DNA from: an uncultured Eubacteriales bacterium
GTDB taxonomy: Bacteria; Bacillota; Clostridia; Oscillospirales; UBA644
NCBI GenBank assembly: GCA_934438175.1
Contig: CAKSBH010000003.1
Location: 107,511-171,510 of the forward strand
Length of the DNA stretch: 64,000 nt
Direction of reading: 5' to 3'
This document shows positions 1 through 64,000 of the stretch, piece after piece (position 1 is the stretch's first letter; the number at the start of each line of letters is the position of its first letter). The notes under the pieces were generated by a model. The model was not told the origin of the DNA, made no database searches, and saw nothing but the letters and a program-made list of their open reading frames with translations. The position numbers and the translations under genes are program-made.

Positions 1-1496
1 CAGACCTGCGGCGGGACATGTACGGTGCCATTCAGCGGTTCTCCTTTGCCAACATCGACCGTTTCAGCACCGGCTCGCTCGTTACACGTCTGACCAATGA
101 CGTAACCCAGGTTCAGAACTTTGTCAATATGATTCTCCGCATGGCGCTCCGCGCGCCGGGCATGCTGATTGCCGCCCTGATTATGGCAATCACCATGCAG
201 CCGAAGTTGTCCACCGTCTTTGCCGTCAGCATTCCTCTGATGCTGATTGCCGTCGGAGCAATCATCTCGCAGGGATTTCCCCGCTTTTCCAGAATGCAGA
301 CCAAGATGGACGCCCTGAACTCCCGCGTGCAGGAAAACGTCACCAATGTGCGTGTGGTCAAAAGCTTTGTAAGAGAAGATTACGAAATTGACAAGTTCCG
401 CGCCGCAAACGCCGATCTGAAAAAAAGCGGGATGTCCGCTATGCGCATTATGATTTTCATGTCTCCGGTCATCACCCTGTTCATGAACGCCACCGTCCTT
501 GTGGTTGTGTGGCTGGGCGGAGGCATTGTTCTGGACGGTGGAATGCCGGTGGGCGATCTTTCGGCGTTTCTCACCTATGTCACCCAGATTCTCTCCTCGC
601 TGATGATGGTTACCATGCTGCTGATGTTCTCCTCACGGGCACTGGCATCCGGACGGCGTATCGCCGAGGTTCTGGACGAAGTTCCAGATCTTTCCGACGA
701 AAACGCACGGGAGCCGGAACGGCATGTTGAAAACGGAGACATTGAATTCGACCACGTTTCTTTCCGCTATTACAAAAACAGCGACGACCTGGTTCTGGAT
801 GATATCTGCCTGAAGATTCCCGCACACGCAACCGTGGGAATCATCGGTTCTACCGGCTGCGGAAAGACCACATTGGTATCCCTGATCAGCCGGCTGTACG
901 ACGCAGACGAAGGATGCGTCCGGGTAGACGGCGTGGACGTCCGGGACTACTCCCTGAAAAATCTGCGCGACGGCGTAGGAGTTGTGTTGCAGAAGAACAC
1001 CCTTTTCTCCGGCACAATCGCAGAAAATCTGCGCTGGGGCGATGAAAACGCCTCTGACGAAGAGGTCCGGGATGCCGCCAAACGCGCCCAGGCAGACAAA
1101 TTTGTTTCTTCGTTCCCCCATGGCTATGACACCTTGCTGGAGCAGGGCGGAACCAACGTTTCCGGAGGACAGAAGCAGCGTCTCTGCATTGCCCGCGCGT
1201 TGCTCAAAAAGCCGAAAATCATCGTCCTGGATGACTCCACATCGGCAGTCGACACGGCGACCGAAGCGCAGATCCGCCGCGCTTTCCGGGAAGAGCTGCA
1301 GGATTCCACCAAGATCATCATTGCCCAGCGCATCTCATCGGTTATGGATGCCGATCTCATTGTCGTTATGAACGACGGCAGAATTACCGGAACAGGCACC
1401 CACGATGAACTTTTGAAGAACAATACGGAATATCAGGAAATCTACGATTCCCAGATGGATCGGAAGGAGGCGGGCACGGATGGCAAGATCGCTTGA
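1..1496 (+). CDS. ABC exporter half-transporter (fused permease/ATPase); N-terminus cut by window edge
   Basis: Frame is open from nt 3 (DLRRDMYGAIQRF...), so the ATG at 18 is internal. TMD motif GSLVTRLTNDV, Walker A GSTGCGKTT, signature VSGGQKQR, Walker B IIVLDDSTSAVD. Confidence 0.9.
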   Translation, partial: DLRRDMYGAIQRFSFANIDRFSTGSLVTRLTNDVTQVQNFVNMILRMALRAPGMLIAALIMAITMQPKLSTVFAVSIPLMLIAVGAIISQGFPRFSRMQTKMDALNSRVQENVTNVRVVKSFVREDYEIDKFRAANADLKKSGMSAMRIMIFMSPVITLFMNATVLVVVWLGGGIVLDGGMPVGDLSAFLTYVTQILSSLMMVTMLLMFSSRALASGRRIAEVLDEVPDLSDENAREPERHVENGDIEFDHVSFRYYKNSDDLVLDDICLKIPAHATVGIIGSTGCGKTTLVSLISRLYDADEGCVRVDGVDVRDYSLKNLRDGVGVVLQKNTLFSGTIAENLRWGDENASDEEVRDAAKRAQADKFVSSFPHGYDTLLEQGGTNVSGGQKQRLCIARALLKKPKIIVLDDSTSAVDTATEAQIRRAFREELQDSTKIIIAQRISSVMDADLIVVMNDGRITGTGTHDELLKNNTEYQEIYDSQMDRKEAGTDGKIA

Positions 1497-3432
1497 AGAA
1501 CTGCGTCGGCAATACAACAGTACGGCAAATTCCAAAGGAGGAATGCCCGGACGCGGAAGAGGCCCGGGCGGTCCGGGGCGCGGAATGGGAGGCAAGCCGA
1601 AAAACTCCGCAAAAACGGTTGCCCGGATTCTCTCCTATCTGCGCGGATACCGGTTACGGTTTGTTCTGGTGCTGGTTCTGATGCTGATTAACACGCTCAC
1701 CTCTCTGCTCGGCTCCTATCTGATGGCTCCGATCATCGACAAACTGACCCTGGCGGTCAATCCCGATGCCGACATTCAGATGAGCGCGGTGGAAACCGTA
1801 GCGGACCGCATCATCTCCGCCGTTGCCCCCGCTCTGGATTCCCTGACGGAAAACCATGTTTTGGGTTATATCCTGGCGGCGATTCTCCTGCTTGGGTGCA
1901 TTTATCTGATCGGAATTCTGACCTCATATATCCAGGCACGGCTGATGCTCTCCATCTCACAGGGAGCGGTGGAAAAGATCCGGAACGATCTGTTTTCCAA
2001 GCTGCAGCATCTTCCCGTGCGGTATTTTGATTCCAACCCGCACGGTGAGATTATGAGCCGCTTCACCAACGACATTGACAACATCGACGTGATGCTCAAC
2101 AACTCTCTTACCTCGCTTGTTTCCGGCACGGTCACCCTGATCGGAACCCTGGTATTCATGATCTCCACCAGCTGGATCCTTACGCTGGTCACAGTTGTTT
2201 TCACCCCGTTGTTTCTGTTCGGCGGCAATGCCATCGCGCGTCAGAGCGGAAAATACTACAGCGGTCAGCAGGCAGCGCTCGGTGCGGTCAACGGCTATAT
2301 GGAAGAAACCGTCACCGGGCAGAAAATCGTCAAGGTCTTCAACCACGAAGACACCTGCGTTCAGGAATTCGGAGAACTCAACGACGATATGCGGGACAAG
2401 CAGTTCAAAGCCAATTTCTGGGGTGGCGTGATGGGACCTATTATGGGAAACACCTCGCAGATCTCCTATGCCGTCACCGTCGGTGTAGGCGGCGTTCTCA
2501 TGTGTCTCTCCGGACTGACCCCCGGTGCGTTGACGGTCTTTGCGCAATACTCCCGTCAGTTCTCCATGCCCATCAACATGATTTCGCAGCAGATGAGTAC
2601 CGTATTTGCGGCTCTCGCCGGAGCGGAACGCGTTTTTGCCGTCATGGATGAGCCGCCGGAAACACCGGATGCTCCGGATGCAAAGTGCCTTCCGGAAATC
2701 CGGGGCGATGTCGTGATGGAGCATGTCTCCTTCGGATATCTGCCGGGCACAACCGTTCTGAAAGACATTTCGCTGTATGCGCACCCCGGGCAGAAAATTG
2801 CCTTTGTCGGCTCGACCGGTGCCGGGAAAACCACGGTTACCAACCTGCTTTCCCGTTTCTACGACACGCAGGAAGGCACCATCACCATTGATGGCGTCAA
2901 CATCCGGGACATCCGCCGGGATGAGTTGCGCCGCAACATTGCCATGGTTCTTCAGGACACCCACCTTTTTACGGGAACCGTTATGGAGAACATCCGTTAC
3001 GGCAGGCCGGATGCCTCGGACGAAGATGTGATTGCCGCCGCAAAAACGGCAAGCGCACACAGCTTCATTCTGCGGCTGGAAAAGGGCTACCAGACCGTTC
3101 TGGAAGGCGACGGCGCCAACCTCTCACAGGGACAGCGGCAGCTGCTCAACATTGCCCGTGCCGCTCTTTCCAAAGCGCCGATTCTGGTGCTTGACGAAGC
3201 CACGTCCTCCGTAGATACCCGCACGGAGCGTCACATCGAGCACGGCATGGACCGGCTGATGAAAAACCGGACCACGTTTGTCATCGCCCACCGCCTTTCC
3301 ACCGTCCGCAACGCAGACGCCATTCTGGTTCTGGAACGCGGACAGATTCTGGAACGCGGTTCTCATGAGGAACTACTCAAGCTGCACGGAAGATATTATG
3401 AGCTGTACACCGGCATAAAAGAATTGGACTGA
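1480..3432 (+). CDS. ABC exporter half-transporter (fused permease/ATPase), probable heterodimer partner of the upstream gene
   Basis: 650 aa with a 17-nt overlap with the upstream ABC gene. Walker A GSTGAGKTT, signature LSQGQRQL, Walker B ILVLDEATSSVD. Gly/Arg/Pro-rich N-terminal tail. Confidence 0.9.
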   Translation: MARSLEELRRQYNSTANSKGGMPGRGRGPGGPGRGMGGKPKNSAKTVARILSYLRGYRLRFVLVLVLMLINTLTSLLGSYLMAPIIDKLTLAVNPDADIQMSAVETVADRIISAVAPALDSLTENHVLGYILAAILLLGCIYLIGILTSYIQARLMLSISQGAVEKIRNDLFSKLQHLPVRYFDSNPHGEIMSRFTNDIDNIDVMLNNSLTSLVSGTVTLIGTLVFMISTSWILTLVTVVFTPLFLFGGNAIARQSGKYYSGQQAALGAVNGYMEETVTGQKIVKVFNHEDTCVQEFGELNDDMRDKQFKANFWGGVMGPIMGNTSQISYAVTVGVGGVLMCLSGLTPGALTVFAQYSRQFSMPINMISQQMSTVFAALAGAERVFAVMDEPPETPDAPDAKCLPEIRGDVVMEHVSFGYLPGTTVLKDISLYAHPGQKIAFVGSTGAGKTTVTNLLSRFYDTQEGTITIDGVNIRDIRRDELRRNIAMVLQDTHLFTGTVMENIRYGRPDASDEDVIAAAKTASAHSFILRLEKGYQTVLEGDGANLSQGQRQLLNIARAALSKAPILVLDEATSSVDTRTERHIEHGMDRLMKNRTTFVIAHRLSTVRNADAILVLERGQILERGSHEELLKLHGRYYELYTGIKELD

Positions 3433-3446
3433 TAAAATTGCAGATA

Positions 3447-3486
3447 AAGTGAGCGTCCGCAAGACATTTGCGGACGCTCACTTTAT
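3447..3486. terminator. bidirectional intrinsic terminator between the convergent ABC and histidine-kinase genes
   Basis: Perfect inverted repeat AGTGAGCGTCCGCAA / TTGCGGACGCTCACT with a 5-nt loop and A/T-rich flanks. Confidence 0.7.
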
Positions 3487-3497
3487 CCTGTTCGTTT

Positions 3498-4949
3498 TTA
3501 ATTCCGTGTATCCTTCTGCGGGGAAAGAGGCAGGACAATTTCAAACACAGCGCCGGAATCCGGGCTGTTGTTATAAGCGGAAATGGTGCCTCCGTTTGCT
3601 TCCACAACGGCTTTCGCAATGGAAAGTCCGAGACCGAATTTGCCTTTCGCCCCCTTGTAAAAACGTTCAAACAAATGCGGAAGATCTTCTTCACTGAAGC
3701 CGTTTCCATCGTCGGAAATGCGGATGAGCAGATGCTGCTCCTCCGGCTGAACAAAAACGGAAATCCTGCTTTTCGCATAGCGCAGATCGTTGGTCAGTAT
3801 GTTGGTCAGAGCCGTTGCCATACTGTCGGCATCAACGTAAAGCGTCCGATCAGGAAGCTCATGGACTTCCACGGAGATCGGGGACGCCAGGACAAGACCC
3901 TTGACCCGACCGCAAACCTCGTCAAAGATGTCGTGCACCGAGACCTCCGAGCGCTGAATCGCACCTTCCGTTGTCTCAATCCGGGACAGATACAGCACTT
4001 CACCCACCAGTTTTTCCAGCCGGGAGACCTGACCGAGAATCAGTTCATACGCCTCATCCGTATCCGTAAAAACACCATCCCGCAAGCCCTCAACGTAGCC
4101 GCGGATCGACATCAGGGGGGTGCGCAGCTCATGCGAGGCGTTTTGCAGAAACACCTTCTGGTTAAAGTCGTACGTCTGCATGTTCTGCGCCATTTCTTCC
4201 ATGGACTGTGACAGATCCGCCAGCTCGTCATGCGTATGGATGGGAATCGTCTCGTCAAACTTCCGTTCGGCAATCAGCTGCGCGCGGTTTTTCAGACGCT
4301 TGATATTCGCCGTCAGCATATCCGAAATCAGAAAAGACACCAGGATGGAAAAAACGGACGCCAGCGCGAGCCCGATTCCGTAAAGCCGGAACGCTGCGTT
4401 GACCGTACTGACCTCCATTCCGCCGGAAGCCAGCACGATATAGCCGATGATCTCTTGCGGAAATCCGTCCATCGTCCGTCGGGCAATGGGCTGAACCAGA
4501 ACAAAATATTCCTGACCGTTGAGCAAAATTTTTCCGACCCCGTCCTGACGCAGACAGGGACGGATCGCTGAGGCAAACTCCGTTTCAAAATTCTCACCGA
4601 CCGACGCCTGCATCACGTCAATGTTCCTGCCGTCGTACAAGCTCAGGTCGGAATGCAGAATCAGAAGGGAAAAGTTGCTTCCCGCAATCTTCTCATACAG
4701 TTCATCCAGAACACCAGGAAGAAAGACACGGGACTCGTATTTTTTCAGAATCTGCGAATCCTCCATCAACTGCTTTTCAATGAGGGAAGACGCATAATTA
4801 TGCATAAACAACGAAACGAAGCCGAGAGAAACTCCTGCGACAAAAGCAACCACCAACAGAAACGAAATCAGAAGTTCCGACCGGATGGAACAGAAAAAGG
4901 GGCTTTTTTTCTCGGAGTCGCAGGATGCGAAAGACTTCGGACCGATCAA
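3498..4949 (-). CDS. sensor histidine kinase (2 TM + extracytoplasmic domain, HAMP, HisKA, HATPase_c)
   Basis: H-box SHELRTPL, N/G boxes ISDDGNGF and GLGLSIAK. 4-nt overlap with the upstream response regulator. Confidence 0.9.
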   Translation of the reverse strand: MIGPKSFASCDSEKKSPFFCSIRSELLISFLLVVAFVAGVSLGFVSLFMHNYASSLIEKQLMEDSQILKKYESRVFLPGVLDELYEKIAGSNFSLLILHSDLSLYDGRNIDVMQASVGENFETEFASAIRPCLRQDGVGKILLNGQEYFVLVQPIARRTMDGFPQEIIGYIVLASGGMEVSTVNAAFRLYGIGLALASVFSILVSFLISDMLTANIKRLKNRAQLIAERKFDETIPIHTHDELADLSQSMEEMAQNMQTYDFNQKVFLQNASHELRTPLMSIRGYVEGLRDGVFTDTDEAYELILGQVSRLEKLVGEVLYLSRIETTEGAIQRSEVSVHDIFDEVCGRVKGLVLASPISVEVHELPDRTLYVDADSMATALTNILTNDLRYAKSRISVFVQPEEQHLLIRISDDGNGFSEEDLPHLFERFYKGAKGKFGLGLSIAKAVVEANGGTISAYNNSPDSGAVFEIVLPLSPQKDTRN

Positions 4950-5656
4950 TCCGGTTCCTTGTCCGTCACCTTATACCCGTAGCCCCATACGGTTTCGATG
5001 CTGAACTCCGTCCCGGCGGCATCCAGCTTTTTGCGGATCCGTTTTACCAGATCGTCCACCGCACGGGTGTCCCCCACATACTGATACCCCCAAATGTTTG
5101 ACAACAGTTGATCCCGTGTAAATACACGGTTCTTGTTTTTCATCATAAACTGAATAAAATCGTATTCCATGGCGGTAAAAGCAATTTCCCGCTGCTCATC
5201 CCCATGAATCACCACGGCACGGCGCTCGGACGGATAAAGTTTCAGATCACGGCAGGACATGGATCCGTCCACACTTTTTTCCGTACTCATCCCGTCAATA
5301 CGGCGGAAGATGGCTTTGACACGCGCCACAAGCTCCCGGGGCGAAAACGGTTTCATCATATAATCGTCCGCACCCATCTCAATTCCGAGAATCCGATCCA
5401 GCTCCTCGTCCCGTGCCGACACGATGATGATGGGCGTATTGGCACTCTTCCGAATCTCGTTGCACAGCTCAAATCCGGACATTCCCGGCATCATAATATC
5501 GATGATAAGCATATCCGGCTCTCCTTCGCGGAAAGCGGAAAGAGCACTTTCTCCATCCTCAAATTCCTGAATCCGGTATCCTTCTTTTTCCAGATATGAC
5601 CGGACAATGCAACGGATCGGTTCTTCGTCGTCAATGACAAAAATGGTTTTCGGCAT
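4946..5656 (-). CDS. OmpR-family response regulator
   Basis: Receiver domain (IFVIDDEE..., DIMMPGMSG, KPF) plus a winged-helix C-terminus (VWGYGYKV). Confidence 0.92.
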   Translation of the reverse strand: MPKTIFVIDDEEPIRCIVRSYLEKEGYRIQEFEDGESALSAFREGEPDMLIIDIMMPGMSGFELCNEIRKSANTPIIIVSARDEELDRILGIEMGADDYMMKPFSPRELVARVKAIFRRIDGMSTEKSVDGSMSCRDLKLYPSERRAVVIHGDEQREIAFTAMEYDFIQFMMKNKNRVFTRDQLLSNIWGYQYVGDTRAVDDLVKRIRKKLDAAGTEFSIETVWGYGYKVTDKEPD

Positions 5657-5696
5657 CTTTGTTCTCCTTTCGTTTTTTGACCTTTATGTTTCTTTG

Positions 5697-5726
5697 ATTA
5701 TATCACGTTCCGACAAACAATGTAAA
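5697..5726 (-). promoter_or_regulatory. sigma-A type promoter for the RR-HK operon
   Basis: Minus strand TTTACA-18 nt-TATAAT, about 40 nt upstream of the RR start. SD AAAGGAG before the ATG. Confidence 0.55.
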
Positions 5727-5769
5727 GAGGAGGAGGCGTTTTTTTTAAGAAAGTACGTAAAGTTGCCAC

Positions 5770-5808
5770 AAAAAAACCGCACCGGGAAATTTCCCCGGTG
5801 CAAAAAAC
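5770..5808 (-). terminator. intrinsic terminator downstream of the sleB-like gene
   Basis: GCACCGGG / CCCGGTGC stem flanked by A7 and T-run. On the minus strand it is followed by TTTTTTT. Confidence 0.7.
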
Positions 5809-5821
5809 AGGATTCCATCGC

Positions 5822-6529
5822 TCAGCCCTTGGAAAACACATGGTTGCCGAAGGTCGCCGAAATGGGAAGAGAGCGGATCCAGGCATTGGTAGCGGTTTTC
5901 GGGTTGTAATAATAAATACATCCGCCGGTCGGATCCCAGCCGCCGAGAGCGGCATCTGCCGCCTGATACGCCGTACTGTTGGGAGTCAGATTCACCTGTC
6001 CGTCCGCCACGGCATCAAACGCGCCTTTCTGGTATACGACGCCCGCCAGCGTATTGGGAAACGACGGATGTTTCACGCGATTGAGAATCACGGCACCGAC
6101 GGCAACCTGTCCCACATAACTCTCGCCCCGCGCTTCTCCGTAAATCACACGGGCAAGCAATGTGCGATCGCTTTCGCTGTACGAAGAAGAGGAAGAGGAG
6201 GAAGACGAAGAAATCCCCATGGCAGCAAGGGTTTTCGGACCGGCAACACCGTCTGCCGTCAGTCCGTTCTTCTTCTGAAACCAGATGACCGCCTCCTTGG
6301 TCTTGGTGCCGTAGATCCCGTCCACCGAGCCGGAATAATATCCCCAGTTTTTCAGTTTGGTCTGAATTTTCTTCACCTCATTGCCGCGGGAGCCGTACCG
6401 GGATAAAACCTGGCGGACCCCCTCCTCTTCCTGTCCTCCCGTCTGACTGGGAGAGCATCCGGCAAAAACCAGCATCAGACAAAGCAAAAAGCAGACAATC
6501 CGAAGCATTTTCTTTCCGTTCATATTCAA
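5822..6529 (-). CDS. SleB-like cell-wall (spore cortex-lytic type) hydrolase lipoprotein
   Basis: Lipobox LVFAGC. PG_binding_1-like repeat (GSRGNEVKKIQTKLKNWGYYSGSVDGIYG...). Ser10 linker. Hydrolase_2-like core (ARVIYGEARGESYVGQVAVGAVILNRV). Confidence 0.85.
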   Translation of the reverse strand: MNMNGKKMLRIVCFLLCLMLVFAGCSPSQTGGQEEEGVRQVLSRYGSRGNEVKKIQTKLKNWGYYSGSVDGIYGTKTKEAVIWFQKKNGLTADGVAGPKTLAAMGISSSSSSSSSSYSESDRTLLARVIYGEARGESYVGQVAVGAVILNRVKHPSFPNTLAGVVYQKGAFDAVADGQVNLTPNSTAYQAADAALGGWDPTGGCIYYYNPKTATNAWIRSLPISATFGNHVFSKG

Positions 6530-6615
6530 ATCTCCTTATTCCGAAAGATTCCGAATTTCTGCTGATAGTATGAGCAAAAAATTTCCGGATATGCCGTTTT
6601 TTTGAAAATTTCCCC

Positions 6616-6644
6616 TTGCTTTTTCAACGGTTTTGTCCTATAAT
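6616..6644 (+). promoter_or_regulatory. sigma-A type promoter upstream of pcrA
   Basis: TTGCTT-17 nt-TATAAT. Confidence 0.5.
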
Positions 6645-6718
6645 GATAATAGTATTTTTATAGATATAAAAATTTTGACCCGGATCCAGGGTCGGAAAAA
6701 CGGGGGCATCAAAAACTC

Positions 6719-9097
6719 ATGGCAGAATCGTTCTGTTCCCTTCGCAGGCGCATCCTCGAAGACGAATATTCCCACCTCAACGACCGGCAGCGCGAAGCCG
6801 TTTTCGCCTCCGGTTCGCCTTTGCTGATTCTTGCAGGCGCCGGCAGCGGAAAGACGACCGTCCTTGTCAACAAAATCGGCTACCTCGTCCGATACGGTGA
6901 AACTTACTGTTCGGAACGGGACGATGCCTCCAAGGAAGACACGGCATTTCTTGCCGAATGTCTCCGGGACCGTACGATGCGCAACGGTTCCCGTTATGAA
7001 CAACTGATGAGAGAAAATCCCATTCCCGCGCGCAATCTGCTTGCCATCACCTTTACCAACAAGGCGGCAGGCGAGATGCGGGAACGCCTGGAAGCAAATT
7101 TCGGCATCTCCGCACAGGAACTCTGGGCGCTGACCTTCCATGCCCTTTGCGTCCGTATCCTTCGCCGCTATATTCCCCTGCTTGGCTTTGATGAGAATTT
7201 CACCATTTATGATGACAGCGATTCCATCAAACTGATTGAGCATTGCATCAAAGACCTTTCGTTGGATGAGCGGTACAAGCCCCGTCTCTGCCGTTCTGTC
7301 ATTTCCCGCGCCAAGACAGACTTTCTCGGCGTGGAAGAATTTGCCGAAAAGCGCAAAGAGCCGCTGTACCCCAAACTTGCCGATGTCTACGAACGGTATC
7401 AGGCGGGGCTGCGGGAAGCAAACGCACTCGATTTTGACGATCTGATCTTTTTTACCGTGCGGCTTCTCTCGGAATACGAAGAAGTGCGGCGACGCATTCA
7501 GAACCGGTTCCGCTACGTTCTGGTCGATGAATTTCAGGACACCAACCCCCTGCAATACCGTCTGGTCTCCCTGCTGGTGAAAGACGGAAACATCTGCGTA
7601 GTGGGAGACGACGACCAAAGCATCTATCGCTTCATGGGAGCTTCGGTCAAGAATATCCTCGGGTTTGAGAATCGGTTTGCCGGCACCCGTGTCATCCGGC
7701 TGGAGCAGAATTACCGCTCCACGCAGGTCATTCTGGATGCCGCAAACGAAGTAATCTCGCACAACGAAAACCGAAAGCCGAAAAAGCTGTGGACCGAGCA
7801 GACAGGCGGAAATAAAATTCGCTATTGCCAGCTTTCCTCTTCACAGGAAGAGGGCGAATACATTGCAAAAAACATTCTTTCCGGAATTTCGGCCGGGAAG
7901 AAATATCAGGATTTCTGCGTTTTGTACCGCACCCATTCGCAAAGCCATTCCATTGAACTTGCGCTCAAGGGCAACGGAATCCCCTATCGCATTTTCGGGG
8001 GGCTTGCCTTTTTCAAACGCAAAGAAATTCAGGATATTCTCGCTTATCTCAACGTCATCTGCAATCCCAACGACCGCACGCGGCTCACACGCATCATCAA
8101 CGAACCGAAACGGGGCATCGGCGACACCACACTTCTGCGGATTTCGGACATTGCTTCCGCCAACGGCATTCCGTTTTTCGATGTTATCCGGAGAGCCGAC
8201 GAATTCCCGGATCTTGCCCGCGCGGCGGACAAGCTACGGCGTTTTGCCGCTTTGATTGACGGGCTTGCCGAAAAGGCAAAAACCATGTCGCTCCCCGCCC
8301 TGTTTACCGAAGTTCTTGCCGAAACCGGCTACGATGCCATGCTGGACGGGTTTGACCGCAACGAGCGCCGCATGAAAAAAGAAAACCTGCAGGAACTGTA
8401 CAATTCCCTTGTCAAATACGAAACCGACGCGCGCAGAAACGGTGTAGAGCCGTCGCTTTCCGGCTATCTGGAAGAGACCGCTCTGGTCAGCGCCGTAGAC
8501 GCATTGGACGAAAACGACGATGCCGTTGTCATGATGACCATGCACTGTGCCAAGGGACTGGAATTCGACACCGTGTTCATTTCCGGTTTTGAGGAAGGGC
8601 TTTTCCCGTCCTCCCTTTCCGTGGGCGAAGAAGGCGGGATTGAAGAAGAGCGCCGGCTCTGCTACGTCGCCATCACCCGCGCAAAATCCCAGCTGTTCAT
8701 CCTTTCCACCCGCGTTCGGATGAACTACGGACAGATCCGCCCGGCAGAGCCGTCCCGGTTTCTGAAGGAGATTCCGGAAGATCTGATTGAGCAGAAACAG
8801 CGGCAGCCGCTTCCGAAGTTCCCCGCCGTATCGCCCTACGCATCCCGAAGCAACAAGCCGAAGCGACCGCTTCACAACCCATCGTTCGGGCTTTCGTCCC
8901 CTGCCCCTGTCATCACGCCGAAACCGGCAACGGCTCCCCGCTTTGCCGTCGGACAAACGGTATTTCACAAGACGTTCGGAGAAGGAACCGTTGTATCCGT
9001 AACACCGTTGTCGTCAGATACACTGCTGGAGGTGTCGTTCCGCACGGCAGGAACAAAAAAACTGATGGCAAACTATGCCAAACTGGAGATTCGCTGA
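6719..9097 (+). CDS. pcrA: ATP-dependent DNA helicase PcrA (UvrD/Rep family)
   Basis: 792 aa. Motifs AGAGSGKT, VDEFQDTN, QNYRS and a C-terminal Tudor-like tail (FHKTFGEGTVV). Confidence 0.92.
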   Translation: MAESFCSLRRRILEDEYSHLNDRQREAVFASGSPLLILAGAGSGKTTVLVNKIGYLVRYGETYCSERDDASKEDTAFLAECLRDRTMRNGSRYEQLMRENPIPARNLLAITFTNKAAGEMRERLEANFGISAQELWALTFHALCVRILRRYIPLLGFDENFTIYDDSDSIKLIEHCIKDLSLDERYKPRLCRSVISRAKTDFLGVEEFAEKRKEPLYPKLADVYERYQAGLREANALDFDDLIFFTVRLLSEYEEVRRRIQNRFRYVLVDEFQDTNPLQYRLVSLLVKDGNICVVGDDDQSIYRFMGASVKNILGFENRFAGTRVIRLEQNYRSTQVILDAANEVISHNENRKPKKLWTEQTGGNKIRYCQLSSSQEEGEYIAKNILSGISAGKKYQDFCVLYRTHSQSHSIELALKGNGIPYRIFGGLAFFKRKEIQDILAYLNVICNPNDRTRLTRIINEPKRGIGDTTLLRISDIASANGIPFFDVIRRADEFPDLARAADKLRRFAALIDGLAEKAKTMSLPALFTEVLAETGYDAMLDGFDRNERRMKKENLQELYNSLVKYETDARRNGVEPSLSGYLEETALVSAVDALDENDDAVVMMTMHCAKGLEFDTVFISGFEEGLFPSSLSVGEEGGIEEERRLCYVAITRAKSQLFILSTRVRMNYGQIRPAEPSRFLKEIPEDLIEQKQRQPLPKFPAVSPYASRSNKPKRPLHNPSFGLSSPAPVITPKPATAPRFAVGQTVFHKTFGEGTVVSVTPLSSDTLLEVSFRTAGTKKLMANYAKLEIR

Positions 9098-9098
9098 T

Positions 9099-10379
9099 AT
9101 GGAAATCGTTCTTCTCACCGTTTGCTGTATTTTCGCTTTCGGGGCACTTGCCGTCGGAATCGTCTGCCTCCTCCGTGTCGGAAAGCACGGAAAAAACGAA
9201 GACCTCCGACAGGACCTCTCTCTGACCCGCGCGGAGCTTTCCCAGCGTTTTGATACCATGCAGAATCATCTGTTTCAGACCCTCAACGAGGGAACCCGGA
9301 CAACGTCGGAAATCCAGATTGCCCGTCTGACGCAGTTGTCCGGCGAACTGAACACATCCCTGCGCACGCTTTCGGAAACGGTGCAGAACAACCTGGATCG
9401 GATCCGCAACACCATGGAAAAGAAAATGGACACGCTTCAGGCAGAAAACGCCAAGAAGCTGGACGAGATCCGTGGCGTGGTGGATGAAAAGCTGCAAAAA
9501 ACCCTCGATGACCGCATGAAGGAGTCGCTCACGCTTGTAACGACTCAGTTGGAACGCGTCTATACCCAGCTGGGCGAAATGCAAACGCTTGCCGCCGGGG
9601 TCGGAGATCTGAAAAAGATTCTTTCCAACGTCAAGACCCGGGGCGTTCTCGGAGAAGTTCAACTGGAGCGGATTCTGGAACAGATCCTCACGCCGGAACA
9701 ATACGACTGCAACGTCTGCACCAAAAGCAAGTCACGGGATGCCGTGGAATTTGCCGTCAAACTGCCGTCCAAGGACGACTCTCTGCCGTTTTTGTACCTG
9801 CCCATTGACGCCAAGTTCCCGCTGGATCGCTATACGGCGCTTCTGGATGCTTATGACTCTGCCGATGCCGCTGCCATTGAAGCCGCTTCCAAAGAATTGG
9901 AACGGTTTATCCGCGACAGTGCAAAGACCATTCACGAAAAATACATCGATCCCCCCCGCACCACACCGTTTGCCATTCTGTTTCTTCCCACGGAAGGACT
10001 GTATTCCGAAGTAACGCGCCGGCCTGCCCTGTTTGAATCGCTTCAGCGGGACTATAACGTCACCGTTACGGGACCGTCCACCATCACCGCATTCCTCAAC
10101 AGTCTGCAGATGGGCTTCCGCACGCTTGCCATCGAAAAACGCTCCGCCGAGGTGTGGAAACTCCTGGGTGCCGTCAAGACGGAGTTCGGAAAATTCGGCG
10201 AGGTTCTCACCAAGGTCCGTGACCGGCTGAGCAACGTAGACAGCGATCTGGACAAGCTGATCGGAACAAGAACCAATACCATTCTGCGCCAGCTCAACAA
10301 AGTGCAGGAGCTGCCCGCAGAAGAATCCCGTCAGATTCTCGGCACGGAGCCGGACGATGGCCGGGAGGAAAACGCATGA
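9099..10379 (+). CDS. rmuC: DNA recombination protein RmuC
   Basis: N-terminal TM, long coiled coil, and a RmuC nuclease-like C-terminus (FAILFLPTEGLY). Start moved to the ATG at 9099, just after the pcrA stop; the track start at 9075 overlaps pcrA. Confidence 0.85.
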   Translation: MEIVLLTVCCIFAFGALAVGIVCLLRVGKHGKNEDLRQDLSLTRAELSQRFDTMQNHLFQTLNEGTRTTSEIQIARLTQLSGELNTSLRTLSETVQNNLDRIRNTMEKKMDTLQAENAKKLDEIRGVVDEKLQKTLDDRMKESLTLVTTQLERVYTQLGEMQTLAAGVGDLKKILSNVKTRGVLGEVQLERILEQILTPEQYDCNVCTKSKSRDAVEFAVKLPSKDDSLPFLYLPIDAKFPLDRYTALLDAYDSADAAAIEAASKELERFIRDSAKTIHEKYIDPPRTTPFAILFLPTEGLYSEVTRRPALFESLQRDYNVTVTGPSTITAFLNSLQMGFRTLAIEKRSAEVWKLLGAVKTEFGKFGEVLTKVRDRLSNVDSDLDKLIGTRTNTILRQLNKVQELPAEESRQILGTEPDDGREENA

Positions 10380-11476
10380 TTTACCTCGATAACGCCGCCA
10401 CAACCCGGATGAATCCCGAAGCGGCGGAACTGTACGCACATCTTGCGACCGAACAATACGCCAATTCCGAATCGCTTCACACCTTCGGTTTTTCCGTCCA
10501 GCAGCTTCTGGATCATGCCCGGGATGCTCTGGCAAAAAAAGCGGGGGTAAAGCCGGAAGAGTTCTTTTTTGCACCATGCGGCACACTGGCAGACAATACA
10601 GCCATTCTCGGCACCGTGGATCCCAAACGGGGAGGACGGATTGTCACTTCCGCTTTTGAGCATCCTGCCGTAGCGGAATGCATGAAAAAACTGGAATCCT
10701 CCTTTGACGTTGTATATCTTCGCCCGGAAAACGGAATCATCACACCGGAGCAGCTGAGCCGCGCACTGACACCGGACACCCGTCTGGTCAGCATCATGCA
10801 CGTCAACAACGAAACCGGCGCCGTAGCGGATCTCCGCGCCCTCTCCGCCGTCATCCGGCGCAGCGGCTGCGGAGCATTGTTTCACACCGATGCCATCCAG
10901 GGCTTTCTCAAAGAGCCCCTTTCTTATTCCTGCGTGGATCTTGCCTCCTTTTCCGCACACAAAACGCACGGTCCCAAAGGGCTGGGGGCGCTGTATGTCC
11001 GGCGCGGAGTCCGTATCCGTCCCGTCTATTACGGAGGAGGACACGAAAAAGGATTGTTTTCCGGCACGGTCAATGTACCGGGAATCGCTGCCTGGGCAAA
11101 AGCCGTGGAAAACACGGATTGCCTCCGGGAAAGGACATATGTGGAAGGGCTGAATACACTCTGCCGGTCGCTCCTCCTTCCCCTCGGCGCCCGCATCGTC
11201 TCTCCGGAACATGCCAGTCCGTATATTTTAAGCGTGATCTTCCCGAACTACATTGCGGAAAACATCATTCATGCACTTTCCCGTTCCGGAATTGCCGTAT
11301 CTTCCGGTTCTGCCTGCTCTTCCAGGCATCCGGGAGCCGTTTTCCGTGCACTCGGGCTGGAGTCCTATGCAAAAAACGCACTGCGCATCAGTTTCTGTGC
11401 ACAGAACACCGAAGCCGAAATCCGGCGCTTTGCCGAGGTTCTTTCCGGCACGCTCGGGTCTTTGATTCAAAAATAA
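10376..11476 (+). CDS. cysteine desulfurase (NifS/IscS class V aminotransferase)
   Basis: PLP-lysine motif SFSAHKTHGPKG, active-site Cys loop SSGSACSS. ATGA overlap with rmuC. Confidence 0.88.
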   Translation: MIYLDNAATTRMNPEAAELYAHLATEQYANSESLHTFGFSVQQLLDHARDALAKKAGVKPEEFFFAPCGTLADNTAILGTVDPKRGGRIVTSAFEHPAVAECMKKLESSFDVVYLRPENGIITPEQLSRALTPDTRLVSIMHVNNETGAVADLRALSAVIRRSGCGALFHTDAIQGFLKEPLSYSCVDLASFSAHKTHGPKGLGALYVRRGVRIRPVYYGGGHEKGLFSGTVNVPGIAAWAKAVENTDCLRERTYVEGLNTLCRSLLLPLGARIVSPEHASPYILSVIFPNYIAENIIHALSRSGIAVSSGSACSSRHPGAVFRALGLESYAKNALRISFCAQNTEAEIRRFAEVLSGTLGSLIQK

Positions 11477-11505
11477 ATCTTTCCTACAGGAGTTGAACGA
11501 TCCTC

Positions 11506-13494
11506 ATGACAACAAAGCCAAAATTTTACATGACCACCGCCATTGCCTATGCGTCCCGAAAGCCGCACATCGGCAATACCTATGAAATCATCCTGGCAGA
11601 TGCCATTGCCCGATTCCGCCGCGCGGAGGGCTATGACGTATGGCTCTGCACCGGCACGGACGAGCACGGAAAGAAAATCGAAGAATATGCCGAAAAAGCG
11701 GGCATTCCCCCTCAGAAATACGTGGACGGCGTTTCCGGAGAAATCCGTACGCTGTGGGATGCCATGAACACAACGTACGATTACTTTATCCGTACAACCG
11801 ACGAAGCCCACGAAAAAGCCGTGCAGAAAATCTTCCGCCGTCTTTATGAACAGGGAGATATTTACAAGGGCATTTATGAGGGCTGGTACTGCACGCCGGA
11901 CGAATCGTTCTATACCGATACGCAGGTGGTGGACGGCAAATGCCCGGACTGCGGCAGACCGGTTGTTCGTGCCAGCGAAGAAGCATATAAATTCAATATG
12001 AAAAAATATGCAGACCGGTTGATGCAGTATATCGATGAGCATCCGGACTTTATTGAGCCGGAAAGCCGTAAAAAGGAAATTCTCAACAATTTTCTCAAAG
12101 CAGGTCTTCAGGATCTTTGCGTGTCCCGCACCTCATTCTCCTGGGGAATCCCAGTAGATTTTGACCCCAAGCATGTTATCTACGTATGGCTGGATGCTCT
12201 GACCAACTACATCACGGCGCTCGGCTACGATCCGGACAAAACGTATGAGGAGCAATCCGAACGGTTCCGTTCCTACTGGCCCGCCCAGGTTCACATCATC
12301 GGCAAGGATATTATCCGCTTCCACACCATCTACTGGCCCATCTTCCTTATGGCACTTGGACTTCCGCTTCCCAAAAAGATTTTTGCCCATCCGTGGTTCA
12401 ATTTCGGTGCGGAAAAAATGTCCAAATCCCGCGGAAACGTCATTTATGCCGACGATCTTGCCCGTCACTTTACCGTAGACGGTGTGCGTCACTACGCTCT
12501 GGCTGAAATGCCGTACAACAACGACGGCTCGGTGACATATGAGGCAGTCATCAAACGCTTCAACACCGATCTGGTCAATAACCTGGGGAACCTGGTCAAG
12601 CGCACGCTTGACATGGAAAAGAAATATTTCGGCAAGGTAATCCAGGAGCCGAATGCACCGGAACCGCTGGACCGGGAACTGCTTGATGCCTGTCTGCAGA
12701 CAAAGCAGACCGTTACCGAAAACGTTCACGGCTATCATATCGCGGATGCGGAAACCGCCATTTTCGCACTGCTCAGCAGGGCGAACAAATACATCGATGA
12801 AACATCCCCCTGGGTTCTTGCCAAGGACGAAACAAAACGTGCCCGCCTGGGAACCGTGCTGTATCAGCTGCTTTGCACCATCCGCTGGGCAACCGTTCTG
12901 CTTCATCCGTTCCTTCCCGCAACGGCGGAGGAGATTCTGCGTGAGCTCGGAGCAGAAGACCTTCTGACCTCGATGAAAGAAAACAACGGCGTTCTTCTGT
13001 TTGACCGGTTCCTGCGTGACGAAACGTCTTTCGCGGCGTTTGTGCCCGGATCTTCGGTCGGAGATTCCTCGGTTCTGTTTGCACGCGTAGATGAAAAGGC
13101 AAAGCTGGAGGAGATCAAGAAAGAAAAAGAAGCCACCGCGCAGCCGGAAGCCGCAAAGAAGCCGGAGGGCTGTGCCCTCATCGGAATTGACGACTTCCGC
13201 AACATCGAACTGCGGACAGCCCAGATTCTTGCGTGCGAACGGGTGGAAAAAGCAAAGAAGTTGCTGAAATTGCAGCTGGATCTCGGATATGAAAAACGCC
13301 AGGTCGTTTCCGGAATTGCCGCCTTCTACCAGCCGGAAGAACTGATTGGGAAAAAGGTGATCGTTGTAGCCAACCTCAAGCCCGCCAAACTTTGCGGAGA
13401 AGAATCAAACGGCATGATTCTTGCCTCCGGAGAAGAAACCGTGCGTGTGGTATTTCTGCATCCCGACACGCCCAACGGAGAAAGAGTCTGCTGA
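11506..13494 (+). CDS. metG: methionine--tRNA ligase with C-terminal tRNA-binding (EMAP/Trbp111-like) domain
   Basis: HIGN (HIGH-type) and KMSKS motifs, and a CPDCG zinc knuckle. 662 aa. Confidence 0.95.
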   Translation: MTTKPKFYMTTAIAYASRKPHIGNTYEIILADAIARFRRAEGYDVWLCTGTDEHGKKIEEYAEKAGIPPQKYVDGVSGEIRTLWDAMNTTYDYFIRTTDEAHEKAVQKIFRRLYEQGDIYKGIYEGWYCTPDESFYTDTQVVDGKCPDCGRPVVRASEEAYKFNMKKYADRLMQYIDEHPDFIEPESRKKEILNNFLKAGLQDLCVSRTSFSWGIPVDFDPKHVIYVWLDALTNYITALGYDPDKTYEEQSERFRSYWPAQVHIIGKDIIRFHTIYWPIFLMALGLPLPKKIFAHPWFNFGAEKMSKSRGNVIYADDLARHFTVDGVRHYALAEMPYNNDGSVTYEAVIKRFNTDLVNNLGNLVKRTLDMEKKYFGKVIQEPNAPEPLDRELLDACLQTKQTVTENVHGYHIADAETAIFALLSRANKYIDETSPWVLAKDETKRARLGTVLYQLLCTIRWATVLLHPFLPATAEEILRELGAEDLLTSMKENNGVLLFDRFLRDETSFAAFVPGSSVGDSSVLFARVDEKAKLEEIKKEKEATAQPEAAKKPEGCALIGIDDFRNIELRTAQILACERVEKAKKLLKLQLDLGYEKRQVVSGIAAFYQPEELIGKKVIVVANLKPAKLCGEESNGMILASGEETVRVVFLHPDTPNGERVC

Positions 13495-14657
13495 TGAAAG
13501 AAGTTATTTTGCTCAAATACGGAGAAATCATTCTCAAAGGACAAAACAAGCGAACGTTTGAAGAACTGCTGCTTCGCAACATCCGCTATGCCCTGTCGTT
13601 TGTGGGAAAACCCACCCTGGACATCCGACAATCCACCGTCTTCGTTTCGTTTGAGGAAGACGCAGATCTGGACGAGGCGGTAACGGCACTTTCCCGGGTA
13701 TTCGGCGTGACGGCGATCTGCCGCTCGCTGGTATGCCCCTACGATTTTGACGAGATGAAAGTTCTTGCAGACGAATATCTCAAGTCGGAGCTCTGCCGGG
13801 CAAAGACGTTCAAAGTCATCGCCAAGCGTTCCGTCAAATCCTACCCGCTCACCTCCCCGCAGATCGGTGAAAAACTGGGAGAATATCTGTTGGAGCAGAA
13901 TCCGGGACTCCGCGCGCAGATGGAAGGACAGGAACTGACCGTTTATGCCGAGGTCCGGGAAGGAGGCATCTACGTCCATGCAAATCCCGTCCGGGGTGCG
14001 GGAGGACTTCCCTGCGGATGCGGCGGACACGGACTTCTCATGCTGTCCGGAGGCATTGACAGCCCCGTTGCCGGCTATATGATGGCACGCCGCGGGATGC
14101 GCATCTCTGCCATTCACTTTGAAAGCCCTCCCTACACCAGCGAACGGGCTCGGCAGAAAGTGGAAAAACTTGCCCGCCAGGTTTCCCGTTATAGCGGAAA
14201 AATCAATCTGTACATCGTTCAGTTTACCGAAATTCAGGAGAAAATCCGCAAAAACTGCAGAGAAGACCTGTTCACGGTCATCATGCGGCGCATGATGCTT
14301 CGCATTGCGCTGAAAGTAGCCGATCAACACAAGGCAGGCGCCATTATTACGGGCGAAAGTCTGGGGCAGGTTGCCAGCCAGACGCTGGAAGCCATCATCT
14401 GCACGGATGCGGTATCGCCCCTGCCGGTGTTCCGTCCCTGCATCGGGTTGGACAAATCGGACATCATTGACCTCGCACGCCGCATCGACACATTTGAAAC
14501 ATCCATTGAACCGTACGAGGACTGCTGCACCGTCTTTACCCCCCGGCATCCCCGGACCAAACCGTCGCTTGCGGAAATTGAAAAAGAAGAAGCAAAACTC
14601 GATCTTGCCGACATGATCGAAAATGTTGTGATTGAAAAAGAGGAGGAGCGCGCATGA
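13494..14657 (+). CDS. thiI: tRNA 4-thiouridine(8) synthase ThiI
   Basis: Start set at MKEVILLKYGEIILKG (TGATG overlap with the metG stop). PP-loop SGGIDSPVA. THUMP-like N-terminal half. Confidence 0.9.
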   Translation: MKEVILLKYGEIILKGQNKRTFEELLLRNIRYALSFVGKPTLDIRQSTVFVSFEEDADLDEAVTALSRVFGVTAICRSLVCPYDFDEMKVLADEYLKSELCRAKTFKVIAKRSVKSYPLTSPQIGEKLGEYLLEQNPGLRAQMEGQELTVYAEVREGGIYVHANPVRGAGGLPCGCGGHGLLMLSGGIDSPVAGYMMARRGMRISAIHFESPPYTSERARQKVEKLARQVSRYSGKINLYIVQFTEIQEKIRKNCREDLFTVIMRRMMLRIALKVADQHKAGAIITGESLGQVASQTLEAIICTDAVSPLPVFRPCIGLDKSDIIDLARRIDTFETSIEPYEDCCTVFTPRHPRTKPSLAEIEKEEAKLDLADMIENVVIEKEEERA

Positions 14658-15121
14658 CCCCGCAGGAGTTTGTTCGCCGTTTGGCGAAGAACGGTTGGAA
14701 AATCGCCTGCGCGGAATCCTGCACCGGAGGTCTGTTTGCCAAGACCGTTACCGACGTTCCCGGCGCGTCCGAGGTGTTTGAGTACGGTGCGGTTGTATAT
14801 TCCAACCGCGTAAAATCCCAGCTTCTCAGCGTACGTCCGGAAACCATCCGGCTGCACACGGAGATCAGCGAGGAGGTTGCGCGGGAGCTTGCAAAGAACA
14901 TCACCATCATCGCATCCTCCGATTTCGGCGTGGGAATCACCGGTCTTGCCGGTCCCGGAGGCGGAACGCCGGAGCATCCGGTCGGACAGGTTTTCGTCTG
15001 TGTATACCGCAGGGAAGACGACGCGTTCTTTCCCCGGGAACTTTCCCTCACGGGAAGCCGGGAAGAAATCCGACAGAAAACCGTGGACGCCGTTTATGAA
15101 ATCTGGAACGAGATCCTGTAA
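14654..15121 (+). CDS. CinA C-terminal-domain protein (nicotinamide-nucleotide amidase PncC-like)
   Basis: 155 aa. Motifs ESCTGGL and GITGLAGPGGG. ATGA overlap with thiI. Confidence 0.85.
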   Translation: MTPQEFVRRLAKNGWKIACAESCTGGLFAKTVTDVPGASEVFEYGAVVYSNRVKSQLLSVRPETIRLHTEISEEVARELAKNITIIASSDFGVGITGLAGPGGGTPEHPVGQVFVCVYRREDDAFFPRELSLTGSREEIRQKTVDAVYEIWNEIL

Positions 15122-15130
15122 AAAGAAAAA

Positions 15131-15172
15131 GCAAGCCGCGGAATCCATCCGGATTCCGCGGCTTGCTTTTTT
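15131..15172. terminator. bidirectional intrinsic terminator (cinA-like / 5'-nucleotidase convergent pair)
   Basis: GCAAGCCGCGGAATCC / GGATTCCGCGGCTTGC perfect stem with A-run before and T6 after. Confidence 0.8.
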
Positions 15173-15205
15173 CAGAAAGAGGAAAAACCTTAAAAAATCA
15201 TGAAA

Positions 15206-17209
15206 TCATTCGGTCACTTTCTTGCGGACCACAAAAGCAACTGCGGCAAGAGCCATTGCGCCGACCAGGAAAATCGCAACCGTCGAGATATCGTTCGTAC
15301 CCGGGTTCCCCGGCAACGTAATCTGACCGGCAAGCGTTTCCGTTTCAAAGTCGAAGATCAGATCCAGCGTCCAGACCGCAGCATCCTTCTGTTTCTGCAC
15401 ATATTCCTTGGACAGCGTAATTTTCAGGTTATCGCCGTCTTCCGAAACGGTATAGTTGGCAACATCAAGAACCTGCCCGTTTACCCGGATCTCTTTCAGC
15501 ACATTCGCCGAATGCTTGATGAGGAAGACCACATCGACAACCGGCGTTTCCGTGTCAAAGACGTAGGAGGATTTTCCGTCCGCAAACGCAAGCGGGGCAC
15601 CGGATTTCACATGAATGCGACCCTGCGGCTGTGCATATCTCTCATCCACCACACCGCTGAGTTCGCTGGTAATGTAATCCATCAGCGCCTCATCCAGAGG
15701 AATTCCCGTATCAAACTGCTCTTTTGCGCTGGCAAAGGCATAGTACGTATCACCGCCTGCGGCACAGAAATTGTTGGTGACAACCGCATACGTGGCTTCT
15801 GCATCAAACGGTTTGCCGTTGATGCTGCGGATGACTACGCGATTGATGGAAGCGGGTCCGTAATAGGTAGAGCCGGGATACGTTTCCGCATTGGCATCGT
15901 ACGCAAGGTCCTTGTAAATGTCAAACTCAATGCCGGAAACCTGCGGGAAACCGCCGATTGATGTCGGGGTACAATAGGTAGATGCCTCCAGCGCTTCCAG
16001 CAATTCGGTGCCTTTCACATAGACGACCGCCACCGTGTTCCCGAACGGAAGAACCGTATTGATGTCTTTCTTGGTAATGTCGCCGGCATGAATCCACGCC
16101 CGGATACCGCCGCCGTTTGTCAGGGCAACCACGTTCTCCGCGGCAACATGGATGCTGTCCGGATTCTTCAGAATCGTCCAGCGCATGGAATCCGTAATCA
16201 GGTCGCCCAGATTGGTTTCCGAGTCACGGTTTCCGTTCGGCGCTTTGTCGCCGTTCAGTTCCACTTTGCTCTCGGCAAATTTTTTGCCGTATTCCGCATT
16301 GATGCGGTCAATGATCTGCTGTGCTCTGGCAGCGACCGCTTCGTCCTTTACGGATTCTGCCGTAACCGGAAGAAGTTCGTTTTTCTCAATCTGCTTCGTC
16401 GCGGCATCAATCACGATCAAACCGATCTTGCTGAACGCCGTACCCGTAGACTGAATCTTTTCGCCGTTCTCGCCCTGGGTCATCTCCGTATGAGAGTGAC
16501 CGTCAATGATCATGTCAATTCCCTCAACATGGGCGGCAAGATCCAGCGAACGGTTCGGTTCGGATTCGGCATCCACACCGAGATGCGCCAGACAGAAAAT
16601 CAGATCGGCGCCTTCGTTTTTCAATTCCTGCACCTGTGTCGCGGCGCAGGCATACATTTCTTCACCTGCCAGGAATTTCAGCCCCTTGATCAGAGCCGGA
16701 TTGGCTTTGGTCTGGGATTCCGGCGTTTCCATGCCGAAGAAACCGATTTTCACACCATCGATCTCTTTGATGGCACGCGCGTCAAAGATCGGGGTACCGT
16801 CTTCTTTGAGAACGTCGGCACAAAGGACCTTGAACGTCGCTTCGTTCATGTTGCTGACCAACTGCTCATAGCCATAGTCAAACTCATGGTTGCCAATGGT
16901 GGCAAAATCATAGCCGACCAGGTTCATCATGAGGATGGCATCAAGCCCCTTGGTCACACTGACATACGGTTTTCCCTGACTGTAGTCGCCGGCATCGACA
17001 AGCAGGACTTTCGCGCCCTTGCTCTCGTATTCCGCCTTGACGGCAGCCATGACCGCATAGCCCTCAATGTTGCCGTGCACGTCATTGGAATGGAGAATGA
17101 CGATTTTCCCGTCAAATTCGCCGTTCGCAAAAGCCGTTGCCGGCAGAAGCACGAGGACCAGGACGAGTGCAATCAGAATTGCACCGACGCGTTGAAACAT
17201 TTTTTTCAT
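15206..17209 (-). CDS. surface-anchored bifunctional metallophosphatase / 5'-nucleotidase
   Basis: Signal peptide. Motifs NDVHG, GDYSQG, GNHEFD and a 5'-nucleotidase C-terminal domain. C-terminal ...LPGNPGTND + hydrophobic helix + RKK tail. Confidence 0.88.
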   Translation of the reverse strand: MKKMFQRVGAILIALVLVLVLLPATAFANGEFDGKIVILHSNDVHGNIEGYAVMAAVKAEYESKGAKVLLVDAGDYSQGKPYVSVTKGLDAILMMNLVGYDFATIGNHEFDYGYEQLVSNMNEATFKVLCADVLKEDGTPIFDARAIKEIDGVKIGFFGMETPESQTKANPALIKGLKFLAGEEMYACAATQVQELKNEGADLIFCLAHLGVDAESEPNRSLDLAAHVEGIDMIIDGHSHTEMTQGENGEKIQSTGTAFSKIGLIVIDAATKQIEKNELLPVTAESVKDEAVAARAQQIIDRINAEYGKKFAESKVELNGDKAPNGNRDSETNLGDLITDSMRWTILKNPDSIHVAAENVVALTNGGGIRAWIHAGDITKKDINTVLPFGNTVAVVYVKGTELLEALEASTYCTPTSIGGFPQVSGIEFDIYKDLAYDANAETYPGSTYYGPASINRVVIRSINGKPFDAEATYAVVTNNFCAAGGDTYYAFASAKEQFDTGIPLDEALMDYITSELSGVVDERYAQPQGRIHVKSGAPLAFADGKSSYVFDTETPVVDVVFLIKHSANVLKEIRVNGQVLDVANYTVSEDGDNLKITLSKEYVQKQKDAAVWTLDLIFDFETETLAGQITLPGNPGTNDISTVAIFLVGAMALAAVAFVVRKKVTE

Positions 17210-17265
17210 AAAAGGACCTCCCGTTTCTTTTTTTCCGGTTTACCGGATTTTTCCTTGGCTGGCTT

Positions 17266-17294
17266 CATTATAGAACATTTCGCGCTGTTTTTCA
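17266..17294 (-). promoter_or_regulatory. sigma-A type promoter for the 5'-nucleotidase gene
   Basis: Minus strand TTGAAA-17 nt-TATAAT, about 55 nt upstream of the start. Confidence 0.6.
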
Positions 17295-17570
17295 ATAGCT
17301 ATGTGAAAAAATTATTTTATTTTTGAAAAATCTTTTTGTCTTTTTACAACAAAATCTGTATATTTTGACGCTTTATTCATGTTTTCTCTTTTTGAATTTT
17401 TGTTTCAATTCTCTTCAAAAAAGCAGAAAAAGCCGATGGCTTCCGCAGAAATCCGTTACAAAAGCCGATGCTCTTATTTTTCATTTTTATTGCGAAAAAA
17501 TAAAAAATTATTCCTGAATTTTTCGTTTCTCCCGCACACAAAATAGCAACAAAGAAAGGAGAAAAGAGCC

Positions 17571-17732
17571 GTGAAAAAGAAAAAACAACAAAAACGACAG
17601 CAACTCATCCAGCCGGAAGGCCTGCTGTTTCAAAGCGAAGCCGCTCCCATCGGTTCGGACGTTCTCGGCTCCTGGACGGGAACCCCGGCGGAAGAAGAGG
17701 ATCGTCCGGTGCAGGATGCGGACGATCTGTAA
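17571..17732 (+). CDS. small hypothetical protein (53 aa, Lys-rich N-terminus, acidic C-terminus ending PVQDADDL)
   Basis: GTG start 9 nt after a GGAG SD. It is followed immediately by a strong terminator. Below the track's 60-aa cut-off. Confidence 0.45.
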   Translation: MKKKKQQKRQQLIQPEGLLFQSEAAPIGSDVLGSWTGTPAEEEDRPVQDADDL

Positions 17733-17761
17733 AAAAAGGAGCCGCGCGCGGCTCCTTTTTC
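17731..17761. terminator. bidirectional intrinsic terminator
   Basis: A7-GGAGCCG(CGCG)CGGCTCC-T5. Confidence 0.8.
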
Positions 17762-17766
17762 TTTGA

Positions 17767-18321
17767 TTACATTTTGGTTTCGTCGTAAACGGCACGGCTG
17801 CCGCCCACAAATCTGGGACGTGTACGAGCGCAGAGCAAAACGGCTTGCCCAATATGGCTCATCGAAAGACGGACGGGAACCGCCACCTCTTTCAGGTGCA
17901 TTCCCATCAGCGTTCCGCCGATGTCCATTCCCGCATTCGCGCGGATGTGCTCCACAGCCACCGGATCTTCAAAACTGCGATAGGCCTTGGTAGCAAACGA
18001 GCCGCCTGCCTTCGGCTGCGGGACGACGTTCACTTCTTCCCATCCGTGCCGTTCGGCACAGCAGCGTTCCAGAATCAGCGAACGGTTGAGATGCTCACAG
18101 CACTGTGCGGCAAGAAAGATGCCACGCTCCCGCAGAATCGGATAAACACCGTCAAAAACGGCTTCCGCGGCATTGAAATCCGAACCCTTTCCGATTTTCT
18201 CCCCCACAATTTCACTGGACGAACAGCCGATAACAAGCAGATCTCCCGCTTTCAGGCGGGCAACCTCCAGAAGCTCCGTCACGGCCTTCGCTGCCTGATC
18301 CCAGATTTCTCCGTATTCCAT
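17767..18321 (-). CDS. TIGR01440 / UPF0340 family protein
   Basis: Family-typical LLVIGCSSSEIVGEKIG and AAQCCEHLNR motifs. Start moved to MEYGEIW (SD AAAGGGAG, no overlap with the pepV stop). Confidence 0.8.
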   Translation of the reverse strand: MEYGEIWDQAAKAVTELLEVARLKAGDLLVIGCSSSEIVGEKIGKGSDFNAAEAVFDGVYPILRERGIFLAAQCCEHLNRSLILERCCAERHGWEEVNVVPQPKAGGSFATKAYRSFEDPVAVEHIRANAGMDIGGTLMGMHLKEVAVPVRLSMSHIGQAVLLCARTRPRFVGGSRAVYDETKM

Positions 18322-18337
18322 TTCAAACAACTCCCTT

Positions 18338-19729
18338 TCAGCACCAAAGTTCATAAATCACCTGGGCATACACCGCCGCCAGGCGGATCAGAACATCCTC
18401 ACGGATAAACTCGTCGTCCCCATGGATGTTTCCGCTTTCATCCCCGTCTTCAAACGCAGGACCGAATGCCACACCACGTCCGCCGAGAACCTTGGCATAC
18501 GTCAGCCCGCAGCAGCCGAAATATTCCGCTTTGCGACCCGTAACGTGTTCAAATGCCGCGCCGAGTTTCTGCATAAACTCGCTTTCTTTCGGAATATGCG
18601 TGTATTCTTTGAGTTTACGGATCTCCAGACGGAACCCGTATTCCTTTGCCAGCTGCTCATACCGCTGCCGGATCTTCTCGCAGATTCCGGCAACCGGAAG
18701 CCGCATATCCACGGTAAAATACCCTTTTTCCGTATCACAGATTCCCACGTTGAGCGTAATGCTGCCGAGAATCTCGCCACGGCACGAAAGACCGAGCCGG
18801 GAAGCATCGAAATCATCGGCAAAGTAACGCGAAAGAACCTCCGTCAGCCGGTTGACCACGCCCATATGCTCAAACAGACGCTGCAACAAAACCGCCAGAT
18901 CCGTCAGGGCATTCTTGCCCCGGTTCGCAACCGAAGCATGGGCGTTGATGCCGCGCGTCGTCAGAAGAATGCGGTTTCCGTCTTCGGTCTTCCACGAAAA
19001 ATCCTTGAGGAACGCCGTATTTTCCGGTGTGAAAAATGCCGTAACAACCGCAGGGTCATCTGCTTCCAGAACCGCCGTGGCGGAATCCGGGACACAGTTG
19101 GATGCCACACCGCCCCGAAGCGAAAGCAGTCGGACACACCCCTCGTTGCGATAAGCGTCCCCGAAATACAATTCGCCGTCAAACATGCCCGCTTCAGTGT
19201 TGACAATGGGGAAGCTGCTGTCAGGAGTCAGACCGTAATCCGGAAACCCGTGTACCGCCGTATACTGCGGAATATCATCCATACCCGTTTCTTCGGCACC
19301 GCCTACCAGAAGACGAACTGATGCCTTCGGCTCCAGCCCGGCTTCGCGAAGCGCACGCAGAGCATACAGAACCGCAACAACGGGCCCCTTGTTGTCCTCA
19401 ACCCCGCGCCCGAACAGTTTTCCGTCTTTGCGCGTGAGGGCAAACGGATCCGTATGCCAACCGTCCCCGGCGGGAACCACATCAGCATGACAGGCAATAT
19501 ACACGGTCTTGTCGCCATGACCGAACCGGACTTCGGTCATATACCCGAGATTTTCCGCCTCAAACCCAAACGAACGGGCAGCGTCACGCACATAAGTCAG
19601 CGCATCGTCCACGTCCTTGCCATAACAATATTTCCCGCCCTCCTGCCGGCTGATGCTCGGAACGGCAATCAGTCCGGCAAGCGTATTGATCATTTCTTCG
19701 CGGTGTTCTTCCAAAAATTTGCGAAACAT
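18338..19729 (-). CDS. pepV: M20-family dipeptidase (PepV-like)
   Basis: Motifs HADVVPAGDGW and GRGVEDNKGP. Start moved to MFRKFLEEH, 1 nt after the upstream gene's stop codon. Confidence 0.85.
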   Translation of the reverse strand: MFRKFLEEHREEMINTLAGLIAVPSISRQEGGKYCYGKDVDDALTYVRDAARSFGFEAENLGYMTEVRFGHGDKTVYIACHADVVPAGDGWHTDPFALTRKDGKLFGRGVEDNKGPVVAVLYALRALREAGLEPKASVRLLVGGAEETGMDDIPQYTAVHGFPDYGLTPDSSFPIVNTEAGMFDGELYFGDAYRNEGCVRLLSLRGGVASNCVPDSATAVLEADDPAVVTAFFTPENTAFLKDFSWKTEDGNRILLTTRGINAHASVANRGKNALTDLAVLLQRLFEHMGVVNRLTEVLSRYFADDFDASRLGLSCRGEILGSITLNVGICDTEKGYFTVDMRLPVAGICEKIRQRYEQLAKEYGFRLEIRKLKEYTHIPKESEFMQKLGAAFEHVTGRKAEYFGCCGLTYAKVLGGRGVAFGPAFEDGDESGNIHGDDEFIREDVLIRLAAVYAQVIYELWC

Positions 19730-19730
19730 C

Positions 19731-21203
19731 TTACATCCGTCCTTTGATTGCGAGATATTTACGGTATTTTTCTTCCCACAGTTCCGGATTCTCCGGCGTA
19801 TAGACCTTGAGGTCGTCACTCAGTCCGCGGGCTTCGCTCACATCCCGGACAACGCCGAGCGCAATCAGCTGCACCGCAATGTTGCCCATTGCCGTCGCCT
19901 CGACCGGACCCGCCGTCACCTTACGTCCGGTTACCGATGCCGTGAAGCGGCAAAGATTCACGTCTTTGACACCGCCTCCGATCAGATGAATCACATCGAT
20001 ACGGCGTCCCAGCAGTTTTTCCAGATTCTCGGTATAATACCGGTAGGTCATGGCAAGACTTTCCAGGATGCAAAGAGCCGTCTGTCCTTTTGTCGCCGGC
20101 AGCGGCTGGCTTGTTCCGGAAAGAAATTCGTTGATTTTTTCCACCATTCTGCCCGGTTTTCCGAACGGCTCGTAGTCCGGATCGATGTAAACGTCAGCAC
20201 TCTTCTCGGTCAGAAGCATCCGGTCAATGTCCTTGAAAGAGATGTTCTCCCCTTCCCACACCCATTGACGCCGCGTTTCCTGAAGAATCCACAGTCCGGA
20301 AATATTTTTAAGAAAGCGGATGGTGTGTCCCACACCGCCTTCGTTGGTGAAGTTTTCCGCAAACGTCTTTTCGTTGATCAGCGGCTCGTTCAGCTCCGCA
20401 CCGAGAAGAGACCATGTTCCGCAGGAGATGCAGCAGCAGCTTTCGCCCGGAACAATCGGAGCGGCAACATAGGCCGATGCCGTATCGTGCGAACCGCAGG
20501 CAATAATGGGAATTTCACCGATGCCGAGTTCCGATGCGATCTCCGGCAACAGCGTGCCGATGACATTGCCCGGCTCCCGCACCTCGCCGAAGATGCGCTC
20601 CGGCAGTCCCAACCGGGAAATCAGTTCCCGGTCCCAATCCCGGGATGCGGCGTTCAGCAACTGCGAAGTGGAAGCAATGGTGTATTCCACATTCTTTTTA
20701 CCGGTGAGAAGATAGGCAAACAAATCCGGCATAAACAGAAGGGTTTCCGCACGGTCGAGAACGTCCGGACGGTTCTTCTTCAGCGCATACAGATGAAAGA
20801 TGGTGTTGATGTCCATGATCTGAATGCCCGTCCGCTCATAAAGCCATTCTTTTCCGACAACGCGGAACACTTCGTCTGCCATGCCCTTGGTGCGCTCATC
20901 ACGGTAATGCACGGGATTTTCCAGCAGTTTCCCGTCCTTATCCAACAAACCGAAGTCAACACCCCAGGTGTCGATGCCAATGGATGAAATATCCGCGTTC
21001 CCGCTGCTGACACATTTGAGAATCCCCTGCTTGATTTCATAAAACAGGCGCAGAACATCCCAATAGAAGGTGCCGTGAACCATGACCGGATCATTGGAAA
21101 AACGGTGGATCTCCTCCAAAGACAGCGATCCGTTCTCATAGGTAGCCAGAATCGCTCTGCCGCTGGATGCTCCGAAATCAAATGCCAGAACTTTCTTTTT
21201 CAT
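19731..21203 (-). CDS. FGGY-family carbohydrate kinase, rhamnulokinase-like
   Basis: N-terminal AFDFGASSGR and the FGGY N- and C-domains. 490 aa. Confidence 0.8.
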   Translation of the reverse strand: MKKKVLAFDFGASSGRAILATYENGSLSLEEIHRFSNDPVMVHGTFYWDVLRLFYEIKQGILKCVSSGNADISSIGIDTWGVDFGLLDKDGKLLENPVHYRDERTKGMADEVFRVVGKEWLYERTGIQIMDINTIFHLYALKKNRPDVLDRAETLLFMPDLFAYLLTGKKNVEYTIASTSQLLNAASRDWDRELISRLGLPERIFGEVREPGNVIGTLLPEIASELGIGEIPIIACGSHDTASAYVAAPIVPGESCCCISCGTWSLLGAELNEPLINEKTFAENFTNEGGVGHTIRFLKNISGLWILQETRRQWVWEGENISFKDIDRMLLTEKSADVYIDPDYEPFGKPGRMVEKINEFLSGTSQPLPATKGQTALCILESLAMTYRYYTENLEKLLGRRIDVIHLIGGGVKDVNLCRFTASVTGRKVTAGPVEATAMGNIAVQLIALGVVRDVSEARGLSDDLKVYTPENPELWEEKYRKYLAIKGRM

Positions 21204-21389
21204 AAGGTCTTGCCCTCCGGATTCATTATAATAAACTTTTTTTAGATTATATCACCGAAACCCGGATTTGTCAAGAATCCGCAGGGCTTCTTGACAGGGT
21301 TCCGCCGCCCATGCTATAATGAAGAAAAAACGCCGCATCTCCCGTGTTTTTTCTTTCACGGGAAAGATGCCGGAACGGGAGATTTTTTC

Positions 21390-21995
21390 ATGAACAAGAC
21401 CTGCATTATCCGCCCAATCGGCACCCACTCGCTTTCTCTGCAGGAGCATGCCTGGGAGACGATTGAAAAACAGGTGCTGGACTGCACCAATTTCAGCCCG
21501 GGCATCCGCTGTCCGCACGTTACGGCACGCATTGTCGCCTCGGCAGACGGCTTTACGGTGCGTTTTGACAGCAACGAAACCGACCCCGCAACCCGCTACT
21601 CCAGTTTCAACGATCCCGCATGGCTGGACAGCTGCGTAGAATTCTTTTTTGCGCCGGACGGCACACAGCCGGATGTCTATCTCAACTTTGAACAAAGCGC
21701 CGGAGGTGCGCTGCTGATTCAGAAGGGAACGAAATCCGACCGCACCAATCTGGAAGGATCTCTCGCAGAATTCGAAATTGAACGGGACATCCGCGAAGAC
21801 GGCTGGTCGGTCAAATTCTTTGTGCCCTTTTCGTTCCTTCTCCGCCATTTCCCCCGCATCGACCGGACCTTCCGGGGGAATTTCCAGTTCTGCAACGAAG
21901 ACAAGAACTTCTATGTTACATGGAACCGTATCGAAAACCCCACGCCGCAGTTCCATCTGCCGGAATTTTTCGGCGTTTTTGAAACGGATTTGTAA
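21390..21995 (+). CDS. hypothetical protein, possibly carbohydrate-binding family 9-like (DOMON-like) fold
   Basis: Start moved to MNKTCIIRP. Weak recollection of CBM9-like proteins (DSCVEFFFAP..., WSVKFFVPF). An equal-length antisense ORF was rejected. Confidence 0.5.
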   Translation: MNKTCIIRPIGTHSLSLQEHAWETIEKQVLDCTNFSPGIRCPHVTARIVASADGFTVRFDSNETDPATRYSSFNDPAWLDSCVEFFFAPDGTQPDVYLNFEQSAGGALLIQKGTKSDRTNLEGSLAEFEIERDIREDGWSVKFFVPFSFLLRHFPRIDRTFRGNFQFCNEDKNFYVTWNRIENPTPQFHLPEFFGVFETDL

Positions 21996-22031
21996 GAAGA
22001 AAATTTTTTTCGGATTTTAACCAAAAACCTC

Positions 22032-22059
22032 TTGAAATTTTTGGAAATTGTGCTATAAT
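22032..22059 (+). promoter_or_regulatory. groESL promoter
   Basis: TTGAAA-16 nt-TGcTATAAT (extended -10). Confidence 0.75.
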
Positions 22060-22067
22060 AAGAGTCG

Positions 22068-22094
22068 TTAGCACTCAGGAGCAAAGAGTGCTAA
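22068..22094 (+). promoter_or_regulatory. CIRCE operator (HrcA binding site)
   Basis: Exact consensus TTAGCACTC-N9-GAGTGCTAA between the promoter and groES. Confidence 0.95.
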
Positions 22095-22129
22095 CCGTTC
22101 CGAAAAAGAAATCAAAAATATCATCATAA

Positions 22130-22429
<300 letters not shown>

Positions 22430-22451
22430 TCTTCAGAAAAGGAGTGCATGA

Positions 22452-24080
<1,629 letters not shown>

Positions 24081-24098
24081 TTCCGACGAATTGATCAA

Positions 24099-24128
24099 AG
24101 AATCTGCACTTCGGTGCAGATTCTTTTT
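24099..24128 (+). terminator. intrinsic terminator after groEL
   Basis: AGAATCTGCAC-TTCG-GTGCAGATTCT followed by TTTT. Confidence 0.8.
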
Positions 24129-24180
24129 GTTTCGCCGGTTTCTTTTGCAACAATTTTCCCGCAAATGCCGAAATCAGGTG

Positions 24181-24209
24181 TTGAAAAACCGGAAAGAATA
24201 TGGTATAAT
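24181..24209 (+). promoter_or_regulatory. promoter of the yybS-gdpP-rplI-dnaB cluster
   Basis: TTGAAA-17 nt-(TGg)TATAAT. Confidence 0.65.
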
Positions 24210-24287
24210 ACAAGATACTATAATTGGGATATATTAACAGTTCGGGATGTTGAAATGCTTCACTCCCGGTTCCGAGAGGAAATTTCT

Positions 24288-25340
24288 ATGATGAAAACCG
24301 TTTTCCGAACAGGACTTCTTCCCCTGCTTGCCTTTGCCGCCGTTTGCGTCGCATATCTGTCATCGGCATCCGTTGTCGGACTTGCCCTGTTTCTTCCGGC
24401 AATCCTCGTTGCCTGTGTCGCGTTCGGCTATTCCGTGGCATGCCAGGAGACCCCAACCGTCCCCGTCATTCTGGTCACCGCCTGCACAGCGCTTCTGGCT
24501 TGGCTGACACACGATGTTTCGGGCGCGCTTCTGCTTCTAACGCTGTTTGTTCCGGTCGGACTTGCCGTCGGCATAACCCTCCATCGCAAAAAGCCCGTCA
24601 ACTCTGCCGCCCTGCTGGTGGTTTATCTGGCATTGTTTTTGTTTGCGGCGACCTTTGCCGCCTTTGTTGTGGAGGCTTCCGATTCCGGCTTTTCCGTTGC
24701 CCAGGCAACGGACGTGCTGAAGGCACAGGTCCGTCCGATCTTTGACCAGTATTACGACCTGCTGAACGAACAGATGAACACGGCAAATCCCGTCGTGGAT
24801 TACCGCCCGTTGCTTGCCCTCGGCAAAGACGGCTTTGCCGAACAGATGGGCGTCCAGACGCTTCAGGTGCTTGCCGCCTGGCTGCCGACTCTTCTGCTTG
24901 CCGTAACGGCGGGATGTTACTATCTGTGCGGCGTTCTTCTGCGCCGCCGCGGCATATCGGATGCCGCAACCCCATTCGATCGTATCCGCATCGAAAAATC
25001 CACCGCAATCGTCTATCTGCTTTCGGTCGTTGCCGGATTGGTGACCCTGCTGTTCACCGACATGCCTCTCTGGATTCAGATCGTCGTCCTTCTGGCGGAA
25101 AATGCCTTGCAGACCGTATTCTTCGCGGAAGGGCTTTCCGTCGTTGTGTATTACATGAAAAACGTCCGCTGCGCCTCAGCCGGCGCCGTGCGGACACTGG
25201 TTGTTTTCATTCTGCTGTTCGCCGTAGTCCTGTTTCTGCTGATGGGCTCCGACCTGATTCTTCTGGTTCTTTCCGGGCTCGGCGTGCTGGATGCTTTTTC
25301 CGATCTTCGTAAAAGATTCGGAGAAGGAGGGAAAATCTGA
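24288..25340 (+). CDS. yybS: YybS-family (DUF2232) polytopic membrane protein
   Basis: Multi-TM protein in the conserved position directly upstream of gdpP. Start moved to MMKTVFRTG (SD GAGAGGA). Confidence 0.75.
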   Translation: MMKTVFRTGLLPLLAFAAVCVAYLSSASVVGLALFLPAILVACVAFGYSVACQETPTVPVILVTACTALLAWLTHDVSGALLLLTLFVPVGLAVGITLHRKKPVNSAALLVVYLALFLFAATFAAFVVEASDSGFSVAQATDVLKAQVRPIFDQYYDLLNEQMNTANPVVDYRPLLALGKDGFAEQMGVQTLQVLAAWLPTLLLAVTAGCYYLCGVLLRRRGISDAATPFDRIRIEKSTAIVYLLSVVAGLVTLLFTDMPLWIQIVVLLAENALQTVFFAEGLSVVVYYMKNVRCASAGAVRTLVVFILLFAVVLFLLMGSDLILLVLSGLGVLDAFSDLRKRFGEGGKI

Positions 25341-27307
25341 TGAACCGAACTGTTTTTTATGCCATTCTGGAGCGTATGCAGTATCTGGTTGCCCTGTTCT
25401 TCGTTATTCTGCTTAATGTACTGGCACCTTCGCCGATCAGCTCCACCTCGCTTGCCGTTTTCTGCATCTATGTCGCGCTGTCGGAAGTTTTTCTGTATCT
25501 GAAATCCACCGACACCCGCACGCTGTCTTCCGATGTTCTTGCCACGCTCAGCCCCGCTTCCCGGCACCGCATTCAGGATTTTCCGCTTCCGCTGGTTATC
25601 TGCGAGGCAAACGGAGATGTGGTCTGGTATGACGAAGCGTTTGTGAACGCCGTGTCCGACGAATCCATCCGGTCTCTCAAAAACGTCAAGGCGCTGGATT
25701 CTTCCATTCTTTCCCGTCCGGAGACCAAAGTCTTTTTTGATCAGAAGCATTTTTCCGTTTACCGTGACGAGTTCACAGCAAAGAACAAAGAAAAACACGT
25801 TTTGTATTTTGTCGACATTACGGACTACAAACGTCTGCAACGGCAGTACAACCTTTCCAAGCCCATTGTGGCACACATCGTCGTGGACAACTACGACGAC
25901 CTGTTCCAGCGCGCCAGCGAAAGCGAAAAATCGGGAACGATGGCCATGATTGATCTCGCTCTGGCAAACTGGGCACAGTCTGTGGAAGGAATGCTGAAAA
26001 AAACCGGAAACAACGCTTATCTGTTTCTGTTCCGCAACCAGGATCTATCCAAATTCACGGAAGCCAAATTTTCTATCCTTGATGAAATCCGTTCGCTCAA
26101 CATCTCCCTGTCCGTTTCCCCGACGCTGTCCATCGGCATCGGCATGGGTTCCGACACGTTTGCCGGAAACGACGCGGATGCCGCACTGGCACTGGATATG
26201 GCACTCAGCCGCGGCGGCGATCAGGCGGTCATCAAAGAAGGAAGCAACTTTGAATTTTTCGGAGGCAAGACCAAGGGCGTGGAAAAACGCACCAAGGTCA
26301 AGGCCCGCGTGGTGGCGGCGACGTTTACGGACCTGCTCCGCAACGTTGACACCGTTCTGGTGATGGGGCATCAATTCTCAGACTTCGACTCGCTCGGCGC
26401 CTGCGTTGGCATTGCAAGAATCGCCCGCAACGCAGGGAAAAAGGTTGGCATCGTCTACGACAAGAACTCTACGCTTGCGGGAGAACTGTATCAGTCCCTC
26501 GTCGCCGTTCCGGAACTCGCAGCCCTGTTTGTAGACCCGGAGACCGCGATGGTCATGGATGGCGAAAACACGCTGGTCGTCGTTGTGGACACGCACCGTC
26601 CCAATTATACCACCATGCCGGATCTTCTCCGGTTCACCAAGCACATTGCCGTCATCGACCATCACCGCAAAGCGGCAGATTTCATTGAAAACACCGAGAT
26701 GTTCTTCCACGAACCGTATGCGTCCTCCGTTTGCGAAATGGTGACGGAAATGATGCAGTATATGAACGTAGACAATCTTTCCGTTCCGGAAGCGGAGGCA
26801 CTGTTTGCCGGCATCTGTCTGGATACCAAGAATTTTACACTCCGTACAAGCAACTACACCTTTGAGGCATCGTCTTTCCTGCGCAAGGCAGGAGCCGACC
26901 CGGTCAATGTCCGCAGATTCTTCCAGACGGATATGGACACTTACATGAAACGGATGCGGATGGTACGCACAGCCAAAATCTATAAGGATGTTTTTGCCGT
27001 CGCCTGCTGGTCCGAACCCGTTCCCGCATCGGAGTTCCGCATTGTTGCCTCACAGGCGGCAGACGAAATGCTCAACATTGAAGGGGTCTGCGCATCGTTC
27101 ACCTTGTTTGAAGACGCAGAAACCGGTCGGATCAACATTTCCGGACGTTCTCTCGGCATTGTCAACGTGCAGTTGATTGCCGAAGGGCTTGGCGGAGGCG
27201 GGCACCAGACGATGGCGGCGGCACAGTTGATCGGCGTTACCATGGATGATGCGCTGGAACGTCTTCAGAACGTGATTGATGACTATATCAACAACAGAAA
27301 AATCTGA
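25340..27307 (+). CDS. gdpP: GdpP-type DHH/DHHA1 phosphodiesterase (cyclic-di-AMP phosphodiesterase)
   Basis: 2 N-terminal TM, PAS-like and degenerate GGDEF regions. DHH motifs (GHQFSDFDSLG, VIDHHR) and GGGGH. Confidence 0.88.
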   Translation: MNRTVFYAILERMQYLVALFFVILLNVLAPSPISSTSLAVFCIYVALSEVFLYLKSTDTRTLSSDVLATLSPASRHRIQDFPLPLVICEANGDVVWYDEAFVNAVSDESIRSLKNVKALDSSILSRPETKVFFDQKHFSVYRDEFTAKNKEKHVLYFVDITDYKRLQRQYNLSKPIVAHIVVDNYDDLFQRASESEKSGTMAMIDLALANWAQSVEGMLKKTGNNAYLFLFRNQDLSKFTEAKFSILDEIRSLNISLSVSPTLSIGIGMGSDTFAGNDADAALALDMALSRGGDQAVIKEGSNFEFFGGKTKGVEKRTKVKARVVAATFTDLLRNVDTVLVMGHQFSDFDSLGACVGIARIARNAGKKVGIVYDKNSTLAGELYQSLVAVPELAALFVDPETAMVMDGENTLVVVVDTHRPNYTTMPDLLRFTKHIAVIDHHRKAADFIENTEMFFHEPYASSVCEMVTEMMQYMNVDNLSVPEAEALFAGICLDTKNFTLRTSNYTFEASSFLRKAGADPVNVRRFFQTDMDTYMKRMRMVRTAKIYKDVFAVACWSEPVPASEFRIVASQAADEMLNIEGVCASFTLFEDAETGRINISGRSLGIVNVQLIAEGLGGGGHQTMAAAQLIGVTMDDALERLQNVIDDYINNRKI

Positions 27308-27326
27308 GAAAAGGAGAAAATTTCTC

Positions 27327-27776
27327 ATGGAAGTCATTTTGCAGAAAGACATCAAAGCCCTCGGAAAGAAAGGGCAGAAGGTTTCCGTTTCCGACGGTTA
27401 CGGAAGAAATTACCTGCTTCCCCGCGGGCTTGCGGTAGAAGCAAACGCAGCAAACCTCAACACCATGGCAACGCAGGACGCCGCCAAAGCGTATCACAAG
27501 CAGGTGGAATACGACAACGCCGTGGCACAGAAAAAAGCACTGGAGGGAAAAACCGTTACCATCCGTGCCAAAATGGGTCAGAACGGAAAACTGTTCGGCA
27601 CCATCACCTCCAAAGAAATTGCCGAAGAACTGACCCGCACGGCAGGCGTGGAGCTGGACAAGAAAAAAATCACGCTCTCTGCCCCGATCAAAGGTGAGGG
27701 AACCTATACCGCTGAAATCCGGCTGTATCCGGAAGTAAGCTGTAATGTTACCGTTTGCATTGTAGCGGAAGCATAA
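27327..27776 (+). CDS. rplI: 50S ribosomal protein L9
   Basis: MEVILQKDIKALGKKGQKVSVSDGYGRNYLLP. Start moved from the track's 27276. Confidence 0.95.
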   Translation: MEVILQKDIKALGKKGQKVSVSDGYGRNYLLPRGLAVEANAANLNTMATQDAAKAYHKQVEYDNAVAQKKALEGKTVTIRAKMGQNGKLFGTITSKEIAEELTRTAGVELDKKKITLSAPIKGEGTYTAEIRLYPEVSCNVTVCIVAEA

Positions 27777-27797
27777 AATCCGAACAAAAAAGAGAGG

Positions 27798-29201
27798 GTG
27801 CCCGACATGGCAGCAGACCAGAAAAAAACGGATCGTCTTCTTGAATTGCGACCCGACAAAGCCATTCCCTACAGCGTAGAAGCCGAGCAAGCGGTCCTCG
27901 GCGGCATTTTGCTGGATCCGAAAGAAATTGCCACAGCAGCGGCAGCGCTTGTACCGGACAGTTTTTATGTGACCAGGCACCGGGATATTTTTGAAACCAT
28001 GGTTGAGATCTCCGACGACTCGCTTGCCGTCGAAGGTCTCGTTTTGCTGGAACGGCTTCGCAACAAGGGCATTTTCAAAACGGATGAAGACAAGTCGTAT
28101 CTTCTGTCTCTTGCCGATGCGGCATCCCGAATTTCCGATATCCGCTACTTCATCAACATTGTACGGGAAAAATATCTGCTTCGCAAAATCATTGAGACGT
28201 GTGCGGATGTTGCCGACCGAAGCTATGACAATGAGGAGCCGGAATCCGTTCTGGATCTTGCGCAGAGCCGGTTTTCGTCACTGCAAAACGGGGATGCGGG
28301 AAAAGATTTTCAAAACCTGCAAACGCTGGTTAAAAACGAAATCCAACGTCTGGATGAGATGCAGCAGGATGAGACCGGAAAATTCGAACCGCTGAAAACC
28401 GGAATCGGAACCTTCGACAACATCTACGGCGGTCTGAACAACGGAAACCTCGTCATTCTCGCTGCCCGTCCCGGTGTCGGCAAAACGTCCTTTGCGCTGA
28501 ACATCGGCTACAACGTGGCAACCTCACAACGGTACGCTCCGAAAAAGAGCGTCGTGTTCTTCTCGCTGGAAATGTCCAACGAAGAAATTGCCCGCCGTCT
28601 GATTTCCATTGCGCTGCTGATTGACAGTGAAAAACTGCGGCTCGGCAGAATTTCCGACCGGGAATGGGACGAGTTGTATGATTTCCGCCGCAACACGCTT
28701 GCCGGCAGCAATTTGGTCTGCTGCGAAAATTCCGCCATTACCGTTGCGGAGATGAAAGGAAAACTCCGCTCGGTCAAAAACCTCGGGCTGGTGATTATCG
28801 ACTATCTGCAGCTGATGGGAAGCGGAAACAATCCGAACCGTGTGCAAGAAATTTCCGATCTCACCCGTTCGCTGAAGCTGATGGCAAAAGAACTGGGCGT
28901 TCCCGTTCTTCTGCTTTCGCAGCTGTCCCGTGCGGTAACCAAGCGGGAAGACCCCACCCCACAGCTTGCCGACCTCCGCGATTCCGGTTCTATCGAACAG
29001 GATGCCGACGTCGTCATCTTCCTCGACCGCCCGGAAACACGCTCTCCCGATGCCAAACGCCGCGGGGTCTGCGACGTATTCGTGCAGAAAAACCGCCATG
29101 GACAAACCGGGAAATTCACGCTTGCCTGGGATGGCAAGCACACCTCATTCAACGGCATTGAACACGACCTTGACGTGCCGGAGGACGAGGAAAACGTATG
29201 A
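27798..29201 (+). CDS. dnaB: replicative DNA helicase (DnaB family)
   Basis: Walker A ARPGVGKTSFALN and DYLQLM. 467 aa. Confidence 0.95.
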   Translation: MPDMAADQKKTDRLLELRPDKAIPYSVEAEQAVLGGILLDPKEIATAAAALVPDSFYVTRHRDIFETMVEISDDSLAVEGLVLLERLRNKGIFKTDEDKSYLLSLADAASRISDIRYFINIVREKYLLRKIIETCADVADRSYDNEEPESVLDLAQSRFSSLQNGDAGKDFQNLQTLVKNEIQRLDEMQQDETGKFEPLKTGIGTFDNIYGGLNNGNLVILAARPGVGKTSFALNIGYNVATSQRYAPKKSVVFFSLEMSNEEIARRLISIALLIDSEKLRLGRISDREWDELYDFRRNTLAGSNLVCCENSAITVAEMKGKLRSVKNLGLVIIDYLQLMGSGNNPNRVQEISDLTRSLKLMAKELGVPVLLLSQLSRAVTKREDPTPQLADLRDSGSIEQDADVVIFLDRPETRSPDAKRRGVCDVFVQKNRHGQTGKFTLAWDGKHTSFNGIEHDLDVPEDEENV

Positions 29202-30505
29202 CACGGTTTGCGGAAAAAACCCGGAGGTTTCTTGCCGACAACGATCTGTTTCATAACTGCACCGGCTGTCTTCTTGCCGTATCCGGAGGACCGGATTCCA
29301 TGGCAATGCTGCGCTTCTTCTGCTCCGAGCAATTTCCTTTTCCGATTGCCGTTGCCCATGTTCATCACGGGCTTCGCCGCGAATCCGACGCCGAACAGAA
29401 AATGGTGGAACGCTTCTGCCGGGCAAACAACATTCCGTTTTATCTGCATAAAGCCGACATCCGCCGCACACGTCCCAAAGGAACCTCCGAGGAATCCCAC
29501 GCGCGACAGATCCGGTATGCTTTTTTTGAAGAACAGCGCAAGGCACTCGGCTTTTCACATCTTGCCACGGCACATACGGCAGACGACAACGTAGAAGTGT
29601 TTTTTCTTCACCTTGTACGGGGAAGCGGAACGGCCGGGCTGTGCGGCATGGAGCCGCTCCGGGACGGACACATCGCCCATCCTCTGCTTGCCGTGACCAA
29701 AGCGGATACCGTTTCCTACTGCCGGGAAACCGGCACACCCTATGCCATTGACCGTACCAATACCGAACCGATCTGCCGGCGAAACCGGCTGCGCAACGAA
29801 ATTTTACCGTTATTCCATGCGGAAAACCCGTCGTTTTCCGAAGCTGTTCTCCGCACCGAGCGCACACTTGCCGCGGATGAATGTTTTTTATCCGCCGAGG
29901 CGGAAACGGTGCGAAAGCGTCTGACGGTCTCCGGAACGGAGCTGAAACTGGACCCAACCGTTCCCCCCGCCCTGCTGTCGCGGGCTCTGATTGCGTTTTT
30001 CAAAACGCTGTCGGACACGATGCTGTCGCAGAAGCATGTGGACGCACTGACCGAACTGATTTACAAAAAGAAAACCTCGGCATCCGTTCAGTTGCCGGAC
30101 GGATTCACCGCAAAACGCGACTATACCGTTCTGCGGTTCTTTCGTGAAGAACCGGAAGCCGTTCGTTTCGGCCCGATTCCGGTTGCAATCGGAGACGTCG
30201 AGCTTCCCGGCATCGGCATTCTGCGGGTAACTCATGTGCAGACCGGAGCGGATTTGAACGATGAACATTGCCACGATCTTTCTGTCCGCTCGTTTCAGAC
30301 AGGAGACCGGGTCTGCTTTTTCCGGAAAGCCGGCTCCAAAACACTGAAAAAATTGTTTTCCGACAGCAAAATCCCCGCAACCGAACGCATGAAAATTCCT
30401 GTCGTCACCGCTTCCGGGACGCCCGCCTGGGTTTCCGGATTCGGCACGGATTGCGCCTTTTCACACGGAAGTGCGGGACTTTCGTTCGTTCTTTTGAAAA
30501 AGTAA
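29198..30505 (+). CDS. tilS: tRNA(Ile)-lysidine synthase
   Basis: PP-loop AVSGGPDS. ATGA overlap with dnaB. Confidence 0.9.
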   Translation: MTRFAEKTRRFLADNDLFHNCTGCLLAVSGGPDSMAMLRFFCSEQFPFPIAVAHVHHGLRRESDAEQKMVERFCRANNIPFYLHKADIRRTRPKGTSEESHARQIRYAFFEEQRKALGFSHLATAHTADDNVEVFFLHLVRGSGTAGLCGMEPLRDGHIAHPLLAVTKADTVSYCRETGTPYAIDRTNTEPICRRNRLRNEILPLFHAENPSFSEAVLRTERTLAADECFLSAEAETVRKRLTVSGTELKLDPTVPPALLSRALIAFFKTLSDTMLSQKHVDALTELIYKKKTSASVQLPDGFTAKRDYTVLRFFREEPEAVRFGPIPVAIGDVELPGIGILRVTHVQTGADLNDEHCHDLSVRSFQTGDRVCFFRKAGSKTLKKLFSDSKIPATERMKIPVVTASGTPAWVSGFGTDCAFSHGSAGLSFVLLKK

Positions 30506-30564
30506 CAATTCATTCGCAATCTTTATTTGAATTCCGTATATAATAAGAGGAGGATTTCCCACAT

Positions 30565-31101
30565 ATGTTCGCAAAAAACATTTCCGTCATGATCAGCGAA
30601 AAGGAACTCGCCGATCGCGTGGCGGAGCTCGGCAAACAGATTACGGAGGATTACCGCAACCGCAGCAACAAACTTCTTTTTGTCGGTATCCTCAAGGGCT
30701 CTGTCGTTTTTCTTTCCGACCTGATCCGTGCCGTAGACCTGCCGCTGACCATCGACTTTATGATCGCTTCCAGTTATGGCTCACAGACAACGTCCGACGG
30801 TGTTGTGACCATCCGCAAAGACATCGCGCAGGATCTCACGGGCTATGACATCATCATCGTGGAGGATATTCTGGACAGCGGCTTTACGCTGGATAAGATC
30901 TGCAACGTTCTGCGTGGCAGAAATGCCGAAAGCGTACGCATCTGCACCCTGCTGGAAAAACCGGCACGCCGCAAGGTACACATTGACGTGGACTATTGCG
31001 GATTTTCCATAGAAGATCAATTTATTGTCGGATACGGGCTGGACTACGACCAGCAGTACCGGAATCTTCCGTTTATCGGCGTTGTCGAAGGCATTGACTG
31101 A
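30565..31101 (+). CDS. hpt: hypoxanthine phosphoribosyltransferase
   Basis: PRPP motif IIIVEDILDSGFTL. Conserved tilS-hpt-ftsH order. Confidence 0.93.
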   Translation: MFAKNISVMISEKELADRVAELGKQITEDYRNRSNKLLFVGILKGSVVFLSDLIRAVDLPLTIDFMIASSYGSQTTSDGVVTIRKDIAQDLTGYDIIIVEDILDSGFTLDKICNVLRGRNAESVRICTLLEKPARRKVHIDVDYCGFSIEDQFIVGYGLDYDQQYRNLPFIGVVEGID

Positions 31102-31131
31102 AACGGATAAAGCCAAAGGAGTGAGCATTTT

Positions 31132-33057
31132 TTGAAGAAGTACAGAAACCTGATTTCCTATGCGGTCATTCTGATCCTCGCCGGATTGTTCGTAGCGCTT
31201 CTCTTTTCCGGGCAGAAAAAAGATACCCTGCGCTATTCCGACGTTATCGGTTATTTCCGTGACGGTAAAGTCAAATCGTTTGAAATCGATAACCGCACGC
31301 TGAAGCTGATTATGGAAAATCCGGACACCGACAAGGTGGACAAAGCCATTGAATACCGTCTTTACAGCGTAGATCTCTTTTTGCAGGACGTCAAGCCGTA
31401 TCTGACACACACGGCAGAAGACGGAACAATCACGTATCTGGATTACAACCTCATCCCGCCGGCGGAATTTCCCGCCTGGCTGTCAATTCTGCCGTATCTT
31501 CTGTTCGGCGTCATTATGGCAGTCATTCTGTTTGTCATGTTCAATCAGATGAACGGAAACGCAAAATCCTCCATGAACTTCGGCAGAGCCCGTCTGAATC
31601 TGGTTTCGGATTCCAAAAAGAAGGTAACCTTCGCGGATGTCGCAGGCGCAAAGGAAGAAAAAGAAGAACTGGTGGAAGTTGTGGAGTTTCTGCGCAACCC
31701 GGATCGGTTTACGGAAATGGGTGCCCGGATCCCGCGCGGAATTCTTTTGGAGGGTCCTCCGGGAACCGGTAAAACGTATCTTGCCCGTGCCACAAGCGGA
31801 GAAGCGGGGGTTCCGTTCTTCTCCATCTCCGGCTCCGACTTTGTGGAACTGTATGTCGGTGTCGGTGCCTCCCGCGTGCGCGACACGTTTGAACAGGCAA
31901 AGCGGAATGCTCCCTGCATTGTTTTCATTGACGAAATCGATGCCGTCGGCCGTCAGAGAGGTGCCGGTCTGGGCGGAGGGAACGACGAACGGGAACAAAC
32001 GCTGAACCAGCTTTTGGTGGAAATGGACGGCTTTGAACAGAACGAAGGCATCATTGTGATGGCGGCGACGAACCGTCCCGACGTTCTGGACAGTGCGTTG
32101 CTCCGTCCCGGACGCTTTGACCGGCAGATCGTCATTCACCTGCCCGATGTCACGGCGCGCGAAGAGATTCTCAAAATTCACGCACGCAACAAACCGCTGG
32201 GCGAAGACGTAAACCTGAAACTGGTGGCTCGCTCAACAGCAGGATTCTCCCCCGCCGACCTGGAAAACATTCTGAACGAGGCGGCGTTGCTTGCCGCACG
32301 GAAGCGGGAAAAAGCCATTTCCGGCGCAGACATTGACGATGCCATCCTCAAGGTCTATATCGGTGTAGAAAAGAAATCCAGCGTCATGACGCCGGACGAT
32401 AAAAAACTTACGGCGTTTCACGAGGCAGGTCATGCCGTTGTTACGGCGTTTCTGGCGCATCATGACCCGGTTCACGAGGTCTCCATCATTCCCCGCGGAG
32501 TTGCCGGCGGCTACACGTATTACGTGCCCAAGATTGATAAAACGTACCAGTCCCGCAATGAGATGCTGGATTCTCTGGTGAGCTGCCTCGGCGGACGGAC
32601 CGCAGAAGAACTCTGCATGGACGATGTTTCTACCGGTGCTTCCGGAGACCTGCAGCAGGCAACCTCCCTTGCCCGCAACATGATTACCCGCTACGGAATG
32701 AGCGACGCGATCGGCATGATCTCGCTGGGCTCTTCCCGGGATGAAATCTTCCTCGGCAGAGATTTTGCGTCAACGCAGAATTATTCCGAAGCCACTGCGG
32801 CCAAGATCGATGCGGAAATCCGGCGTTTTCTGGACGAAGCGCATCAGAAAGCCAAGCAGATCCTCACCGATCATCGGTCGGAACTCTGCACCGTTGCCAA
32901 CACGTTGATTGAAAAAGAAAAAATTACCGGCGAAGAATTTTACGCCATTCTGGGTATGGAAGCACCGGAAGACCCGATGCGCCGCAAACAGGAAGAAGTT
33001 GTTGCGGAATCCGGAGAACCGGCTTCCGAAGAAACTTCCGGTTCCGAGCAGGAATAA
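31132..33057 (+). CDS. ftsH: ATP-dependent zinc metalloprotease FtsH
   Basis: TTG start. Motifs [11 protein letters not shown] region and HEAGHA. Confidence 0.96.
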
Positions 33058-33075
33058 CCCACAGGCAGACAAAAA

Positions 33076-33110
33076 CTCCGGCAGGATTTCCTGCCGGAGT
33101 GATTTTTTTG
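33076..33110. terminator. bidirectional intrinsic terminator (ftsH / GH27 convergent pair)
   Basis: CTCCGGCAGGA / TCCTGCCGGAG stem with A5 before and T7 after. Confidence 0.8.
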
Positions 33111-33115
33111 TTTTT

Positions 33116-34249
33116 TCAGGTTCGGTGCATTCTGGCAAGGAAGACCCTGCAGGTACGCGGCGGTACGGAAATGCCAATGGTTTCGGACACGTTGTGAATC
33201 TCTTCTCCCGTAAACACATCCTTCAGGTCCAGAGCCATGCCGCTGGTCCGCGGAACACCCGCGGTAAACAGGTCAATATTCAGAGGCCGACGGTCCTCTT
33301 CGGTGTAATTGAACAGCCCCACGGCATACTCACCATCGGAAAGGAGACGGAACAGAACCAGTTTATTGTCCAACCGTTCGCTGATCACATACGGCGGACG
33401 GCATTCCTCATCCTGATCAATCCGGATAAGATCTTTGTTTTTCAGCAATTCAATCATGTCGGAAGATGCCTTGCGCACATCGCACCCGATCATCAGCGGC
33501 GCAGCCATCATGCACCACAGGGCAAAGTGCATTTTATATTCCTCTGCCGTGCAGCCGCCAAAACGCACAGCCGCGTTTCCATTGTTGAACATCCCCACAA
33601 CCAGCATATCAATGTCATTGTAACATCCGATTCCGGAAGAGCCGAGCAACGGGATCTGACTATAAGCAATGTCCCGCACGGCAATGGGATTATCCTGAAT
33701 ATCGGTGGTGGTGCGGTACAGATGTGCACCGGCAGAACGCATAAAGTTATGAACACCCGGATAACTGTCACACGCTGCAAACACAATATCCCGTCCGCAT
33801 TCCCGCAGCGCAATTCCCATACGGTGATAAAGATTTTCATGATCGGCTTTGGGAGGGATATAACAACAGTCGTATTTGAGATAATCGACGCCCCATTCCG
33901 CAAAGGTGCGGGCGTCTTCAAACTCATGGTCAAACGACGCAGCATGACCGGCACAGGTTTTATAACCGGCATTGGAATAGATTCCAAACTTCAGACCACG
34001 GGCATGAATGTAATCGGCAAGATACCGCATACCGTGCGGGAATTTTTGCGGATCCGCACAGAGTTTTCCGTTTTCGTCACGGGTCACCCCTGCCCAACAG
34101 TCGTCAATGACCACGTATTCATAGCCCGCTTCCCGCAGTCCAAGCTCCACAAACTGATCCGCCGTCTGCAGAATCAGTTCTTCGGAAATGTCGTGCCCAA
34201 ACGTGTTCCAAGTGTTCCAGCCCATCGGCGGTGTTTTTGCCAGCATCAT
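33116..34249 (-). CDS. alpha-galactosidase (GH27)
   Basis: PPMGWNTWNTF and YVVIDDCW motifs. Start moved to MMLAKTPP (SD GAGAGGAAA); no signal peptide. Confidence 0.85.
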   Translation of the reverse strand: MMLAKTPPMGWNTWNTFGHDISEELILQTADQFVELGLREAGYEYVVIDDCWAGVTRDENGKLCADPQKFPHGMRYLADYIHARGLKFGIYSNAGYKTCAGHAASFDHEFEDARTFAEWGVDYLKYDCCYIPPKADHENLYHRMGIALRECGRDIVFAACDSYPGVHNFMRSAGAHLYRTTTDIQDNPIAVRDIAYSQIPLLGSSGIGCYNDIDMLVVGMFNNGNAAVRFGGCTAEEYKMHFALWCMMAAPLMIGCDVRKASSDMIELLKNKDLIRIDQDEECRPPYVISERLDNKLVLFRLLSDGEYAVGLFNYTEEDRRPLNIDLFTAGVPRTSGMALDLKDVFTGEEIHNVSETIGISVPPRTCRVFLARMHRT

Positions 34250-34269
34250 TTTTTTCCTCTCTTTCTGTA

Positions 34270-35286
34270 TCAGGACGCAAACAGGTCTGCGATCCACGGA
34301 ACGGGGAACGATGCGCCCATCACCGTAATCACCGCAAACGTAATATAGAACAACAGCATGACCGCCCCACAAATGCGAGGCAGGCGCTTTTTGTTACACA
34401 AAACAAAAAGAAGCAGCGTCACAACAATGACAAAAATCAACGGAATCTGCAGCTTCAGCAATGCCGCGGGAACTCCGTTCCCGATCATCGGTACATCGCG
34501 CACAAGGGAAGAAGCCGCCGTAACCAGAACGATGTTGAGGATGTTTGCGCCGAGAACGTTGCCGATTGCCACCCCATGCGCTTTTTTGATGAGAGACGAA
34601 ATGGCGGTAACCAATTCGGGAAGAGATGTTCCGATGGCAAGCACCGTAAAACCGATGACCGAAGAAGGAACCCCCCAATGCTCGGCAAGGAGCTGCCCGT
34701 TGTTCACCATCAGAATCGAGCCCACAACGACAGCCGCCGCACCGATCAGGAAAAAGAGAACCGTTTTGAATGTAAGCGTTTCTTTCCCGGAATCCTCATC
34801 GGGACCTTCCGGTTCTTTTGCCTCGGCTTTGGCGCTGAAGATGTTGATGTAAACAAAGCCGGCCAATGCCAGCAGCAGCACAATGCCTCCAATCCAGTTG
34901 AGATTCTGAAACAGAATGCCCCACACCGTCACAAAAATCATCAGGGCAAGCAGAATCAGGGCGTTGCGCACAATGTCTTTTCTGGCAACCAGTTCCGGCG
35001 CAGACAGCAAAATGACCAGCGCGAGAATCATGCCGGTGTTGCAGGCAATGGAACCGAAAGCGTTTCCGAACGCCAGAGAGGTGTCACCCTGCAACGCGGA
35101 TGTCGTGGAAACGAAAAACTCCGGCAGAGTCGTACCAAACGAAACCAGGGTCGCCCCGATAATGACCTGCGGAACCCGGAAAATCCGGGCAATGGAAACC
35201 GAACTGTCAATAAACCAGTCGCTCCCCTTAATGACGCAGAGCAAGCCCACGGCAAACAATACATACGAAACCCACATAAAAAACAT
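34270..35286 (-). CDS. Ca2+/cation antiporter (CaCA, YrbG-like sodium/calcium exchanger membrane protein)
   Basis: Two alpha-repeats (GTTLPE / GTSLPEL). About 10 TM. Confidence 0.85.
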   Translation of the reverse strand: MFFMWVSYVLFAVGLLCVIKGSDWFIDSSVSIARIFRVPQVIIGATLVSFGTTLPEFFVSTTSALQGDTSLAFGNAFGSIACNTGMILALVILLSAPELVARKDIVRNALILLALMIFVTVWGILFQNLNWIGGIVLLLALAGFVYINIFSAKAEAKEPEGPDEDSGKETLTFKTVLFFLIGAAAVVVGSILMVNNGQLLAEHWGVPSSVIGFTVLAIGTSLPELVTAISSLIKKAHGVAIGNVLGANILNIVLVTAASSLVRDVPMIGNGVPAALLKLQIPLIFVIVVTLLLFVLCNKKRLPRICGAVMLLFYITFAVITVMGASFPVPWIADLFAS

Positions 35287-35325
35287 CCTCCCATTTTTTT
35301 TCGCTTCCGTAATTTTTTATATCCT

Positions 35326-36363
35326 TTATGTTTCCTGTCCGTCCGAAAGAACCTCCGTTGCAATCAGAGCCAGATACCGTTCCTGTGCGGCAACCGGGTC
35401 TTTCAGCGGAATGCGCACAAACGCACGCCAGTTCACGTCCGACAGAATGTGTTCAAAATCCTCATACATCCCCGTTACGCGCTCACGGGATATCGACACC
35501 GTGGTTCCGTTGACGGTGAAATCCACACGGTCCACATCATCCAGCAAGGCAATCAACGCCGTGGCATTGTACACAACGGTACGCTCAATTTCCTCCGTAT
35601 CGGCGGTAAATTGATATTCCACAGACAAAACCCCGTTTTCACGGCGGCTGCTTTTCAGATAACGACTCATGGGCAGACCCTTTGCCAGATGGGTAAGATC
35701 GTCCGTATTTTTATCGTCAAGCAGGGAAGAAATATCATGTGTGAGCACATACTGCTGGCTTTCGGCATACTGCGGAGACGTTTTGGAGATCTGCGGCGCC
35801 AGGTAAAACAACATGGCATAGGAAGCAAGGAACGATACGACCAGGAGAACGGTCAAAACGATGTTTCCGCGCAAACGCTTCTGTGCGTTGACCTCCTCGC
35901 TTTCTCCCGTTGCCCGAATCGCCGCCTGCAAAGAAGAAAAGATCCACGGCACCGCCGCCAACAAAAACGGCGCTCCGAAATCGCCGATCCGGACAAACCA
36001 CGCATAGACGCTGTCCGGGAAAGCAAGCGGCTTCCGCGTCAGATTCCAGATCAGGCACACCGCCGCAACAACGCCGTAAACACTCCATGCCACGGTACAG
36101 GCAGCCGAAAAGCGTCCTTCCTCCACCGTGCGGCGCTGCTGCGGATGAGGCGAACGTTTGATCCGGCGCAGACACAGCACATACCATACCGTCAGAATCA
36201 GCAGCTCCGCCAACAGAAACAGCCCGAAAAGGCGTCCGGTTACAGACAGCATCATCGGTACGGAAAGCAACCATGCAACACCCGTACCCAATAAAATGCG
36301 GCGCAAGGCAGCCGCTTTGAAATCATCGGACAAAACCGTTTTCATCCGCATCTCCCGCTTCAT
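35326..36363 (-). CDS. hypothetical polytopic membrane protein with a soluble C-terminal domain (DUF4825-like?)
   Basis: About 6 TM helices followed by a ~140-aa domain. Starts 4 nt after the stop of the upstream LRR gene. Confidence 0.6.
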   Translation of the reverse strand: MKREMRMKTVLSDDFKAAALRRILLGTGVAWLLSVPMMLSVTGRLFGLFLLAELLILTVWYVLCLRRIKRSPHPQQRRTVEEGRFSAACTVAWSVYGVVAAVCLIWNLTRKPLAFPDSVYAWFVRIGDFGAPFLLAAVPWIFSSLQAAIRATGESEEVNAQKRLRGNIVLTVLLVVSFLASYAMLFYLAPQISKTSPQYAESQQYVLTHDISSLLDDKNTDDLTHLAKGLPMSRYLKSSRRENGVLSVEYQFTADTEEIERTVVYNATALIALLDDVDRVDFTVNGTTVSISRERVTGMYEDFEHILSDVNWRAFVRIPLKDPVAAQERYLALIATEVLSDGQET

Positions 36364-36367
36364 TCAC

Positions 36368-38104
36368 TCAATCCTCCGCAAACAGACGGTCCATCAGAAT
36401 CACATCGTTCAGCGTCAGCAAACCGTCCCCGTCCAGATCCGCCTCTTTTTCCCAGGCAGGCGGCAAAGTCCGGGCATGAGCAACCGCATCAAAAACAATT
36501 TGCACCGCTGCCGAGCCAAGCGCCTTCAGCCCGGGATCCGAAGAACCGGTATTCGCGTAAACCGGATTGACTTCCGCAGGAATTTCCGGATCGGCGGAAA
36601 GTTTCGGACGATAATCCTCCAAACTGGTTTTGACCTCCACCGCATAGCCCCTTGTTACCGCATAGGAATACACCGGGCTGCTTTTGGAAAGGCAGTAAAT
36701 TTTTGTTGAAGTCCCGGAAGTCAGAAGCGGATAGCCAAACACGGTTGTTCCGTCTGTCACGGCAAGATATTCCAGAGAGGAACAGCCGACAAACGAATAA
36801 TTTCCCAAAACGGAGACCGATGCGGGAATGTACATGGTCTGCAATCCGGAACATCCGGAAAACGCGTACATTCCGATTTCCGTCAGCGTTTCCGGCAATG
36901 CCACAGTCCGGAGCGAGACATCGTTGCGGAAAACATAACGTCCGAGCGTATCCAGCATAGACGCACTGCTGAAAACAACATACTGAAGAGAAGGGCATTC
37001 ACTGAAGGCGTAATTGCGGATGCGGACAACAGAATCCGGAATCCGGATCGCCGTCAGCATCTCACAGCCGGAACACATGGCAAACGGAATTTCCGTAATG
37101 GAAGAAGGAAGCGTCAACCGCTCAAGCGCCTCACAGCCGGCAAATGCAAATTCCCCGATCTCCGTCACGGAAGACGGAAGAATCAGTTCCTCCAAGGAAG
37201 AACAACCGGAAAAGGCACCGGCACCAACCGTCGTCAATGTTTCCGGAAACGTCACCGCAGTCAGCCGCGAAGCGTTCATCAATGCCTGATAGCCGAGCTC
37301 CGTCACGGTATCCGGAATCTCCAGAGAGCCGCTTCGCCCCTCCGGGCAACAGAGCAGAACCGTCCGCTCTTTGTTATACAATACGCCATCCAGAGAAGAA
37401 AAGGTTTCGTTAGAGCCGATGACCGAAATATCCGCCAGGGAGGTACACCCGTAAAAGGCATAAAGTCCTACATAAGAAATGCCGGCGGGAAGAAGAATGC
37501 CGGTCAGCGATGAACAGCGGTAAAACGCACCGTCCGAAAGAATATGCAAAGAGGACGGAAGCGTTACCGAAGAAAACCGACAACCGGAAAATGCATAATC
37601 TCCCACAGAAACAAGCGTCGCCGGAAGTTTGATCTGCGTCATGACGGTACAGTCGGAAAACGCATAGGCGGCAAGCGATGTCACCCCGTCCGGAACCGTA
37701 TAAGCACCCGATTTTGCCTGCGGATACCGAATCAACTCCGTACCGTCGGCGCAAAACAAAACACCGTCCACGCTGCGATACGAAGGATTCCCCTCCGCAA
37801 CCGTCAGGGATTCCAGCGACATACACTTTTCAAAGGCCCGAATCCCGATTTTCTCCACCGAAGCCGGAATTTTCACTTCCGACACATCGGTATATTCAAA
37901 CGCGTAAGAGGCAATTTCCGTCACCGGATAACCACCCAGCGTTTCCGGAATGGTAACGCGCCGGAGAAATCCCGTATAAGATTGAATTATGGCATGACCG
38001 TCCCGGATTTCATAGGAAAACAAACCGGAAACCGCCAGAAACGGCACCGATGCGGCAAAGATCAGCAGCAATGCCAGAACGACGCAGAAAACCGCTTTTT
38101 TCAC
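36368..38104 (-). CDS. secreted BspA-type leucine-rich-repeat protein with a C-terminal dockerin-like Ca-binding loop
   Basis: About 20 repeats of the IP.SV..IG..AF..C..L type. C-terminus DLDGDGLLTLNDVILMDRL. Start set at a GTG (VKKAVFCVV..., SD GGAGGG 8 nt upstream), because the TATAAT of the promoter abuts the ATG at 38134. Confidence 0.8.
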   Translation of the reverse strand: MKKAVFCVVLALLLIFAASVPFLAVSGLFSYEIRDGHAIIQSYTGFLRRVTIPETLGGYPVTEIASYAFEYTDVSEVKIPASVEKIGIRAFEKCMSLESLTVAEGNPSYRSVDGVLFCADGTELIRYPQAKSGAYTVPDGVTSLAAYAFSDCTVMTQIKLPATLVSVGDYAFSGCRFSSVTLPSSLHILSDGAFYRCSSLTGILLPAGISYVGLYAFYGCTSLADISVIGSNETFSSLDGVLYNKERTVLLCCPEGRSGSLEIPDTVTELGYQALMNASRLTAVTFPETLTTVGAGAFSGCSSLEELILPSSVTEIGEFAFAGCEALERLTLPSSITEIPFAMCSGCEMLTAIRIPDSVVRIRNYAFSECPSLQYVVFSSASMLDTLGRYVFRNDVSLRTVALPETLTEIGMYAFSGCSGLQTMYIPASVSVLGNYSFVGCSSLEYLAVTDGTTVFGYPLLTSGTSTKIYCLSKSSPVYSYAVTRGYAVEVKTSLEDYRPKLSADPEIPAEVNPVYANTGSSDPGLKALGSAAVQIVFDAVAHARTLPPAWEKEADLDGDGLLTLNDVILMDRLFAED

Positions 38105-38134
38105 AGGGACAGCCCTCCGTTCTTGTTTTTTCAT

Positions 38135-38163
38135 ATTATACAACAGGGTGCCGAAAAAGTCAA
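38135..38163 (-). promoter_or_regulatory. promoter of the LRR-protein operon
   Basis: Minus strand TTGACT-17 nt-TATAAT. Confidence 0.65.
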
Positions 38164-38259
38164 GACCCGACCCGGTACCGCACTCTCCGACAATTCTGCA
38201 GACAGAAACGGAACCGCCAGGAGCTTCAGCAGGATTTTTGCGGAATCCGCCGAAAACTC

Positions 38260-38289
38260 TTGACGCGGCATAGCCGGATATAGTATAAT
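38260..38289 (+). promoter_or_regulatory. promoter of the DUF975 gene
   Basis: TTGACG-18 nt-TATAAT, about 90-nt leader. Confidence 0.55.
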
Positions 38290-38379
38290 AAGTAAGATGA
38301 TAGAAATTGGAATCCGCCCACACAACCGGGGACGGCTTCTTTCTGTCACGCAATCATACATGAGGAGGGAATCACGCTT

Positions 38380-38967
38380 ATGACAAGACAGGAAATGAAA
38401 GCAAAGGCAAAAGAACAGCTCGGAGGAAATCTTTTCGGGGACAAATGGCTTCTGGCAGCCGGCGTCCTCATCGTATCCAGTCTGATTCTCAGTGCCGCAA
38501 CCGCAGTCACGTTCGGCATCGGCTCCATCATTCTCGCAGGTCCGCTGATGTACGGATGTTACAAACTCTTTCTGAAACAGGCCAGAGATCATCAGCTCAT
38601 GAATTTTGCAGGCATGTTTGACGGTTTTACCGAAGACTTCGGGCAGAATCTGCTGCTTGCACTGATGAATTTCATTTTTGTTATGCTGTGGTCGATGCTG
38701 TTTGTCATCCCCGGTATCGTCAAATACTACGCTTACTCCATGGCATACTACATCAAGGTCGATCATCCGGAAATGAAATGGAACGAATGCCTCAAGGCCA
38801 GCCAGGAAATGATGAAGGGACATAAGATGGACCGCTTCGTTCTGGATCTTTCGTTCATCGGCTGGATGTTCGTCGGGACTCTTTGTTTCGGAATCGGCCT
38901 TCTTTGGGTCATTCCGTACTATCGGGCAACCGAAGCGCAGTTCTACGAATCCGTCAAAGCGGCATAA
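38380..38967 (+). CDS. DUF975-family membrane protein
   Basis: MTRQEMKAKAKEQLGGN...W start typical of DUF975. 4-5 TM. Confidence 0.75.
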   Translation: MTRQEMKAKAKEQLGGNLFGDKWLLAAGVLIVSSLILSAATAVTFGIGSIILAGPLMYGCYKLFLKQARDHQLMNFAGMFDGFTEDFGQNLLLALMNFIFVMLWSMLFVIPGIVKYYAYSMAYYIKVDHPEMKWNECLKASQEMMKGHKMDRFVLDLSFIGWMFVGTLCFGIGLLWVIPYYRATEAQFYESVKAA

Positions 38968-39033
38968 CGAAGGATCCGCGCCCGGAACGCCGCAGAAAGG
39001 AAACACCTTTCCCGGAAGATCAAATCATAAAAA

Positions 39034-39065
39034 GAGAAGACCGGAAATCCCGGCCTTCTCTTTTT
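39034..39065. terminator. bidirectional intrinsic terminator
   Basis: GAGAAGACCGG / CCGGCCTTCTC (one mismatch) flanked by A-run and T5. Confidence 0.7.
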
Positions 39066-39070
39066 ATGAT

Positions 39071-39754
39071 TCAGAATAATTTTCGCAGGCGGGGAAACCG
39101 ATCACGGAATTCAAACCGCTTTTCCATCCGGTGCGCAAAAAAGCCGATGATGGTACCGTTGAGCAATGCGCAAAGCACCGTTCCCCACTTTACACCTTCA
39201 AAATGTCCGAAGCCGAAAAACAAAAACGACATAACCACAGCAACCGCACAGCTGACGCAGTCATACACGGTTTTGAAGCGGTGAATATCCTTGTTCATTT
39301 TCCCGGATACTTCCTTGACAAAAAACTCATAAGCAGCCGGAGGAAGATAGGTGTGAAACAACAGCGATACGCCAAGAGAACAGGTCACAAGCCCCAACGC
39401 ATACCAGATGCCGCGCCAGACCAGGGAAGAAACCGGAAGAAAAACCGAAAGCGCCAGCAGTCCGTCCAGCAACAGCCCGTAAAGAACCGCCGTAAAGAAC
39501 GAAAACAGGTAGGAAATCCGGAACCGTCCGGTCAGCAGTCCCGTTGCCAAAAGCAGAACGCCCTGCAACGTATATTCCGCCATGCCAAACGAAAAAAAAG
39601 GCAGAAATTCCGACACCTTGAGATGCAACAGATAAGCCGGGGCAACCACCATGGAAAGCCCGAAATCCGCCCGCGTCATCAGCACCGTACCGACAGTAAG
39701 AACAAACAGCCCCAGAAGATACGATGCCTCGGTATAAAACACTTTTTTCTTCAA
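39071..39754 (-). CDS. polytopic membrane protein (YczE/YitT-like family)
   Basis: 6 TM. Start set at a TTG 6 nt after SD GGAGGG; the track's GTG at 39784 lies inside a terminator stem. Confidence 0.6.
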   Translation of the reverse strand: MKKKVFYTEASYLLGLFVLTVGTVLMTRADFGLSMVVAPAYLLHLKVSEFLPFFSFGMAEYTLQGVLLLATGLLTGRFRISYLFSFFTAVLYGLLLDGLLALSVFLPVSSLVWRGIWYALGLVTCSLGVSLLFHTYLPPAAYEFFVKEVSGKMNKDIHRFKTVYDCVSCAVAVVMSFLFFGFGHFEGVKWGTVLCALLNGTIIGFFAHRMEKRFEFRDRFPRLRKLF

Positions 39755-39767
39755 AAAAATCCCTCCG

Positions 39768-39813
39768 AAAAAAAACAGCTTCACCGTGTTTGATAAAGAA
39801 ACACGGAAAGCTG
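39768..39813 (-). terminator. intrinsic terminator immediately upstream of the YczE-like gene's SD
   Basis: Minus strand CAGCTTTCCGTGTTT-loop-AAACACGGTGAAGCTG followed by T8. Confidence 0.75.
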
Positions 39814-39828
39814 TTTTCTGTTTGTTTC

Positions 39829-39857
39829 ATTATACAGCAAAATCAACCGCTTGTAAA
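39829..39857 (-). promoter_or_regulatory. near-consensus promoter located just upstream of the 39768-39813 terminator
   Basis: Minus strand TTTACA-17 nt (spacer ends in TG)-TATAAT, i.e. an extended -10. Confidence 0.5.
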
Positions 39858-39874
39858 GCCCCGGCGCAGATTTT

Positions 39875-40573
39875 TTACGGAGAAACGATGTTGAGTTCTC
39901 CAAGCCCGTTTGAGCCGCACACAATAAACATTCTGCCGTCGGCAACCTTATTGGGACGGTAATTCAGTTCGCCGAAAGAATTCTCCGCCTGAATGCTCAC
40001 AACCCAATCTTCCGGCACGTGAACCGTTGTTTCGCCGAGATGATTGTTTACATTCAGAATGACCGGAGATGTCACGTCGCCGACATCGGTGTTCTGAAAA
40101 TACACCATCGTTTCGCCAAGACGGTTGGAAATCGTATGCTCCTCTCCGCTGCTGGCATCCAGATAAACCGTGAAGGAACCCAGCGAATTGTCTTTGACGC
40201 CGTCACGGAAAACAGAGCCGACATGTTTCCGGTGTCCCCCATCAAGCAACAGTCCGAGACCAACCGTCAGAACAACGGCAGAAACAAGAACAAGCCACGG
40301 GTGGTCGATTTCCGGAAACCCGATCCGTTCCAGTTCCGGACGGAACACCAGATAGCCGATGCCGAGCGGAAGAAAAACATTCAGATGCTGGCGCAGAGAA
40401 GAACCGAACACGGCATTGTTGACCAACCAGTACACCAGCACGATTCCCGCAATCCATTTCCACACACTGACCGTGCCGAAATCCACATCCGGAATAAACG
40501 CCAGTGTCAGAAGCGCCAAAGCAGCCAGAGCCAAAAAAATGCCCCAGATTACTTTTTTCTTGTTACCTTTCAT
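39875..40573 (-). CDS. LiaF-like (cell-wall-active-antibiotic response domain) membrane protein
   Basis: 4 TM, then a beta-rich C-terminal domain with reiterated LGE(T/L) motifs. Start at MKGNKKK (SD AAGGAGAG 7 nt upstream). The alternative ATG at 40591 would give an ATGA overlap with the LytTR gene. Confidence 0.7.
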   Translation of the reverse strand: MKGNKKKVIWGIFLALAALALLTLAFIPDVDFGTVSVWKWIAGIVLVYWLVNNAVFGSSLRQHLNVFLPLGIGYLVFRPELERIGFPEIDHPWLVLVSAVVLTVGLGLLLDGGHRKHVGSVFRDGVKDNSLGSFTVYLDASSGEEHTISNRLGETMVYFQNTDVGDVTSPVILNVNNHLGETTVHVPEDWVVSIQAENSFGELNYRPNKVADGRMFIVCGSNGLGELNIVSP

Positions 40574-40587
40574 AGTAAACCTCTCCT

Positions 40588-41055
40588 TCATCTGTTCTGC
40601 CGAATCATCAGCAGTTTGTCGTGAAATGCCCGGTAATACATCCGGGAAATATAAATTTTTTTATCCGAGTCTCTGAAAAATGCTTCCCCCACACCGGTCA
40701 CGTCCCGCCGAAGCGACGAAACGGCACGGACATTGACCAGGCACGATTTGGATGCCCGTGCGAAATAGCCGGGAAGCGTTGCCTCCAGATCATGCAGGGT
40801 ATCGGAAGAATACAGCATCCGGTCTACCGTGTGCGCCGCCGTCCGCCGCCCGTCCGTTTCAAAAAAGAGGACCTCACTCTGCGATACGAAAAATTCCCGG
40901 TCTGCTAGGCGCAGAATCAGCCTCTGTCCGACATCCGGCAGGTCGGTTTCCTCGGCAAGCCGCTGCAGCCGCAGAATCTCCGGCGTCAGTTTCCGGCAAC
41001 GGATAATCACTTCTTCCTCGGCCCCGGCGTCAATTTCCAAGCGCACCTTCCGCAT
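40588..41055 (-). CDS. LytTR-family DNA-binding protein without a receiver domain
   Basis: 155 aa. LytTR core (FFVSQSEVLFFETDGRRTAAHTVD...ASKSCLVNVRAV...ISRMY). Confidence 0.8.
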   Translation of the reverse strand: MRKVRLEIDAGAEEEVIIRCRKLTPEILRLQRLAEETDLPDVGQRLILRLADREFFVSQSEVLFFETDGRRTAAHTVDRMLYSSDTLHDLEATLPGYFARASKSCLVNVRAVSSLRRDVTGVGEAFFRDSDKKIYISRMYYRAFHDKLLMIRQNR

Positions 41056-41089
41056 GAAAGCCCTCCCCCTCTCTCATTTTTCCGGCTTT

Positions 41090-41118
41090 ATTATACCGCC
41101 GTTGCCAGAAAATGTCAA
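41090..41118 (-). promoter_or_regulatory. promoter of the LytTR/LiaF-like operon
   Basis: Minus strand TTGACA-17 nt-TATAAT (perfect hexamers). Confidence 0.75.
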
Positions 41119-41229
41119 TCGGTTGTGCGTGACCGGACGATTTCCGTGCGTAAGATGCGTTTTTCGCAATACGACCTGTCACACGGTCTCATACCGGGAT
41201 ATATTTTTTTGCAAAAATCAAAAAACCTC

Positions 41230-41285
41230 TTGCAAAACCACAGGGACTGCGCTATAATATGACTAAGTAAACAAAACAGTCATAT
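41230..41285 (+). promoter_or_regulatory. TetR-gene promoter with an overlapping inverted-repeat operator candidate
   Basis: TTGCAA-17 nt-TATAAT. 8-bp arms ATATGACT-N13-AGTCATAT (41257-41285) span the start-site region. Confidence 0.55.
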
Positions 41286-41303
41286 TTATATCCGGAGAAG
41301 AAC

Positions 41304-41885
41304 ATGGCATTTTCAGAAGAAGAAAACAGAAACATACGGGAAGCGCTGTTTGCGGAAGCGAAAGCGCGGGCAATGACGGTCGGCACGCGGAAAACCTCGG
41401 TTGAGGAGCTGACCAATGCAGTCGGAATTTCCAAGGGATCCTTTTACAAGTTTTACGATTCCAAGGAGCTTCTTTTCTTTGTCGTACTCGAAAGCATTCA
41501 CACAGAGCTTTACCGTGTGGCAAAAGAAACACTGGCGGCGTTTTCCTCCTATTCTCCGTGCGAAAGAACAACGGAAACCCTGCTTGCCGTATGCCGCAGG
41601 TTGTCGGAAACCGGAGCGATGCATTTCATCGAAACGGACGCCGAACACATCCTGCGCCGGATTCCCGAGCAGGTAAAAAACGAACATTACCACAGCGACC
41701 GGATTCACATCTGCGAACTGCTGAAAGAGGGAAAACTCGAACCGCGCGGAGGAACGGAGATCGCAGTGGCAACGGTACGGGGACTGATTCTTACGGTGTC
41801 GCACCGGAATGAGATCGGAGAAGAATACCCCGCAGTCCTGCGGCTTCTGATACACGGAGCCATGACAGAACTGTTTCCGCAATAG
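41304..41885 (+). CDS. TetR/AcrR-family transcriptional regulator
   Basis: N-terminal HTH (TSVEELTNAVGISKGSFYKFYDSKE). Confidence 0.88.
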   Translation: MAFSEEENRNIREALFAEAKARAMTVGTRKTSVEELTNAVGISKGSFYKFYDSKELLFFVVLESIHTELYRVAKETLAAFSSYSPCERTTETLLAVCRRLSETGAMHFIETDAEHILRRIPEQVKNEHYHSDRIHICELLKEGKLEPRGGTEIAVATVRGLILTVSHRNEIGEEYPAVLRLLIHGAMTELFPQ

Positions 41886-41936
41886 CAGAACATCTTTTAC
41901 GAAGAGCTGCCTGGGGCAGCTTTTCAAAGCCCCAGC

Positions 41937-41954
41937 GGTTAACGCGTGTTAACC
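41937..41954. promoter_or_regulatory. 18-bp perfect palindrome upstream of the HMA gene (candidate operator)
   Basis: GGTTAAC-GCGT-GTTAACC, 36 nt before the HMA start codon. Confidence 0.3.
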
Positions 41955-41989
41955 AACAATTAAAAAGACAGAAAGGATCGTGAACAACG

Positions 41990-42247
41990 ATGACAAAAAC
42001 AACCGTAAAAATCGAAGGCATGGCGTGCACGATGTGCGAAAGCCATGTAAACGACAGCATCCGGAACCGTTTCCACGTAAAAAGCGTGAAATCCTCTTAT
42101 GCCAAAGGAGAAACGGTCATTCTCTCTGACGGAGAAATAAATGAAGCCGACTTGAAGGCGGCAATCGGCGCAACAGGCTATACCGTGCTGTCGGTTCACT
42201 CAGAAGAATACAAGAAGAAAGGGTTGTTCGGACTCTTTGGAGGATAA
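41990..42247 (+). CDS. heavy-metal-associated (HMA) domain protein, CopZ-like
   Basis: GMACTMC metal-binding motif in a ~70-aa ferredoxin-like fold, plus a KKKGLFGLFGG tail. Confidence 0.85.
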   Translation: MTKTTVKIEGMACTMCESHVNDSIRNRFHVKSVKSSYAKGETVILSDGEINEADLKAAIGATGYTVLSVHSEEYKKKGLFGLFGG

Positions 42248-42252
42248 ACCGT

Positions 42253-42357
42253 ATGAAAATCATGATTTCGGTATTTCTTGTCTGCGGCGTAATTGCCCTG
42301 AATCTTGGACTCCGGCATTTATGCCGGTTGTATTTGCAGGCAACATCCGGGAAATAA
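42253..42357 (+). CDS. candidate 34-aa hydrophobic micropeptide (MKIMISVFLVCGVIALNLGLRHLCRLYLQATSGK)
   Basis: ATG 8 nt after SD GGAGGA. One predicted TM. Fills the HMA-ABC intergenic gap. Below the track cut-off. Confidence 0.4.
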   Translation: MKIMISVFLVCGVIALNLGLRHLCRLYLQATSGK

Positions 42358-42385
42358 AAATTATCGGTCAACACGGAGGAACGTT

Positions 42386-43087
42386 ATGCCCATTGTAAAA
42401 TTTCAAAATGTCAGCCGCATCTACACAAGCGGCGACCATGAACTGAAGGCGCTGGACGATGTAAATCTGACGCTTGATGAAGGAAAATTCGTAGTCGTTC
42501 TCGGGCCGTCCGGTGCCGGGAAAAGCACCCTGCTGAATCTGCTCGGAGGGCTGGACACCCCCACATCCGGAAAAATCATCGTGGACGGATGGGATATTTC
42601 CACACTGTCCAAAAACGAGTTTGCCGATTACCGGGCAGAGACCGTCGGATTTGTTTTTCAGTTCTACAATTTGATTCCGACACTGACGGTGCACGAAAAC
42701 GTCGCGCTTGTCAAGGAAATCGCAAAGAACTCCCTTTCGGCGACAAAGATGCTTCAGGAAGTCGGACTTGCCGACCATGCGAAAAACTTTCCGTCCGAGC
42801 TTTCGGGCGGAGAACAACAGCGTGTATCCATTGCACGCGCACTTGCGAAAAACCCGAAGATTCTGCTTTGTGACGAGCCGACCGGCGCACTGGATTCCGC
42901 AACCGGCGTTCTTGTTCTGAAGCTTCTTCTCAAAATGGCGCGGGAGTACGGAAAAACCATTGTCATCGTAACGCATAACCAAAACATTGCCAAAATGGCA
43001 GACACGGTGATCCGCGTGAAAAACGGAAGGATTGTTTCGATGGAAAATCAGACGAATCCGGCTTCCGCCGATGACATCGACTGGTAG
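42386..43087 (+). CDS. ABC transporter ATP-binding protein (MacB/LolD/FtsE-like)
   Basis: Start moved to MPIVKFQNVSRIY. Walker A GPSGAGKST, signature LSGGEQQR, Walker B LLCDEPTGALD. Confidence 0.92.
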   Translation: MPIVKFQNVSRIYTSGDHELKALDDVNLTLDEGKFVVVLGPSGAGKSTLLNLLGGLDTPTSGKIIVDGWDISTLSKNEFADYRAETVGFVFQFYNLIPTLTVHENVALVKEIAKNSLSATKMLQEVGLADHAKNFPSELSGGEQQRVSIARALAKNPKILLCDEPTGALDSATGVLVLKLLLKMAREYGKTIVIVTHNQNIAKMADTVIRVKNGRIVSMENQTNPASADDIDW

Positions 43088-43098
43088 AGGAGCAAACT

Positions 43099-45378
43099 AT
43101 GTTGGGAAAGAAAATGCTCCGCACGGCATGGTGCTATAAAGCGCAGTTCATTTCCATGGTCCTCATGGTCATTCTCGGCGTCGGAATGTTTGTGGGCTTC
43201 CATATGGAATGGGTAAGCATTGAGCACAATATGTTCTCGTTTTTTGATGACTGTCACTTTGCCGATTACCGTCTTGTGAACGAAAAGGGATATTCCGAAG
43301 AGGATCTTAAAAAAATCGAAGAAATCGACGGGATCCGTGCAGCAGCCCGTTTCCTCACGGTCAACGCGGATGTCAAGGACCGGGACGGAGACAGTGTCGC
43401 GCTTGCCGTTACCACCAATTCGGATGTGTCTTCCTTTGTCCGGATCCGCGGCGACGCCTATGACCCGAACAGCACGGACGGCATCTGGCTTTCGGATCAG
43501 TATGCCGAAAAAAACGGGATTTCAATCGGAGACACGCTGACGTTTGTTTTTCGCAACACGGAAATCACCGGGAAGGTTCGTGGATTGATCAAGGCCGCAG
43601 AACAGATGATCTGCGTGCGCGACAAGACTCAGCTCATGCCGGATTTTGAAACCCACGGCTTTGCCTACATCTCCCCTGCTCTCTACGAAAAAGCGACAGG
43701 CTTCGGCTACTATCCGCAGATTCATGTGATTTCAGACCTGGACAAAGACACTTTTTCCGAAAAAGCCAACCGGGCACTCGGTCAGACCACCATTCTTCTC
43801 ACCAAAGAAGAGTCCCTGTCCTATGCACAGGCGGAAGGAGAAGTCAGCGAAGGAAAAGCCATGGGAAGCACTCTTCCCGCCCTCTTTCTTCTGATCGGTC
43901 TGCTGACCATGGTGACCACCATGCATCGTCTGGCCGCAAAGGAGAAAACACAGATCGGCACGCTGAAAGCACTGGGATTTCACGACCGTAGAATTGCCCT
44001 GCATTACACGTCCTTTGCCTTCCTGGTGGCAATCATCGGGACAGCGCTCGGCATCGGAATGGGCTACGGCGTTGCCTGGTTTATTATGAATCCGGACGGA
44101 ATGATGGGAACTTACATGGACTTACCGGAGTGGGCACTGGTCTTTCCGTGGTTCTGTGTGGTTGCCGTTGTTCTGATTGTCGGAGTACTTACACTCATCG
44201 GATATCTGTCCGTGCGGCGGATGCTTGCCGGTACGGCAGCAGATTCCCTCCGTCCCTATACGCCCAAAAAGATGAAGCCGATGCTGGTGGAACGTACCAA
44301 GCTCTTTCACATGCTTCCGTTCGGTATGCGTTGGAATCTCCGGGACATCGTGCGGCACAAAGCCAGAACCGCCATGAGCATGCTCGGAATCATCGGATGC
44401 ACGATTCTCATTCTTGCCTCCTTCGGCATGAAAGATACGATGAATGCGTTTCTGCAGATGTACTACGGCAACGGGCTGAACTATTCCTCCCGCATTTTCC
44501 TCTCCGGAACGGCAACCGAAGAAGATCGCCTTGAGATTCTTGACCGGTACAACGGCGACTTCAGCAGCTCCGTCAGCGTACAGATCGAAGGAAAAACCGT
44601 TTCGCTTGATATTTACGGCATTACGCATGACCGAATCCGCATCATGGATCAAAATGCGAAAAAAATCGAAATCGGCGACGATGGCGCCTATATCTGCATG
44701 CGTCTTTCGGAAGAGTTCGGGCTGAACCCCGGAGACACCTTCTCGGTCAGTCCCTGTGGAACAGATGCCGTCTATTCCATGAAGGTTACCGGAATTTTCC
44801 GCAGCGTATCGGAAAACATCGTTCTTTCGGAAACCTATGCCGATTCTCTGGGAATCCCCCATACGGTCGACTCGGTTTATACCGATACGCCCAAAAACGA
44901 AATTCTGCTGTCGGACGCAATCCAGTCGGTGCAGTCCAAACAGATGATTATGGATTCCTTTGAGGCGTTTCTTTCCATTATGGACACGATGATCTACCTG
45001 CTTGTCGGCGGTGCCATGCTTCTCGGCATCATCGTTCTTTACAACCTCGGCACCATGAGTTACACCGAGCGGTACCGTGAAATGGCAACGCTGAAAGTTG
45101 TCGGCTTCCGCGACAAAAAGATCGGACGGCTTCTTGCCGGTCAGAATCTCGCCCTTTCGGTTGCCGGCATCCTGATCGGAATTCCGATTGGAGCCCTGAC
45201 GCTTTCTTACTTACTGAAAACACTGGCGTCGGAATATGAGATGAAAATGGCGATTGAGCCGCTCTCTTATCTTCTTACCGTCCTTATGACCCTGGGAATG
45301 TCGCTTCTCGTCAGCCTGATGGTGGCGCGGAAAAACAAAAAGATCGACATGGTGGAAGCGCTGAAGGGGCAGGAATAA
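43099..45378 (+). CDS. ABC transporter permease with duplicated FtsX/MacB-type modules
   Basis: 759 aa. Two TM1-large extracytoplasmic domain-TM2-4 units. Confidence 0.88.
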   Translation: MLGKKMLRTAWCYKAQFISMVLMVILGVGMFVGFHMEWVSIEHNMFSFFDDCHFADYRLVNEKGYSEEDLKKIEEIDGIRAAARFLTVNADVKDRDGDSVALAVTTNSDVSSFVRIRGDAYDPNSTDGIWLSDQYAEKNGISIGDTLTFVFRNTEITGKVRGLIKAAEQMICVRDKTQLMPDFETHGFAYISPALYEKATGFGYYPQIHVISDLDKDTFSEKANRALGQTTILLTKEESLSYAQAEGEVSEGKAMGSTLPALFLLIGLLTMVTTMHRLAAKEKTQIGTLKALGFHDRRIALHYTSFAFLVAIIGTALGIGMGYGVAWFIMNPDGMMGTYMDLPEWALVFPWFCVVAVVLIVGVLTLIGYLSVRRMLAGTAADSLRPYTPKKMKPMLVERTKLFHMLPFGMRWNLRDIVRHKARTAMSMLGIIGCTILILASFGMKDTMNAFLQMYYGNGLNYSSRIFLSGTATEEDRLEILDRYNGDFSSSVSVQIEGKTVSLDIYGITHDRIRIMDQNAKKIEIGDDGAYICMRLSEEFGLNPGDTFSVSPCGTDAVYSMKVTGIFRSVSENIVLSETYADSLGIPHTVDSVYTDTPKNEILLSDAIQSVQSKQMIMDSFEAFLSIMDTMIYLLVGGAMLLGIIVLYNLGTMSYTERYREMATLKVVGFRDKKIGRLLAGQNLALSVAGILIGIPIGALTLSYLLKTLASEYEMKMAIEPLSYLLTVLMTLGMSLLVSLMVARKNKKIDMVEALKGQE

Positions 45379-45432
45379 CCGGCAGAAAGAAAAACAAGGT
45401 TCGTCAGAATTTCAAGGGATATTTCTTCCGCA

Positions 45433-45482
45433 AGAGAACGGTACGGGCTGTCTTCAAGACAGCCCGTACCGTTCTCTTTTTA
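45433..45482. terminator. bidirectional intrinsic terminator (FtsX permease / metI convergent pair)
   Basis: About 20-bp perfect stem AGAGAACGGTACGGGCTGTCT / AGACAGCCCGTACCGTTCTCT followed by T5. Confidence 0.85.
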
Positions 45483-45494
45483 TAAGGCATGCAC

Positions 45495-46214
45495 CTATTT
45501 TTTTGTTTTCCGGTTCCGCAGGCGTTTGTCGCTGTGCACGGAAAGCGAAGTTCCGCAGCTCTGGAACACCTGAACCATTACAATCAGCAGAATCACGGCA
45601 CAGACCATAACGGGATACTGATACCGGTAATATCCGTAGTTGATGGCAATCTTGCCAAGTCCTCCGCCGCCCAGAATCCCGCTCATCGCCGAATAGCCGA
45701 GGATGGTGATAACCGCCGTTGTCATATTGTTGATCAGAGACGGCATGCTCTCCGGAATCATCACCTTCACAATAATCTGAAACGGAGACGCCCCCATGCT
45801 CTGTGCCGCCTCAAGGATGTTGGCATCCACTTCACGCAGACTGCTTTCTACCAGACGGGCAACAAACGGAAATGCGGCAATCACCAGCGGGACAATGGAA
45901 GCCACCGTGCCGACCACCGTGCCGACGATCCATCGGGTGACCGGAAAAACCAGAATCATCAGAATCAGAAACGGAACGGAACGAAGCAGGTTGATGATCC
46001 AATTCAGAACCGTGAGCACGCACTTGGGGACACGCAGAATTTTCTGATCCTCCCCCGCTACCAGCAGAACACCGAGAGGCAACCCGAGAATCAGAGCAAA
46101 CAGCGTTGCCAGAACCGTAACATACAGCGTTTCCCAGATGGCTTCCGGAAACTGATTTTTCAGAACCGGAACCGCATCCTGCCACGTTCCCGCCAAAAGA
46201 TTAACAATGTTCAC
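45495..46214 (-). CDS. metI: methionine ABC transporter permease
   Basis: MetI-type BPD permease. 14-nt overlap with metN. Confidence 0.9.
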   Translation of the reverse strand: MNIVNLLAGTWQDAVPVLKNQFPEAIWETLYVTVLATLFALILGLPLGVLLVAGEDQKILRVPKCVLTVLNWIINLLRSVPFLILMILVFPVTRWIVGTVVGTVASIVPLVIAAFPFVARLVESSLREVDANILEAAQSMGASPFQIIVKVMIPESMPSLINNMTTAVITILGYSAMSGILGGGGLGKIAINYGYYRYQYPVMVCAVILLIVMVQVFQSCGTSLSVHSDKRLRNRKTKK

Positions 46215-47214
46215 TTTTCTTCACCTCATCCACCGAAAGATCGGGCATCGCCCGCAGATAGGCCAACGCTTCCTCCAGCGTTTCCGCGCCGCCCGGAATT
46301 CCCAGCAGCATATTGCCGTACATCCGTCCTCCAAGCGAGCGGGTGGATGCCGAAAGAATGCTGGCGGCAATGTTCTTTTCCATCGCCATGCGGGCAATGA
46401 TGGGCATGGACGTCGCCTCGGCACCGTTAAAGACAACGCGGATCACGCGGTCGCCGTCTCCCACAGATTCCGCATCATAGCCGTCCGGATACACCAAAGC
46501 TTTTGCCGCATCGGATTTCGGGGAAGCGAACACCTCGCTCACCGGCCCCTCCTCCACGACCTCGCCATGATCCAGAATGGCAACGCGGGTACAGATCTGT
46601 TCCACCACGCTCATCTGGTGAGTAATGACAATTACCGTCAGTCCCAGTTTGTCGTGCAGCTCCCGGATTAGCGACAGAATGGATTGTGTGGTCTGCGGAT
46701 CCAGCGCGCTGGTTGCTTCGTCACACAGCAGAATTTTCGGGCGTGTGGCAAGCGCCCGGGCAACGGCGACCCGTTGCTTCTGTCCGCCGGACAACTGTGC
46801 GGGATAGCTTTTCAGTTTATCTCCGAGCCCCACCAGCTGAAGCAGTTCGGTTGCACGCTTCACCGCCTCGGAACGCTTCACGCCGGCAAGTTCCAGCGGA
46901 AAACACACGTTGCGCAGGCAATTCCGCTGCATCAGCAGGTTGAAGCCCTGAAAAATCATTGAGATCTTCCGCCGCTCCTGACGCAATTTGGATTCCGGGA
47001 GAGAACCGAGATCCACCCCGTCAATCCGAATTTTTCCCTTTGTGGGACGTTCCAGCATGTTGATGCTTCGCACCAACGTGCTTTTTCCCGCGCCGCTCAT
47101 GCCGATGATCCCGTAGATCTCGCCGTCCGCGATGGAAAGCGAAATATCCTTCAGTGCCTCGACATCCCCGTCGGAACCCGGAAAAACCTTGGATAAATGC
47201 TGAATTTCAATCAT
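46201..47214 (-). CDS. metN: methionine ABC transporter ATP-binding protein (with C-terminal NIL domain)
   Basis: Walker A GMSGAGKST, signature LSGGQKQR. NIL-like C-terminus (VIRVVFNG...LLGIPGG). Confidence 0.92.
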   Translation of the reverse strand: MIEIQHLSKVFPGSDGDVEALKDISLSIADGEIYGIIGMSGAGKSTLVRSINMLERPTKGKIRIDGVDLGSLPESKLRQERRKISMIFQGFNLLMQRNCLRNVCFPLELAGVKRSEAVKRATELLQLVGLGDKLKSYPAQLSGGQKQRVAVARALATRPKILLCDEATSALDPQTTQSILSLIRELHDKLGLTVIVITHQMSVVEQICTRVAILDHGEVVEEGPVSEVFASPKSDAAKALVYPDGYDAESVGDGDRVIRVVFNGAEATSMPIIARMAMEKNIAASILSASTRSLGGRMYGNMLLGIPGGAETLEEALAYLRAMPDLSVDEVKKSEHC

Positions 47215-47228
47215 ATCTGTTTTCTCCG

Positions 47229-47269
47229 TAAAAAAACGAAGAACGCTGCCCGATGCCGGAATCAGCGTT
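47229..47269 (-). terminator. intra-operon hairpin + U-tract between metQ and metN (partial terminator candidate)
   Basis: Minus strand AACGCTG-14 nt loop-CAGCGTT followed by CTTCGTTTTTTT. Confidence 0.4.
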
Positions 47270-47284
47270 GTCCGTTCTGTTTTG

Positions 47285-48130
47285 TTATTTCTTCAAAGCG
47301 TCCAGAGTCTTCTGTTTCCCGCCGTAAAAGCCCATCGGCTCCACATGTACGGAAAGAATCGAAACCAGGTGCGTCCCCTGTTTTTCGTTGAAATCCTGCA
47401 GGTACGGCAGATGCTGGAAGTAATTGGCATCCACGTCGCCGCTGTCTACCACATTGTTCGGCTGTACATAATCGGTGAATTCCAGAATCTCCAGCGTAAT
47501 GCCTTTTTTCGCCAGAATGTTCTTTGCAATCTTAAGAATGTCGGCATGCGGTGTGGGAGATGCGGCAACCGAGATCTTCTGACCGTTCAGCGCGGCATAG
47601 TCAACAGAAGAGTCAAAGCCGTCCCCGGCATCCTTGACCACGCTAACCACCGATCCGTTGTAGGTCGAAGCAATATAATCGGCAACTTCCTTGCTGGACA
47701 AAGCCGCCTTCAGCGCCAGCACCAACGGGTCATTTTCCCTTCCCTGCTTCACAGCCAGGATGTTGCTGTATTCCGAAGCGGAGCCCTCAATAAAAAGAGA
47801 ATCGTTCACGGGATTCAGCCCGGCAGCGATGGCATAGTTGGAGTTGATTACGGCAAAATCCACACTGCTCAGACTGTTGGGAATCTGTGCTGCCTCAATC
47901 TCGACAAAATTCAGATGATACGGATTTTCCACAATATCATGGATGGTCGCCGTAATACCGGCACCGTCCTTCAGCTTGATATAGCCCTGATCCTGCAAAA
48001 GAAGAAGTGCACGGGCTTCGTTCGTCGTATCCGACGGAACGGCCACAAGAAGAGAAGTATCCTGCGAGCAGCCGGCAAACACGCCGACGGCAAGAACCAG
48101 CAGGCAAACAAATGCAATCAGTTTTTTCAT
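47285..48130 (-). CDS. metQ: MetQ/NlpA-family methionine-binding lipoprotein
   Basis: Lipobox VFAGC. NlpA family core. First gene of metQNI. Confidence 0.9.
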   Translation of the reverse strand: MKKLIAFVCLLVLAVGVFAGCSQDTSLLVAVPSDTTNEARALLLLQDQGYIKLKDGAGITATIHDIVENPYHLNFVEIEAAQIPNSLSSVDFAVINSNYAIAAGLNPVNDSLFIEGSASEYSNILAVKQGRENDPLVLALKAALSSKEVADYIASTYNGSVVSVVKDAGDGFDSSVDYAALNGQKISVAASPTPHADILKIAKNILAKKGITLEILEFTDYVQPNNVVDSGDVDANYFQHLPYLQDFNEKQGTHLVSILSVHVEPMGFYGGKQKTLDALKK

Positions 48131-48277
48131 AAGAATTCAACCTTTCTATTTTTCACATTTCTGTTATCGCAATTTCATTCACAAAAAACAACCGGGTCAC
48201 ATTCGTTCATGCCGGAAATTCACACGAAACAGCGTTTCCCATCCGATCTGCATAAAAAAATACCTCCAGACGATGAT

Positions 48278-48311
48278 AAAAAAAGAGCCGGATGCTCTCA
48301 GAGCATTCCGG
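48278..48311 (-). terminator. intrinsic terminator inside the metQNI leader
   Basis: Minus strand CCGGAAUGCUC-UGA-GAGCAUCCGG (10 bp, one bulged A), then CUC + U7. About 145 nt upstream of the metQ start. Confidence 0.8.
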
Positions 48312-48348
48312 TCAGACAAAAACAAAACACCGATAACCGGCATTGCCG

Positions 48349-48456
48349 TTACCGCACTGTATTTTTATGGAAACCGACCGGAAGACAGAAATCCTGGCGC
48401 ATCATCATGCGGCACATCTGCGGCATTCCGCCGAACCCACGGCACATCTTCTTCAT
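48349..48456 (-). CDS. 35-codon Met/Cys-rich leader ORF (MKKMCRGFGGMPQMCRMMMRQDFCLPVGFHKNTVR)
   Basis: ATG 8 nt after AAAGGAGG. 7 Met (3 consecutive) and 3 Cys in 35 codons. Lies between a consensus promoter and the leader terminator. Below the track cut-off. Confidence 0.6.
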   Translation of the reverse strand: MKKMCRGFGGMPQMCRMMMRQDFCLPVGFHKNTVR

Positions 48457-48500
48457 CGGTCGTTCCTCCTTTTCATCGTTTTCTTTGGTAGATTGCTGCA

Positions 48501-48529
48501 ATCATACCATATCCGCAAACATTTGTCAA
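48501..48529 (-). promoter_or_regulatory. promoter of the metQNI leader
   Basis: Minus strand TTGACA-17 nt-TATGAT. Confidence 0.75.
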
Positions 48530-48787
48530 GAGATTTTTTCGGTTTCTTTTCAAAAAAAGAATTTTATCCTCTATGTGCGAAAGGGAAAAGTCCCGGCAAC
48601 ACCCCTGAAATGTGCGTAAGGTTTTTACCTTTTTGGGAACGAAAAACGGGAAAGAAAAAATCCGGATTCCTTGTAGCAAATCGGTCTTCGTTTCCAATCC
48701 ATATGCACAGTGGGAGTGAGCGTGCCGATTGCTCCTCAAAAAGATTGCCTTTTCATGACGTTTTCCGGGCAATATCTTATCGGCAAC

Positions 48788-48816
48788 TTGATTCCGGCAA
48801 AAGAATATGATACAAT
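48788..48816 (+). promoter_or_regulatory. promoter of the sigma-factor gene
   Basis: TTGATT-17 nt-TACAAT, about 130-nt leader. Confidence 0.55.
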
Positions 48817-48952
48817 TTCAGGGATCAGGAAAAACAAAACAGTGCCCGAAAACCGCTTTTATCTGTCGGCAACAAAATTCATACCAAACCTTTTTCTGTA
48901 CAAAGCAACTTAAAGGGTGACCGGTCAAAAAAAACGATGGAAGGAGATTCCG

Positions 48953-50563
48953 ATGAACACCGAAGAAATCGAGGAGGGTCTGATTGAAACAACCTATCTC
49001 TTCTGCTACAGGAAAATCGGCAATTCACAGGATGCCGAAGATGTCGCACAGGACATTCTGGTTGAGGCAATCAAGGCAATCCGCAGCGGCAAATCCTTTG
49101 TAAGCTTCTATTCCTGGTTTTGGGCAATGGCAAAAAACCGGGTGAACATGTTTTTCCGGATGAAGCGCTTTCATGCGGTTGAACTTGATCGGGTAGAAGA
49201 TGTTCTGGAATCGGAGGAATCCGTGGAAAACGAACTGCTCAAAAGCGAAGAGATCCGCAAACTCAATCATTCCGTATCACGGCTTTCTCACCTTCTCCGT
49301 CAGGTCGTCATTCTGCATTATGTAAGGGGAATGAAGATTCCCGACATCGCGCAGGCCCTCGGTGTTTCCGAAGGAACGGTCAAAACCAGACTTCACAACG
49401 CAAAAAAAGAAATAAGGACAGGTATGAACGAAATGAAAGACATCTTGGGAAGATCTTCTTATGCACCGGCATATCTCGAGCTCATGGGCAACGGCCATGC
49501 CCCCTATTATTGGAACGCAGTCAATGATCTGATGACAAAACAGATCTTTGTTGCCTGTGCGAACCAGGCAAAAACAGTACGGGAAATCGCAGACGAAATC
49601 GGGGTTGCCCCGGTATATTTTGAGGAAAAACTGAATTATCTGCTGCAGAACCGGTTTATCAAGGAAACTTCCAAAGGCAGATATCTGACGGATTTCCTGA
49701 TTTATCCCCACCAGGTATGGGTGGATTTTCGGGCAAAACAGGACGAAATCTTCGATTCGCTCGGAGCGGAAGTCACGGAGATTATCCGGGAATGCGAACA
49801 GGAAATCCGGTCCCTTGGATTTTACGGAAACGATCTTCCGTCCGGCACCCTTCTGTGGCTTCTGTATTATTTCGCCGCCGTTGCCATGCAGGATAAACTG
49901 CTTGCGCTCGGCGCGGCGGAATGGGAAGGAAAGGTTCCCGCCGACAACGGTAAGGATTACCGCTTTTTCGGCTGGGTGGGATATCCGAACGAACAGATTA
50001 CGGAAACCGGCAAGAACAACCGTGTCTCCTGGAGCAATCTGCATGTGCATTTCAAAACATCGGGCTACCATGATGTTTGCCATGCCAATCTTTTTCAGCA
50101 TTCCCCGTTTCCCAATCGGGATTCCATTCTCAACGAAACAAACGCAGATCTGTTTATGCGCATTTTTGACAATCCGTTTCTTACGTTTACCCCCAACGAG
50201 GAGGAATCCGTTGCCATTCTGATTCAGCACGGATACCTGAGTAAAAGGAACGGCGGGATCTATCCGACCATGCCGATCATGACCTACGAACAGAAACAAC
50301 AGATCTGCGAGATTCTGGGAAAAGCGACCGGGCCGCTTTGCGCAAAATATTGGCAACTCATCTGCGATGCAGCCCAAACCATCGTTCTTCCGGTTGTCCG
50401 CAAGGATTTGCTGGAAGAATATGCGCACGGTGCACTTTCGCTCGCATTCTGGACGCTTCCTTATACGTTTTATTACGGAATGAACGCCGAAGAAAAGCCG
50501 CTTGACCTTCCGGAAAACGATGCGGCAACCTCAAAGGCAATCTGTATTTATATCAAAAAATAA
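48953..50563 (+). CDS. sigma-70 family (ECF-like) RNA polymerase sigma factor with a ~370-aa C-terminal extension
   Basis: Start moved to MNTEEIEEG (SD GGAAGGAG). Region 2 (DAEDVAQDILVEAIKA) and region 4 HTH (IPDIAQALGVSEGTVKTRLHNAKKEI), then a long non-sigma domain containing a second HTH-like segment (TVREIADEIGVAP). Confidence 0.8.
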   Translation: MNTEEIEEGLIETTYLFCYRKIGNSQDAEDVAQDILVEAIKAIRSGKSFVSFYSWFWAMAKNRVNMFFRMKRFHAVELDRVEDVLESEESVENELLKSEEIRKLNHSVSRLSHLLRQVVILHYVRGMKIPDIAQALGVSEGTVKTRLHNAKKEIRTGMNEMKDILGRSSYAPAYLELMGNGHAPYYWNAVNDLMTKQIFVACANQAKTVREIADEIGVAPVYFEEKLNYLLQNRFIKETSKGRYLTDFLIYPHQVWVDFRAKQDEIFDSLGAEVTEIIRECEQEIRSLGFYGNDLPSGTLLWLLYYFAAVAMQDKLLALGAAEWEGKVPADNGKDYRFFGWVGYPNEQITETGKNNRVSWSNLHVHFKTSGYHDVCHANLFQHSPFPNRDSILNETNADLFMRIFDNPFLTFTPNEEESVAILIQHGYLSKRNGGIYPTMPIMTYEQKQQICEILGKATGPLCAKYWQLICDAAQTIVLPVVRKDLLEEYAHGALSLAFWTLPYTFYYGMNAEEKPLDLPENDAATSKAICIYIKK

Positions 50564-50650
50564 ATATCTATACAATTTTTATTTGAATGAAAATCTTTGT
50601 GGTTTTCCTTCTTTCCAATCTTTGTTTTTTCTATTTAAAGAACCATTACT

Positions 50651-50893
50651 TCACTTTTTGATAGCAGTGAAAAGCATGTTTTCTTCGTTGTTGTAACCTA
50701 CGTCATCAAAACCAATTTCCTCAACATCTTTTTTCAAGGCAACATATTTTGGTTTACCTTCTGGCTCGCAAATAAGGACAGAATCCTGATCAAATTCTTC
50801 ACCTAATTTTTTAATATAATTACTAAATTCATTAAAATCAAGCGCTTCATTTCTATTGATATTGTAAGGATAAACAACAAATGATTTTTCCAT
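50651..50893 (-). CDS. hypothetical small acidic protein (80 aa), low-GC gene
   Basis: Clean ORF in very AT-rich DNA. No motif recognised. Confidence 0.5.
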   Translation of the reverse strand: MEKSFVVYPYNINRNEALDFNEFSNYIKKLGEEFDQDSVLICEPEGKPKYVALKKDVEEIGFDDVGYNNEENMLFTAIKK

Positions 50894-50915
50894 TGATGCT
50901 TTGTCTTATGATACT

Positions 50916-51023
50916 TCAAAAAACGGAATCGTTAAAATCCTCGTACGCCGTGAACTTTGTGTCACCCTCATGGAATGCCGCAAAGATTTCCAGCGTTTTC
51001 TGTGCCGTCTGATAGGGAAAAAT
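50916..51023 (-). pseudogene. possible orphan C-terminal gene remnant (FFPIRRHRKTLEIFAAFHEGDTKFTAYEDFNDSVF*)
   Basis: 35 sense codons ending in TGA, with no start codon. The segment has host-like GC and is sandwiched between two low-GC genes. Confidence 0.2.
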
Positions 51024-51034
51024 CATTATGGGAT

Positions 51035-51370
51035 CTATTCCTGATTTTTTTCCGGATTTAATTGTGTCGGACTTGCCTGAGGAATAGTATTACAATCCTT
51101 CTTGTCGTTCGAAATCCTTGTGATAAAAAAGCAAATTAATGCGATGCCAAATACTAACAAGAAAGCAAAAAGCCCTGTCCGAACTATGTCCGCCAAATCC
51201 TGCGTATTGTTTGCAGTTTGAGCGGCAGCATTTTGAATTCCAGTATAAGCATCTCCACCGTATTCACTGTACCATTCATATAATCCAATGCTCATACCTT
51301 TAACCACAAACGAGAAAATAATCGAAATCACGCCACTAATGATTCCACCAATGTTTCCAAGAACTTTCAT
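51035..51370 (-). CDS. hypothetical small membrane protein (111 aa, 2 TM), low-GC gene
   Basis: Start at MKVLGNIGG (SD GGAGG). Hydrophobic-loop-hydrophobic topology with a YGGDAYTGIQNAAAQ loop. Confidence 0.6.
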   Translation of the reverse strand: MKVLGNIGGIISGVISIIFSFVVKGMSIGLYEWYSEYGGDAYTGIQNAAAQTANNTQDLADIVRTGLFAFLLVFGIALICFFITRISNDKKDCNTIPQASPTQLNPEKNQE

Positions 51371-51403
51371 AACAAAACCTCCAAATATTATCATTTTAGT
51401 TAT

Positions 51404-51433
51404 ATTATACTACACCTCCTCGAAATGTGTCAA
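51404..51433 (-). promoter_or_regulatory. promoter of the small membrane-protein gene
   Basis: Minus strand TTGACA-18 nt-TATAAT (perfect hexamers). Confidence 0.7.
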
Positions 51434-51466
51434 GTTTGTTACATAATCGACTTTCACAATCTACAA

Positions 51467-51494
51467 TTACAATTAGATTCTGTCGTGCTATAAT
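51467..51494 (+). promoter_or_regulatory. orphan plus-strand promoter facing the hairpin/terminator module
   Basis: TTACAA-16 nt-(TGc)TATAAT extended -10. No CDS downstream. Confidence 0.4.
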
Positions 51495-51510
51495 AGATGT
51501 GAGAGTAAAA

Positions 51511-51554
51511 CAAAAAAGTCAGTTTTCAGAGTGCATTTCACTCTGAAAACTGAC
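51511..51554 (-). terminator. strong intrinsic terminator (minus strand)
   Basis: Perfect 16-bp stem GTCAGTTTTCAGAGTG / CACTCTGAAAACTGAC with a 5-nt loop. On the minus strand it is followed by TTTTTTG. Confidence 0.75.
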
Positions 51555-51603
51555 CTGAGACAGAACTCGCCAACCCGATTCCGCATGGAAGGGGAAAACA
51601 GCA
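51511..51603 (-). ncRNA. candidate ~90-nt sRNA (promoter TTGCAA-17-AAAAAT at 51638-51610, C/U-rich 5' segment, 16-bp terminator)
   Basis: Promoter-like hexamers with TGn, then UUUUCCCCUUCC (anti-SD-like), then the terminator at 51554-51511. Orientation is uncertain because of the convergent plus-strand promoter. Confidence 0.25.
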
Positions 51604-51636
51604 TTTGGCATTTTTTCACAAAACATGTTTGATTGC

Positions 51637-51676
51637 AAAAAAGTCCAGAAACCGCAATGGTTTCTGGACTTTTTTG
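51637..51676. terminator. bidirectional intrinsic terminator downstream of tRNA-Cys
   Basis: A6-GTCCAGAAACC-loop-GGTTTCTGGAC-T6. Confidence 0.8.
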
Positions 51677-51704
51677 CCCCGACCTCTTTTAAGACCAGAA
51701 CTTT

Positions 51705-51778
51705 TGGAGGCGCCACCCGGAATCGGACCGGGGATGAAGGTTTTGCAGACCTCTGCCTTACCGCTTGGCTATGGCGCC
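51705..51778 (-). tRNA. tRNA-Cys (GCA) with an atypical T-loop
   Basis: GGCGCCATAGCCAAGCGGTAAGGCAGAGGTCTGCAAAACCTTCATCCCCGGTCCGATTCCGGGTGGCGCCTCCA. The cloverleaf folds, with discriminator U73 and encoded CCA. The T-loop is TCCGATT instead of TTCGA/TTCAA. Confidence 0.8.
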
Positions 51779-51812
51779 TTATGTCGCACATACAAAAGTA
51801 TATGCTTTATAT

Positions 51813-51848
51813 ATAAAAAAAATGAACGCAGGGTTCATTCTTTTTTTT
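51813..51848. terminator. weak A/T-rich hairpin with flanking A8/T8 between tRNA-Gly and tRNA-Cys
   Basis: AATGAAC-GCAGG-GTTCATT (7 bp). Confidence 0.4.
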
Positions 51849-51851
51849 AAG

Positions 51852-51927
51852 TGGAGCGGTATACGGGGCTCGAACCCGCTACCTCAACCTTGGCAAGGTT
51901 GCGCTCTACCAGATGAGCTAATACCGC
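51852..51927 (-). tRNA. tRNA-Gly (GCC)
   Basis: Cloverleaf with anticodon loop TTGCCAA, T-loop GGTTCGAGC and encoded CCA. Confidence 0.9.
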
Positions 51928-51933
51928 ATAAAA

Positions 51934-52009
51934 TGGTGCCTCCGGTCGGAATCGAACCAACGACACGGGGATTTTCAGTCCCCTGCTCTACCAACTGAGC
52001 TACAGAGGC
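51934..52009 (-). tRNA. tRNA-Phe (GAA)
   Basis: GCCTCTGTAGCTCAGTTGGTAGAGC..., anticodon loop CTGAAAA, encoded CCA. Confidence 0.93.
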
Positions 52010-52015
52010 AAAAAA

Positions 52016-52093
52016 TGGCGACTCGGATGGGGTTCGAACCCACGACCTCCGCCGTGACAGGGCGGCGTTCTAAACCAGCTGAACTACCGAGCC
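52016..52093 (-). tRNA. tRNA-Asp (GTC)
   Basis: GGCTCGGTAGTTCAGCTGG..., anticodon loop CTGTCAC, encoded CCA. Confidence 0.93.
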
Positions 52094-52143
52094 ATATTCT
52101 CTGAAAGCTTGTGGTCAAGCACATTTCATTCTGCCGGGCAAAT

Positions 52144-52219
52144 TGGTGGGAGTTACAGGACTCGAACCTGTGACCCTCTGCTTGTAAGGCAGATGCTCTC
52201 CCAGCTGAGCTAAACTCCC
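52144..52219 (-). tRNA. tRNA-Val (TAC)
   Basis: GGGAGTTTAGCTCAGCTGGGAGAGC..., anticodon loop CTTACAA, encoded CCA. Confidence 0.93.
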
Positions 52220-52276
52220 GTTCCGTAGGATTGCATTCCGTCGGGTCTCATGTTCGCCACTTGCGTCGGCTTGTAT

Positions 52277-52305
52277 ATGATACCACAAAAGCTCTCGTTT
52301 GTCAA
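52277..52305 (-). promoter_or_regulatory. promoter of the tRNA operon
   Basis: Minus strand TTGACA-17 nt-TATCAT, about 55 nt upstream of tRNA-Val. Confidence 0.7.
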
Positions 52306-52455
52306 CACTTTTTTTTTGATTTCCGGAAAAAAATTTCAGGCACCGATTTTCCCGGTTTTCCCTGCAGCTTTTTGCTTTTCCTCAAGCAGCCCCTTGATGT
52401 TTTTACGGAACTGTGTTATACTTTTGCAAAGGAAAAAGCAAGCGGAGGAGATTTT

Positions 52456-53190
52456 ATGGCAGAAGTTCTTTTGGAAGGTGCCATCTCGGTAAAGGCCGCC
52501 CTGGAGGGCGGTTCGCGGACCGTTCTGGAAATTGGTGTGGATCAAAAAAAACGAAGCCGGGATTTCGGCTATATTCTGAATCTCGCTCACCGCAAAAACG
52601 TGCCTGTCACACCGATGTCGAAAGAAGAAATCGACCGTGTCTGCCCGGACGGATCCAGCGGCGGCATTTTTGCCCGTGCCGGAGCAAGAACGTATCTTGA
52701 ACCGTCGGAGCTTCTTCAGGTCCCGCAACCGTTCATCGTTTTGCTGGAAGGCATCGAAGACCCCTTCAACTACGGCTATGCGGTGCGTTCGGCATATGCG
52801 GCAGGCGCCACAGGGCTTCTCATTCCGCCCCGAACCTGGGAAAACGCAGAAGGAACCGTCATCCGCTCTTCGGCAGGAGCCAGCGAAAAAATTCCAACGG
52901 CAACGGCAAAGGATTTTGCCCCGTTTCTGGAAGAAGCTCACACACGGAATGTCCGCATTCTCGCGGCAGACCGTCGGGATGCCGTTCCCCTTTACGGCAC
53001 AGACCTGACCGGTCCCATCCTCCTTGCCATCGGCGGACGGCTGCGGGGGCTCTCCCGTTCGGTATACGACCGGGCGGATCAGCGGGTGTATATTCCCTAC
53101 GGAAACGATTTCCGCAACGCGCTCACGGCATCCGGCGCCTGCGCGGTCATGGCGTTTGAGGCACTGCGTCAGCGCATGGAAAAAGAATAA
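52456..53190 (+). CDS. TrmH/SpoU-family RNA 2'-O-methyltransferase (RlmB-like)
   Basis: Start moved to MAEVLLEGAISV (SD GGAGGAG). SpoU motifs LLEGIEDPFNYGYAVRSA and IGGRLRGLS. Confidence 0.85.
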   Translation: MAEVLLEGAISVKAALEGGSRTVLEIGVDQKKRSRDFGYILNLAHRKNVPVTPMSKEEIDRVCPDGSSGGIFARAGARTYLEPSELLQVPQPFIVLLEGIEDPFNYGYAVRSAYAAGATGLLIPPRTWENAEGTVIRSSAGASEKIPTATAKDFAPFLEEAHTRNVRILAADRRDAVPLYGTDLTGPILLAIGGRLRGLSRSVYDRADQRVYIPYGNDFRNALTASGACAVMAFEALRQRMEKE

Positions 53191-53226
53191 CAAAAAAAAT
53201 GCCGGTCGCTTGACCGGCATTTCCGC
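53191..53226. terminator. bidirectional intrinsic terminator (trmH-like / secG convergent pair)
   Basis: A8-ATGCCGGTC-GCTT-GACCGGCAT-TT. Confidence 0.7.
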
Positions 53227-53236
53227 TTTTTATTGC

Positions 53237-53482
53237 TTACGCTTTCAGAACAAAAAGGTTGACCAGAACAACCAGCACGACAAATACGACGGAGGTTACA
53301 ATGGTAACGGTCTTCAGAACGTCATCCCGGCTTCCTTTGCGGTTCTTGGCAGCATATCCGCCTGCCTGCCCCGTCACGGCACTGGACATTCCGTCTCCCC
53401 GGTTCGTCTGCATGGTAATGACGGTTGTCAGGATTGCGCAGACAACCAAAAGAGCAATCGCCAAAGCAAGTTCCATACCCAC
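53237..53482 (-). CDS. secG: preprotein translocase subunit SecG
   Basis: About 80 aa, two TM separated by a G-rich loop (SSAVTGQAGG). Confidence 0.85.
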   Translation of the reverse strand: MGMELALAIALLVVCAILTTVITMQTNRGDGMSSAVTGQAGGYAAKNRKGSRDDVLKTVTIVTSVVFVVLVVLVNLFVLKA

Positions 53483-53510
53483 ACCTCCTACTGTTGTTGA
53501 AATTGCTTTG

Positions 53511-54368
53511 TTATTTTACCATATTTTTTTTGGAATTGCAAGAGGTTTTTGAAAATTCAATCTCTTTTTTCAAAAGAATTTGTCCGATCTCCGCCGGAAT
53601 GAATCGGATAGGAAAACCCGCATAGCCCAATCCCTGCGAAACGAACAGCACGGAATTCCCCTTCCGGTACAGCCCGCGCGAATACTTCGGAAAGAAGCGT
53701 CCGCCTCCGATCCACGCCCGCAAGCCAAGCCCCTCGCCCGGCGCAAAGACCGGACCAATCCACGGCAAACGGATAAAACCGCCATGAATATGACCGGAGA
53801 CCATCAGATCCGGCAAGGGAAGCAGCCGATCAAAGACATCCGGGGAATGGGTAAGGTACAGACAGAATCCGTCCGTTCTCGGCAGATCGCTCCCCCCCCA
53901 TCCGTTTCCCACCAGGGTCACATTTTCTTTCCCTCTATATAAAGAAACCGCATGTCCATCCAGCAGAACCGCGCCGGTCCTGCGGATGCGCTCCCGGTAT
54001 TGCCGTCCTTCCGCCGACCCATCGGCAGGATCGTGATTGCCCGAAACCAGATACGTGGGAGCAATGTCGGCAAGCAAACGCAGAAGGACGAAACAATCCT
54101 TTCGCCTGCAGCCCTTGTTGTGCCAGTCTCCGGCAAGCAGAATCACATCCGGATGAAGATCTGCCACTTTCGCCACAAGATCCCGGTATCCATGCGAAAA
54201 AACACGGTCGTGAAGATCCGACAGAACCACGAGGTTCCACCCGTCAAACGCGTCGGGTAAGAAGGGCGACGAAACAACTTCCCGCCGAACCCGCACGCCA
54301 CGGGCTCTCCATACAAAAATCACACAAACCAGAATCACTGCACCCAGAATTCCGAAAAACACCGGCAT
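53511..54368 (-). CDS. membrane-anchored metallophosphoesterase (YkuE/calcineurin-like)
   Basis: N-terminal TM. Motifs LSDLHD, GDWHN, GNHD, GHIHGG. Confidence 0.85.
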   Translation of the reverse strand: MPVFFGILGAVILVCVIFVWRARGVRVRREVVSSPFLPDAFDGWNLVVLSDLHDRVFSHGYRDLVAKVADLHPDVILLAGDWHNKGCRRKDCFVLLRLLADIAPTYLVSGNHDPADGSAEGRQYRERIRRTGAVLLDGHAVSLYRGKENVTLVGNGWGGSDLPRTDGFCLYLTHSPDVFDRLLPLPDLMVSGHIHGGFIRLPWIGPVFAPGEGLGLRAWIGGGRFFPKYSRGLYRKGNSVLFVSQGLGYAGFPIRFIPAEIGQILLKKEIEFSKTSCNSKKNMVK

Positions 54369-54456
54369 TTCTGCTCACCTCTCTTGTTTTTCAGTATAAC
54401 ATATCGTGCAAAAAAACGCAAGAAAAAATTTTTCGCCGGAATTTTCGGTTTCCCCC

Positions 54457-54485
54457 TTTACAAAACCAACAAAACGTGTTATAAT
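54457..54485 (+). promoter_or_regulatory. pyrR-pyrP promoter
   Basis: TTTACA-17 nt-TATAAT with TG upstream. Confidence 0.7.
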
Positions 54486-54511
54486 ACTCTGCAGAAACAA
54501 ACACATCTTGA

Positions 54512-55180
<669 letters not shown>

Positions 55181-55229
55181 TTCAGGATATAAAAAAATAT
55201 CAAATATAATATTTTTCGGAGGTTTTCTT

Positions 55230-56579
55230 ATGAAACTGGTTTACAACGTGCAGGACAAACCGAGATTCGGTCAGACGCTTGTGTTTGCCCTCCAGCAACT
55301 CCTCGCCATTCTGGCGGCGACGATCGCCGTTCCGGCCATCATCGGCAACGGAATGTCCCAGTCCGCAGCTCTGTTCGGTGCCGGTGCGGGCACACTGGTC
55401 TACCTTCTGTTCACCAAATTCCGCAGTCCGGCCTTTCTCGGCTCTTCGTTCGCATTTCTCGGATCCATGGCAGCTGCCTTCGCCGGAGCCCTTACCACGG
55501 CGGATAAAAATAAGGGCTTTGCCGGTCTGATCATCGGCGCAGCCATGGCAGGTCTTGTCTACGTCGTCATCGCCCTGGTAGTCAAATTCGCCGGAGTCAA
55601 ATGGATCTCCAAACTCATGCCCCCGGTCGTCATCGGGCCGACGGTTGCCATCATCGGACTTTCTCTTGCCGGCAACGCCATCGGAGACCTGACCAAAGGC
55701 AGCGTTCTGGATGCCGCTCAGAATCCGGTTGCCAACCCGTATCTCGCGCTGATCTGCGGACTTGTCACCCTGTTTGTGGTCATCATCTGCTCGGTCTTCG
55801 GAAAGAAAATGGCAAAGCTGATTCCGTTCATCATCGGCATCGTTGCCGGCTATGCGGTTGCAGCAATCTTTACGGTCATCGGCATCGCCACCAACAATCC
55901 GGCGCTTCAGATTATCAATTTCGCTGCCTTCCAGAATATGCAGTGGATCCCGGATTTCACCTTCCTCAAAGCCATTGACGGTTTCAAATATGTAGACGCC
56001 CCCTACATCGCATCGCTTGCGGTCGCCTACATCCCGGTTGCCTTTGTGGTCTTTGCCGAACATATTGCCGACCACAAAAACCTCTCCTCCATCATCGAGA
56101 AGAATCTTCTGGAAGATCCGGGACTTCATCGCACGCTTCTCGGCGACGGTGTGGGCTCCATTGCCGGCGCCATCTTCGGCGGCTGCCCCAACACGACATA
56201 CGGAGAGTCCGTCGGTTGCGTCGCCATCACCGGAAACGCTTCCGTCGTAACCATCCTTGCTACGGCAATTCTCGCCATGGTTGCCTCGTTTTTCGCCCCG
56301 TTCGTCACCTTCCTGTCCACCATTCCCTCCTGCGTCATGGGCGGCGTGTGCATGACGCTCTACGGGTTCATCGCCGTATCCGGTCTGAAGATGATTCAGG
56401 ATGTTGATCTCGGTCAGAACAAAAACCTCTTCGTCGTCGCAGTCATTCTGATTGCCGGTGTCGGCGGTCTGCAGCTGACCTTCGGCGGAATCACGATTAC
56501 CTCCATCGCGTGCTCTCTGATTCTCGGCATCCTCGTCAACGCGGTGCTCTCCCTCAAAAAAGACAAAACCAATTGCTGA
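55230..56579 (+). CDS. pyrP: uracil permease (NCS2 family)
   Basis: 449 aa, about 14 TM. NCS2 motifs (QQLLAILAATIAVP, GESVG). Follows pyrR. Confidence 0.88.
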   Translation: MKLVYNVQDKPRFGQTLVFALQQLLAILAATIAVPAIIGNGMSQSAALFGAGAGTLVYLLFTKFRSPAFLGSSFAFLGSMAAAFAGALTTADKNKGFAGLIIGAAMAGLVYVVIALVVKFAGVKWISKLMPPVVIGPTVAIIGLSLAGNAIGDLTKGSVLDAAQNPVANPYLALICGLVTLFVVIICSVFGKKMAKLIPFIIGIVAGYAVAAIFTVIGIATNNPALQIINFAAFQNMQWIPDFTFLKAIDGFKYVDAPYIASLAVAYIPVAFVVFAEHIADHKNLSSIIEKNLLEDPGLHRTLLGDGVGSIAGAIFGGCPNTTYGESVGCVAITGNASVVTILATAILAMVASFFAPFVTFLSTIPSCVMGGVCMTLYGFIAVSGLKMIQDVDLGQNKNLFVVAVILIAGVGGLQLTFGGITITSIACSLILGILVNAVLSLKKDKTNC

Positions 56580-56597
56580 AAACTTCCGAAAGTTTGC

Positions 56598-56626
56598 TGC
56601 GGGGTCTTCGGACCCCGCACTTTTTT
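56598..56626 (+). terminator. intrinsic terminator after pyrP
   Basis: TGCGGGGTC-TTCG-GACCCCGCA followed by T6. Confidence 0.85.
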
Positions 56627-56637
56627 CTCTCCCGGCA

Positions 56638-56666
56638 TTGATTTTACAGAAGGTTTATAGTATAAT
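56638..56666 (+). promoter_or_regulatory. promoter of tmcAL
   Basis: TTGATT-17 nt-TATAAT. This excludes the track's ATG at 56638 as a start. Confidence 0.6.
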
Positions 56667-56694
56667 GATAAAAAACGGAAGGGAGGGCAAAACC

Positions 56695-57870
56695 GTGAAA
56701 ATCACCGGAATTGCGGCGGAATACAACCCGTTTCATCTGGGGCATGCCTATCAACTGAAGCATCTGCGGGAAAGCGGCCGTGACGGCATCGTTGCCGTTA
56801 TGAGCGGCAACTTTGTACAACGCGGCGAATGCGCCCTGATGGACAAATTCTCCCGCGCCGAAGCGGCGGTTGCCTCCGGCGTCAATCTCGTAATCGCCCT
56901 TCCCGTCTCCTATTCGGTTGCCTCTGCAGAACGGTTTGCCGAGGGCTGTGTCGGAATTCTCGCCGCTCTGGGATGCGTGCAGAACATGTGCTTCGGCTCC
57001 GAATGCGGCGATGTCGGACTTCTGCAGAAAACAGCAGACACCTGTCTTTCGCTCACCTCCGAAGAATTGCGATCCGCCATGAACGGCGGAAAAAGCTTTA
57101 TGAAAGCGCGGGATGAATTGCTTCGGGCAAAAGGTCTTCCCGGCATCACACAGCCGAATGACATTCTGGCCGTGGAATATCTCAAAGCAATCCGAAAACA
57201 GAACGCCCCGCTGCGCGTTCATGTTCTGAAGCGGCAGGGAGCGTTTCACGAAACCGAAGAACACACCGGATTCCGCGGAGCGGAAAGCATCCGGAAGATT
57301 CTCCGGGAAAATCCGGATGCCGATCTGAACGAAATGGTTACGCCGGAGAGCATGCAATTGTACTGCCGTCAGAAAGAGCGGGGCGAGGCACCCGCCGATA
57401 TGCGACATCTGGAGCGCGCAATCCTCGCCTTTTACCGCATGGCAGATGCCGGGACACTTGCCGGGATTCAGGGGATGACCGAAGGGCTGGAAAACCGCAT
57501 CTGTGCCGAAGCACACCACGCTGTTTCTCTGGAAGATCTGGTTGCGCGCGTCAAAAGCAGACGTTATGCCATGAGTGCCGTACGCAGGGCTGTTCTGTGC
57601 GGATTTCTCGGTCTGCACACGCCGGAAGGAATGCCTCCGTATCTTCAGGTGCTTGCTTTTGACCGTACGGGCAGAGAAATTCTAAAGATTGCAAAAAAAA
57701 CATGTCCGCTTCCGCTGATTCACACGCTGAATCCGGTCCTAGCACGCAACGAAGCCGCCTCCGTATGGGTCCGGCAGGAATGTCGCGCCGCAGAACTGTT
57801 CGCGCTTGCCTTACCCCACGCCGGGCACGGCTACGGGGAATTCTTTCACCGTTCCTTCGGCGAGGTCTGA
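56695..57870 (+). CDS. tmcAL: tRNA(Met) cytidine acetate ligase (TmcAL, UPF0348 nucleotidyltransferase)
   Basis: GTG start 7 nt after GGGAGGG. ITGIAAEYNPFHLGHAYQL signature. Confidence 0.85.
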   Translation: MKITGIAAEYNPFHLGHAYQLKHLRESGRDGIVAVMSGNFVQRGECALMDKFSRAEAAVASGVNLVIALPVSYSVASAERFAEGCVGILAALGCVQNMCFGSECGDVGLLQKTADTCLSLTSEELRSAMNGGKSFMKARDELLRAKGLPGITQPNDILAVEYLKAIRKQNAPLRVHVLKRQGAFHETEEHTGFRGAESIRKILRENPDADLNEMVTPESMQLYCRQKERGEAPADMRHLERAILAFYRMADAGTLAGIQGMTEGLENRICAEAHHAVSLEDLVARVKSRRYAMSAVRRAVLCGFLGLHTPEGMPPYLQVLAFDRTGREILKIAKKTCPLPLIHTLNPVLARNEAASVWVRQECRAAELFALALPHAGHGYGEFFHRSFGEV

Positions 57871-57948
57871 AAAAAAAGAAACAAGGGGCTTTACTTTTTC
57901 CTCATTTTCGTGTATTATATAAGATAGAATACTATAGGAGGGATTCCT

Positions 57949-58650
57949 TTGACTTACAAACGCGTTCTTGTCAAACTGAGCGGCGAAGCGCTCGCGCAGC
58001 AGAGCGGCGCAGGCATTGACTTTAAACTGATGAAGACCATCTGCGAAAAACTCGGCAGGTGCCGCGACCTCGGCACGGAAATTGCCGTTGTCATCGGTGC
58101 CGGCAACTTCTGGAGAGGACGTCAGGGCGGACAGATGGACCGCACCCGCGCCGATCAGATGGGCATGCTTGCCACCATGATCAACAGCATCGCCATGAAG
58201 GATACGTTGGAAAATCTCGGAATTCCCGCAGCCCTGTTTTCCGCCTCCCCGATGCCGGCAGTCGCGCCGACATTTGTGAAGGAAGACGTTCTGCGTGCCA
58301 TGAAAAGCGGGAAAATCGCGGTTCTCGGCTGCGGAACCGGAAGCCCCTATTTCACAACGGACACAGCTGCGGCTCTGAAGGCGTGCGAAATCGAAGCCGA
58401 TGGCATTCTGATGGCAAAGCATGTAGACGGCGTTTACGATGACGATCCCGCCCACAATCCGGCGGCAAAAAAATACGACCGGCTGTCCTATGAAAAAATG
58501 CTGGCTGATCATCTGCTTGCCATTGACGCGACAGCTGCAGCTCTTTGCGAAGCCAACGACATGAACGTTCTGATCTTTGACCTCGGAAACGGCGACAACA
58601 TCATCCGGGCGGTATCCGGAGAAAACATCGGAACAGTTCTGCACAGATAA
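57949..58650 (+). CDS. pyrH: UMP kinase
   Basis: TTG start. YKRVLVKLSGEAL and GAGNFWRG motifs. Confidence 0.95.
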   Translation: MTYKRVLVKLSGEALAQQSGAGIDFKLMKTICEKLGRCRDLGTEIAVVIGAGNFWRGRQGGQMDRTRADQMGMLATMINSIAMKDTLENLGIPAALFSASPMPAVAPTFVKEDVLRAMKSGKIAVLGCGTGSPYFTTDTAAALKACEIEADGILMAKHVDGVYDDDPAHNPAAKKYDRLSYEKMLADHLLAIDATAAALCEANDMNVLIFDLGNGDNIIRAVSGENIGTVLHR

Positions 58651-58668
58651 AAAGGAGGATTTTGAAAC

Positions 58669-59223
58669 ATGAAACCCGAATACGTTGAGATTGACAACAA
58701 AATGAAAGCATCCGTAACCTCGCTTACCCGGAACTTCGCCTCGGTGCGCACCGGAAGAGCCAATGCGTCCGTGCTGGAAAAAATCCACATCGACTATTAC
58801 GGTGTGCCGACCCAGGTCACACAGATTGCCACAATCTCCTCACCGGAACCCCGCATGCTGGTCATCCAGCCCTATGACATGACCGTGCTGAAAAAGATCG
58901 AAAAAGAAATTCAGGCATCGGACATCGGCATCAATCCGCAGAACGACGGCAAAGTGCTTCGCCTTGTGTTCCCTCCGCTGACCGAAGAACGCCGCAAGGA
59001 AATCGTCAAGGGGCTTGGTGTAACCGCCGAAGAAACCAAAATTGCCATCCGATCCATCCGCCGGGATGCTCTGGAAAAATTCAAAGCGCAGAAAAAAAAG
59101 AGTGAGATCACCGAAGACGATCTGAGGAATGCGGAAAAAGACATTCAGGATTTGACGGATAAATACATCCGTGAGGTGGACGACTGCACCAAGAAAAAAG
59201 AAGCGGAAATTCTCTCTATCTGA
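58669..59223 (+). CDS. frr: ribosome recycling factor
   Basis: 184 aa. VRTGRANASVLE and PPLTEERRKE motifs. Confidence 0.96.
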   Translation: MKPEYVEIDNKMKASVTSLTRNFASVRTGRANASVLEKIHIDYYGVPTQVTQIATISSPEPRMLVIQPYDMTVLKKIEKEIQASDIGINPQNDGKVLRLVFPPLTEERRKEIVKGLGVTAEETKIAIRSIRRDALEKFKAQKKKSEITEDDLRNAEKDIQDLTDKYIREVDDCTKKKEAEILSI

Positions 59224-59238
59224 CAACCGATGCGTTGC

Positions 59239-59266
59239 AAAAGCGGGGCTTCCCCGCTTTTGTTTT
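59239..59266 (+). terminator. hairpin + T-tract between frr and uppS (partial terminator)
   Basis: AAAGCGGGG-CTT-CCCCGCTTTTGTTTT. Confidence 0.5.
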
Positions 59267-59285
59267 CACACGCAAAAGGAGTTTT

Positions 59286-60029
59286 ATGACCGAACGCATA
59301 CAACCGAAGCACATCGGCTTCATCATGGACGGAAACGGACGTTGGGCCACGAAACGGGGACTTCCCCGCAAATTCGGACACAAGGCAGGTGCCGACGCCT
59401 TGGAGAATCTTTGCGATTTTTTGTTTGAAGAACAGATTCCTTATGCCACTTTTTACGGGTTTTCCACCGAAAACTGGACCCGTCCACAGGAAGAAGTCCA
59501 GGCACTGATGGACATCATCACGCAATTTCTGGAAAAACTCATCCGCTGTTTTGAACACCCGAAACGCCCGTTTCACAGCAACACCAACATCCGGTTTCTC
59601 GGAGATTTGTCGGTTTTTTCCGAAAAGCAAAAAGACCTGATCCGGCGCATTACCGAGCGTTCCGCTTCCTTCACCGGAAAAATGACGCTCTGCATCGCCA
59701 TCAACTACGGAGGACGCGCGGAGATCGTACGTGCCGCAAATCGTTTTTTGCAAAAGAACCCGAATGAACCGCTGACGGAAATGGGAATTGCGGAAAATCT
59801 CGACACGGCAGGTCTGCCTGATCCGGATCTCATCATCCGCACGGCAGGCGAACGGCGGTTGTCCAATTTTCTGATCTGGCAGGCGGCATATGCGGAATAT
59901 TACGCCACCGATGCGTGCTGGCCGGACTTCGGCAGAGAAGAACTTCGCAAGGCACTGGATGCCTATGCGGGTCGTACCCGTAAATTCGGCGGAACGTCAA
60001 GCAAAGAAAGGAGCGGATCGGCTTTATGA
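59286..60029 (+). CDS. uppS: isoprenyl transferase (undecaprenyl-diphosphate synthase)
   Basis: Start moved to MTERIQPKHIGFIMDGNGRWA (SD AAAGGAG). RLSNFLIWQAAYAE. Confidence 0.94.
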   Translation: MTERIQPKHIGFIMDGNGRWATKRGLPRKFGHKAGADALENLCDFLFEEQIPYATFYGFSTENWTRPQEEVQALMDIITQFLEKLIRCFEHPKRPFHSNTNIRFLGDLSVFSEKQKDLIRRITERSASFTGKMTLCIAINYGGRAEIVRAANRFLQKNPNEPLTEMGIAENLDTAGLPDPDLIIRTAGERRLSNFLIWQAAYAEYYATDACWPDFGREELRKALDAYAGRTRKFGGTSSKERSGSAL

Positions 60030-60868
60030 AACAACGTTTTCTTTCCGGAGCGGTACTGACTGCCGTTCTGTTGCTCTTTGCGCTGTTTTCGGGCTATACG
60101 CCCGTTCCCAGAATCCTTGCCATTCTGCTTGCCGTTTCCTCACTGACAGAAATCCTGTATATGTCCGGATGGATCCGTTCTCTTCCCGTTTTGCTGACAG
60201 CCGCCGCTTCCGCGGTGGCAATTCCGCTTTTGCCTCCGGTTAACGAAACAGCAATTCCTCTCACAATTGCCGCCGTGATTCTGATCTTCGCGCTTGCAAT
60301 CTCCGCATGGGCAAGCAAATTCTCAATTTCTCAGACGGTCGCCGTTGCGCTGATCGGCCTTCTTGTCCCGCTGTTCTTCTCCGCACTTGTTGCTCTGCGT
60401 GAAAGGCCGGCGGGGCTTTGCTGGTTTTGTGCCGTGTTCGTAGCAGCATGGAGCTCCGACGTGGGCGGATATGTTTTTGGTCGGATATTCGGCAAATACA
60501 AACTGGCACCGAAAATCAGCCCGAACAAAACCGTAGAGGGACTGATCGGCTGTTACGTCACAGGTGCTGCCGGGCTTCTGATTGCGGGATTTGTTTCCCG
60601 CATGGCAGGCGGGTACGAAGTCAATCTGCTTTCGCTTGCCGTCTGCTCGCTTATCGGCACAACGGCCGGAGTCCTGGGAGATCTTTCCGCCTCCGCCGTC
60701 AAACGCCAGTTCGGCATAAAGGATTTCGGAAAACTGATTCCCGGACACGGCGGAATCATGGACCGGTTTGACAGCGTGCTGTTTGTCGCGCCCGTTTTCT
60801 GGCTTTATGCCGTTGTAACCGACCTGGTTGCCCAGTACGGATGGAATTGGACGGTGTTTATGTCATGA
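60026..60868 (+). CDS. cdsA: phosphatidate cytidylyltransferase
   Basis: Polytopic protein. C-terminal signature SAVKRQFGIKDFGKLIPGHGGIMDRFDS. Confidence 0.93.
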   Translation: MKQRFLSGAVLTAVLLLFALFSGYTPVPRILAILLAVSSLTEILYMSGWIRSLPVLLTAAASAVAIPLLPPVNETAIPLTIAAVILIFALAISAWASKFSISQTVAVALIGLLVPLFFSALVALRERPAGLCWFCAVFVAAWSSDVGGYVFGRIFGKYKLAPKISPNKTVEGLIGCYVTGAAGLLIAGFVSRMAGGYEVNLLSLAVCSLIGTTAGVLGDLSASAVKRQFGIKDFGKLIPGHGGIMDRFDSVLFVAPVFWLYAVVTDLVAQYGWNWTVFMS

Positions 60869-61998
60869 AATCTCTTTGTATTCTCGGGTCTACCGGCTCG
60901 ATCGGAACACAGACCCTTCAGGTCGCCGAGCATCTCGGCTTTTCGGTTTCCATTCTGGCAGCAAACAACAAGGACGCATTGATGGAGCAACAGATCCGCC
61001 GTTTTCACCCCCCCATCGCCGTTCTGACCGATCCGGAGGCGGCGGCACGCCTGCGAAACGCCGTGCGGGATACCGACACGACCGTATTTGCCGGAACCGA
61101 AGAACTGATGCGATGCATCCGCGAAGAGCCGTACGATGTTGCGGTCAACGGCATCTGCGGAATGGCGGGAACCCTTCCCACCGTGGAAGCAGTCCGTTCG
61201 GGGCACGACGTGGTTACGGCAAACAAGGAATCCATCGTTACGGGTTGGCAAATTCTTGCTCCGCTCATCCGCGAAAAAAACATTTCGTTTTTGTCCTGTG
61301 ACAGTGAACATTCCGCCATCCAGCAGTGCATTGCGGACGAACGCCGGCATCTGGACCGCATTCTTCTCACCGCATCGGGAGGACCGTTTTTCGGAAAGAC
61401 GGAAAACGAACTTCGCAACGTCACCGCCGAAGAGGCACTTCGGCACCCGAACTGGTCGATGGGGGGAAAGATTACCATAGACTGCGCCACGATGATGAAC
61501 AAGGGGCTGGAAATCATTGAAGCCGTTCATCTGTTCGATATTCCCGAAGACCGCATCGATGTTGTCATCCATCGGGAAAGCATCATCCACTCCATGGTCA
61601 GTATGACCGACGGCTCGGTTCGCGCGCAGATGTCCATGCCCGACATGCGTCTGCCCATTCAATACGCACTCACCTATCCGGACTGTTTCCCTTCCCAAAT
61701 CCCGCCGTTGGATCTTGCCGGATTACGGGCGTTGACCTTTTACGAGCCGCAGCCGTGGGCGCAACGTGCCATGGGGCTCGCCCGCCGCGCAGTCCGGGAA
61801 GGCGGAACCGCACCGACGGTTCTGAATACGGCAAACGAAATTGCCGTGGAAAAATTTTTCAAAGGTGCGCTGCGCTTCACGGAAATCGTCCCGTTCACCG
61901 AAGCGGCACTGAATGAAACCGAAATTCTACACCGTCCGTCCCTGGAAGATATCCTGAACACGGACAACGCCCTGCGACAGAAATATACGGAGGCATAA
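60865..61998 (+). CDS. dxr: 1-deoxy-D-xylulose 5-phosphate reductoisomerase
   Basis: Start moved to MKSLCILGSTGSIGTQTL (ATGA overlap with cdsA). NKG/MNKGLE motifs. Confidence 0.95.
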   Translation: MKSLCILGSTGSIGTQTLQVAEHLGFSVSILAANNKDALMEQQIRRFHPPIAVLTDPEAAARLRNAVRDTDTTVFAGTEELMRCIREEPYDVAVNGICGMAGTLPTVEAVRSGHDVVTANKESIVTGWQILAPLIREKNISFLSCDSEHSAIQQCIADERRHLDRILLTASGGPFFGKTENELRNVTAEEALRHPNWSMGGKITIDCATMMNKGLEIIEAVHLFDIPEDRIDVVIHRESIIHSMVSMTDGSVRAQMSMPDMRLPIQYALTYPDCFPSQIPPLDLAGLRALTFYEPQPWAQRAMGLARRAVREGGTAPTVLNTANEIAVEKFFKGALRFTEIVPFTEAALNETEILHRPSLEDILNTDNALRQKYTEA

Positions 61999-62000
61999 TT

Positions 62001-63149
62001 TTGGAACTCTTTCTCAAATTTCTTTACACGGTTCTCGTTCTCGGCTTTTTGATTCTCATGCATGAAGCCGGACATTTTACGACTGCCCGCATCTTCCGGG
62101 TGCGTATCAACGAATTTTCCATCGGCATGGGACCGAAACTTGTATCCTGGAAGGACGGAATTTTCTCATGGTTCTTCTCACGCCGGAAAAAACAGGACGA
62201 AGAAGAGGATGAGACCAAAGGAACAACACGCTATTCGCTCCGCCTGCTTCCCATCGGGGGCTATGTAAGCATGGACGGGGAAGACGGAACAAGCGAAAAC
62301 CCGGATGCGTTTGTCAACAAACCCGCCTGGCAGCGTCTGATCATCATCCTTGCCGGTGCCCTGATGAATCTTGTGGTTGCCTTTGTTCTTACGGCAATCG
62401 TCGTATCGCAAACGCACATTCTCTCCACCAGAATCGGCGGCTTCCAGAATTTTGCCACCTCTCCGGAATATGGGCTGAAACAGGAAGACATCATCGCCGA
62501 GATCAACGGCGTAAAAATCGGTTCCTACTACGATCTTTCCTATGCCTTTCAATCCGCGCTCGGTAAAACCGAGGTGACGGTCAAGGTCAACCGCGACGGA
62601 CAGGAGATAACGCTGGAAAATGTCCGGTTTCCCATGATCTATATGGCAACCGGGGAACTTGTTACCGAAGAAAGCGAAGAAAAACTGCGGCAAGAAGGAA
62701 AAACCGCCGAAAAAATGATGTATCTGGACTTCAAGGTATACGGTTCCACCCCGACTGTCGGACAGATTCTTCCGGAAACCATCAAGACCATGGGTGCCAA
62801 CATCAAAACCGTTTACCGTACCCTGTTTGATATGATCTCCGGGAAACTCCCTGTGGATTATGTCAGCGGACCGATCGGCATGGCAAATGTGATTTCCCAG
62901 GCGGCACAGGTCAGTTTTCTTTCCATTCTGAATCTGACCGCACTGATTTCCGTCAACCTTGCCGTAATGAATCTGCTTCCCCTGCCTGCCCTGGACGGAG
63001 GTCGTGGAGCATTCATTCTGTTTGAGCTGATTACAAGAAAAAAGGTACCCGCCCAGGTCGAAGGAACCATTCATGCCGTCGGAATGGTCATTCTGCTTGC
63101 CCTGATCGCTCTGATTGCGTTCAAGGACATCTTCTTCCCCATTTTTTAG
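62001..63149 (+). CDS. rseP: RIP metalloprotease RseP (M50, with PDZ)
   Basis: TTG start. HEAGH in TM1 and NLLPLPALDGG motif. Confidence 0.92.
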   Translation: MELFLKFLYTVLVLGFLILMHEAGHFTTARIFRVRINEFSIGMGPKLVSWKDGIFSWFFSRRKKQDEEEDETKGTTRYSLRLLPIGGYVSMDGEDGTSENPDAFVNKPAWQRLIIILAGALMNLVVAFVLTAIVVSQTHILSTRIGGFQNFATSPEYGLKQEDIIAEINGVKIGSYYDLSYAFQSALGKTEVTVKVNRDGQEITLENVRFPMIYMATGELVTEESEEKLRQEGKTAEKMMYLDFKVYGSTPTVGQILPETIKTMGANIKTVYRTLFDMISGKLPVDYVSGPIGMANVISQAAQVSFLSILNLTALISVNLAVMNLLPLPALDGGRGAFILFELITRKKVPAQVEGTIHAVGMVILLALIALIAFKDIFFPIF

Positions 63150-63157
63150 AGGTTGTT

Positions 63158-64000
63158 ATGACAAGAACCGTATTTATCGGAAACGTTGCCGTCGGCGGCG
63201 GCGCCCCGGTTTCCGTCCAGTCCATGTGCAACATTCCTTTTTCCCGTCCGGAAGAGCTGAAGCAGCAGGCATTGCGCCTGCAAAACGAGGGGTGTGAGAT
63301 TCTGCGTGTTTCCGTCCCTGACGCTCTGTCTGCCGAACGGTTCGCCGATCTGAAGCGCATACTCTCCATTCCCCTTGTGGCAGATATTCATTTTGATCAT
63401 CGGCTTGCCCTTGCAGCCATGCGTGCCGGGGCAGATAAGATCCGCATCAATCCGGGCAATTTTCCGCAGGAACATCTGAAGGAAGTGGTACAGGAAGCCC
63501 GACAAAGGCACATTCCCATCCGTGTGGGAGTCAACGCCGGATCCCTGGAAAAAGATCTTCTCCGAAAGTACGGTGCGCCCACGGCACAGGCACTTGCCGA
63601 AAGCGCGGCACGAAACGTACAACGGCTGGAGGAACTGGATTTTCACGACATTGTGGTTTCCGTCAAGACCTCCGATGTGCCTCAGACGGTAGAAGCATAC
63701 CGGCTGTACGACCGCCGGTACAACGAGCATCGCCATCCGCTTCACATCGGCGTGACGGAAGCGGGAACGCTTCGCACAGGGCTTCTCTGTTCTGCCGCCG
63801 GAATCGGAGCGCTGCTTCTGGACGGCATCGGTGACACCGTACGCGTTTCGCTTTCCGCCGATCCCACCGAGGAAGTCCGGGCGGCGAAAACGCTGTTGAG
63901 AGTGCTTGGCTTACGAAAAAGCGGACTTCGCGTGGTATCCTGCCCCACCTGCGGACGCACCACCGTCAACTCCATCGCGCTGGCAGAACGGCTGGAACAG
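63158..64000 (+). CDS. ispG: 4-hydroxy-3-methylbut-2-en-1-yl diphosphate synthase (IspG/GcpE), 3' end cut by window edge
   Basis: MTRTVFIGNVAVGGGAPVSVQSMCN...VSCPTCGRT. Open to nt 64000 (281 codons). Absent from the ORF track because no stop lies in the window. Confidence 0.93.
   Translation, partial: MTRTVFIGNVAVGGGAPVSVQSMCNIPFSRPEELKQQALRLQNEGCEILRVSVPDALSAERFADLKRILSIPLVADIHFDHRLALAAMRAGADKIRINPGNFPQEHLKEVVQEARQRHIPIRVGVNAGSLEKDLLRKYGAPTAQALAESAARNVQRLEELDFHDIVVSVKTSDVPQTVEAYRLYDRRYNEHRHPLHIGVTEAGTLRTGLLCSAAGIGALLLDGIGDTVRVSLSADPTEEVRAAKTLLRVLGLRKSGLRVVSCPTCGRTTVNSIALAERLEQ

Follow-up and report, generated by a model that had tools for sequence, protein, structure and literature searches.

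A methionine-codon-rich leader ORF as a probable ribosome-mediated transcription attenuator of the metQNI operon in Clostridia

Leader-peptide attenuation is a textbook mechanism of gene regulation. In Firmicutes, methionine genes are thought to be under S-box riboswitches, Met T-boxes, or LysR-type regulators, with the S-box (SAM-I) riboswitch and the Met-specific T-box being the usual controls of metNPQ and metQ. The amino acids named in reviews and surveys of attenuation are only His, Leu, Thr, Trp, Phe, Ile/Val, and Cys (PMC3766115, PMC1262725, PMC8632094, PMC11109978), and our full-text literature searches found no methionine leader peptide for metQ or metN. In a 64,000-nt stretch of DNA (referred to as the window), an original prediction made from the letters alone had placed a methionine-sensing leader-peptide attenuator on the minus strand in front of metQNI. 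This reading is now supported by in silico folding, negative Rfam searches, and conservation among orthologs. We assign a probability of roughly 80% to the leader being a ribosome-mediated transcription attenuator of metQNI with Met codons and interleaved Cys codons as the sensor. The evidence, all obtained in silico, consists of the parts themselves and how they are conserved, the reading frame, the linkage to methionine transporter genes only, and the covariation of the antiterminator and the terminator.

The metQ leader resembles trpL, hisL, leuL, thrL, pheL, and ilvL/ivbL of Proteobacteria, the his leader of some Bacilli, and the ilvB uORF of Corynebacterium in that a promoter-proximal mini-ORF, led by a Shine-Dalgarno sequence (SD), is rich in cognate codons. 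As in these classical attenuators, the mini-ORF is accompanied by a terminator, a mutually exclusive antiterminator, an anti-antiterminator, and an operon for the sensed amino acid. In contrast to these systems, it carries Met (plus Cys) sensor codons, precedes the genes of an uptake transporter, and is found in Clostridia. Region 1 here is made up of the SD and start codon of the leader itself, and the loop that separates it from region 2 holds most of the sensor codons, which fold into a hairpin there. The Cys-codon uORFs, including the cys leaders of Mycobacterium and Propionibacterium (PMC1262725) and the Rhodobacterales cysS uORFC-8-2 (PMC8632094), resemble the proposed metQ attenuator in that sulfur amino-acid codons act on a sulfur-metabolism gene by stalling the ribosome. 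However, they contain Cys runs only and occur in other phyla and upstream of other genes, whereas Met is dominant in the metQ leaders with Cys interleaved (22% and 9.3% of codons across the family, respectively, versus about 0.6% each in metQ). In addition, the mycobacterial uORFs lack a terminator hairpin, which the metQ leaders have. Like the S-box and the Met T-box, the metQ leader would regulate the same genes, with termination versus antitermination in the 5' leader as the output, but its proposed signal is read by a translating ribosome instead of by aptamer or tRNA binding.

Every sequence feature listed in the original prediction was located on the minus strand where it had been placed. 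The near-consensus promoter is of the sigma-70 type (48501..48529), with TTGACA at 48529-48524 and TATGAT at 48506-48501 separated by 17 nt, 11 of 12 consensus matches, and a TG upstream of the -10 hexamer. The leader ATG (48456) is 44 nt downstream of the -10 hexamer and is preceded, at a spacing of 8 nt, by the strong SD AAAGGAGG (48472-48465). It opens an ORF of 35 codons plus stop (48349..48456; peptide MKKMCRGFGGMPQMCRMMMRQDFCLPVGFHKNTVR), which is annotated as a gene in the source MAG. All 7 Met and 3 Cys codons claimed for this ORF are present, including AUG-AUG-AUG at 48408-48400. The sensor codon cluster M11-P-Q-M-C-R-M-M-M19 occupies 48400..48426, and an extra Met4-Cys5 pair (48447-48442) is found inside region 1. 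The operon 3' of the leader comprises metQ (47285..48130), encoding a methionine-binding lipoprotein (PF03180) with the SD GAAAGG at 48146-48141, metN (47214-46201), encoding an ABC ATPase with a NIL domain, and metI (46214-45495), encoding the permease, all on the minus strand, so the Met codons match the amino acid the operon serves.

Four RNA segments, all on the minus strand, make up the switch proposed for this leader. Region 1 (48442..48470), which covers the SD, the start codon, and codons 1-5, pairs with region 2 at -23 to -24.7 kcal/mol and is the predicted anti-antiterminator, hiding the leader SD and AUG. Region 2, UGUCUUCCGGUCGGU (48373..48387, codons C24-G28), is the 5' arm of the antiterminator and has region 1 as its alternative partner. 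Region 3, CUGACCGGAAUGCU (48315-48302), overlaps the 5' arm of the terminator and forms a duplex with region 2 at -18.7 to -19.9 kcal/mol. The complementarity originally noticed between UUCCGGUCGG (48383-48374) and CUGACCGGAA (48315-48306) corresponds to a duplex of -19.5 kcal/mol. The terminator hairpin CCGGAAUGCUC/GAGCAUCCGG (48311-48288) has a stem of -15.3 kcal/mol and is followed by CUC and U7 at 48284-48278, with regions 3 and 4 together spanning 48278..48315; the intrinsic terminator claimed for 48311-48278 is therefore present, with CUC between the stem and U7. A further hairpin predicted to overlap the leader stop codon is also found (48331..48354, -11.0 kcal/mol) and sits within the antiterminator loop. 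Because the spacer region differs in length and sequence across the family, this hairpin is specific to the window and does not stand as a family element.

The alternative terminator and antiterminator structures envisaged in the original prediction were obtained upon folding. The unconstrained fold of the window leader contains the terminator, and when a ribosome is placed on the Met codons with the start region occupied, the 48383-48374/48315-48306 antiterminator replaces the terminator. Some features of the window speak against an attenuator. In folds based on thermodynamics alone, the more stable 1:2 helix persists when only the Met codons carry a ribosome, and the antiterminator forms in the window only when region 1 is also occupied or sterically excluded. 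CUC intervenes between the stem and the U tract. The distance from the end of region 2 to the stop codon is 21 nt in the window versus 4-10 nt in most relatives, so a ribosome parked at the stop codon may not cover region 2. The placement of the antiterminator arm relative to the sensor codons does fit the model, with a gap of roughly 12 nt or more between the last codon of the cluster and the arm.

To look for relatives, we compared 80 upstream regions of metQ, consisting of 79 Clostridia loci and the window. The maximal number of Met codons per 12-codon window in these regions is bimodal, with at least 5 in 33 of the 80 and 1-4 in the rest, and the leader is carried by 34 of the 80 loci once three more (L038, L068, and L080) are added. 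The module order in the family is a TTGACA promoter, an SD-led Met/Cys ORF, an intrinsic terminator, and then metQNI or metNIQ. In 31 regions (30 loci and the window), an AGGAG-type SD with a spacing of 7-10 nt precedes an ORF of 24-46 codons with 7-11 Met and 1-7 Cys, and a terminator with a stem of 9-14 bp and a U tract lies 20-45 nt past the leader stop. A promoter of the form TTGACA-16..18-TAnnnT, ending 24-50 nt 5' of the leader ATG, is present in 30 of these 31 members. The non-start ATGs keep largely to one frame, with 235 of 252 (93%) in frame 0. When SD-led starts were sought without regard to frame, they shared the frame of the Met cluster in 26 of 28 loci, and no locus had an exclusively out-of-frame start. 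The Cys codons TGT and TGC are used at 22:77 in the leaders, the same ratio as in metQ (10:37), and Cys therefore looks selected as a codon family, not as a fixed RNA sequence.

A peptide profile search, in which a 42-aa sequence was placed first in the alignment, returned 124 unnamed protein clusters, among them the window peptide (P0113) with E=7.6e-4. This peptide has 7 Met codons but no MCMC core, and by its sequence the window leader is a divergent, weak member of the Met/Cys-rich leader-peptide family that has kept all the parts. Four look-ups that started from the peptide all led to sites upstream of metQ-N-I or metN-I-Q. In a DNA pattern scan of metagenome contigs, approximately two thirds of the matches were eukaryotic microsatellites and were discarded; in the remaining set of about 35 bacterial matches, MetQ/N/I homologues follow wherever the contig is long enough. 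Thus, both the peptide-first and the DNA-first searches found the leader beside methionine transporter genes only. In line with a check proposed in the original prediction, upstream regions of metQ/metN in many Clostridia share the short ORF, clustered in-frame AUGs, the terminator, and a covarying antiterminator. On this comparative evidence, the leader belongs to a family that is conserved among Clostridia of the gut and rumen and carries no annotation.

Conservation also extends to the RNA pairings. RNAalifold recovered only 5 terminator pairs from the plain MAFFT leader alignment, so the helices were tested by permutation tests and explicit pair counts. For the antiterminator (2:3), the two arms from the same locus pair with a mean energy of -17.1 kcal/mol versus -13.9 kcal/mol for arms combined across loci (p<1e-4) and -12.2 kcal/mol for shuffles, a stability comparable to the terminator mean of -16.0 kcal/mol. 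On the plain MAFFT alignment, 86% of the antiterminator cells are paired, with both-side changes in 9 of 12 pairs, and the covariation score is 0.331 compared with 0.231 after shuffling (0/500) and at most 0.18 when the arms are slid. The region 2 block covaries with both the arm and the loop of the terminator, and a U-A/C-G exchange, for example, links a synonymous position in an Asp codon to the first base of the terminator loop. The 1:2 helix is likewise more stable within loci (mean -20.2 kcal/mol) than across loci (-16.2 kcal/mol, permutation p<0.0002), and the family terminators show both-side changes in 8 of 9 pairs. At the RNA level, the Met/Cys core is a conserved hairpin within the long 1:2 helix, with 90% pairing and almost no variation.

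In the mechanism we propose, the leader most likely turns the methionine-uptake operon on when charged Met-tRNA is low. Transcription would start about 7 nt past the -10 hexamer, and a ribosome would load at the leader SD and AUG. When Met-tRNA (and Cys-tRNA) is plentiful, the ribosome would cross the Met cluster and region 2 (48387-48373) toward the stop codon, masking region 2 while regions 3 and 4 are transcribed, so that the terminator (48311-48288 with its U tract) can fold and end transcription ahead of metQ. When Met-tRNA is scarce, the ribosome would stall at the AUG cluster (48426-48400), or at Met4/Cys5 in region 1, leaving region 2 just outside its footprint and allowing region 2 to pair with region 3 (48315-48302); the terminator would then not form and transcription would read through into metQNI. 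On untranslated RNA, region 1 with the SD and start codon would pair with region 2, and the default would therefore be termination with the leader SD sequestered. Met-codon stalling as the signal, how it is timed against RNA polymerase, and whatever part the Cys codons may play are inferred. One argument against the attenuator is that methionine limitation would also lower fMet-tRNA and thereby leader initiation, which favours termination.

Another argument against it is that a hairpin within a long helix is an architecture that could be common to ligand-binding RNA. The leader could then be a riboswitch-like RNA for Met, SAM, or a related ligand, in which the 1:2 helix is P1, the AUGUGCAUG/CAUGUGCAU hairpin belongs to the aptamer, and the ORF is incidental. 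In keeping with this, the Met/Cys hairpin inside the long 1:2 helix is highly conserved, with 90% of it paired and hardly any variation, and the 3' strand of the 1:2 helix competes with the 5' arm of the terminator, as in OFF riboswitches. We nevertheless consider it quite improbable: an SD with an in-frame ATG occurs in essentially all members and an exclusively out-of-frame start in none, 93% of the ATGs share one frame, and Cys codon use follows the genomic TGT/TGC ratio. Members differ freely in how many Met codons they have, in how these are arranged, and in N-terminal length, which is unlike an aptamer core, and the window copy has kept its Met codons without the MCMC hairpin. Rfam models gave no match either. 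At the gathering threshold, neither the window nor any of 40 metQ loci (20 with the leader, 20 without it) contained an Rfam family, which agrees with the earlier remark that S-box and T-box hallmarks are missing here. The S-box, T-box, and SAM families (SAM-I to VI and SAM-SAH) had no match at E<=10 in 48100-48650, and the T-box model (RF00230; stem I with specifier loop, T-box sequence, antiterminator bulge) had none in the window or related loci. In E-value mode, the window leader and one relative (L023) yielded only weak, terminator-like matches below threshold, such as the rimP leader (23 bits versus a cut-off of 47) and sbrA (22 versus 45).

The conservation of the peptide itself raises the question of whether the nascent Met/Cys-rich chain, instead of hungry codons, senses free Met or SAM in the exit tunnel, comparable to TnaC, SpeFL, and CGS1. 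The core MMMEMCMC(S/R)MCM and the C-terminal FSDVLS are indeed conserved as amino acids across the 124 clusters. Yet the single codon for Met accounts for most of the conservation of the core, the conserved C-terminus is encoded by RNA that pairs with region 1 and with the arm and loop of the terminator, and the window peptide lacks the core motif. The polarity would also be wrong, since a stall within the cluster would free the antiterminator and a ligand-induced stall would therefore turn the importer on at high methionine. For these reasons, this explanation is unlikely. Met/Cys-rich peptides can bind metals, and the ORF is annotated as a gene in several assemblies, which would suit a small protein with a function of its own, made together with the transporter and perhaps a metal or redox binder, with the hairpin being an ordinary partial terminator. 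This is scarcely probable given that a strong terminator separates the ORF from metQ in every member, that length and flanking residues are poorly conserved while the conserved residues reflect codon identity or RNA pairing, and that the covarying antiterminator would be left without a role; Pfam and NCBIfam searches with both this peptide and that of the second uORF described below gave no match. That a short ORF and a terminator came together by chance could be entertained for the window alone, where promoter-like sites (4 versus 2.9 expected from shuffled sequence) and terminator-like sites (2 versus 3.7 expected) are individually no commoner than chance. The recurrence of the same architecture, with covariation, in dozens of loci from several Clostridia families already contradicts it, and its probability is negligible.

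If the leader-peptide attenuator is real, methionine would be a new amino-acid specificity for this mechanism, and gut and rumen Clostridia, including abundant uncultured Oscillospiraceae and Lachnospiraceae, would read their methionine status via the ribosome. It would also account for at least 124 unannotated "hypothetical" mini-proteins. The family would offer a compact test case for the sensing of a single-codon amino acid that is also required for initiation, and for coding constraints (AUG-UGC-AUG) that double as RNA structure.

The original prediction had pointed to a second tiny ORF with a GGAGG SD after the terminator. This ORF is present, and it is also conserved and more widespread than the Met-rich leader. 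In the window, the second uORF (RM-uORF; peptide MQIGWETLFRVNFRHERM) occupies 48197..48253 on the minus strand, with its SD at 48263..48267, 9 nt 5' of the ATG, and ends in CGA-AUG (48205-48200) and a UGA stop (48199-48197). RM-uORFs were found in 41 of the 80 metQ loci, with or without the Met-rich leader, and all 41 are SD-led in the frame of CGA-AUG. Across these examples, nothing is invariant except CGA-AUG and the stop or Cys codon after it. CGA-AUG lies 9 to about 31 codons from the start codon, and the CGA codon is otherwise avoided. The spacer between the RM-uORF and metQ is mostly 25-60 nt long and A-rich (46% A, 15% C, 12% G), and no consensus structure was found in it. Pairing of the RM-uORF with the metQ ribosome binding site (RBS) is only marginally above cross-locus controls (p=0.018).

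In being short, SD-led, and directly 5' of a gene, with a precisely conserved stall-prone site at or near its end, the RM-uORF is similar to the ermC/ermB leader peptides, TnaC, and SpeFL. It differs from them in that no drug or ligand is known, in that its invariant part is limited to CGA-AUG and the following stop or Cys codon, and in that the search downstream gave neither a conserved hairpin nor a clear rut-like tract. Located on read-through transcripts, the RM-uORF is probably a candidate second translation-coupled checkpoint. It is possible, though we hold this with some doubt, that two ribosome-read sensors of sulfur amino-acid charging are stacked at these loci, with the Met/Cys leader attenuator being joined by the RM-uORF as an independent, more widespread one-codon starvation sensor. 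A CGA codon in the P site, with its inefficient I:A wobble, would sensitize decoding of the next codon to the supply of Met-tRNA or Cys-tRNA, and the RM-uORF would act without a terminator hairpin, for example by blocking 5'-to-3' decay, blocking Rho, or opening the metQ RBS. The invariant rare-codon pair may indicate a different, simpler sensor design.

Two candidate elements downstream of or around the RM-uORF were also looked for. A rut-like, C-rich and G-poor tract after it is not convincing, and a conserved hairpin with CGAAUGUG in the loop is weak (-2.8 kcal/mol within loci versus -2.1 kcal/mol across loci, p=0.011), half of the sequences having no hairpin. Another copy of CGAATGTG, at 15500 of the window, falls within a long ORF and can be explained by chance. 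Where Cys codons neighbour the invariant pair, they often appear as CGA-UGU or AUG-UGC. Within the LVRANFRFGRM subgroup of RM-uORFs, the codons vary synonymously, with Arg encoded by AGA, CGT, CGA, AGG, or CGG and similar variation at Leu, Val, Ala, and Gly.

The original prediction had described a methionine-responsive leader on the minus strand in front of the methionine importer operon metQNI, and all of its parts were found at their window coordinates. A TTGACA-17-TATGAT promoter (48529-48501, 11/12 matches with a TG extension) precedes the leader SD AAAGGAGG (48472-48465), which is spaced by 8 nt from the ATG at 48456. This codon opens a 35-codon ORF, MKKMCRGFGGMPQMCRMMMRQDFCLPVGFHKNTVR (48456 to 48349), with 7 Met and 3 Cys codons, three of the former being consecutive (48408-48400), and the ORF is a called gene in MAG GCA_964318985.1. 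A hairpin of -11.0 kcal/mol spans the leader stop codon (48354-48331) and is followed by the terminator CCGGAAUGCUC/GAGCAUCCGG (48311-48288), then CUC and U7 (48284-48278); the segments 48383-48374 and 48315-48306 are complementary. Further downstream lie a second ORF, MQIGWETLFRVNFRHERM, with a GGAGG SD (48253-48197), and metQ (48130-47285, PF03180), with metN, which carries a NIL domain, and metI 3' of it in the same operon. The claimed absence of S-box and T-box elements was borne out, as no riboswitch or T-box match to Rfam was found across 48100-48650 even at E ≤ 10, and at the gathering threshold the whole window yields five tRNAs and nothing else. A five-tRNA-gene cluster (51708-52219, minus strand) is located about 3 kb 5' of the leader promoter. 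A divergent 548-aa ORF (48917-50563, plus strand) starts about 390 nt from that promoter; it carries the domains of sigma-70 regions 2 and 4 and resembles an ECF sigma factor to which a long C-terminal part is fused. Converging on the metI end are an ABC ATPase and an FtsX-family permease of 759 aa (a MacB-like pair; 42305-45378, plus strand).

Single promoter-like and terminator-like matches in the window are no more frequent than in shuffles, which calls for a comparative test. We collected 80 loci, all from Clostridia MAGs or isolates, whose MetQ is 62–70% identical to that of the window, and scanned up to 600 nt upstream of metQ in 79 loci and the window for the maximum number of Met codons per stop-free 12-codon window. 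The maximum is bimodal, at 5–8 in 33 of the 80 regions and 1–4 in the remainder, and on the reverse strand it is mostly 1–3. In 31 regions (30 loci and the window), the frame rich in Met codons forms an ORF of 24–46 codons with an AGGAG-type SD, usually starting MKK and containing 7–11 Met and 1–7 Cys, with an intrinsic terminator (stem of 9–14 bp and a U tract) 20–45 nt past its stop codon and metQ a further 40–215 nt downstream. All but one (30/31) have a TTGACA-16..18-TAnnnT promoter ending 24–50 nt 5' of the leader ATG. The expected conservation of a Met-clustered short ORF before related metQ genes thus held, and a chance juxtaposition of short ORF and terminator is very improbable.

Several features suggest that these ORFs are translated. 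The 31 ORFs have an SD-ATG spacing of 7–10 nt. Of their 252 ATG triplets other than the start, 235 lie in frame, and Met and Cys make up 22% and 9.3% of the codons, whereas each accounts for about 0.6% in the neighbouring metQ genes. Because the ORFs had been chosen for in-frame Met, we also sought SD-led ATG or GTG starts irrespective of frame; these fell only in the Met-cluster frame in 26 of 28 loci, two were ambiguous and none was exclusively out of frame, where chance predicts one third. Cys codons are used alike in leaders (TGT:TGC, 22:77) and metQ (10:37); across the family, Met codons differ freely in number and arrangement, and so does the N-terminal segment in length. Frame, codon usage and variability are, judged from sequence, the marks of a leader peptide and not of an aptamer, and a ligand-binding RNA is very unlikely here. 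Sensing of a ligand by the nascent peptide is likewise improbable.

A profile of 27 leader peptides searched against 5.8 billion proteins retrieved 124 protein clusters of 29–71 aa, none with a name past "hypothetical protein" or a Pfam match. We consider a functional small protein very unlikely. The consensus is MKK-x5-MMMEMCMC(S/R)MCM-x4-FSDVLSVI, the window peptide (P0113, E=7.6e-4) counts as a divergent member, and the family has no counterpart in Pfam, NCBIfam or Rfam. In all four peptide-first look-ups the leader lies immediately 5' of a met transporter operon, metQ-metN-metI or, in one case, metN-metI-metQ, so that it tracks the operon rather than any single gene. A metagenome scan with a DNA pattern for MCMCxMCM gave 120 stretches, about 35 of them bacterial leaders and the remainder eukaryotic microsatellites; wherever enough sequence lies downstream, MetQ/N/I homologues follow the leader. 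Neither search placed a leader ahead of other genes. In four loci (L098, L105, L156 and L188), a Met/Cys-rich upstream ORF of a different type (...TVFSSMMCMCAMCMCYLSMSGGAL) is found ahead of a distant MetQ/NLPA-like lipoprotein, only 31–40% identical to the window MetQ, which suggests that more remote transporters have related leaders too.

Region 2, the 3' part of the leader ORF (typically UUUCCGAUGUGCUUUCUGUC, encoding the conserved F-S-D-V-L-S), can pair with either of two partners. One consists of the terminator 5' arm (region 3), the loop and the first bases of the 3' arm (region 4) (GGGAAGCUUCAUCGGAA); the loop AUCGG is conserved because region 2 pairs with it. Across the 31 leaders, this antiterminator (2:3) averages -17.1 kcal/mol within loci and -13.9 between loci (permutation p<1e-4; p=0.001 with a narrower target), against -12.2 +/- 3.8 in shuffles, and matches the mean terminator strength of -16.0 kcal/mol. 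In the plain MAFFT alignment of the family (A3), 86% of cells in its 12 pairs are paired, a value biased upward as the diagonals were picked from pair frequencies; this choice does not affect the permutation tests or the two-sided changes, which occur in 9 of 12 pairs. The covariation score is 0.331, compared with 0.231 in shuffles (0/500) and at most 0.18 in slid controls, and one U-A/C-G exchange joins a synonymous Asp codon position to the first terminator loop base. The terminator (3:4) covaries in 8 of 9 pairs. The other partner is region 1, made up of the SD and start codon of the leader itself and its first codons; this anti-antiterminator (1:2) averages -20.2 within and -16.2 between loci (p<0.0002; shuffles -14.2 +/- 3.9), with column-wise covariation weaker than that of the antiterminator. 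The Met/Cys core is also self-complementary (AUGUGCAUG with CAUGUGCAU, identical M-C-M codons offset by one base), and the M-C-M-C-S-M-C-M string (AUGUGCAUGUGCAGCAUGUGCAUG; A3 columns 102–136, for example in L023 and L071) forms its own 7–9-bp hairpin, so coding and structure are superimposed in the sensor codons. The hairpin may act as a pause signal, and the self-complementarity may partly account for the Cys codons interleaved with Met.

In the window, the 1:2, 2:3 and 3:4 duplexes amount to -24.7, -19.5 and -18.5 kcal/mol. The unconstrained fold contains 1:2, the spacer hairpin over the stop codon and the terminator, which also forms when a ribosome is placed at the stop codon. If a ribosome instead covers the AUG cluster and region 1 is blocked, 48387-48373 pairs with 48315-48302, and this antiterminator encloses the spacer hairpin and replaces the terminator. 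The proposed mutually exclusive structures were therefore both obtained, with the amendment that a ribosome on the cluster alone leaves 1:2 in place, so the model requires region 1 to be occupied, covered or sterically excluded. Following ribosomes, a stall at Met4/Cys5 or steric exclusion could keep it from pairing. Compared with most relatives, the window copy has fewer Met codons, no MCMC core and no core hairpin, a region 2-to-stop distance of 21 nt and a CUC spacer ahead of the U tract; its stop-codon hairpin sits in a segment that varies across the family.

We interpret the leader, with a probability of about 0.8, as a ribosome-mediated attenuator of the classical kind, keyed to Met-tRNA and probably also Cys-tRNA. 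With ample charged tRNA, the ribosome would mask region 2, the terminator would form and the operon would be off; with low Met-tRNA, stalling in the AUG cluster would permit 2:3 pairing and read-through into metQNI; and an untranslated leader would adopt 1:2 and 3:4, again off. This polarity fits an importer. The architecture works like that of the trp, his, leu, thr, phe and ilv leaders, and all defining features assessable from sequence are present, the response to charged tRNA being predicted. In surveys and discovery papers (PMC3766115, PMC1262725, PMC2965389, PMC8632094, PMC11109978), amino-acid attenuators are listed only for His, Leu, Thr, Trp, Phe, Ile/Val and Cys, and methionine genes are described as under S-box or T-box control. 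Our full-text literature searches, of incomplete coverage and thus compatible with a prior description, found no methionine leader peptide, and we therefore rate the Met-codon attenuator as an apparent addition.

The second tiny ORF, originally mentioned only in passing, is not incidental. An SD-led uORF with an invariant CGA-AUG (RM-uORF) directly follows the terminator in 19 of 31 leaders (18 loci and the window), and 21 loci without a Met-rich leader carry it 57–146 nt ahead of metQ; over 80 loci, 20 have both, 14 the leader alone, 21 the RM-uORF alone and 25 neither. An SD-led ORF exists in the CGA-AUG frame in 41/41 cases, and in 0 and 2 in the other frames. Codon 18 is the commonest position of the Met (range about 9 to 31), and the next codon is UGA/UAA in 19, UGC/UGU in 16 and another in 6. 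CGA is avoided elsewhere (0/139 Arg codons in 80 metQ genes, 4/103 in six window genes); the RM-uORFs contain 15 additional in-frame CGA codons, and UGU (Cys) comes next in 9 of them. The largest subgroup keeps the peptide LVRANFRFGRM with synonymous variation, its final Arg always being CGA. We found no RM-uORF consensus structure; a hairpin around the motif is weak (p=0.011), base-pairing to the metQ RBS is marginal (p=0.018), and the spacer is A-rich and short without a clear rut-site look. CGA is read inefficiently via I:A wobble, and stalled ribosomes can stabilize downstream mRNA in Firmicutes. Because of this, we envisage that a slow CGA could sensitize decoding of the next Met (or Cys) codon as a one-codon starvation sensor, and the RM-uORF is possibly more original than the attenuator.

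Many of the 21 leaderless RM-uORF loci have a TGGACA-17-TATAAT promoter beside a TATAG-N7-CTATA box and a LysR-type gene, which suggests MtaR/CmbR-like activation as an alternative control. The conserved GTATTGGACAAA -35 region of this promoter, preceded by the inverted repeat, lies about 50–120 nt 5' of the uORF in L011, L018, L008, L012, L020, L031, L035 and L043, and is frequent in metQ loci without a leader. In L006, L008, L011, L017, L018, L043, L046, L070 and L072, the 3' end of a gene for a LysR-type regulator (C-terminus ...KANDRATMLNLMVGLNGYTLCSG...) lies just upstream. Six other loci (L010, L005, L007, L051, L065 and L068) have a sub-threshold Met count, yet a family-like terminator (for example GACCGGGAACC...GGTTTCCGGTTT) abuts the RM-uORF; these may be degenerate or Met-poor leader versions, and L005 and L007 encode ...TTGMCMCMRT....
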